Shown piece by piece: positions 1 through 32,243 of a DNA stretch of 32,243 nt. The first letter of the stretch is position 1, and each line of letters opens with the position of its first letter. The DNA comes from a virus (Duplodnaviria; Caudoviricetes): positions 1 through 32,243 of IMG/VR virus record IMGVR_UViG_3300016476_000270. One strand, 5' to 3'. The notes below the pieces were generated by a model, which searched no databases, was not told the DNA's origin, and worked only from the letters and a program-made list of their open reading frames with translations. Both the position numbers and the translations under genes were made by a program.

Positions 1-1
1 A

Positions 2-14
2 GGTAATTCGCGAC
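2..14 (+). repeat. Left terminal repeat GGTAATTCGCGAC, putative cohesive end (cosN)
   Basis: Identical to 32230-32242; the joined junction reads GGGT-AATTCGCG-ACCC (dyad); about 160 bp upstream of terS, as in lambda. Confidence 0.8.
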
Positions 15-131
15 CCCGAAGTTTGCCTAGAGCCAGACTATTAACATTCAGCTTTTGATTGAAGGAAGCTATCAAGATGTCAGAATATGTAGAACTTTTC
101 TTGTAGAACTAAGGGATCACAGCTGTGAAAG

Positions 132-149
132 TGTTGCTTTTGAACAACA
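132..149. promoter_or_regulatory. Palindromic site TGTTGC-N6-ACAACA (right of cos)
   Basis: TGTTGCTTTTGAACAACA; same architecture as 32169-32186. Confidence 0.5.
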
Positions 150-174
150 AATAATCCACAAAATGTAGAGATTT

Positions 175-711
175 ATGATCGTAAATAAAAGAGAATTAGC
201 GGACATCATAGGAAAATCTGAGGAATGGCTCACTCAGATGCAGAAATTACCTGATTTCCCAGTTCTGGTTAAGAGATTGGGTAGGGGTGGTAGCGACTAC
301 GAAACTAAAGATGTGATCGAGTGGCTAAAGAAGCGAGAGATCGGAAACTATGTAGGCAATACTGATCTTGTAGATATAGACGAAGCTAAGAGAAGAAAAC
401 TGGCAGCTGAAGCATCTCTACAAGAGCTGGAACTAATGAAGGAACAGGGTAAAGTCGTAGAGATCGAGCAAGTGACTAAAGTCTATGCAGAGCAGTTATC
501 GAACTTTAGAGCTAAGATACTCTCGCTACCTACAAAATGTGCAAGTGCTGTATTTACAGCGAAGGATGTCAAAGAAGCTAAAGACATTCTAGAAAACAAT
601 GTCATGGAAGCATTAAATGAATTGGTCGAATTTGGTCAGTCTGAAGCAAGCATCTCTACTGAGGAAATCTCTGGGGATGACAATCGCATCAGTTCTGAAG
701 CCACCACCTAA
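175..711 (+). CDS. terS: Terminase small subunit, lambda Nu1-like
   Basis: N-terminal winged-HTH pattern (VNKRELADIIG...YETKDVIEWL), coiled coil (EAKRRKLAAEASLQELEL), first gene after cos, overlaps terL. Confidence 0.9.
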   Translation: MIVNKRELADIIGKSEEWLTQMQKLPDFPVLVKRLGRGGSDYETKDVIEWLKKREIGNYVGNTDLVDIDEAKRRKLAAEASLQELELMKEQGKVVEIEQVTKVYAEQLSNFRAKILSLPTKCASAVFTAKDVKEAKDILENNVMEALNELVEFGQSEASISTEEISGDDNRISSEATT

Positions 712-2485
712 ACTCACAGTAAGCGAGTGGGCAGACAGTTCTAGAAAGCTGTCACCAGAAGCATCTGCTGAAGCTGGTGGATGGCTGACAAGTCGTGCCG
801 AATACCAGCGTGGAATCATGGATTCTTTTAATGATCCAGATGTCTATCAGATCATTGTGATGAGTTCTGCACAAGTCGGCAAAACTGAGATTTTGAACAA
901 TGTGGTCGGTTATCACATCGATCAAGATCCTAGCCCTATGCTAGTCGTGCAGCCTACTCTCGATATGGCACAGACATGGAGTAAAGACAGGCTTGCACCA
1001 ATGCTGAGAGATACGCCATCACTATCTGGGAAAGTTAAAGATCCTAGAAGTAGAGATTCTGGAAATACCACTCTACACAAGTCTTTTACTGGTGGTCATG
1101 TGACTGCTTGTGGTGCTAATAGCCCTAGCTCTCTGGCATCTAGACCTATTCGTGTAGTGCTCTGCGATGAGGTAGATCGTTATCCAGTATCAGCTGGTAG
1201 TGAGGGTGATCCAGTTACGCTGGCTCGTAAGCGTAGTGCGACCTTCTGGAATCGTAAGTTCGGTATGTTTTCTACACCTACTAACAAGGGTGCAAGCCGA
1301 ATAGAAGCATCATTTTTAGAATCAGATCAGCGATATTACTATGTGCCTTGTGCTCATTGTGGTGAAAAACAGATCCTAAAGTGGGCAAATGTTCATTGGG
1401 ATGAAGGTAAGCCACATACAGCTAAGTATGTCTGCCCTGAGTGCGGTGGCGTGTGGACTGAAGCTGATCGTGTGAGAGCTATTCGTCATGGCGAATGGAA
1501 AGCTCATGCTGAATTTAGAGGGATCGCTGGATTTCACATCTCAGCACTTTATAGCCCTTGGACTATGCTACATGAAGGCGTGGCAGATTTTCTAGAAGCC
1601 AGAAAACAGCCAGCAACTCTGCGAGTATGGGTAAATACTTATCTGGGTGAAACATGGGAAGAACAAGGTGAATCTGTAGATGATTATCAAGTGGCTGAAA
1701 GGCGAGAAGATTGGGGTGATAAGCTACCTAAAGAAGTCGTTTTACTCACAGCTGGCGTGGATGTGCAAGATGATCGTTTAGAAGTCGAAGTAGTCGGCTG
1801 GGGTAGAGATGAAGAAAGCTGGTCTATAGACTATCGAACTCTCTGGGGTGATCCATCTAGCCCTACTGTATGGCACGATCTTGATAACATATTGAATCAG
1901 CAATTTGATCACGAGCTAGGGATTACCCTAAGTATTCGCTGTGCGTGTATCGATTCTGGTGGTCATCATACGAATTCAGTCTATAACTATGTGCGACCAA
2001 GAGAAGGCAAGCGGATTTTTGCGATCAAAGGTGTGGGTGGTGCTGGTAAACCGATTGTAGGCAGACCTTCTACAAATAACATCGGCAAAATTAAACTATT
2101 CCCAGTAGGCGTAGATACTGCGAAAGACTTATTATTCTCTAGATTAAAGATTACGACTGAGGGTGCTGGCTATTGTCACTTCCCTATAGATAGACCAGAT
2201 GAGTATTTCAAGCAACTCACAGCTGAAAAAGTAGTCACAAAGTATCATAAGGGTTTTGCTCGTAGAGAATATGTAAAGACCAGACCTAGAAACGAAGCAC
2301 TCGATATGCGAGTGTATGCGATGGCTGCTTTCTCGATCTTGAACCTAAATATCAATTCTCTAGCCAATAAATTTATGAGAAATCGAGAAGAAAATATAGA
2401 ATCAATGCCAGAGAATACAAATAAACCAGCGGTAACTAGAAAAACACCAGCCAGAAATTCGTCTTTTGTGAATGGCTGGCGTTAA
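617..2485 (+). CDS. terL: Terminase large subunit, lambda GpA family (start uncertain, 617 or 677)
   Basis: TVSEWAD, Walker A SSAQVGKTE, Walker B VLCDEVD, CAHC/CPEC zinc motif, nuclease motifs AGVDVQ, IDSGG, RNEALD. Confidence 0.97.
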   Translation: MNWSNLVSLKQASLLRKSLGMTIASVLKPPPKLTVSEWADSSRKLSPEASAEAGGWLTSRAEYQRGIMDSFNDPDVYQIIVMSSAQVGKTEILNNVVGYHIDQDPSPMLVVQPTLDMAQTWSKDRLAPMLRDTPSLSGKVKDPRSRDSGNTTLHKSFTGGHVTACGANSPSSLASRPIRVVLCDEVDRYPVSAGSEGDPVTLARKRSATFWNRKFGMFSTPTNKGASRIEASFLESDQRYYYVPCAHCGEKQILKWANVHWDEGKPHTAKYVCPECGGVWTEADRVRAIRHGEWKAHAEFRGIAGFHISALYSPWTMLHEGVADFLEARKQPATLRVWVNTYLGETWEEQGESVDDYQVAERREDWGDKLPKEVVLLTAGVDVQDDRLEVEVVGWGRDEESWSIDYRTLWGDPSSPTVWHDLDNILNQQFDHELGITLSIRCACIDSGGHHTNSVYNYVRPREGKRIFAIKGVGGAGKPIVGRPSTNNIGKIKLFPVGVDTAKDLLFSRLKITTEGAGYCHFPIDRPDEYFKQLTAEKVVTKYHKGFARREYVKTRPRNEALDMRVYAMAAFSILNLNINSLANKFMRNREENIESMPENTNKPAVTRKTPARNSSFVNGWR

Positions 2486-2515
2486 ACTTAGAATAATTTA
2501 ATAGAGGTAAAAGTC

Positions 2516-3106
2516 TTGAATAACTTATTCGACATAGCCAATGCACTACAGACCGAACCAGAAAAAGTGGTAGTAGGTGATTTTATTCAATGGCAGCGAG
2601 CAGATTTATCAGCTGTCTATGATCCTACGCTATACGATCTAACCTATGTAGCTCGCATCACAGGTGGTGGCAGCACAGAAGTGCAAGTCACTTGCACATC
2701 AGTTAATGGTATTTTTACTGCCACAGTTCTTAGCACTACTTCAGATGATTTTGTGGCTGGTTTTTATCATTGGCAAGCTGAAATCAAGCGTAAATCTGAT
2801 AATGAACGCATCGTAGTAGATCGTGGCTACTTTGAAGCTGTAGCTGATCTCGATGTTAATGGTGCAGATCCTAGAAGCCATGCAGAAATCATGGTCGATA
2901 AGATCGAAAGCCTATTAGAAGGTAAGGCTGATGCTGATGTAGCTAATTATTCTGTAGCTGGTCGTTCACTTACTAAGATGTCTTTCGCAGAACTTGTAGA
3001 AGCTCGTGATTACTATAAAGCCGAATACAATAAGCAGCTAAGAGATGAAAGAATTCGTAGAGGTAAGGCTACTGGTGCAACTGTTAAAGTAAGGTTTACT
3101 AACTAA
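2516..3106 (+). CDS. Head completion protein, gpW-like C-terminus with extra N-terminal beta-rich domain
   Basis: Lies between terL and portal; C-terminal YSVAGRSLTKMSFAELVEARDYYKAE resembles gpW; TTG start preceded by AGAGGT SD. Confidence 0.7.
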   Translation: MNNLFDIANALQTEPEKVVVGDFIQWQRADLSAVYDPTLYDLTYVARITGGGSTEVQVTCTSVNGIFTATVLSTTSDDFVAGFYHWQAEIKRKSDNERIVVDRGYFEAVADLDVNGADPRSHAEIMVDKIESLLEGKADADVANYSVAGRSLTKMSFAELVEARDYYKAEYNKQLRDERIRRGKATGATVKVRFTN

Positions 3107-4773
3107 TGGCTATCCTAGATTTTTTTAAGCGTAAAGCTACTAAAACCATCACCAAGCGTAACTATGCTGGTGCGAATCAAGGTCGATTATTTGCTGACTT
3201 TGTAACTTCTTCTAAATCACCAGATGCTGAAATAAGCCCAGCGATTGTCACTCTACGAAATCGATGCAGAGATCTAGCTAGAAATAACGAGTATGCGAAA
3301 CGATTTATTAGTCTTTTGAAGGCTAATGTGGTCGGTGAAACTGGCGTAAATATTCAAGTTAAGGCTAGATTATCTAATGCTGGCGGTTTTGATAATGTTG
3401 GTAACTCGATTGTAGAAACTGGATGGGCTAACTGGGGTAAATTAGGTAATTGCACAGTAGATGGAAAGATGTCATGGCTTGATGCACAGCGTATGTTTAT
3501 CGAATGTCTAGCTCGTGATGGTGAAGTTCTGATCAAAAAGGTTAGGAATTACGCTAATAAGGATGGTTTTGCTCTACAGTTTATCGAGCCAGATCTACTA
3601 GATGATAAATATACGACTACTCTACCTGATGGATCTCAGATCCGTATGGGCGTAGAAGTAGATAAATATGGCAGACCTACTGCTTATCACATCCTAAATG
3701 CACATCCATACGATCTGCAATATGCTACTGCGATGAATACTCAGCGTGTGCGAGTGCCAGCTGACGATATCATTCATATATTCATGCAAGAGAGAGCTGG
3801 TCAATCTCGTGGTGTGCCTATGATGGCTACTGCAATCAGCTCATTAAAAATGCTTGCTGGTTATCGTGAAGCAGAACTCGTGGCTGCTCGTGTTGGTGCA
3901 TCTAAGATGGGATTTTTCACTAGCCCAGAGGGTGATGGCTTTACTGGTGATGGCATGGAAGATGAATATGTGCCAATTATGGAAGCTGCACCAGCGACTT
4001 TCCACCAATTACCTAAAGGCGTAGATTTCAAAGCCTTCGATCCTACACATCCACCTACTGCTTTCGCTGATTTTGAAAAAGCTATTTTGCGTGGTATTGC
4101 ATCTGGTTTAGGCGTTTCGTATAACTCTCTATCTAACGATCTAGAGGGTGTATCTTATTCTTCTATTCGTCAAGGCACATTAGAAGATCGAGATCATTAC
4201 AAAACATTACAGCAATTTATGATCCAGCACTTTGTAGAGCCTATTTTTAGAGAATGGCTAACTATGGCTATGACGAAGGCATCTATCAATCTACCGATTA
4301 CTCGTTTTGACAAGTTCGCAGATGCAACATCATTCAGACCTAGAGGATTTAACTGGGTTGATCCACTAAAAGAGATTAACGCAGCTGTGGTCGGTCTAGA
4401 GAATGGCATTTTATCTATGCAAGATGTGGCTAATCAATATGGGCGTGATATCGAGGAAACATTCGACCAGATCTCTCGTGAAAAAGAGATGGCGAAACAG
4501 TTTGGCATTAGTTTTGCCTTCGAGCCATTCGGTCAAAAGCTACCAGCTAATCCACAGGTAGTAAATCCACAAGATGATCAGGTTCAAGAGCCACAGCCAC
4601 AAGCAAGAACTGAGCAAGTAATCAATTTGAATCCAGAATTCATAGTTAAATCTGATCCTATTGAGTTAAATTTGAACCTAAAACATGATGACAAGCCTAC
4701 TCGTAGCAGAAAAATCACATTAGTTCGTGGTGCGAATGGTGCTGTAATCGGTGCTGAATCTATTGAGGAATAA
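3106..4773 (+). CDS. Portal protein, lambda gpB family
   Basis: LRNRCRDLARNN, RDGEVL, GVEVDKYGRPTAYH, RAGQSRGVP, VSYSSIRQG, WVDPLKE motifs. Confidence 0.96.
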   Translation: MAILDFFKRKATKTITKRNYAGANQGRLFADFVTSSKSPDAEISPAIVTLRNRCRDLARNNEYAKRFISLLKANVVGETGVNIQVKARLSNAGGFDNVGNSIVETGWANWGKLGNCTVDGKMSWLDAQRMFIECLARDGEVLIKKVRNYANKDGFALQFIEPDLLDDKYTTTLPDGSQIRMGVEVDKYGRPTAYHILNAHPYDLQYATAMNTQRVRVPADDIIHIFMQERAGQSRGVPMMATAISSLKMLAGYREAELVAARVGASKMGFFTSPEGDGFTGDGMEDEYVPIMEAAPATFHQLPKGVDFKAFDPTHPPTAFADFEKAILRGIASGLGVSYNSLSNDLEGVSYSSIRQGTLEDRDHYKTLQQFMIQHFVEPIFREWLTMAMTKASINLPITRFDKFADATSFRPRGFNWVDPLKEINAAVVGLENGILSMQDVANQYGRDIEETFDQISREKEMAKQFGISFAFEPFGQKLPANPQVVNPQDDQVQEPQPQARTEQVINLNPEFIVKSDPIELNLNLKHDDKPTRSRKITLVRGANGAVIGAESIEE

Positions 4774-4775
4774 GA

Positions 4776-5189
4776 ATGGCGATCACTACTACCCTATGTA
4801 ATAGCTACAAGCAAGAGGTTTTAGAGGGCGTTCACTCGTCAGCTGATACCTATAAACTAGCTCTTTATACAGATGCAGCGACTTTAGGTGCTGCTACTAC
4901 TGCCTATTCTGCAACTAATGAGGTGGAAGGCACAGGATATACAGCTGGTGGCGTGGAATTGTCAGGATTTACTAGCGGATTATCAGGTAGCACAGGATAT
5001 GTAACTTTTACAGATCCAGCGATTGCTAATGCGACTATTACTGCTCGTGGCTGCTTAGTTTATAACTCATCTAAATCTAATAAAGCTGTAGCGGTTTATG
5101 ATTTTGGTGGAAATATCACTAGCACGAATGGCACATTCACTATCGATCTGCCAGCTGCTGGTGCATCAGCTTTAATTAGAATCGCATGA
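4776..5189 (+). CDS. Putative virion structural protein (beta-rich, A/T/G/S-rich)
   Basis: 137-aa ORF with GAGG SD, TYKLALYT and NEVEGTGYTAGG motifs typical of uncharacterised virion proteins; in the head module. Confidence 0.65.
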   Translation: MAITTTLCNSYKQEVLEGVHSSADTYKLALYTDAATLGAATTAYSATNEVEGTGYTAGGVELSGFTSGLSGSTGYVTFTDPAIANATITARGCLVYNSSKSNKAVAVYDFGGNITSTNGTFTIDLPAAGASALIRIA

Positions 5190-5857
5190 TTTTATTTGAT
5201 TCAGTTACTGGTCTATTCGATGATGCCTATGGCTTATTCGATGATGCTGGCGTTCTAAATGCCACAGCCACAGTAACTGGAGTATCAGCTACTGGATCTG
5301 TAGCTACTATCTCTGCAAGCGGTCAAGCTAAAGCGACTGTATCTGGAGTGCAAGGTAGCGGATCTGTAGCAATTCTGCCAGTTTATGCTGGATCAAGCGT
5401 AGCGGTATCTGGTGCTCAATCTTCAGCAGCTACTGGATCAGTCGTGGCATATGGAAATTCAGTAGCACAAGTATCTGGAGTAGAAGCCACAGGATCATCT
5501 GGCACTATATCTAGTGTTGGTAACGCTACAGGTAGTGTATCTGGTGCATCTGCTACTGGATCAGCTGGCACAGTAACTGCTACAGGTAATGAGCCACAGC
5601 CACAGCCAGCACCTATTATGGCTGGTGGTAACTTTAGACCTATGCCATTTATCGGTGTGCATATTGATGCAGTCGCAAAAGTTATAGGTGTAGAAGCCAA
5701 AGCAGAAGCTGGTAAGGTTAATGCTTATGGCGTGATCAGCATCGATGCGAAAGCTATCGTAACTGGTGCAGAAGTTAAGGCAGAATCTGGGCAGATCGCA
5801 GCATCTGGTATCCAGAATCTACAAGATGAAGAATGGCTAATTTTACTGGCAGCTTAA
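5186..5857 (+). CDS. Putative head fibre/decoration protein, G/S/A/T/V-rich repeats
   Basis: ATGA-coupled to the upstream gene; repeated V[ST]GV[SEQ]ATGS units, N-terminal FDxxxGL repeats, acidic-hydrophobic C-terminus DEEWLILLAA. Confidence 0.6.
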   Translation: MILFDSVTGLFDDAYGLFDDAGVLNATATVTGVSATGSVATISASGQAKATVSGVQGSGSVAILPVYAGSSVAVSGAQSSAATGSVVAYGNSVAQVSGVEATGSSGTISSVGNATGSVSGASATGSAGTVTATGNEPQPQPAPIMAGGNFRPMPFIGVHIDAVAKVIGVEAKAEAGKVNAYGVISIDAKAIVTGAEVKAESGQIAASGIQNLQDEEWLILLAA

Positions 5858-5858
5858 T

Positions 5859-8414
5859 ATGACTACTTATAAAGGCGTAGAGATCAATACAATTCCTACA
5901 GATGCGATGGCTGAAGAAGCTGATCGTGGTCTGAAGTGGCGTGATGAATTTGGTCGTGGTGGCACAGAAATAGGTGTAGCCAGAGCTAGGGATATTATCA
6001 ATAAAAGAGAATTATCTGCTGATACGATTCGTAGAATGATCAGTTATTTTGCTAGACATAAAGTAGATAAAGAAGCTGAAGGTTTTAGACATGGCGAACA
6101 AGGTTATCCTAGTGCTGGCAGAATTGCATGGGCATTATGGGGTGGTGATGTCGGTAAGACATGGGCAGAATCTAAGGGGAAAACTATGGACAGAATAGAC
6201 GAAGAATCTCGTTCTTATGACGAAAGACCTTATCCGAATGAACACGCAGCCAGATTAAAAGATCCTAGCCAATATGATTCTTTTGCCAGAAAGAATAACG
6301 AAGGTGGTGATGGAATCGACTTTATTTATGGCATTAAAGATGGCGTTTCAGAAATTCAAGCCATCAGATTTGACAAAACAAAATATAGCGTTGATGATGC
6401 TAAAAAGTGGTTAAAAGAACACGATTTTAGCCCTATTGAATTCGAAGAAGCGAGTGAAAGAATGGAACAAAAACGACATATTCAGTCAGTAATGGAAACA
6501 GAGGATTCTGTCATTATTGCCTTCGCTAAAGAAAAAATGGAAGATGAGCACCAAGAGCCACCAGAAGGATCTACTGAGGATGTATCAGAAGATTTAGCTG
6601 AAGGCTATGTAGAAGCTCGTAAAACTCAGGATTTGACTACTCGTGCTGACGATATGATGGCTGAAGCTATCGATGATCGTAGAGTGCGTATGGCTATCAG
6701 CTCTGAAACTCCAGTAGAACGCAGTTTCGGTGCTGAGATCCTAGATCATTCACAAGAATCTATCGATTTGAGTTTCTTGAACTCAGGTCGTGCACCACTC
6801 TTACTGGATCACGATCCAGAAAAGCAGATCGGTGTAATCGAATCCGTAGATCTCGATGGATCAGCTCGAAGATTAAGAGCTGTAGTGCGTTTTGGAAAAG
6901 GCGAACTAGCTAACGAGGTTTATGGTGATGTGACTGATGGTATTCGTGGAAATGTTTCCATTGGGTATCGTGTAGGTCGCATGGAAAAAGCAGATAGCAA
7001 TTCATATCGTGTGAAAAGCTGGATGCCGATGGAAGTTTCTGTAGTGTCTATACCAGCCGATGTGACAGTCGGAGTAGGGCGTTCTGCAACTTCTTCACAA
7101 AATCAATCTTTAAATCAATCAATTTCTGTAAAGGAAAATAAAATGGATCAAAATCTAGAAGCGGTAAAAGATGCTGCTCGTGAAGAAGCTGCAAAAAGTT
7201 TCCAGCGTAACGCATCTGAAATCTTGGCATTGGCAGCTCGTCACAATCAGCGTGATCTAGCTAACAAAGCTATTTCTGAAGGTATGAGCATCGAGCAATT
7301 CCGCGGTGCATTGTTAGAAAAATTGTCTGACAAGCCTATCGAAACTACAGACATCGGTATGAACCAAAAAGAAGTTCGTCAGTATTCATTGATGAACGCT
7401 ATTCGCGGTGCAGCTACTGGTCGTTTATCAGGTTTCGAAGCTGAAGTTAGCCAAGAATTGGCTCGTAAGTATGGTAAAGAAGCTCGTGGTTTCTATGTGC
7501 CTACTGACATTTTCAAGCGTGACATCACTAAGACTTTGCCATCTGGTGCTGGTGGTAGCAATTTAGTAGCTACTGACTTGTTAGGCGGTGACTTTATCGA
7601 TGCACTTCGTGCTAAGTTAGTTATCTCTAGCCTTGGTGCTCGCATGATGTCAGGTCTTAAGGGTAATGTGGCAATTCCAGCATTGAACGCTAAGACTTCT
7701 GTAGGTTTCGTGGCTGAAAACGCTGCACCAGCTTCTGAAGGTGCACCATCTTTCCGTCAGGTTACTATGTCACCTAAGAGCCTTGTGCAATATGTTGATA
7801 TTGGTCGCACATTGATGTATCAATCAGATCCTTCTGTAGAAGCTGTGATTCGTGATGACATGATGCGTCAGTTTGCTGCTAAGATTGACGAAGTAGCAAT
7901 CGAAGGCGGTGGCACATCTGAGCCTACAGGTATCTTGGGCACATCAGGCATCGGCTCTGTAGCTGGTGGCACGAATGGTGCACAGATCACTTACTCTAAC
8001 TTGGTAGCATTGGAACGCGAAGTAGCTATCGATAACGCATTAGCTGGTAACTTGGCTTTCTTAACGAATCCTAAAGTAATCGCTAAGATGCGTTCTACAG
8101 CTCGTCAATCATCTGGTGTAGAAGGTAACTTCATCCTTAACGACAGCAATACTTTGTTGGGTTATCGTGTTGAATCTACTACATTAGTTCCATCTGATTT
8201 GACTAAAGGCACAGCATCAGGCACTTGCTCTGCTGTGATCTTCGGTAACTTCAGCGAATTGATGATCGGTATGTTCGGTGGTTTAGACATCTTGGTAGAT
8301 CCATACACAGGTTCTGCTACTGGTGCAACTCGTATCGCTATGTATCAAGATGTTGATGTGGCGGTTCGTCACGCTGAATCTTTCGCAGCGATTAAAGATG
8401 TATTGACTACCTAA
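5859..8414 (+). CDS. Fusion: two N-terminal unknown domains + HK97-type prohead protease + HK97-fold major capsid protein
   Basis: Protease motifs SSETPVER, PLLLDHD, VSIGYRV, EVSVVSIPAD; capsid motifs FVAENAA, EPTGIL, IFGNFS, ILVDPYT, DVAVRHAESF. Confidence 0.93.
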   Translation: MTTYKGVEINTIPTDAMAEEADRGLKWRDEFGRGGTEIGVARARDIINKRELSADTIRRMISYFARHKVDKEAEGFRHGEQGYPSAGRIAWALWGGDVGKTWAESKGKTMDRIDEESRSYDERPYPNEHAARLKDPSQYDSFARKNNEGGDGIDFIYGIKDGVSEIQAIRFDKTKYSVDDAKKWLKEHDFSPIEFEEASERMEQKRHIQSVMETEDSVIIAFAKEKMEDEHQEPPEGSTEDVSEDLAEGYVEARKTQDLTTRADDMMAEAIDDRRVRMAISSETPVERSFGAEILDHSQESIDLSFLNSGRAPLLLDHDPEKQIGVIESVDLDGSARRLRAVVRFGKGELANEVYGDVTDGIRGNVSIGYRVGRMEKADSNSYRVKSWMPMEVSVVSIPADVTVGVGRSATSSQNQSLNQSISVKENKMDQNLEAVKDAAREEAAKSFQRNASEILALAARHNQRDLANKAISEGMSIEQFRGALLEKLSDKPIETTDIGMNQKEVRQYSLMNAIRGAATGRLSGFEAEVSQELARKYGKEARGFYVPTDIFKRDITKTLPSGAGGSNLVATDLLGGDFIDALRAKLVISSLGARMMSGLKGNVAIPALNAKTSVGFVAENAAPASEGAPSFRQVTMSPKSLVQYVDIGRTLMYQSDPSVEAVIRDDMMRQFAAKIDEVAIEGGGTSEPTGILGTSGIGSVAGGTNGAQITYSNLVALEREVAIDNALAGNLAFLTNPKVIAKMRSTARQSSGVEGNFILNDSNTLLGYRVESTTLVPSDLTKGTASGTCSAVIFGNFSELMIGMFGGLDILVDPYTGSATGATRIAMYQDVDVAVRHAESFAAIKDVLTT
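7143..8414 (+). CDS. Major capsid protein from nested in-frame start (MDQNLEAVK...)
   Basis: AT-rich leader and AAGGA SD (7131-7135) before an in-frame ATG at 7143, right after the protease domain. Confidence 0.7.
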   Translation: MDQNLEAVKDAAREEAAKSFQRNASEILALAARHNQRDLANKAISEGMSIEQFRGALLEKLSDKPIETTDIGMNQKEVRQYSLMNAIRGAATGRLSGFEAEVSQELARKYGKEARGFYVPTDIFKRDITKTLPSGAGGSNLVATDLLGGDFIDALRAKLVISSLGARMMSGLKGNVAIPALNAKTSVGFVAENAAPASEGAPSFRQVTMSPKSLVQYVDIGRTLMYQSDPSVEAVIRDDMMRQFAAKIDEVAIEGGGTSEPTGILGTSGIGSVAGGTNGAQITYSNLVALEREVAIDNALAGNLAFLTNPKVIAKMRSTARQSSGVEGNFILNDSNTLLGYRVESTTLVPSDLTKGTASGTCSAVIFGNFSELMIGMFGGLDILVDPYTGSATGATRIAMYQDVDVAVRHAESFAAIKDVLTT

Positions 8415-8428
8415 TCGTGAAGTGATTT

Positions 8429-8456
8429 GAAGGGCAGTAAAATGCCCTTCTTTTTT
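8429..8456 (+). terminator. Rho-independent terminator after major capsid gene
   Basis: GAAGGGCA-GTAAAA-TGCCCTTC perfect 8-bp stem followed by TTTTTT. Confidence 0.9.
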
Positions 8457-8458
8457 CT

Positions 8459-8986
8459 GTGATTAGACTAGAACAATATAAAGATTGGGGGATTGGCAAA
8501 ACCATTGGGATTCTCGGTGGTGGCGTTAATCTCCCTTCTGATTTAAGGAAGATGCCAGATGTCAATGTGCTGATGGGTATAAATCAGCATACTTTGATTC
8601 TAGATCTAGACTTCATTGTTTTTCTAGATAAAGAGATGGCAGAATATGTCATAGATCATCCAGCTAAGAAGATTTCTCATCATAATAATTGGGAAGGTAG
8701 ATCTGATTTTGTGCATAGCGGTATAGCACCATCTTTCGGATTTTCTGGTGCATTAGGGATCTGGATAGCTGACTATATGAACTTTGATCATGTGTATGTT
8801 TGTGGAATAGATCAGTATGAGAATCGAGAAGATGGTCGAGAATACTGGTGGCAAGCTAAGAAAAGCGAGCCTACGCATCATCATTGTTCTGGTAATAATA
8901 AAAGATGGATCGAAATTAGGGATAATCTAAAAAGACCTAATAGAATTAAGTTTATGTCAGGAAAACTGAAGGAGTTATGGAAATGA
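8459..8986 (+). CDS. Maf/MptE (DUF115)-like or GT42-like nucleotide-sugar transferase-fold protein
   Basis: ILGGGVNL, MGINQH, FIVFLD, FSGALGIWIADYMNFDHVYVCGIDQY match the IxGxGPS / SxxxxAxxxGxxxIYLxGxD pattern of this superfamily. Confidence 0.65.
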   Translation: MIRLEQYKDWGIGKTIGILGGGVNLPSDLRKMPDVNVLMGINQHTLILDLDFIVFLDKEMAEYVIDHPAKKISHHNNWEGRSDFVHSGIAPSFGFSGALGIWIADYMNFDHVYVCGIDQYENREDGREYWWQAKKSEPTHHHCSGNNKRWIEIRDNLKRPNRIKFMSGKLKELWK

Positions 8987-9204
8987 AAGTAAAGCTAACT
9001 CGTGGCATTTTGCATGAAAAAGAGCATTATGATGCTGGTCAAGTTCTAGAGCTATCTAATATTGAAGCTCAAAAATTGATGGGTATGGGCAAGGCTGTGC
9101 CTTATGTTGATGAGCCAGTAATAGAAAATCGTGCTGTAGCTCTAGAATCAAGCGAAGAACCAGTATTACAAAAACGCACTTATAAGAAGAAGGTAGCCGA
9201 ATAA
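8983..9204 (+). CDS. Small head accessory protein (gpFI-position)
   Basis: AAGGAG SD, ATGA overlap with the upstream stop; YDAGQVLELSNIEAQKLMGMGKA motif typical of small post-capsid proteins; basic tail. Confidence 0.6.
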   Translation: MKVKLTRGILHEKEHYDAGQVLELSNIEAQKLMGMGKAVPYVDEPVIENRAVALESSEEPVLQKRTYKKKVAE

Positions 9205-9506
9205 TGGCAGTCGAATCAGCAGCTGATCGAGCTATTTTATTAGCTGACTTTGGTCAATCTGCAACATTTACGCACTCTAGCACCACTACTACTATTACAG
9301 GCATATTTGATAATGATTTTGTTGAAGTAGATATGGGTGGTGGTGTAGGTGTTGTGTCTGCAGAACCTAAGTTTTTTGTAAGATCATCTGATGTATCTAC
9401 AGCTGTAGAAGATGACACCATCGTAACTGGTGGCGTAACTTATAAGATCAAAGTCGTTCAGCCAGATGGAACTGGAATGACAATCTTAGTATTGGAAAAA
9501 CAATAA
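9204..9506 (+). CDS. Head-tail joining protein, gpFII-like
   Basis: 100 aa beta-rich, ITGIFD...QPDGTGMTILVL, position after capsid. Confidence 0.75.
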   Translation: MAVESAADRAILLADFGQSATFTHSSTTTTITGIFDNDFVEVDMGGGVGVVSAEPKFFVRSSDVSTAVEDDTIVTGGVTYKIKVVQPDGTGMTILVLEKQ

Positions 9507-9949
9507 TGAGCCATGTAAGAAAACAGATCAGAGATAACATCGTTACCACTCTTACTGGTCTATCTACTACTGGTTCTAATGTGTATAGATCTAGGGTTTA
9601 CCCTTTAGCTGCTGGTAAATTATCTGGACTTTGTATTTATACAAAAAATGAATCAGTAGAGTATCAGACAATTCATAAACCTAGAGGACAGTTTAGAACT
9701 CTAGAGGTAGTAGTAGAAGGATATGCTATAGCTACAAGCAATCTAGATAATACTATTGATCAGATCAGCTTAGAAGTGGAAGAAGCATTAACTGTAGATT
9801 TAACTCGTGGTGGTCTAGCAAAAGACACGATTATTAGCTCTATAGAGATCGATTTTCAAGCTGATGGTGAAAAGCCAGTAGGTATCTGCAGAATTTCTAT
9901 CATGGTTGAATATAGAACGATGGAAAATGATGTAGAAATTGCGGTTTAG
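9506..9949 (+). CDS. Tail terminator, gpU-like
   Basis: MSHVRKQIRD...VYRSRVYPL pattern; immediately upstream of the tail tube. Confidence 0.75.
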   Translation: MSHVRKQIRDNIVTTLTGLSTTGSNVYRSRVYPLAAGKLSGLCIYTKNESVEYQTIHKPRGQFRTLEVVVEGYAIATSNLDNTIDQISLEVEEALTVDLTRGGLAKDTIISSIEIDFQADGEKPVGICRISIMVEYRTMENDVEIAV

Positions 9950-9993
9950 GTTTATTATTTAACAAGCAAAATTTTTTGTAAGGAGTATCAAAA

Positions 9994-10386
9994 ATGGCAA
10001 CTCATAAAGGTTCTGAAGGCGTAGTAAAGTTCAATACATCTAATACTGTGGCTGAAGTTCGTAGTTATTCTATCGAATCTACAGCAGACACATTAGAAGA
10101 TACGACTATGGGCGATTCAGCTCGCACATTCTTGCCTTCTCTAACAAGCTGGTCAGGTTCTTTAGATTGTTTGTGGGATGAAACAGACACAAGCGGTCAG
10201 ATGGCTGCTGATGCTGGTGCATCTATCACTATTACAGTATTCCCAGAGGGTGCTGCTACTGGTGCGATGCGTTATAGCGGATCTGCAATCATTACAGGTA
10301 AATCTATTACTGGTTCTTATGATGGTCTTGTGGAAGCTACTATCACTTTCCAAGGCACAGGTGCTCTAACTGAAGCTACTGCCTAA
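9994..10386 (+). CDS. Major tail tube protein
   Basis: Strong AAGGAG SD; DTTMGD...LTSWSGS...ITFQGTGAL motifs of TP901-1/lambda-type tubes. Confidence 0.85.
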   Translation: MATHKGSEGVVKFNTSNTVAEVRSYSIESTADTLEDTTMGDSARTFLPSLTSWSGSLDCLWDETDTSGQMAADAGASITITVFPEGAATGAMRYSGSAIITGKSITGSYDGLVEATITFQGTGALTEATA

Positions 10387-10388
10387 TC

Positions 10389-10730
10389 ATGGGTATCGGT
10401 GAAAGAATCGCTGCGAAGCGATCAGCTGAAAGAAGATTATTAGAAGTAGCTGAATGGGGTGAGGATGAGCCACTTCAGCTATTTATTAGTGCACTTACTT
10501 GTCACGATGTAGATAAGATCCAGCGTAAGCATAAGGATTTTCTTACAAATATGTCAGTAGGTGCGATGGTAGATCTAATTATTCAGAAGGCTGAAGATAA
10601 GGCTGGCGAGAAGGTTTTCACATTAGAAGATAGACCTTTTTTAATGCGTGAACCAGTTACTCTTATCAGTCGTATCGCTGGCGAAATGTTTGCTACTGTC
10701 ATTCCCATAGGTGAACAGGGAAACGATTAA
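10389..10730 (+). CDS. Tail assembly chaperone (gpG equivalent)
   Basis: Between tube and tape measure; ends with the slippery G-GGA-AAC two codons before the stop. Confidence 0.85.
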   Translation: MGIGERIAAKRSAERRLLEVAEWGEDEPLQLFISALTCHDVDKIQRKHKDFLTNMSVGAMVDLIIQKAEDKAGEKVFTLEDRPFLMREPVTLISRIAGEMFATVIPIGEQGND

Positions 10731-10882
10731 GGGGTGATAACTTTCGCATGAATGTTATTGCCCTAGCAGACAGACTAGGGAAAACCATTGAAGAAATTGA
10801 GCAGATCTCAGTTTCCGAAATGAATGAATGGTTAGCTTATTTTGAAATATGCGATGAAAGAGCTAAGAAAAAAGGGCGTTAA
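10718..10882 (+). CDS. Tail chaperone gpT segment reached by -1 frameshift (not in ORF track)
   Basis: -1 frame open from GGGAAAC to TAA 10880-10882: KRLRGDNFRMNVIALADRLGKTIEEIEQISVSEMNEWLAYFEICDERAKKKGR; abuts the tape measure ATG. Confidence 0.85.
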   Translation, partial: GKRLRGDNFRMNVIALADRLGKTIEEIEQISVSEMNEWLAYFEICDERAKKKGR

Positions 10883-12631
10883 ATGGCTGATCAAAATGTA
10901 AAAATTGCTATATCTGCCATAGATGAAACTAAGGCAGCCTTTAATTCGATCAATAAAAGCCTAGGCACTCTTAGAACTTCTTTTCAAGCTCTTAATGTCA
11001 TCGCAGCTGCAACTGTATTCGCTGGGTTTATTAAAGCCCAGATCGATGCACAGGATGAGCTATTCAAGATGTCGCAAAAAGTCGGCATAGCTACTGATGA
11101 ATTATCTAAGCTCAAATATGCAGCTAAATTAGCTGATGTCGATGCTGCTCAACTTCAGACAGGCTTAGTCAAGCTATCTAAAGGCATGGGTGAAGCAGCT
11201 CGTGGAACTGGCGAAGCCTACAATGCTTTTACTGCGATGGGTATTTCTGTAAAGAATACTGATGGCACTCTAAAGAGCAATTCTCAATTATTGGGTGAAG
11301 TAGCTGATAAATTTGCTGGATACGAAGATGGTGCATCTAAAACAGCTCTAGCTGTGGCTATTTTTGGTCGTTCTGGTGCTGATCTTATTCCGCTATTAAA
11401 TGCTGGTCGTGAAGGCTTAAAAGATGCTGGTGATGAGTTAGGCAGATTTGGTGGCGTAGTTATGCCAGAAGCTGCAAAACAAGCAGAGATCTTTAACGAC
11501 AATATTACAAAGTTATCCACAGTCGTAGGTGGTGCTGGTAAAGCGATCACGAATGAATTGCTTACTCCTATAAATCGTGTGATCGGTCTATTATTTGCGA
11601 TCAATAAGGTAGCAGCTGAGAAGGGAATGTCATTCTGGGATTTCTTAAAGCCACCTACAAAAGAAACAGCTGGTGCGTTTTTAGAAATTGAAGCCTTATA
11701 TAAAAAATATCAAGGCATCACAGAAGAAACATCTAAGACAGTTACTAAAGCACCAGTTTTAGTAGATCAGAAAAAGATCGATGCTGGTCGTGAAGCTCTC
11801 AAAAAATTAGTAGATACCACTCAACAAAATCTAGACAAGCAGACTAGACAGGCACAAGTAGCGATGGCTACTATTGGTATGACTGATGAGCAGAAGGCAG
11901 CTGTAGAGAGATTAGTGCAGATTTACGATACTCAGATCGAAAAAGAAGCTGAGATCAATCGTATGCTAGATGAAGGTAAGATCAGTAAAGCTGATGCTGC
12001 ACAAGGTCTAAAAGATATTGCAGCTGCATCTGATGAAGCTAGACAGGCTGCTGAAGAACTTTTAATTAAGCAAGAGCAACTAAATGGATCATGGGAATAT
12101 GGTGCACAGGTCGCATTGAAGAACTATGCACAAGAAGCATCTAATGTGAATAAAGCTGCACAGACAGTAGTCACCAATGGTCTAAAGAGCATGGAAGATG
12201 CCTTAGTAGGCATTATGATGCGGACTAATTCTGTATCTGAAGCATTTAGATCTATGGCTAATAGCATTATTGCTGATATAGCTCGTATGGCTATTCGTCA
12301 GATGATTACTGCACCTATAGCACAGGCTCTAGGATTAGGCTTATCTGGTGCTCGTGCATCTGGTGGCACAGTCACAGGCGGTAATGCTTACATGGTAGGC
12401 GAACAAGGTGCAGAGGTATTTGTGCCTAATAAAACTGGAACGATTGTGCCTAATGATCAAATAGGTGGATCTGGAACTACTGTAAATCAGACAATCAATA
12501 TCTCTACTGGCGTAGCTCAGACAGTAAGAACTGAAATTCAGTCTATGATGCCTAGGATCATGGATGCGACTAAAGCAGCTGTAGCTGATGCGAAGCGTAG
12601 AGGTGGAACTTTTGGAAAGATGATGGCATAA
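10883..12631 (+). CDS. Tape measure protein
   Basis: Ala-rich helical, IAISAIDETK start, IFGRSGADLIPLL, lambda-type C-terminus RASGG...YMVGEQGAEVFVP. Confidence 0.93.
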   Translation: MADQNVKIAISAIDETKAAFNSINKSLGTLRTSFQALNVIAAATVFAGFIKAQIDAQDELFKMSQKVGIATDELSKLKYAAKLADVDAAQLQTGLVKLSKGMGEAARGTGEAYNAFTAMGISVKNTDGTLKSNSQLLGEVADKFAGYEDGASKTALAVAIFGRSGADLIPLLNAGREGLKDAGDELGRFGGVVMPEAAKQAEIFNDNITKLSTVVGGAGKAITNELLTPINRVIGLLFAINKVAAEKGMSFWDFLKPPTKETAGAFLEIEALYKKYQGITEETSKTVTKAPVLVDQKKIDAGREALKKLVDTTQQNLDKQTRQAQVAMATIGMTDEQKAAVERLVQIYDTQIEKEAEINRMLDEGKISKADAAQGLKDIAAASDEARQAAEELLIKQEQLNGSWEYGAQVALKNYAQEASNVNKAAQTVVTNGLKSMEDALVGIMMRTNSVSEAFRSMANSIIADIARMAIRQMITAPIAQALGLGLSGARASGGTVTGGNAYMVGEQGAEVFVPNKTGTIVPNDQIGGSGTTVNQTINISTGVAQTVRTEIQSMMPRIMDATKAAVADAKRRGGTFGKMMA

Positions 12632-12632
12632 G

Positions 12633-13250
12633 ATGAGTATCAGCTACCCTTTATCACTACCTTCTACAGACATAGCTAAAATTAAGTTAGTGGCTAATAA
12701 CATTGTAGGGATTTCTCAGTCACCATTTACAGCTGCACAGCAAGTCTATAAATATTCTGGTCAATATTGGGAAGCTGACATTAGTCTGCCACCTATGAAG
12801 CGTGAAGTCGCAGAATATTGGATTAGTTTCCTACTTAAATTAAATGGCTCTTATGGCACATTCCTATTAGGTGATCCGATTGGTGCTACAGCTCGTGGCG
12901 TAGCTACTGGCACTCCATTAGTAAAAGGTGCATCTCAGAGTGGTAATACTTTGGAAACTGATGGCTGGACTACTAGCGTAACTGGCATTTTGAAAGCTGG
13001 TGATTACATTCAATTAGGATCAGGATCTACAGCTAAATTGCATAAAGTTCTAGATGATGTGAATAGCGATAGTTCTGGTAATGCCACTTTGACTATTTTC
13101 CCAGATCTAAGAACTAGCCCAGCGGATAATGCTGCAATAGTCGTATCTGCACCTAAAGGCGTATTTCGTCTTACTTCTGGGCAGACTATGTGGGATATTA
13201 ACGAAGCCAGCGTTTATGGCATCACTTTTGGTGCTAGGGAAGCTCTCTAA
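12633..13250 (+). CDS. Distal tail protein (Dit-like)
   Basis: Directly after the tape measure; SPFT...WEADISLPPM...FLLKLNG pattern with inserted beta domain. Confidence 0.7.
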   Translation: MSISYPLSLPSTDIAKIKLVANNIVGISQSPFTAAQQVYKYSGQYWEADISLPPMKREVAEYWISFLLKLNGSYGTFLLGDPIGATARGVATGTPLVKGASQSGNTLETDGWTTSVTGILKAGDYIQLGSGSTAKLHKVLDDVNSDSSGNATLTIFPDLRTSPADNAAIVVSAPKGVFRLTSGQTMWDINEASVYGITFGAREAL

Positions 13251-13807
13251 TGTCTAGATCTCTGCCAGCTGCACTATCTACAGAGCTAAATGCCACAGAA
13301 TTAAAGCCTTTTTATGCTATCGAGCTAGGTTTTGATTCTGACACGATTAGATTCTGGACAGGCTATGGAAATATCACAGCCAATAGTGAAGAATGGGTAG
13401 GATCTGGCACAGTTTTATCTATCTCTACATCTAGTGAAACCACAGATCTAGCTGCAAATGGTATCAATATCACTCTATCTGGACTAGATACTAGCCTAGT
13501 AGCTTTAGCACTTTTAGAGAATTATCGTGGCAGACCAGCAAAACTATATATAGGTGCTCTAGATTCTACGAATCAGCCAGTAAGCGATTTATATCAGGTA
13601 TTCGCTGGTCGTATGGATATTATGACGATACAAGAAGATGGATCTACAGCCACTATCTCTATCAGCGTAGAAAATGTGCTTATCGATTTGGAAAGACCAA
13701 GAGCTAGAAAATATACTAATGAAGAACAACTAGCACGATACTCTGGTGATAATAGCCTAGAAAATGTGGCTAAATTGGCAGACAAACAGATCTCTTGGGG
13801 TAAGTAA
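13250..13807 (+). CDS. Tail hub/minor tail protein (gpL/DUF2163-like)
   Basis: RFWTGYG, ITLSGLD, FAGRMD, ISWGK; position between Dit and tail tip. Confidence 0.65.
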   Translation: MSRSLPAALSTELNATELKPFYAIELGFDSDTIRFWTGYGNITANSEEWVGSGTVLSISTSSETTDLAANGINITLSGLDTSLVALALLENYRGRPAKLYIGALDSTNQPVSDLYQVFAGRMDIMTIQEDGSTATISISVENVLIDLERPRARKYTNEEQLARYSGDNSLENVAKLADKQISWGK

Positions 13808-16686
13808 TGGGTTTATTTAAGAGCATTTTTAAAGTAGCGGCAGTAGCAGCTGTAGTGGCGGCAGCTGTCTATACTGGTGGTGCATCTTTAGGTTTTACAG
13901 TCAGCACTATGTCTGTGACTGCTTATGCAGCTACAGCAGCTGCGATCACAGCTGGCACAGCTCTTGTATCTACTTTACTTAGCCCTAGCCAGAAAACTCC
14001 AGATCTAGGGGAAACCCTAAGAGGTCAGCTGATCTCTACTAGATCACCAGATGCCGATGGTCGTATCGTTTATGGTGAAACTCGTATCGGTGGCACGATT
14101 GTTTTTATGGAATCTTCTGGTGCTAAGAACGAAACTATGCACATGGCTATCGCATTAGCTACGAATAAGATCAATTCTATTCAGACAGTCTATGCGAATG
14201 ATGAAGCTCTATCTCTAACTTTGTCTGGTAATGCCTATACTTGCACATATAAGGGTAGTGCTACAGCTCTTAGCTTTAATTGGCTTTTAGGATCACCTAC
14301 ACAATCAGCATTACCATTTTTTGCTGGCACTACAGCTGCTAACTATCAATATCGTGGCATCGCTATTCTTGCTGCTAAATTGATTTATAACGCTGATGTA
14401 TTTCCACAAGGTATGCCAAACTTCACAGCTAAAGTGCGTGGTGCAGAAGTATTCGATCCTAGAGATAGCACTACAGCCTATTCTAATAACGCTGCTCTAT
14501 GTATTCGTGATTATTTGACTAATACTGAGTATGGTTTAGGTGCTACATCTGCTGAGATCGATGATGATTCATTTAGTGATGCTGCCGATATTTGTGATGA
14601 AACTATTACTTTAAAATCAGGCACAGAAAAACGCTATACGATCAATGGCTCATTTTTAACTTCTGAGCAGCCTAAGAATGTCATCTCTAAAATGCTTACT
14701 GCTTGCGGTGGCACTTTAACCTATGTAGGTGGTAAGTGGACATTAAGAGTAGCTGCCTATAGAACGCCTACTATCACGATTACTGAAGATGAGATCGTAG
14801 ATGCTGTAACTATGCAAGCATCACAAAGTCGTAGAGATATTTTCAATGCTGTAAAAGGCACATATTCAGAGCCAGCTACTCTTTATCAGCCTAATTCATT
14901 CCCAGCTGTAACTAATGCTACTTATGCTGCTGAAGATGGTGAAACTATCTGGCGTGATACAGATTTTCCATTTACGACATCATCTGCAACTTGTGAACGA
15001 TTAGCCAAGATCGAGCTAGAGAAGGCTAGACAGCAGATCAGCGTTAATTTGTCATGCAATATGAAGGCTTTTGCACTTCAACCTAGCGACACAGTTTATC
15101 TAGATTTCGCGAGATATGGATGGTCTAGCAAGGTTTTCGAGGTATTAAGCTGGGAATTTGATGTCAGCAGAGAAACTCCAGTAGTCAATTTAGCTCTGAG
15201 AGAAACTGCATCAGGTATCTATGATTGGGCTAATGGATCAGAAACTACTGTAGATTTTGCACCAGACACGAATTTACCTGATCCATTCACAGTCAATCCA
15301 TGCGGTATCGCTATTACAGATGAATTAGATGTCAATGCTGAAGCTGTGATCACTAAGCTGGTAGTAGATGTAACTGGTGAAAATACATTCCAGAATCGCT
15401 ATGAAGTGCAAGCTCGATTAAGCGGTGCAGCCGATTGGATCAACTTAGGACAAGCTACTGGCAATAGATTCGAACTCTACAATGTGCTCGATGGCTATAC
15501 ATACGAAGTTAGAGCAAAATCAGTCAATAGCTTAAATGTAAGCTCTGCGTGGACTGAGGGATCTCATCAAGTAGTCGGTAAGATCGCACCACCAGCTGAT
15601 GTAGAAGGTTTTTCTATCAATATCGTAGGTGCACAGGCTTATCTGACATGGACACCAGTAGCTGATCTAGATTTATCACATTATCGTATTCGTCATGCTA
15701 GGGAAACCACAGCTGCGACTTATTCTAATGCCATAGATCTAGTAGAAAAAGTGCCTAGACCAGCGAACTTCGCTGTAGCACCAGCTATGACAGGCACTTA
15801 CTTTATTAAGGCTATCGATAAATTAGGTAATGAATCTCTAGTTCCAGCTGAGATCGTAGCAATTATTGAAGATATTAAAGGTCTAAATGTAGTGGAAACT
15901 GTCACAGAAGATCCTACATTCTCAGGATCTATGACAGAAGTTCACCTAAATGATGAAGGCTTGCTAGTTTTAGATACTTCTATCGATTTCGATGCTGCTA
16001 CAGGTGATTTTGACGATAGAGATGGTGATTTCGATGGTGGCGGTGGATACACTTCTACAGAGGGCACTTACTATCTATCATGTGGCGGTCTAGGATATGT
16101 AGATCTAGGCAGTTCTTATACAAGTCGAATTACATCTAATATCAAAGTAGGTCGTGTAGATTATGTAAATCTATTCGATGATAGAACTGGTTTATTTGAT
16201 TCAGCTACAGGTTTATTTGATGGTGATCCTAATACCTATGGTGATACGAATGTAGCGTTCTACATCTCTACGACTGATGATGATCCAGCTGGAACTCCTA
16301 CATGGTCTGATTATCGTAGATTCTATGTAGGTGATTACAAGGCTAGAGCACTTAGATTTAAGATCGTTTTAACTTCTGCTAGTAGTGAATCTAGCCCTTC
16401 TGTATCTGAATTATCTATTTCTATTGATATGCCAGATCGAGTAAGTTCTGGAAACGATATAGCTTCTGGCACATCTGCTGGTGGATATTCAGTCACATTT
16501 ACGCCAGCTTACAAAGTTACGCCAGCTCTGGGAATTGCAGCTCAGAACTTGGCTCAAGGAGATTACTACGAAATTACCACTAAATCAGCATCTGGTTTTA
16601 CAATTAGATTCAAGAATTCTAGTGGAACTGTAGTAAATAGAACATTCGATTATGTAGCTAAAGGCTACGGGGAACTAGCAGCTTAA
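13807..16686 (+). CDS. Central tail tip/host specificity protein (gpJ-like, FN3 domains)
   Basis: IVYGETRIGG, NAALCIRDYL, RYTING, FN3-like YEVRAKSVN and YFIKAIDKLGNES; C-terminal FDYVAKGYG. Confidence 0.88.
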   Translation: MGLFKSIFKVAAVAAVVAAAVYTGGASLGFTVSTMSVTAYAATAAAITAGTALVSTLLSPSQKTPDLGETLRGQLISTRSPDADGRIVYGETRIGGTIVFMESSGAKNETMHMAIALATNKINSIQTVYANDEALSLTLSGNAYTCTYKGSATALSFNWLLGSPTQSALPFFAGTTAANYQYRGIAILAAKLIYNADVFPQGMPNFTAKVRGAEVFDPRDSTTAYSNNAALCIRDYLTNTEYGLGATSAEIDDDSFSDAADICDETITLKSGTEKRYTINGSFLTSEQPKNVISKMLTACGGTLTYVGGKWTLRVAAYRTPTITITEDEIVDAVTMQASQSRRDIFNAVKGTYSEPATLYQPNSFPAVTNATYAAEDGETIWRDTDFPFTTSSATCERLAKIELEKARQQISVNLSCNMKAFALQPSDTVYLDFARYGWSSKVFEVLSWEFDVSRETPVVNLALRETASGIYDWANGSETTVDFAPDTNLPDPFTVNPCGIAITDELDVNAEAVITKLVVDVTGENTFQNRYEVQARLSGAADWINLGQATGNRFELYNVLDGYTYEVRAKSVNSLNVSSAWTEGSHQVVGKIAPPADVEGFSINIVGAQAYLTWTPVADLDLSHYRIRHARETTAATYSNAIDLVEKVPRPANFAVAPAMTGTYFIKAIDKLGNESLVPAEIVAIIEDIKGLNVVETVTEDPTFSGSMTEVHLNDEGLLVLDTSIDFDAATGDFDDRDGDFDGGGGYTSTEGTYYLSCGGLGYVDLGSSYTSRITSNIKVGRVDYVNLFDDRTGLFDSATGLFDGDPNTYGDTNVAFYISTTDDDPAGTPTWSDYRRFYVGDYKARALRFKIVLTSASSESSPSVSELSISIDMPDRVSSGNDIASGTSAGGYSVTFTPAYKVTPALGIAAQNLAQGDYYEITTKSASGFTIRFKNSSGTVVNRTFDYVAKGYGELAA

Positions 16687-16697
16687 AGGGGAAATAA

Positions 16698-17759
16698 ATG
16701 TCACAGCATGATCTATCAATAGCGAACCAAGGTTTTCCAGCCTTCCGTTCTGATCTTAATGATGCCTTACAAGCATTAGGAAGTTTAAATTCTGGTGCTA
16801 CTGCACCATCTACTACATTCGCAAATATGTTGTGGTATGACACAGCTAATAATCTTTTAAAGATGCGTAATGAAGATAATGATGCGTGGGTAACATTATT
16901 TGAGATCAATCAGACTACAGATGTCGCTGATATTGTAAGACTTGCTGCATCACAAACATTAACTAATAAAACTCTAACTACTCCAGTAATCAATGGTTTT
17001 ACTGGTGATACATCAGTAGTTAATATTGGTAGCGGTCAGCTTTATAAAGATACATCAGGAAATTTAGGTGTTAATACTTCAAGCCCTAGCATTGGAAGCG
17101 GATTTACTGCTCATAAAGTAAAAGGCACAGGTGCTGGTGGTGTAGGTTCTATTATTGCAGAATCTACTGATGGTGCTTCATGGGTAGAGCTTTATTCAGG
17201 TGCAAGCACTTCAGATAATCCTTCTATTATTTTCCCTACAGGTAAAAAAGTTAGATTTGGTGAAGGTTCTCAAAATACAGGAACTTATACAGATAGATTT
17301 GAAGTGGATGCTAATACTTTATCTTTAGTAGGGTTAAAAGGCGTTAAATTTCAAGCTACACAATCAGCTTCATCAGATGCTAATACACTAGATGATTATG
17401 AAGAAGGAACTTATGCACCAACACTAACACCTAGCTCAAGTGGCTCATACACTAGTTATTTTAGAAATGAGGGTGTTTACACAAAAATTGGTAGAACAGT
17501 AAACATTTTGGCTTTTATTACAGTAGCAAGTGGTGGCTCAAGCAGTCCTGTAGGAACTACTGTGCTAATGACTTTGCCTTTTACGCCAAATCAAAATTGT
17601 GCGGCTTCAGTAACAACATTGGGAACAGGCGTTTTTACTCCTAGAGGAGCACAAGTAGTATCTACTGGGGTTCAAATGTATATAGATGCTTCAACTATTA
17701 CATGGGGTGGATTAGGTAACGACATTATGGTCAATGTAACATATACAACATCTACTTAA
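16698..17759 (+). CDS. Tail fibre / receptor-binding protein
   Basis: N-terminal anchor FRSDLNDALQAL, QTLTNKTL, GNLGVNTSSP, ANTLDDYEEGT motifs; G/S/T-rich. Confidence 0.85.
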   Translation: MSQHDLSIANQGFPAFRSDLNDALQALGSLNSGATAPSTTFANMLWYDTANNLLKMRNEDNDAWVTLFEINQTTDVADIVRLAASQTLTNKTLTTPVINGFTGDTSVVNIGSGQLYKDTSGNLGVNTSSPSIGSGFTAHKVKGTGAGGVGSIIAESTDGASWVELYSGASTSDNPSIIFPTGKKVRFGEGSQNTGTYTDRFEVDANTLSLVGLKGVKFQATQSASSDANTLDDYEEGTYAPTLTPSSSGSYTSYFRNEGVYTKIGRTVNILAFITVASGGSSSPVGTTVLMTLPFTPNQNCAASVTTLGTGVFTPRGAQVVSTGVQMYIDASTITWGGLGNDIMVNVTYTTST

Positions 17760-17779
17760 CTAGCGTGGATTCGTTAGTT
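17758..17779 (+). promoter_or_regulatory. Intergenic hairpin between fibre and fibre-associated gene
   Basis: AACTAGCG-TGGATT-CGTTAGTT (one G-U pair); short T run only. Confidence 0.45.
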
Positions 17780-17804
17780 TGGCATTTAAAAAGGAGTATT
17801 AAAA

Positions 17805-18080
17805 ATGGCATTAACAGAAACAAAAGTAATAGATAAAATTGAAGTATTAGAAACTGGCATAGTTCAAGTGCGTGAAGCTACTCGCATTGAAAGAGATGGA
17901 GTGGAAATTGCTAAGACATATCATAGATGGTCTTTTGCACCAGCTAGTGATGTATCAGCTATGCCACAAAATGTGCAAGCTGTATGTGCGACAGCATGGA
18001 CTACAGAAGTAGTAGCAGCTTATCAAGCAGAACAAGCTCGTATCGCTGCTGAAATGGCAGCTCGTCAATCAGCTGAATAA
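17805..18080 (+). CDS. Tail fibre-associated small protein (assembly/chaperone-like)
   Basis: AAGGAG SD; MALTETKVIDKIEV...VQVR...YHR...AWT; follows the fibre. Confidence 0.65.
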   Translation: MALTETKVIDKIEVLETGIVQVREATRIERDGVEIAKTYHRWSFAPASDVSAMPQNVQAVCATAWTTEVVAAYQAEQARIAAEMAARQSAE

Positions 18081-18089
18081 TGGTGATTT

Positions 18090-18317
18090 ATGAGTGCTGA
18101 GATCGATCCAGTTAAATATGGCGTTCTGTGGGAACGAGTTCAAGGCTACGAAAAAAAGTTCGAGAGCATGGAAAAAAAGATGGATAAGATGGAAAATCAG
18201 CTCGAACAATTAGTAGCTTTGGCTAATCAAGGTCGTGGCGGCTTTTGGGCTGGCATGGCTTTAGTTTCTGCGATCAGCTCAGTTATTGGATATTTCAGCC
18301 ATTGGTGGGGTAAGTAA
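18090..18317 (+). CDS. Coiled-coil protein with C-terminal TM helix (XhlA/holin-like)
   Basis: Heptad region then ANQGRGG and hydrophobic FWAGMALVSAISSVIGYF. Confidence 0.6.
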   Translation: MSAEIDPVKYGVLWERVQGYEKKFESMEKKMDKMENQLEQLVALANQGRGGFWAGMALVSAISSVIGYFSHWWGK

Positions 18318-18772
18318 TGAGAGAGATATTAGCGATCTGGGCGTGTTTAATTGCTTTTATGTTCGCTAGTAGCTCTGCGAAAGCACAGCCTATAGTTACA
18401 GAATCTACATCTAAAGCTGAAACTACTGTTAAATCACCACCACCATCAGCGATTAGCCCTAGCATCACATCAATCAATAATTTTATGTGCTCTAGTGGTG
18501 TAGGCGGTGCAGTTCAAACTCAGATTTTCGGTATCTCTATGGGTTCTACGATTACCGATAAGAACTGCGAATTAGTCATTTTGGCTAATGCTTTATCAGC
18601 TCAAAGAATGACAGGCGTAGCTACTACGCTACTCTGTCAAGATGCTAGAGTGTGGTATTCAATGTGGGATAGTGGCGTAATCTGCCCTATAAATGGCAAA
18701 ATCGGATCAGAAGCTAAACTCATCTGGGAACAAAATCCACAATGGATGCCAGATAGACCTAAGATCAGATGA
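18317..18772 (+). CDS. Secreted Cys-containing protein of unknown function
   Basis: Signal peptide ending AKA/Q; PPPSAISP; four Cys in the mature part. Confidence 0.7.
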   Translation: MREILAIWACLIAFMFASSSAKAQPIVTESTSKAETTVKSPPPSAISPSITSINNFMCSSGVGGAVQTQIFGISMGSTITDKNCELVILANALSAQRMTGVATTLLCQDARVWYSMWDSGVICPINGKIGSEAKLIWEQNPQWMPDRPKIR

Positions 18773-20241
18773 AGTGGATAATTGCCTTACTAGCCACTAT
18801 TAGCTTGGCACAGGCACAAGTAATACAGCACAATATTTCAGACGATGGCTATGCTCATGTGCCATTACAGTTTCCATTTCCTTACTATGGTCGTATCTTT
18901 ACTGATAGCTTTATGTATAGTAATGGCGTAGTAGGATTTGGATCAATAAATAATCATTGGTGCTGCTCTGGATACGATCTAAGATTTAGCCAAGGATATC
19001 AGTTTAATTACTCGATCATGGCTCTACAGACTGATTTAATCAATTATGGATCAGGTCGATTCTTAACTGAAGGCACTCCACAATATCAGAGATATACATG
19101 GGAAAATATCTCAGAATTCGGCAGACCTAATAATTTGAATACTTTTGGCGTAGAGATCAGACCAGATGGATTCATAGGTATGTATTACAATAAAGTGCAC
19201 CTAGATCGACCATTTACTATCGGTATGACAGGTGACACTACGCTAGGTGAATATACTCAGCATAGATACCAGAATGGATTACATACAGATGAGCCATTTA
19301 ACTATCTAGCGAATGGAACTGGCAATATTTGTGTGACTAATCCACTAGCCAGCCCATCATGCCCTAATTATCAAGAAGCCTATGATCTGCAACAATGCTC
19401 TCTAAATCCACTCTATAGACCATCTTGTATAGGTTATGAGCAAGCCTATTTAGATCAACAATGTAGCCTAAATACACTTTATAGCTCTCAATGTAGCGGA
19501 TACCAGCAAGCGTATCATGATCAACAATGCTCGCTAAATGCCTTATATGCGACTACTTGCATAGGTTATGAAGCAGCTTATTTTAATAATCAATGTCGTA
19601 TAAATCCGTTATATAACTCTGGCTGCCAAGGTTATGCACAGGCTTATTTTAATTACCAATGCTCTCAGAATCCGCTATATGACAGAAATTGCACAGGATA
19701 TGCCGAAGCATATGCTTTAGCTAATGTCGTGCCAGCTACGAGCACTAATACAGTATCTACATCTACCCCTAGCGTTCAAGTAAGCACTACAGGCACAGTA
19801 ACTATGGAAACTCCAGTAGTCGCTGATCCAGTAGTCAATGAAGTGATCACTAGACCAGTTCAAACTTCTACATCAGCTGCACAATCTAGCCAGCCACCTA
19901 GTCAGGTAACTACTCAGACGATCACTCAGGCAGCTCAAACTGAAAAAAAAGAGAGCAAAAAAGAGGATAAGAAAGAAGAAAAACGAGAAGAAAAGCGAGA
20001 ATCTAAGCAAGTAGCCAGAGATATAAAAGTAGATTCTACAAAGAACGAAGTAGGTCAGATTAAATCTGTAGAGATCAGAACTGTAGAACTTCCTAAAGGT
20101 GTAGAAATTATCGATTATTCATTCATGCGAATAATTGCCAATATGAAAACAATCCAAGAAAATCGTAATTCAGCACGAATGATGCAGCATAGTGATCGTA
20201 TTCATAGGAGTTTAGTAGATGAACAATGGCGAAGAGATTAA
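18769..20241 (+). CDS. Secreted protein: nidogen(NIDO)-like domain, six Cys repeats, S/T linker, charged tail
   Basis: Signal peptide ending AQA/Q; DDGYAHVPLQFPFPYYG...SNGVVGF; CxxNPLYxxxCxGYxxAY repeats. Confidence 0.7.
   Translation: MKWIIALLATISLAQAQVIQHNISDDGYAHVPLQFPFPYYGRIFTDSFMYSNGVVGFGSINNHWCCSGYDLRFSQGYQFNYSIMALQTDLINYGSGRFLTEGTPQYQRYTWENISEFGRPNNLNTFGVEIRPDGFIGMYYNKVHLDRPFTIGMTGDTTLGEYTQHRYQNGLHTDEPFNYLANGTGNICVTNPLASPSCPNYQEAYDLQQCSLNPLYRPSCIGYEQAYLDQQCSLNTLYSSQCSGYQQAYHDQQCSLNALYATTCIGYEAAYFNNQCRINPLYNSGCQGYAQAYFNYQCSQNPLYDRNCTGYAEAYALANVVPATSTNTVSTSTPSVQVSTTGTVTMETPVVADPVVNEVITRPVQTSTSAAQSSQPPSQVTTQTITQAAQTEKKESKKEDKKEEKREEKRESKQVARDIKVDSTKNEVGQIKSVEIRTVELPKGVEIIDYSFMRIIANMKTIQENRNSARMMQHSDRIHRSLVDEQWRRD
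19330..19725 (+). repeat. Six degenerate 66-bp (22-aa) tandem repeats
   Basis: CVTNPLASPSCPNYQEAYDLQQ / CSLNPLYRPSCIGYEQAYLDQQ / CSLNTLYSSQCSGYQQAYHDQQ / CSLNALYATTCIGYEAAYFNNQ / CRINPLYNSGCQGYAQAYFNYQ / CSQNPLYDRNCTGYAEAYALAN. Confidence 0.95.
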
Positions 20242-20707
20242 GGATGTCAATAAAGGCATCGATAAAATAGAAGAAGCAGTCAAGAAGTATGCTGGTAAAG
20301 ATACTGTTATTAGCATTGGTGGCTATGAGTTCACTCCAGCTAAATTGATGGTCTTATTCACTATTGTATCTTCTGCTCTTGGTGGTTTATATGGCGTTTT
20401 CGAGGTATATAAATCTTATCAATCCATGCAAAAAAAGATAAACGAATATGTCACTCCAGATCTATCAGAATTCGATAAGCGTTTAATTCTTGTAGAAGAA
20501 ACATCGACTAAGACTAACGACTACACCAGAGATATTAAAAATGACATCAAGAACGATATTCGTAAGCTAGAAAAGGTAGTCGAGCAAGTCGAGAGAGATA
20601 CTAAACAAGCTCGTAGAGAAACTGATCAAGAACTAAGACAGATTCGTAAAGATGTAGATCAAAAACTTAAAGAAGCTATGGATAATCCAATTTTAGGGGG
20701 TAAGTAA
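20219..20707 (+). CDS. Single-TM protein with long C-terminal coiled coil
   Basis: TM LMVLFTIVSSALGGLYGVF followed by a charged heptad-rich region ending DNPIL. Confidence 0.7.
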   Translation: MNNGEEIKDVNKGIDKIEEAVKKYAGKDTVISIGGYEFTPAKLMVLFTIVSSALGGLYGVFEVYKSYQSMQKKINEYVTPDLSEFDKRLILVEETSTKTNDYTRDIKNDIKNDIRKLEKVVEQVERDTKQARRETDQELRQIRKDVDQKLKEAMDNPILGGK

Positions 20708-20964
20708 TGAGTAGAATGTCATCAGAAGAAATCGAGATTCGTATCTGGGCGTTTATCGTAGTAATTCTATCTACCATGTTATTCGTGATAGCTTTAGGTG
20801 TTCTATGGGCTGTAGCTTTTGAAGAACAGAAGATGGAATTAGCACCTATTGACAGCATTTTCTTAGAGATCCTAAAAGCTGTGGCTTATATGTCAATCGG
20901 CACATTAGGTGGCATCGCTGGTCGTAAGATTGGTAAAGAGAAAGATGATGAGGTGAAAGAATGA
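20707..20964 (+). CDS. Small two-TM membrane protein (holin/antiholin candidate)
   Basis: Two hydrophobic segments, charged C-terminus; adjacent to the holin. Confidence 0.55.
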   Translation: MSRMSSEEIEIRIWAFIVVILSTMLFVIALGVLWAVAFEEQKMELAPIDSIFLEILKAVAYMSIGTLGGIAGRKIGKEKDDEVKE

Positions 20965-21362
20965 TCCCATTAGCAGCCATTATGAGCATCGGTGAAAAGG
21001 TGCTCGATAAAGTATTGCCAGATCCAGAAGCTAAAGCTAAAGCTATGGCAGAACTTACTAAGATCCAGAATGAAGGTAAGTTAGCAGAATTAAACGCTGA
21101 TAACATCGAGAATCAAGAGCTAACTAAGCGATTAGAAGCTGATATGAAGTCAGATTCATGGCTATCTAAGAATATTAGACCTATGACATTAGTATTTATC
21201 TTAGTGGTTTATTCTACTTTTGCGATGATGTCTGCGTGGGATATTGAAGTAAATAACAACTATGTAGAGCTACTTGGTCAATGGGGTATGCTTATTATGA
21301 GTTTTTACTTTGGTGGTCGCACATTAGAGAAAATTATCGATATGAAGGGTAAAAAAGAATGA
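20961..21362 (+). CDS. Holin, 3TM gene-transfer-agent type
   Basis: LDKVLPDPEAK, SDSWLSKNIRP, FYFGGRTLEK motifs. Confidence 0.8.
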   Translation: MIPLAAIMSIGEKVLDKVLPDPEAKAKAMAELTKIQNEGKLAELNADNIENQELTKRLEADMKSDSWLSKNIRPMTLVFILVVYSTFAMMSAWDIEVNNNYVELLGQWGMLIMSFYFGGRTLEKIIDMKGKKE

Positions 21363-21508
21363 CATTAGATCAGAGAAAAGACTATCTATTAAATAAGCAT
21401 TTTTATATTGCTAAATATATGTCTATTCCAGTTAATGTTAGTTTTAAAAGAAAAATCATTAAGAAATTAAAAGGGCTATATGAAAGATATACTTTTAAAA
21501 ATTGTTGA
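21359..21508 (+). CDS. Small basic protein, 49 aa (not in ORF track)
   Basis: ATGA overlap with the holin stop; MTLDQRKDYLLNKHFYIAKYMSIPVNVSFKRKIIKKLKGLYERYTFKNC; fills the holin-lysin gap. Confidence 0.45.
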   Translation: MTLDQRKDYLLNKHFYIAKYMSIPVNVSFKRKIIKKLKGLYERYTFKNC

Positions 21509-22097
21509 TCAGGCTACAGCTGATAAGTGGGCTGATTCTCTACAAGCTACTTGTGACAAGTTCGAGATCAATACACCAGAAAGAATCGCTGGTTTTGTGG
21601 CTCAATGTGCACATGAATCTGGTATGTTTAAAAGCGTATCTGAAGGTCTAAATTACAAGGTAGAAGCTCTAAAAGCTCTATTCGGCAGACATCGCATAAG
21701 TGAAGAAGATTGTAATAAATATGGTCGCATTGATGGAAAGCAGCCAGCAGATCAAGCTGGTATTGCCAATGCTATCTATGGCGGTGAATTCGGCAAAAAG
21801 AATCTAGGCAATACTGAATATGGCGATGGTTATGCTTATCGTGGGCGTGGTCTTATTCAGCTCACAGGTAAGGCTAACTACAAGAAGGCTGGTGATTCTC
21901 TAGGTGTTGATCTAGTCGCGAATCCAGATCTAGTAGCTACTCCAGAATATGCAGCTCTTACAGCTGGCTGGTTCTGGTCTGCTAATAACTTAAATGCTCT
22001 GGCTGATGCTAAAGATCTTCTAGGTATGACTAAGAAGGTCAATGGTGGAACTATTGGCATTGAGCATCGCACAGAGCTGTATAACAAGCTAATCTAA
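21480..22097 (+). CDS. Endolysin, glycoside hydrolase family 19
   Basis: AQCAHESG, LGN...GDGYAYRGRGLIQLTGKANY, AGWFW, TKKVNGG. Confidence 0.93.
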   Translation: MKDILLKIVDQATADKWADSLQATCDKFEINTPERIAGFVAQCAHESGMFKSVSEGLNYKVEALKALFGRHRISEEDCNKYGRIDGKQPADQAGIANAIYGGEFGKKNLGNTEYGDGYAYRGRGLIQLTGKANYKKAGDSLGVDLVANPDLVATPEYAALTAGWFWSANNLNALADAKDLLGMTKKVNGGTIGIEHRTELYNKLI

Positions 22098-22300
22098 ACT
22101 GGCTTTTCGATTGTCTGGAATGTGAAATCACATTCTGGGCATCGATGCCTTCTGATCACCATAGGCTGATCATCTGCTTCATCTAAGAAGGTTCTAGTTT
22201 CAAGGCATTTAGTTTTATATGCTTCATTTTTACTGCTTAGACATTCTGGGCAGAACATAGGTTTAAATCCGAAAAATGTTATTTGTTCTCGCAGCTGCAT
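22094..22300 (-). CDS. Zinc-ribbon protein (NrdR N-terminal-like)
   Basis: MFCPEC...ETR...RRHRCPECDFTFQTIE; true start may be the internal Met. Confidence 0.7.
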   Translation of the reverse strand: MQLREQITFFGFKPMFCPECLSSKNEAYKTKCLETRTFLDEADDQPMVIRRHRCPECDFTFQTIEKPV

Positions 22301-22497
22301 TTTCTGCCTTGGCTACAATCCTGATTACATTCACTTTTAATATGTGAAAGTCGTTTATAAGTTTCCCATGTCATAGGTGCATGGTTTACAAGCCATTCGG
22401 TAAGATGGTCGTATTTCGAATAGATCCATATACATAAAATAATGGCTTTTATATACATGATCACAGCGATACATATAACAATGTCTAAATATTCCAT
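22279..22497 (-). CDS. Hypothetical membrane protein with C-terminal Cys motif
   Basis: AGGA SD; N-terminal TM; CNQDCSQGRKCSC. Confidence 0.6.
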   Translation of the reverse strand: MEYLDIVICIAVIMYIKAIILCIWIYSKYDHLTEWLVNHAPMTWETYKRLSHIKSECNQDCSQGRKCSCENK

Positions 22498-22498
22498 A

Positions 22499-22603
22499 TT
22501 ATTTCCTATTCTCTAAATACCAAAGTGTAAAAAGAACTGCGAAAACTACGCCAGCACCAATGCCGAGCCCTAAAAATAAGGTAGTTAAGATAGTTACTAA
22601 CAT
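22499..22603 (-). CDS. TM micro-protein, 34 aa (not in ORF track)
   Basis: MLVTILTTLFLGLGIGAGVVFAVLFTLWYLENRK; tiles the gap between neighbours. Confidence 0.6.
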   Translation of the reverse strand: MLVTILTTLFLGLGIGAGVVFAVLFTLWYLENRK

Positions 22604-22983
22604 GGATTGAACATCCAGCTGGCAGCTATATCCATTCTAGGGGTAAACTTAAAATTCTCTGCTTTTTTCTCTGCATTAAATTTAGTCACTCTAGCGTTTC
22701 TAGCCTTATATCTCTCGTTATATTCCTTCTGGCTTAATGGGATCGGTTTAATCGCATCTGGCAGATTACCAGCCATATAGAAAACGCCATAAGATCCAGA
22801 TCGTCTTTCGTATTTATGAATATGGATCTTCTTCTTAAACTTTAATTCTGTGATGTATTTACTAACGCATTTCACATTAGTATTTACAGCATCAGCCATC
22901 TGGTGACAATTCATAGGCTCTTTTTTCATGCGTTCTAAAAGATACTCGATGCGTTTTTCTTTTACTACTTGTTGCGGTTTCAT
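22597..22983 (-). CDS. Winged-HTH DNA-binding protein
   Basis: GGAG SD; PMNCHQMADAVNTNVKCVSKYITELK helix-turn-helix pattern; basic. Confidence 0.65.
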   Translation of the reverse strand: MKPQQVVKEKRIEYLLERMKKEPMNCHQMADAVNTNVKCVSKYITELKFKKKIHIHKYERRSGSYGVFYMAGNLPDAIKPIPLSQKEYNERYKARNARVTKFNAEKKAENFKFTPRMDIAASWMFNPC

Positions 22984-22996
22984 AATTACTCCATTG

Positions 22997-23488
22997 TTAT
23001 TTTAGTCTTGCAAAATCTTTATGATATTTATTTCTAGCTTCTAAACTTACAAGCTCTGCAAGTTCTAAGCTATCAAAACTACCAATAATTTTTCTTTTAT
23101 TATTTGTAGATATTCTTACTAACCATTTATTTCTGTGTTTAGTAATTCCTTTTATGCCAGATGTATTATTTTTTGGGGTTTTACAGTTTTGTGCGTTTTG
23201 ACTAATAGATGTAGATCTTAAATTTTCTATTCTATTGTCAGTTTTAATATTATTTATGTGATCTATAAACTGTGGCATATATCCATAGTGCATCATATAT
23301 ATAAGCCTATGAATTAAATACTGTCTAGCCTTTATTGCTGTCACATAGTAGCCTTTTGGATGTAAGCATCCTACTAAATCACCAATTTTTTTGTGACTTA
23401 CATTTTTTTTATAGTAAAGAGATCCATCTCTGTATTCATAAAGAGAAAGTAGATGCTCTCTTTTTAATGTAAAATTTTGATTAGCCAT
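22997..23488 (-). CDS. HNH homing endonuclease with AP2-like C-terminal domain
   Basis: HRLIY...IDHINNIKTDNRIENLR, NNTSGIKG, IGSFDS; GGAG SD supports the start at 23488 (MANQNF). Confidence 0.92.
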   Translation of the reverse strand: MANQNFTLKREHLLSLYEYRDGSLYYKKNVSHKKIGDLVGCLHPKGYYVTAIKARQYLIHRLIYMMHYGYMPQFIDHINNIKTDNRIENLRSTSISQNAQNCKTPKNNTSGIKGITKHRNKWLVRISTNNKRKIIGSFDSLELAELVSLEARNKYHKDFARLK

Positions 23489-23516
23489 TGTTGCACTCCA
23501 GTTCAATGATGGTTAG

Positions 23517-23550
23517 AAAGACCTAGATAGTTCGTAGCTACTAGGTCTTT
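23517..23550 (-). promoter_or_regulatory. Strong hairpin upstream of HNH gene (terminator/leader structure)
   Basis: Perfect 10-bp inverted repeat AAAGACCTAG / CTAGGTCTTT, followed by short T runs on both strands. Confidence 0.7.
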
Positions 23551-23562
23551 TGTCATTCTACA

Positions 23563-23826
23563 TCAAAAAGGAATATCGTCCGAATCATTACTAGATTCTG
23601 GCTGTGCTGCTGGTGCTGGTGTAGCTGCTGGCTGATCTTTTGGTTTAGGCTCTGTGAGCTGTAGCCATCCATCAAATAAGCAAGGTAAAGCATCGATCTT
23701 AATTGCTAAACCACCAGATCTGGTATCCATACATACACCTACTTTTTTCCAGTTAGTGCGATCTTCATTAGTTACTTTGTCTTTATATGTGCCATTTTTG
23801 GCAATCACATCATATTTAATCGGCAT
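23563..23826 (-). CDS. Small single-stranded DNA-binding protein-like
   Basis: Beta-rich core, P/A linker and acidic C-terminus DSDDIPF; next to exonuclease and ERF. Confidence 0.7.
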   Translation of the reverse strand: MPIKYDVIAKNGTYKDKVTNEDRTNWKKVGVCMDTRSGGLAIKIDALPCLFDGWLQLTEPKPKDQPAATPAPAAQPESSNDSDDIPF

Positions 23827-24433
23827 ATTTATCCCTTATTTTGGCTAAGATTACTTCTACTTCGTTTAAAAAACTCATTACTTCTGATTCCATCTCTCTG
23901 ATCTTGTCATCATCTCGATGCAGTCGAACTACGAATAGCTGCAAGTGCTCTGGAAAATCAGGGTTATAGCTCGCGAAATCGCACCACTTTCGACCAGTAG
24001 ATGCCATCTGCCACATCATCTGTGGGATGTATTTAGCTGGTGGAACTCCATCTAAGAAGTATTCCAGATGCGTAGATCTGTTAGGGCACTTGATCTCTAG
24101 TAAGCCATCTGATCCGATAAGACCATCTGGACTAGCACCAGAGTTCGGAATAGTAGGATGATCGATAAAACCTACTTCATCCACGATCAGACCATATTTA
24201 GCTTCAAATAATGCTCTGGCTACTGGCTCACGATCTGTGCCTACTTCCATAGCTTTAGTAGTAAAAGATTCTGTCTTAATGCCAGTTAATCTCTCGCAGA
24301 TCAATTCAGCTTTATAGTTCTTACGAGTGGCTGCTTCACCAGTTTTGATCTTAGCCATCACATCGGCTAATCTGCTGGCTGTTACTTTTCCAGCTCTGGA
24401 TGCGAACCACTCATCGCTACCTTGCTCGATCAT
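23816..24433 (-). CDS. YqaJ / lambda-exonuclease family recombination nuclease
   Basis: QGSDEWFASRAGKVTAS, GASPDGL, LEIKCP, YIPQMMWQM. Confidence 0.95.
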   Translation of the reverse strand: MIEQGSDEWFASRAGKVTASRLADVMAKIKTGEAATRKNYKAELICERLTGIKTESFTTKAMEVGTDREPVARALFEAKYGLIVDEVGFIDHPTIPNSGASPDGLIGSDGLLEIKCPNRSTHLEYFLDGVPPAKYIPQMMWQMASTGRKWCDFASYNPDFPEHLQLFVVRLHRDDDKIREMESEVMSFLNEVEVILAKIRDKYAD

Positions 24434-24600
24434 GCTAATTCCTTTTTAGATTCTTTGATAAGTGCATCGTATAACTGATTGCCTAGTTCAGAACCTTGTC
24501 TAGCTAAAAATACTGCTTTATTAAAATCACCTTTTAAAGCGAATTCATAACACTGTCTAAAACTGGCTAATACTTGTATCTGCAATAATGAATAATCCAT
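24430..24600 (-). CDS. Hypothetical protein, 56 aa (not in ORF track)
   Basis: AAGGA SD; MDYSLLQIQVLASFRQCYEFALKGDFNKAVFLARQGSELGNQLYDALIKESKKELA; ATGA overlap with the exonuclease. Confidence 0.75.
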   Translation of the reverse strand: MDYSLLQIQVLASFRQCYEFALKGDFNKAVFLARQGSELGNQLYDALIKESKKELA

Positions 24601-24601
24601 G

Positions 24602-24823
24602 TTATTTCCTTTTTAAAATTTTTGATTGGTTTTGCTTTAGGATCTCTAAAGGCACATCTAATCTTCTGATCTGGTTATCGCGATGGCAGCACCACTTTGA
24701 TCCCATATCTTTAATGATGTCTTTAGATTTTTGTAGATTAAAAGCTGGCATAAGATCATAGATAGCGTTATATCTTCCAGCGTTCATCATCTGGCGAATG
24801 AGTGATTTATCGTTTTCAGTCAT
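24602..24823 (-). CDS. Hypothetical protein
   Basis: 73-aa ORF with AAGGA SD, tiles the operon; MGSKWCCH motif. Confidence 0.7.
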   Translation of the reverse strand: MTENDKSLIRQMMNAGRYNAIYDLMPAFNLQKSKDIIKDMGSKWCCHRDNQIRRLDVPLEILKQNQSKILKRK

Positions 24824-24891
24824 AGCTTCCTTCTAATGATGTCGAGTTCACAAAATATTAAGAATAGGATCATTAAAATAAAGAAGCTCAT
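24820..24891 (-). CDS. TM micro-protein, 23 aa (not in ORF track)
   Basis: MSFFILMILFLIFCELDIIRRKL; start overlaps the upstream TGA, stop overlaps the downstream ATG. Confidence 0.6.
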   Translation of the reverse strand: MSFFILMILFLIFCELDIIRRKL

Positions 24892-25079
24892 CACTTCACC
24901 ATTTTGTAGAGTTTATATTCTTTAGATGGATGCCATTTATCTAGAATGACATAGCCTTCTCTTTTGAATTCACTAACTCTAGTAGATAGCTTCATCGAGC
25001 CAGCGTGTTTTAGTGCATCGAGTGGACTGATCCAGCCTTTTTTAAGTAGTTCGATCAATAATTGGCGTTGCGTTTTCAT
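24891..25079 (-). CDS. Small winged-HTH protein
   Basis: AAGGAG SD; ISPLDAL...KLSTRVSEFKREGYVI pattern. Confidence 0.75.
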   Translation of the reverse strand: MKTQRQLLIELLKKGWISPLDALKHAGSMKLSTRVSEFKREGYVILDKWHPSKEYKLYKMVK

Positions 25080-25081
25080 AG

Positions 25082-25618
25082 TTACTCCTTTGTAGTTAAT
25101 TGATTTTTACGACTTGCTGCGGCTTGCTTTAACTGCTTAATTACTTCTTTATCTGTGATCCCTTGTATAGCTTGGGTATATACCTTAGTCAGCTGCTCTA
25201 GCGTATCGGTAAGCTGCATGGCATCTATAAACTCTTGCACATTGATCTGGGCTGGTAGCGGATCTACAATGTCGTGCTCGCAGATCTCTAGAGCTGTAAC
25301 CCATAGATACCTTCTAAGATAAGTATGGACTGCACCTAAGTTCTGGATTGGTGTGGCTGCCTTCAGCTGGGCATCTGCCATAGGGCTAGTGATCTGGATA
25401 GATTGTTCACCACCATCTGTGATCGTCAAAACTGCTAGATCATGCTTAAAGCTAACTATGCCACATAAGCCTACTTCGTGAAATATCTTTTGGACTGTAG
25501 GTAGAAAATCTTCTAGCTCGAAATAGGTGTATTTAGAAAAAGTATTTTTTCCAGTCTTTTCTAACTTGTGATTCTGTAAAGCGATGCGAGCTGCCATCAG
25601 TTTTGTATATACATTCAT
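25082..25618 (-). CDS. erf: ERF-family single-strand annealing protein
   Basis: KTGKNTFSKYTYFELEDF and QNLGAVHTYLRRY motifs; near the exonuclease. Confidence 0.88.
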   Translation of the reverse strand: MNVYTKLMAARIALQNHKLEKTGKNTFSKYTYFELEDFLPTVQKIFHEVGLCGIVSFKHDLAVLTITDGGEQSIQITSPMADAQLKAATPIQNLGAVHTYLRRYLWVTALEICEHDIVDPLPAQINVQEFIDAMQLTDTLEQLTKVYTQAIQGITDKEVIKQLKQAAASRKNQLTTKE

Positions 25619-25839
25619 TGTTCATCCTTTACTAATCTATTTCTATCAGCTAATGCAAGTGATTTTTCAATTCTGCTTTGCATCAAAGCCTTTTCAAATA
25701 TAGCAACTTGTTTTTCTAAATTTTCAATTTGATTATCTTTTTGACGATTGTCATAATCAAGATGGCGAATTATTTGTTCTGCATCTCTTAAAAGATCAGC
25801 AACATCTAGCAATTTCAATCTAATTTCATAAGAGTTCAT
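25615..25839 (-). CDS. Hypothetical coiled-coil protein
   Basis: 74 aa, ATGA overlaps on both sides. Confidence 0.65.
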   Translation of the reverse strand: MNSYEIRLKLLDVADLLRDAEQIIRHLDYDNRQKDNQIENLEKQVAIFEKALMQSRIEKSLALADRNRLVKDEQ

Positions 25840-26009
25840 AGATCATCCCTTGTAACTGGTCTAACTTCTAAAACTTCTAGATCTTGATCTTCCATTACCA
25901 TATTTTCTTCTGTAAAACTTTCAATGTAATCACAGGCTTCATCAGCACAGAAAGCATCTACTTCGGCTATGTAATGGCGTGTAACTGCTACGCGATAGAT
26001 TGGCATCAT
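25836..26009 (-). CDS. Hypothetical acidic protein
   Basis: Start corrected to 26009 (GGGGG SD, ATGA overlap with the upstream micro-ORF); MMPIYRVAVT...EVDAFCADEA. Confidence 0.65.
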   Translation of the reverse strand: MMPIYRVAVTRHYIAEVDAFCADEACDYIESFTEENMVMEDQDLEVLEVRPVTRDDL

Positions 26010-26095
26010 AGACCCCCTGTGCGGATAACCCATACTGTTAATGGGATGACGAAAAAGCAGATGCCTAGAAAAATACCTTTTAGAATTTCAATCAT
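26006..26095 (-). CDS. TM micro-protein, 29 aa, first gene of leftward operon (not in ORF track)
   Basis: AAAGGAG SD; MIEILKGIFLGICFFVIPLTVWVIRTGGL. Confidence 0.75.
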   Translation of the reverse strand: MIEILKGIFLGICFFVIPLTVWVIRTGGL

Positions 26096-26129
26096 TTTAG
26101 TTACTCCTTTGTTTCGTTTAGATGCGATC

Positions 26130-26227
26130 AGTATAGCAAATAATCTACAATTTGTAGAGATATTTTATAGGGAATTACCCTAATTTGTAGAAATATGTAG
26201 AGAAACGCTATACTTGTAGAACTTTTT
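26130..26227. promoter_or_regulatory. Divergent promoter/operator region
   Basis: GCTATACT -10 on both strands (26130-26137 minus, extended TGn; 26207-26214 plus); palindromes TCTACAATTTGTAGA (26144-26158) and TAGGGAATTACCCTA (26168-26182); repeated TGTAGA. Confidence 0.8.
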
Positions 26228-26237
26228 AGGGGATTTT

Positions 26238-26456
26238 ATGGAATCAGAAGCTCAAAAACTGACACCAGCACAGCATTTATTGAAGGAATTTGGATCTTAC
26301 AAGGCTCTGGCAGAAAAGATGGGTATGAGCTATCAGACTGCATTTAGCTTTAGCTTTCGCAAAATTCCACATAAGCACATTGATAAATTGATCCAGCTGT
26401 CAGAAGGTCGTTTATCTAAAGAGATGCTAAGACCGGATGACACCTACACAGCGTAG
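26238..26456 (+). CDS. Cro/YdaS-like transcriptional regulator
   Basis: FGSYKALAEKMGMSYQTA helix-turn-helix, C-terminal LRPD; first rightward gene. Confidence 0.8.
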   Translation: MESEAQKLTPAQHLLKEFGSYKALAEKMGMSYQTAFSFSFRKIPHKHIDKLIQLSEGRLSKEMLRPDDTYTA

Positions 26457-26739
26457 CCTAGCCTATATGCGTGAGCATGGGTATCTGTGCGAAGTCACAG
26501 AAAAATGGAATAACTTTGCCAAGATCAGACAAGATCTATATGGGTTTATTGATGTGCTATGTGTAGGTGAAGATATTGTCGGTGTGCAGACTACTACTAA
26601 AGAAAACATGAAGGCTCGTATCGATAAGATCTCGAACCATGATAATTTTCCAGCTGTGATCGCATCTGGTATGCGGATCGTAGTTCATGGCTGGCATAAG
26701 AAGGACAATCGCTGGAATTTGGAAATATTCGAATTCTAG
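26437..26739 (+). CDS. PD-(D/E)xK-like nuclease (possible Holliday junction resolvase)
   Basis: MREHGY...DLYGFIDVL...VGVQTT arrangement. Confidence 0.6.
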   Translation: MTPTQRSLAYMREHGYLCEVTEKWNNFAKIRQDLYGFIDVLCVGEDIVGVQTTTKENMKARIDKISNHDNFPAVIASGMRIVVHGWHKKDNRWNLEIFEF

Positions 26740-26748
26740 TTTAAGCTA

Positions 26749-26807
26749 TGGATATGGCTAGGTTAAATTGACCGAAAAGCTGATTAGTCACCAGTCTGCC
26801 TTATCCA
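26749..26807 (+). ncRNA. c4-like structured antisense RNA
   Basis: Outer stem TGGATATGGC/GCCTTATCCA enclosing two hairpins separated by GAAAA; loop TAGTCAC complementary to downstream GTGACTA. Confidence 0.6.
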
Positions 26808-26840
26808 CCATTTTTGTGACTACCTTTGACTGGGGACAAT

Positions 26841-27608
26841 ATGAATTACTACTCTTTCCACATTGGGGACTATGCAGCCCATACTAGAAGATTAAGCCTT
26901 CTAGAAGATCTAGCGTATAGAAGATTGCTAGATGAATATTATCTACAAGAAGAACCATTAACAGGTGAAGCTGATCTAATTGCTCGTCAAATAGGTATGG
27001 CTGAATATGTCGATGAAGTCGATTATGTGCTTACTTGTTTTTTTGAAAGCACTCCACATGGCTATATAAATAAGAGATGTGATGAAGAAATCGAGAAATA
27101 TCATGCAAAACATGAACAAGCGATTAAAGCTGGTAGAGCATCTGCTGAAAAGCGGTTGAACAAGCGTTCAACATCCGTTCAACTAACCAATAACCAAGAA
27201 CCAATAACCAATAACCATATAGATATAAATAAACCTAAAAAAGTTAAAAAATCTATAAAAACTGGATTGCCAGAAGATTTTTGTATTTCAGATGCGATAA
27301 GAGCATGGGCTACTAAAAATGGTTATACGCAACTAGAAAAGCACTTTGATTATTTTGTAGATGCTGCTAAATCTAATGGATATTCGTATGCTGATTGGGA
27401 TGCTGCTTTTAGAAAAGCTATATCTGGAAACTGGGCTAAAGTAGGTCAATTCACCATAAATAAAAAGTCTGATGACAAGAGCTGGATGTTTAGTAACGAA
27501 GGGATCGTATCTAAAGCCAATGAGCTAGGTCTTAGATCAGAAGGTCTGAGCTATCAGCAGCTTAAAGATAAGTGCGTTTTTGTAATGGCACAGAGGGCGG
27601 TAGCATGA
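26841..27608 (+). CDS. Replication initiator-like protein, YdaU/DUF1376 family
   Basis: MNYYSFHIGDY...HTRRLSLLEDLAYRRLLDEYY...NKRCDEEI; GGGGA SD before ATG 26841; helical C-terminal DWDAAFR domain. Confidence 0.85.
   Translation: MNYYSFHIGDYAAHTRRLSLLEDLAYRRLLDEYYLQEEPLTGEADLIARQIGMAEYVDEVDYVLTCFFESTPHGYINKRCDEEIEKYHAKHEQAIKAGRASAEKRLNKRSTSVQLTNNQEPITNNHIDINKPKKVKKSIKTGLPEDFCISDAIRAWATKNGYTQLEKHFDYFVDAAKSNGYSYADWDAAFRKAISGNWAKVGQFTINKKSDDKSWMFSNEGIVSKANELGLRSEGLSYQQLKDKCVFVMAQRAVA
27155..27260. repeat. Putative replication origin: iteron-like repeats plus AT-rich tract
   Basis: GTTGAAC/GTTCAAC/GTTCAAC (27155-27183), five tandem AACCAAT-like heptamers (27185-27219), then a very A-rich tract, inside the initiator gene. 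Confidence 0.6.
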
Positions 27609-28249
27609 GAGTGGAAATAGGTAATGCAATCTTATATTTAGGTGATAGCTCAGATATTTTGCCTACTCTTGGTAAATTTGATGCAGTAGTAACAGATCCT
27701 CCGTATGGCATAGGTGAATCTAAAGGTAGAAATAAATCAAGAGGTAAGTTAGCTATATCTAAAGATTATGGTGATGATGATTGGGATAATGATCCAATTT
27801 CTAAAGAAACTGTAGATTTTATTAGGTCAATTTCTGAATGGCAGATAATTTTTGGTGGTAATTATTTTGAACTTCCACCTACAAAATGCTGGTTAATTTG
27901 GGATAAAGAAAATGGTGCTACAGATTTTGCTGATGCTGAAATGGCATGGACTAATTTAAATAAAGCAGTTAGGCTAAAAAGATATATGTGGCATGGTATG
28001 TTAAGAGCTAATAAAGAGCCTAGGGGTGATCATCCTACTCAAAAACCTATAGGTATTATGGAATGGGTTATTAGTCATTTACCAGAAAATGTAGAAACAA
28101 TTATCGATCCATTTATGGGGTCTGGCACTACTGGTGTAGCTTGTATGAATATGAAAAAACAATTTATTGGCATAGAACGAGAGCAAAAATATTTTGATAT
28201 TGCTTGTAAAAGATTAGAGGATGCTCAAAGACAGGTTACATTGTTTTAA
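27605..28249 (+). CDS. DNA methyltransferase, N6-adenine/N4-cytosine, beta class
   Basis: VTDPPYG, HPTQKP, IDPFMGSGTTG, FIGIE; start set at the ATGA overlap at 27605. Confidence 0.93.
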   Translation: MRVEIGNAILYLGDSSDILPTLGKFDAVVTDPPYGIGESKGRNKSRGKLAISKDYGDDDWDNDPISKETVDFIRSISEWQIIFGGNYFELPPTKCWLIWDKENGATDFADAEMAWTNLNKAVRLKRYMWHGMLRANKEPRGDHPTQKPIGIMEWVISHLPENVETIIDPFMGSGTTGVACMNMKKQFIGIEREQKYFDIACKRLEDAQRQVTLF

Positions 28250-28443
28250 TGGATTTATTTGTAGATACATCATCAAAAGAATGGCGTAGAGAGTGCGAGC
28301 TGCGATGGATAGCAGAAAAAACTCTACAAGAAAGAAGAAACTATCTACAATTAGTAGAACTTAATCGTGGAATTAAAGCCAGAGAAGATTTGGAAATAGG
28401 ATTATTAGAGTTATGGAAAAACAAGAAATCCAGAGATCAATGA
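28249..28443 (+). CDS. Hypothetical protein
   Basis: 64 aa, coupled to both neighbours; SKEWRRECELRW motif. Confidence 0.65.
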   Translation: MDLFVDTSSKEWRRECELRWIAEKTLQERRNYLQLVELNRGIKAREDLEIGLLELWKNKKSRDQ

Positions 28444-28769
28444 GCACTATTCATCCGAATAAGGCTATTCAATACATTCTCGATTATTCACCAGAGTATG
28501 CAGCTGTCAGAGCACAGAGGATTTGGCTTGCAGAATATATGAAGGTAGTAAAGTCGCAGCTGGTTATTAAATGTAATGAATCTTCTATCAGCAGAGCAGA
28601 GCATTACGCATTAGCACATCCAGATTATTTATTACAGCTCGATGCCTACAAGATCGCTAGTGAAAGGGAAACTCATCTCTACTGGTGGCTTGCAGCTGCA
28701 CAAGCTCGCATCGATGTATGGCGAACTGAAGAAGCAAGCAATAGACAGAACGATAGAAATACTCGATGA
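28440..28769 (+). CDS. Helical hypothetical protein (possibly UvsY-like)
   Basis: ATGA overlap at 28440; AEHYALAHPDY...ARIDVWRTEEASNR. Confidence 0.6.
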   Translation: MSTIHPNKAIQYILDYSPEYAAVRAQRIWLAEYMKVVKSQLVIKCNESSISRAEHYALAHPDYLLQLDAYKIASERETHLYWWLAAAQARIDVWRTEEASNRQNDRNTR

Positions 28770-29065
28770 CATTGGCTGAAAAACAATATAAAGCACTTGT
28801 AGCTAGATTAGGCTGCATGATTTGTCGTAGGCTATTCGATAATTTGGAATTGATAGATTCACCAGTAGAATTGCATCATGCTCGTGCTGGTCGTGGCTGG
28901 GGGAAAGGTGATTACACCACCTTAATACCACTTTGTTACGAGCATCATCGTGGCAATACTGGAGTGCATGGTTTAGGCTCTACAAAAGGCTTATTTAAGA
29001 AGTATGGTTTTACAGAAGAAGATTTACTAGATGACACAAGAAAACAATTACAAGCGTTACTGTGA
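28766..29065 (+). CDS. Ref-family (recombination enhancement) HNH-like nuclease
   Basis: LGCMICR, VELHH, IPLCYEHHR, GVHG motifs. Confidence 0.8.
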   Translation: MTLAEKQYKALVARLGCMICRRLFDNLELIDSPVELHHARAGRGWGKGDYTTLIPLCYEHHRGNTGVHGLGSTKGLFKKYGFTEEDLLDDTRKQLQALL

Positions 29066-29171
29066 TGGATGCCATAGATCGATGCCGATGAATTTAGGTC
29101 GAGTAGTTAAAAGCCCAGATGGATTAAGGTATAAGTTCTATTGCAAAAAATGCGTAGAGGATAAGGGATGA
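29031..29171 (+). CDS. Zinc-ribbon micro-protein, 46 aa (not in ORF track)
   Basis: MTQENNYKRYCDGCHRSMPMNLGRVVKSPDGLRYKFYCKKCVEDKG; two CxxC; stop overlaps the next ATG. Confidence 0.7.
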   Translation: MTQENNYKRYCDGCHRSMPMNLGRVVKSPDGLRYKFYCKKCVEDKG

Positions 29172-29731
29172 TATTAGACGATGCACTCGGCATGAATAAT
29201 GCAATAATAGTGGCTCATCCAGATGATGAAGCTCTCTGGGCTGGTGGTTTACCAGTTAGATATAAATATCGTAAGTTCACGATTATCTGCTGCTCGATCC
29301 CTAGAAATGATCCTATTCGTGCCATGAAGTTTTTCGAATCATGCCATCGTCTAAATGCTAGAGGGATTCTTCTGCCACAGGTCGAAAGCGAGCCATCAGA
29401 GCAGCTTAAAAACTTACAATGGTTAGATATATCTGGTTACGATGCAGTAATTACGCACAATTCAGTAGGTGAATATGGTCACGAGCACCATAGACAAGTT
29501 CATCGATATGTCAGTTCACTATGTAAGCCAATTACATTCGGATTCGGAATAAATACCAATGTCACTATCGATCTCACAGTTCAAGAAGTTAATAAGAAGA
29601 TCAAAGCTCTACAGGCTTACGATCATATTTTACCTTTTAATGGTCAAGAAATAACAAAGTGGGAAGCTCTGATTCAGAGATACTGCCAGCAAGAGGGTTT
29701 AGATTTAAGAATCGAGAAATACAATGTCTGA
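29168..29731 (+). CDS. PIG-L/LmbE-family N-acetylsugar deacetylase
   Basis: IIVAHPDDE zinc motif and VITHNSVGEYGHEHH. Confidence 0.9.
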   Translation: MILDDALGMNNAIIVAHPDDEALWAGGLPVRYKYRKFTIICCSIPRNDPIRAMKFFESCHRLNARGILLPQVESEPSEQLKNLQWLDISGYDAVITHNSVGEYGHEHHRQVHRYVSSLCKPITFGFGINTNVTIDLTVQEVNKKIKALQAYDHILPFNGQEITKWEALIQRYCQQEGLDLRIEKYNV

Positions 29732-31337
29732 TTATCAAAAGTTCGACCTTATCAATGGTCAAGTGTGCAATATTCAAGGCAGAATGACTGACAAGCTAAA
29801 AGCAATTCCGCTACCAGATCTAACAGGTAAGCGAGTGCTAGACATTGGCTGCGATCATGGATTCTGGACATTTTTATCTGCTGAAAAAGCTAAAAAGGTC
29901 GTGGCTTTAGATCGTGGCAGACCAGTTCAAGGTGAGTATGTAGATCTAGTAGCTAAGAATACTAAGACAGCTGCTGATCACAATATCCAGAATGTAGAGT
30001 TTAGATACATGAATCTGGGGAAACAATGGCACGATCAAGGTAAATACGATGTGATCTATCTATTCTCTCTATATCATCATATCTACCAAAATACAGGCGG
30101 TGATCACGATAGCATCTGGTTCTGGTTAAGCAGACAGATAGAAGAAGATGGTGAGCTGCTCTGGGAAAATCCATACTCAGCAGAAGATAGCGTAGTGGAA
30201 CGAAATGTAGATAGTAGATACTGGGGTAATTATTCTCTACAAAATATCCTTAAAGCAGCTGCTAAGTATTTCACTTACGAATACATCGGTGAAGCTCTAC
30301 ATGAGCCTACTCGTAAGGTTTATCGTTTTAAGCCATTACCTATGCCAGATCGTAAATATACAGGTCATACTAGATCTGGTGCTGGTGGTGCAAGTAAAGC
30401 CTTCGAGTATTCTGGACATCGTAGGGTAGGCGAGTTTAAAGAAGTGCTAGGTAAAGACTTCTTCTGCGGATCATTGAATATCGAGCTGGATCGTGATTTC
30501 CATTACGACACAGACTATTTCAGATGCGAAATACTAGATGTAGTGAAGCGTGGTCAAGGGCTAGATGTAGAGTGGAAACCTAGATGGGCTAGGATTTATC
30601 CACTTATCGTTAATGGGCATCAGGGCTATGCTTTCAGATTTGAGGGCGAAAGCTATCCCCTAAACTCTGTAGAAGTTCTGGCATCTATTCGATTAAGAGA
30701 TTACATCACTACGACAGTAAATATCAATTATTCGATCTCGATTGTTTGCGTGAATGTAGAGAACTATTGCAGCGAAGGCACGAGATATGTGAACAATCTC
30801 TACAAAGCAGTAAAAGAAAACTTCACATTACCATTTAACTTCTATTGCATCAGTGATCAAGATGGTTACGAAAAAGGTGTAAATGTCATCAAAGCCGATG
30901 GATCTCATGGCTGGTATAGCAAGATCTATATGTTTAAGTTATTCACAGGCAGAACGATCTACTTTGATCTCGATACGATCATCGCTGGGAATATCGATTA
31001 CTTAGCTAGATCTAATCACTTGGCTATGCTGACAGACTTCTACTTCCCAGAGAATTATGGATCAGGCGTAATGACATGGAATGGCGATTATTCTCATATC
31101 TACGATAACTGGGTAGAACAAGATAAGCCATCTATGACACATGGCGATCAGGAATGGATAGCTTATGCCATGCAACAAGAGGTAGATTCTCTACAGGATC
31201 TATATCCAGATCAGATCTACAGCTATAAAGCACATGATCTACAAAATATAAAAGGCTCTGTAATTTGCTTTCATGGACAGCCTAAGCCACATAATGCTAG
31301 TAAGTGGGCAATAAAAGAATGGAGTAAGCATGAGTAA
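29724..31337 (+). CDS. Triple fusion: class I SAM methyltransferase + CTP-dependent riboflavin-kinase-like domain + GT-A glycosyltransferase
   Basis: VLDIGCDHG / YDVIYLFSLYHH; GHTRSGAG...FKEVLG...GSLNIEL...VEVLASIRLRD; GWYSKIYMF / YFDLD / SGVM / GDQEWI / FHGQPKP. Confidence 0.8.
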   Translation: MSDYQKFDLINGQVCNIQGRMTDKLKAIPLPDLTGKRVLDIGCDHGFWTFLSAEKAKKVVALDRGRPVQGEYVDLVAKNTKTAADHNIQNVEFRYMNLGKQWHDQGKYDVIYLFSLYHHIYQNTGGDHDSIWFWLSRQIEEDGELLWENPYSAEDSVVERNVDSRYWGNYSLQNILKAAAKYFTYEYIGEALHEPTRKVYRFKPLPMPDRKYTGHTRSGAGGASKAFEYSGHRRVGEFKEVLGKDFFCGSLNIELDRDFHYDTDYFRCEILDVVKRGQGLDVEWKPRWARIYPLIVNGHQGYAFRFEGESYPLNSVEVLASIRLRDYITTTVNINYSISIVCVNVENYCSEGTRYVNNLYKAVKENFTLPFNFYCISDQDGYEKGVNVIKADGSHGWYSKIYMFKLFTGRTIYFDLDTIIAGNIDYLARSNHLAMLTDFYFPENYGSGVMTWNGDYSHIYDNWVEQDKPSMTHGDQEWIAYAMQQEVDSLQDLYPDQIYSYKAHDLQNIKGSVICFHGQPKPHNASKWAIKEWSKHE

Positions 31338-31545
31338 TCACGAACCTATTGCATATTGGGATGGGAAACATTTTGCAAGTAAAGAAAAATCAAGTCTTGC
31401 CAATATCCCACTTTATACAGCACCACATTATCGTGAGTTAAGTAAAGAAGATATTTTGAAGTTGGCATTTGAATTTGATATTTGGCTTGGTGAAGATGAC
31501 ATCAAGTTTATTCAGTTTGTGCTAAAGAAAGCGGTAGAAAAATGA
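31330..31545 (+). CDS. Hypothetical protein
   Basis: GGAG SD; EPIAY...IPLYTAP motif common in phage accessory ORFs. Confidence 0.65.
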   Translation: MSNHEPIAYWDGKHFASKEKSSLANIPLYTAPHYRELSKEDILKLAFEFDIWLGEDDIKFIQFVLKKAVEK

Positions 31546-32168
31546 GAATCAATCTATCCAGTAATGTAGAAGAAGTATCTAAGAATCTCTACAAGTTCGA
31601 AAGAGATCAGTTACCTTTTGCCATCAGCCTAGCAATCAATGACACAGCAGAAGCTGTAGCTAATGAGATCACTAGACAGATGCCACAGTATCTAGATAGA
31701 CCTACACCATTCACAGAAACTACATTCCAGTATCGGTCAGGTAAGTTTAGAGGTAAGCGAGCTAATAAGCGGACACTAACTGCAATCATCGAAGGCGGTG
31801 AGATCCAAAGTAAATACCTAAAGTTTCAAGTAGAAGGTGGAACTGAAACACCTAAGAAACGAGCTATCGCTGTGCCTACTAAGAACGCACCACTCAATAG
31901 ATATGGCAACATACCGAATAGAAAAGCTGGACTGATCAAGAAGCCTACACAGTTCTCAGCTGAGATCAATGGGATAGCTGGTATCTGGGAACGCAGCCAG
32001 AGTAAAGGCGTAAAGAAGTTAAAGCTCATCATGGCATACGAGCCTAGCGTTCAATATGAACCTAGATTCCCTATATACAAGATAGCAGATGGCATCTCTC
32101 GTAATACATTTAACAGACGATTCGATGTAGCGATGAAGAAAGCACTTGCTACAGCTAGGACTAAGTAA
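31542..32168 (+). CDS. Tail completion protein, gpZ/HK97-gp10-like, located before cos
   Basis: QLPFAISLAINDTA...DRPTPFT, YLKFQVEGG; very basic. Confidence 0.6.
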   Translation: MRINLSSNVEEVSKNLYKFERDQLPFAISLAINDTAEAVANEITRQMPQYLDRPTPFTETTFQYRSGKFRGKRANKRTLTAIIEGGEIQSKYLKFQVEGGTETPKKRAIAVPTKNAPLNRYGNIPNRKAGLIKKPTQFSAEINGIAGIWERSQSKGVKKLKLIMAYEPSVQYEPRFPIYKIADGISRNTFNRRFDVAMKKALATARTK

Positions 32169-32186
32169 TGTTGCGTAAATACAACA
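32169..32186. promoter_or_regulatory. Palindromic site TGTTGC-N6-ACAACA (left of cos)
   Basis: TGTTGCGTAAATACAACA; partner of 132-149. Confidence 0.5.
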
Positions 32187-32202
32187 CTATTCCAGAAAAA
32201 GT

Positions 32203-32213
32203 AGGTTCTTTCC
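32203..32213 (+). promoter_or_regulatory. cosQ-like packaging termination element
   Basis: AGGTTCTTTCC versus lambda GGGTCCTTTCC (9/11), ending 16 nt before the terminal repeat. Confidence 0.55.
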
Positions 32214-32229
32214 AAGAAAATAGACTGCG

Positions 32230-32242
32230 GGTAATTCGCGAC
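32230..32242 (+). repeat. Right terminal repeat GGTAATTCGCGAC, putative cohesive end
   Basis: Identical to 2-14. Confidence 0.8.
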
Positions 32243-32243
32243 A

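Follow-up and report, generated by a model that had tools for sequence, protein, structure and literature searches.

Two-component spanins, such as lambda Rz/Rz1 and T4 PseT.3/PseT.2, are late genes found within the holin-endolysin cluster or next to it, and phages of different types exchange them; known spanins diverge fast. The T4 RI/holin T pair and T4 Sp (spackle), whose genes are early or early-and-late, are examples of small exported phage proteins with a periplasmic location that affect either lysis or an incoming phage. In TonB/TolA-type proteins, a terminal binding domain is joined to a membrane anchor through a long spacer that is helical or rich in Pro, Glu or Lys. Finally, pelagiphages carry a curli or type VIII secretion cassette which, in the available portions of two reports (PMC9599517, PMC7029224), appears as a multigene exported envelope set that the host lacks, common to podo- and myo-type Pelagibacter phages and abundant in aquatic viromes.

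Here we describe a cassette of four genes from a freshwater caudoviricete phage (IMG/VR record IMGVR_UViG_3300016476_000270; the whole stretch of 32,243 nt analyzed is referred to as the window). The first three genes encode proteins A, B, and C, together called the trio, and the fourth an 85-aa two-pass (2-TM) membrane protein. With two-component spanins the cassette shares a place in or beside the holin-endolysin cluster, late character, and exchange among phage types, and C matches the i-spanin part in architecture only (a small protein of the inner membrane that extends a long coiled coil into the periplasm). In contrast to spanins, the trio comprises neither an outer-membrane lipoprotein nor an embedded or overlapping Rz1-like gene, A and B presenting AxA signal-peptidase I sites instead; it adds predicted exported proteins of 151 and 490 aa, it is often far from lysis genes in T4-like genomes, and it displays no sequence similarity to spanins in Pfam or PHROG. 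C also differs from Rz in a predicted 40-aa cytoplasmic head, absent from Rz, and in being far more conserved.

The resemblance to the curli cassette of pelagiphages lies in the multigene, exported nature of the set and in its sharing by phages of different types, whereas the trio has an inner-membrane coiled-coil protein in place of a pore component; identity with that cassette was ruled out, as no Pfam matches to CsgG, CsgF, or CsgA/B were found in the cassette or in neighboring ORFs of related loci. As compared to the T4 RI/holin T and Sp proteins, no sequence similarity was found, no fold match of A exceeded Z 3.0, and the T4 systems include no large stalked protein. With respect to TonB/TolA-type proteins, the order of parts in B is reversed, in that a predicted cleaved signal is followed by the head and the conserved tail stands at the C-terminal end, and no TonB_C or TolA Pfam matches were obtained in the cassette or in 100 B-family members; the annotation of one B relative in MW202481 as 'transport protein tonB' is attributable to its low-complexity Pro/Lys sequence.

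Gene organization of the cassette

The ORF check of the window confirmed the four cassette ORFs exactly where they had been predicted, all on the + strand (Table 1). Their starts and stops overlap by 4, 23, and 1 nt, and the cassette itself overlaps the upstream 75-aa gene by 1 nt and the downstream holin gene by 4 nt, in agreement with the original prediction of four coupled genes upstream of the holin. The chain of start/stop overlaps continues past the holin, via a 49-aa ORF, to the endolysin, spanning positions 18090 to 22097, and no terminator-like site was found inside the cassette. The first gene of the chain had been considered XhlA-like; its 75-aa product gave no Pfam match to XhlA (PF10779) at E ≤ 0.1, the likeness being one of build alone (a coiled coil and a C-terminal hydrophobic span). 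This gene had no relative in the 50 loci searched and is not conserved with the trio; a protein of similar build precedes A in MW202481.

Table 1. Features of the cassette and of the surrounding overlap chain in the window.
Feature	Position	Strand	Evidence or remarks
75-aa protein, coiled coil and C-terminal hydrophobic span	18090..18317	+	First gene of the overlap chain; 1-nt overlap with A
A, predicted exported 151-aa protein	18317..18772	+	ORF; phrog_20531, E 7e-11
B, predicted exported 490-aa protein	18769..20241	+	ORF
B, predicted signal peptide, residues 1-16, AQA↓Q	18769..18816	+	AF2 helix 2-12; build of relatives
B, N-terminal beta-sandwich head, residues 17-186	18817..19326	+	AF2 pLDDT >90
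B, six 22-aa two-Cys repeats, residues 187-320	19327..19728	+	Sequence and AF2 pLDDT >90
B, disordered linker, residues 321-449	19729..20115	+	AF2 pLDDT <50 for 322-456; composition
B, conserved helical tail, residues 450-490, ending ...H.SLVDEQWRRD	20116..20241	+	AF2 and alignment of relatives
C, 162-aa membrane protein	20219..20707	+	ORF; phrog_18138, E 7.1e-6
85-aa two-pass membrane protein	20707..20964	+	ORF; phrog_25359, E 8.3e-6
Holin, 3-TM, GTA type	20961..21362	+	PF11351, E 8.4e-9; phrog_3427, E 9.2e-24
GH19-type endolysin, end of the overlap chain	21480..22097	+	PF00182, E 8.6e-13; phrog_181, E 4.8e-71

Proteins A and B

The signal peptides of A and B were assigned by hand from the sequence. 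The N-terminus of A consists of MRE, a hydrophobic core and AKA↓Q, giving a predicted signal peptide of residues 1-23, and the same n-h-c build is kept in the alignment of A relatives. Four Cys (58, 84, 107, and 123) are located in the mature part and a further one in the signal peptide, as expected for the signal-peptide protein with four Cys that had been proposed. After the signal peptide there is a conserved yet disordered N-terminal motif (QPIVTESTS...SPPPSAISP), with invariant columns in the alignment, and then a mostly helical four-Cys domain at about residues 55-145 (AF2 pLDDT 78-91 for 80-140). A mimic of a TonB box was considered for the N-terminal peptide, on the ground of a resemblance, and was not retained. 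The A family reached 3,893 relatives at E ≤ 1e-5, distributed in 1,889 clusters at 50% identity, and is one of the larger unnamed phage protein families. Against solved structures, the best VIA-align score of A was Z 3.0, and the profile search of PDB sequences gave no match. Pfam searches of 20 long A-family members revealed no informative fusion; a YebC fusion in one long member was discarded, as it looks like a gene-call artefact.

B begins with MK, a hydrophobic core and the predicted signal-peptidase site indicated in Table 1, a build kept in 20 of 20 full-length relatives. Twelve of its 14 Cys lie within the six repeats, which form a helix-turn stack in the AF2 model (helices 201-212 to 311-320, pLDDT >90) and whose copy number varies from 3 to 11 in relatives. 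The following sequence, which also bears Pro, is T/S/V-rich at residues 321-392 and K/E-rich at 393-425, before the helical tail is reached. The signal peptide, Cys repeats, S/T stalk, and charged tail foreseen for B were therefore all recovered, whereas the NIDO-like domain was not confirmed: neither the window protein nor any of the 100 family members searched had a Pfam match to NIDO (PF06119) at E ≤ 0.1. The language-model neighborhood alone points in that direction, with 21 of the 30 nearest named Atlas clusters carrying NIDO at a score of 0.90 (149-161 shared features vs. 170 typical of true members).

The head of B is swappable, with two homology groups among 21 relatives and a third, CBM-like type in Pelagibacter phages. 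Weak fold matches of the head to beta-supersandwich domains of sugar phosphorylases and polysaccharide lyases and to the YidC periplasmic domain were under the trust mark (Z 5.0-5.9, rmsd about 4 Å, about 135 aligned residues). A Foldseek search of PDB with the B model had no result at E ≤ 0.001, the B profile retrieved low-complexity matches alone from PDB sequences (E ≥ 0.14), and none of 50,697 phage records was matched by B in tblastn. At the other end of the protein, the tail motif LFG.TD.LH.EMV..QY is present in the 23 relatives listed, and gp53 of HTVC115P ends with the B tail motif. No significant BLASTP match to B (E ≥ 1.1) was obtained with the large proteins that HTVC115P and HTVC033P encode at the corresponding position; these are tied to B by position and build only, in HTVC115P also by the tail motif. 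Overall, A, B, and C could be assigned to no Pfam family and had neither a structurally solved relative nor a clear match in fold, and BFVD returned uncharacterised phage proteins only.

Protein C and the two-pass protein

In C, about 40 residues predicted to be cytoplasmic precede a predicted transmembrane span (43-61); an APDLSE motif and a coiled coil follow, and a DNP(L/I) motif is invariant at the C-terminus. The part after the span comprises about 100 charged helical residues, so the description of C as a transmembrane plus coiled-coil protein stands. Identity was 53-72% across 19 relatives; coil length varies, with insertions of 7 to about 47 residues. Atlas neighbors of C were viral in 30 of 30 cases. 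The 85-aa protein presents one strong hydrophobic span (15-33); the second span of the proposed 2-TM arrangement is weaker and G/A-rich, was recognized by eye, and is conserved in relatives. This protein, whose gene adjoins that of the holin, resembles a class II holin/antiholin in build only: it had no holin family match, and phrog_25359 carries no functional annotation.

The type of B tail co-varied with the type of C. The H..LVD.QY tail accompanies the window-type C (g162-type) in the window, in HTVC115P, and in all IMG/VR loci whose contig reaches C, and a different tail accompanies a short C type in HTVC033P, HTVC023P, HTVC202P, and Mosig. The length of B was also correlated with the coil length of C (Spearman 0.63, n = 23, kinship not corrected for). 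Both observations hint that B and C may work together. The score of 0.00 obtained in complex prediction for C (60-162) and the B tail (420-490), where the mark is 0.32, carries no weight for or against contact.

Distribution and genomic context

The trio, confined to phages, forms a very large family with members in thousands of aquatic phages. Its carriers are sipho-like (the window), podo-like and T4-like genomes, including six cultured Pelagibacter phages. When 185,579 species genomes were scanned, it appeared in only seven MAG contigs of scattered taxa, with phage genes around it where these were scanned; host assignment via prophages was consequently abandoned. A, B, and C were found together wherever the contig allowed it, and the 85-aa gene in a subset of loci, with relatives after C in 7 of 31 ORF sets (phmmer) and in one further locus (L042). 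The expectation that the genes travel together thus holds for the trio and, in a subset of loci only, for the fourth gene. Genomes down to 32 kb keep the A-B-C genes, which there account for about 8% of the sequence, and this retention in small genomes, along with movement between phage types, points to a general, strongly selected function. The closest cultured structural relatives of the window, the Roseobacter CRP phages, had no match to A, B, or C; in CRP-811 lysins alone occupy the position of the cassette, and a 796-aa 'virion structural protein' is found at the matching position.

In small genomes the trio is usually located beside the endolysin or just before the terminase. It is followed by a peptidase M15 in HTVC023P, by a holin-like gene and a lysozyme in MW202481, and by an endolysin 41% identical to that of the window in L046; in HTVC033P it comes after a lysozyme and three small genes, and in L019 a Peptidase_S11 gene is located two genes past C. 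In L047 an endolysin homologue (about 40% identity to that of the window) precedes an A/C chimera and a relative of the 2-TM protein; here the coil of C is preceded by a signal peptide, which would place it in the periplasm. The trio of HTVC202P and Baldr immediately precedes the gene for the terminase large subunit, as the lysis genes of lambda do, the M15 peptidase of HTVC202P being about 10 kb away; no annotated lysin was found near the trio in HTVC115P.

Most T4-like loci carry the trio amid genes for DNA polymerase, UvsX, DnaB, RNR, and metabolic functions, with no wall enzyme close by, and an endolysin was present within 6 kb of the trio in only one of the eight loci scanned. The earlier statement that the cassette is embedded in the lysis region is therefore valid for the window and several small phages, but not for T4-like genomes or for the two Pelagibacter phages in which the trio directly precedes the terminase. 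In T4-like genomes, 9 of 24 distinct regions upstream of A had the T4-type late-promoter motif TATAAATA within 200 nt, 0.033 matches per 200 nt to its 7-base core ATAAATA being expected, which suggests late timing in these genomes. The cassette can be regarded as phage-specific and situated in late or lysis gene contexts.

Discussion

Signal peptides and hydrophobic spans support the claim that the cassette products are probably exported or membrane proteins. As best explanation we tentatively propose, from context and at a likelihood clearly short of even, that the trio and the 2-TM protein form a lipoprotein-free, spanin-like periplasmic accessory of the final envelope-breaking step of lysis. 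C would be anchored in the inner membrane and extend its long helix into the periplasm, where C would offer a docking site to the conserved tail of B; the stalk and the variable, sugar-binding-like head of B would reach the wall or the outer membrane. A, the most conserved part, may bind a conserved partner via its invariant N-terminal peptide, and after the endolysin cuts the wall the assembly might help to disrupt the outer membrane or release the envelope. A wide SAR11 periplasm, considered as a reason for the long parts, was not backed by the available portions of the literature, where no measurement was found.

Several facts count in favor of this lysis function. The overlap chain with the holin and the endolysin, with no internal terminator, is consistent with one operon; lysis neighborhoods recur in separate lineages, the position ahead of the terminase in HTVC202P and Baldr being counted among them; the late-promoter motif of T4-like carriers and the matched B-tail and C types with their correlated lengths also fit; the genes are phage-only and exchanged among phage types, as lysis genes are; and C has the i-spanin build, with a membrane span and a predicted periplasmic coiled coil. 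In addition, no plausible lipobox ORF, candidate for an o-spanin or u-spanin, was found in the window, where a heuristic six-frame scan gave two implausible ORFs far from the lysis region. A scan of related loci found nothing beside the cassette either; this rule was too strict, as it missed a candidate seen by eye in L047, so that the scan of related loci is not evidence of anti-correlation with spanins.

Other facts count against it. The cassette proteins had no homology to spanins, holin accessories or other lysis proteins (Pfam E ≤ 0.1, PHROG E ≤ 0.01), and A and B, with no lipobox, have no outer-membrane anchor. A nearby wall enzyme is missing from most T4-like loci, and lysins are distant in HTVC202P and not annotated nearby in HTVC115P; the CRP relatives had no match to the trio, lysins standing alone in CRP-811. 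C is unusually conserved as compared to the fast-diverging spanins, and the variable, sugar-binding-like head of B fits a cell-surface ligand better than a periplasmic one. It is a still more doubtful proposal that the trio constitutes a new class of outer-membrane disruption machinery, lipoprotein-free and in three parts (the coiled coil C, the stalked B with a host-specific head, and the four-Cys adaptor A), which would replace spanins in a large share of aquatic phages, SAR11 phages included. In the available portions of the literature on pelagiphages and spanins, and on pelagiphages, signal peptides and lysis, no description of the trio genes was found.

The position directly upstream of the holin gene, and overlapping it, could also indicate a device for lysis timing or lysis inhibition, in which exported proteins would sense the periplasm (wall state or a superinfecting phage) and pass a signal on to the holin through C and the 2-TM protein, in the way that T4 RI acts on holin T. 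Exported and membrane parts in one operon, the holin/antiholin-like build of the 2-TM protein and its recurrence after C, and the late-promoter motif of T4-like carriers would all suit such a device. We nevertheless consider it unlikely, given that no similarity to RI, RIII or any antiholin was found in Pfam or PHROG, that holin types beside the trio differ or are absent, that the 2-TM protein is missing from most loci, and that B, at 490-830 aa and with both a stalk and an exchangeable head, would be a large sensor.

The head of B, if it recognizes strain-variable surface glycans, would suit superinfection exclusion or receptor masking, with exported proteins altering or covering the envelope and blocking further injection or progeny loss on debris. 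The predicted periplasmic or envelope location, the presence of the trio in unrelated phages of one host group, Pelagibacter, and the glycosyltransferase and phosphoesterase genes near it in three loci (L003, L004, and L016) agree with this possibility. Late-promoter motifs and a late-operon position, however, represent poor timing for exclusion, and the trio encodes no way of reaching the cell surface. The exclusion genes that are known are of small size, confined to particular lineages, and less widespread, a pattern that the spread of the trio does not follow, and we hold exclusion to be improbable.

A further candidate function, that of an adhesin or aggregation factor of the host cell which would be displayed or set free as infection ends, with a purpose comparable to that of the curli (T8SS) cassette, has a precedent in that multigene envelope cassette, which moves between podo- and myo-type pelagiphages according to the available part of PMC9599517, and the build of B (a head, a stalk of 3-11 repeat units putatively stapled by disulfides, and a long linker) is compatible with it. 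We regard this function as quite improbable: neither a secretion channel nor an outer-membrane component is encoded, there was no Pfam match to CsgG/CsgF or any other secretion system, and a conserved inner-membrane partner would not be expected for a released adhesin.

That the products are virion or assembly proteins, their N-terminal hydrophobic segments not being export signals, seems highly improbable in spite of the location of the cassette right after the tail-fibre genes in the window, its predicted late expression, the 'virion structural protein' of CRP-811, and a conserved anchor and variable head in B that recall receptor-binding proteins, since classical n-h-c signal peptides with AxA sites are kept across the A and B families, the Cys-rich domains would need an oxidizing compartment, the same trio occurs in sipho-, podo-, and myo-type genomes, and PHROG gives no structural annotation; no pelagiphage virion proteome was found in the available portions of the literature.

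The cassette may bear on the way in which the outer membrane is breached by phages of the most abundant aquatic bacteria. If the trio takes part in exclusion or adhesion, it would bear on the dealings of infected SAR11-type cells with other phages and cells. If the envelope disruption that we tentatively favor is true, the trio would add a novel type of component to phage lysis and partly close the gap for phages of Gram-negative hosts in which no spanin is recognizable.

Results

The window, at 98% completeness (CheckV) and 32,243 bases, was a nearly whole virus record. PHROG matches gave it a lambda-like siphovirus layout, with head genes (small and large terminase, portal, fused protease-capsid gene), tail genes (tail tube, tape measure, distal tail protein, a J-like 959-aa tail protein and a 353-aa fibre) and, after the fibre, a four-gene block, the holin, a GH19 endolysin and then a leftward early region. 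Among cultured phages, the nearest capsids were those of ~30-kb Roseobacter phages (41-46% identity) and of Synechococcus S-CBS1/3. The product of the major capsid gene, 851 aa long, fuses the capsid domain to an N-terminal part with matches to phrog_2859 and phrog_4523 ("major head and protease"), an arrangement common to the window, the ~30-kb Roseobacter CRP phages and S-CBS1/3. DNA near-identical to the window came mostly from freshwater metagenomes (12 studies).

ORF calling confirmed the coordinates of the four genes, which encode the exported proteins A and B, the membrane-anchored coiled-coil protein C and a 2-TM protein (Table). Eight genes, coding for a 75-aa coiled-coil/TM protein, A, B, C, the 2-TM protein, the holin, a 49-aa ORF and the endolysin, formed a chain with start-to-stop overlaps of 1-29 nt, and no terminator-like sites were found inside it; this indicated that the cassette belongs to the lysis operon in the window phage. 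PHROG matches were to families of unknown function, and none of A, B, C and the 2-TM protein had a Pfam family. Pfam likewise gave no support to two labels of the original prediction, "XhlA-like" for the upstream 75-aa gene and "NIDO-like" for B, the latter being a language-model lead only.

Thirty-five IMG/VR loci were collected through B, many of them near-duplicates (22 distinct B sequences). A was directly upstream of B in 32 of the 32 loci with upstream DNA, and C downstream of B in all 31 whose contig extends there. Among loci collected through C, L041 and L046 have A-B-C, and L043 contained A, a short B missed by tblastn, three further exported proteins and C. The 2-TM protein followed C in seven loci and in L042. 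Of the set of four genes proposed to travel together, A, B and C did so wherever the contig allows, and the 2-TM gene only in a subset. Additional small exported or membrane genes were often inserted in the cassette, including those of DUF4337 proteins (L002, L047); these membrane proteins adjoin C in several loci (Table) and could represent an additional accessory of the A-B-C module.

A had 3,893 relatives (E ≤ 1e-5) and B at least 2,106 (E ≤ 0.001) among 8,000 candidates scored, and A comprised 1,889 clusters at 50% identity (E ≤ 0.001); the sole name of A and B relatives in any source was "hypothetical protein". All 30 Atlas neighbours listed for C were viral, and the C profile, run against one genome per species for 185,579 prokaryote species, hit 7 contigs only, all from MAGs of scattered taxa (Bacteriovoracaceae, Bathyarchaeia, Aquiluna, Bacteroidia and others), with phage genes on those that were scanned. 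The family thus appears phage-only, as far as the data reach. Cultured carriers of A were six Pelagibacter phages (HTVC033P, HTVC115P, HTVC023P, HTVC202P, Baldr and Mosig); A was also matched by a spring-water podovirus record, a Mediterranean fosmid phage and, weakly, Ralstonia phage RSP15. Among cultured phages C matched HTVC115P only, and B had no match.

Wall enzymes accompanied the cassette in the window (GH19 endolysin), HTVC023P (M15 peptidase directly after C), HTVC033P (lysozyme three genes before A), MW202481 (holin-like gene and lysozyme after B), L046 (endolysin, 41% identical to that of the window, two genes after C) and L047 (endolysin homologue beside a cassette variant); a Peptidase_S11 was near it in L019, and a GH19 endolysin 3 kb off on the opposite strand in L003. 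In HTVC202P and Baldr the cassette stood immediately before the terminase large subunit. No lysin was found near it in HTVC115P, nor in seven of eight scanned loci, where neighbours included T4-type DNA polymerase (50% identical to cyanomyovirus polymerases in L017), UvsX, DnaB, RNR, ferredoxin, NifU and glycosyltransferases. In most small genomes, though not in large ones, the cassette is part of a lysis cluster or borders one. Of 24 distinct regions upstream of A in T4-like settings, 9 had the T4-type late-promoter motif TATAAATA within 200 nt of A, against a background of 0.033 per 200 nt for the 7-base core ATAAATA; from this and from its positions, the cassette looks late in all settings. 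In three loci a metallophosphoesterase gene, paired with a glycosyltransferase gene, stood no more than a few kb from the cassette.

Signal peptides of A and B, judged by hand, had the classical n-h-c build, ending in AKA and AQA, respectively, each followed by Q; it was retained throughout the A alignment and in 20/20 full-length B relatives. The numbers of Cys, the stretches rich in T/S and in K/E, the one span of C and those of the 85-aa protein also agreed with the earlier description. The N-terminus of mature A, (Q/D)PIVT(E/D)STS plus a SPPP.A..P motif, varied little or not at all across 43 sequences and was disordered in the AF2 model; this conserved yet disordered peptide has the appearance of a short linear binding motif and may resemble a TonB box. 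A small, mostly helical 4-Cys domain followed (pLDDT 78-91), for which a PDB structure search gave nothing above Z 3.0; A had no PDB match by sequence. Some A relatives (among them HTVC115P gp54 and one in L043) ended in a hydrophobic C-terminal span and would be tail-anchored in the membrane after signal cleavage, with the Cys domain periplasmic.

In the AF2 model B comprised a beta-sandwich head (17-186) and six two-Cys helix-turn repeats (187-320), both predicted with confidence, then a disordered linker of ~130 residues and two terminal helices. The head weakly resembled beta-supersandwich domains of sugar phosphorylases, polysaccharide lyases and the YidC periplasmic domain, at Z 5.0-5.9, under the level the tool advises trusting; Foldseek of B against the PDB found nothing. 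C was 53-72% identical across 19 relatives. Its span (FTPAK...LGGLYG) and its C-terminal DNP(L/I) motif were invariant, it carried an APDLSE motif, and its coil had insertions of 7 to ~47 residues. Two tandem C paralogues with unequal coils (198 and 159 aa) occurred in one cassette in L005 and in L013.

Pelagibacter phage cassettes had the same plan: an A relative, a 430-610-aa signal-peptide protein (CBM-like head, linker acidic then basic, helical tail) and a 107-132-aa protein (N-terminal span, coil often with a His-rich insert, C-terminal NPL(A/G) motif). The large proteins compared, of HTVC115P and HTVC033P, had no detectable similarity to B. HTVC115P combined a window-type C with a window-type tail (H.ELVD.QYR) ending its large protein, and the four phages with the short C type shared a common tail unlike that of the window. 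We read this co-variation of tail and C type as the best hint that the B tail and C function jointly. His-rich coil inserts such as HSHDMPKHSHEVGEHQHDEHGH (HTVC023P, HTVC033P, HTVC202P) suggest metal binding.

In L047, a C-type coil ending IDNPLAGK followed directly on a signal peptide and an A-type N-terminal peptide (SDPIVTQSTS) within a 133-aa ORF. Two genes upstream was a homologue of the window's endolysin, directly preceded by a small ORF whose lipobox (LALTAC) looks canonical; a 2-TM-protein relative and a DUF4337 protein lay downstream. Whether a working fusion or a deletion remnant, this chimera links A and C to a single ancestral cassette next to the endolysin, puts the C coil after an export signal and indicates that the A peptide behaves as a separable module.

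Coordinates of the cassette and associated features (L0xx, related loci carrying the cassette)
Feature	Source	Positions	Strand
A, 151 aa	window	18317-18772	+
A conserved peptide, residues 24-55	window	18386-18480	
B, 490 aa	window	18769-20241	+
C, 162 aa	window	20219-20707	+
2-TM protein, 85 aa	window	20707-20964	+
Overlapping gene chain	window	18090-22097	
Capsid fusion	window	5859-8414	
A relative, HTVC115P gp54	L037	3299-3898	
A relative with C-terminal span	L043	5315-5899	
Small lipobox ORF	L047	1533-1841	
Endolysin homologue	L047	1856-2473	
A/C chimera	L047	2881-3282	+
DUF4337 protein	L047	3609-4157	
DUF4337 protein	L002	8486-9040	
DUF4337 protein (by eye)	L003	8487-9041	
Short C type, His-rich insert	L039	7987-8346	
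Short C type, His-rich insert	L038	7029-7352	
Short C type, His-rich insert	L048	7725-8066	
Tandem C paralogues	L005	7930-8526, 8537-9016	
Tandem C paralogues	L013	6906-7502, 7513-7992	
Metallophosphoesterase/glycosyltransferase	L003	10013-11602	
Metallophosphoesterase/glycosyltransferase	L004	1715-3461	
Metallophosphoesterase/glycosyltransferase	L016	8883-10805	

Discussion

An accessory role in lysis is the best fit for a phage-only cassette that is exchanged between phage types, is apparently expressed late, recurs beside holins and endolysins, and unites a coiled-coil protein of the inner membrane with partners that are exported. The window yielded no candidate o- or u-spanin. The lack of an outer-membrane anchor and of homology to any lysis protein, the indifference of T4-like contexts and the unusual conservation of C weaken this reading, as does the variable, sugar-binding-like head of B, which would suit a surface ligand. 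A sensor of lysis timing is an unlikely alternative, and superinfection exclusion or receptor masking seems to us just as doubtful. An adhesin, with a purpose comparable to that of the pelagiphage curli cassette (PMC9599517, PMC7029224), is less probable still, and a role of these proteins in the virion is very improbable. The trio genes are not described in the available parts of the pelagiphage literature on curli, lysis, spanins and virion mass spectrometry (including PMC9599517, PMC9004378 and PMC7029224), whose supplements may list them as hypothetical. Our tentative preference remains with lysis: the cassette may form a spanin-like periplasmic assembly that lacks a lipoprotein and acts at the envelope step.
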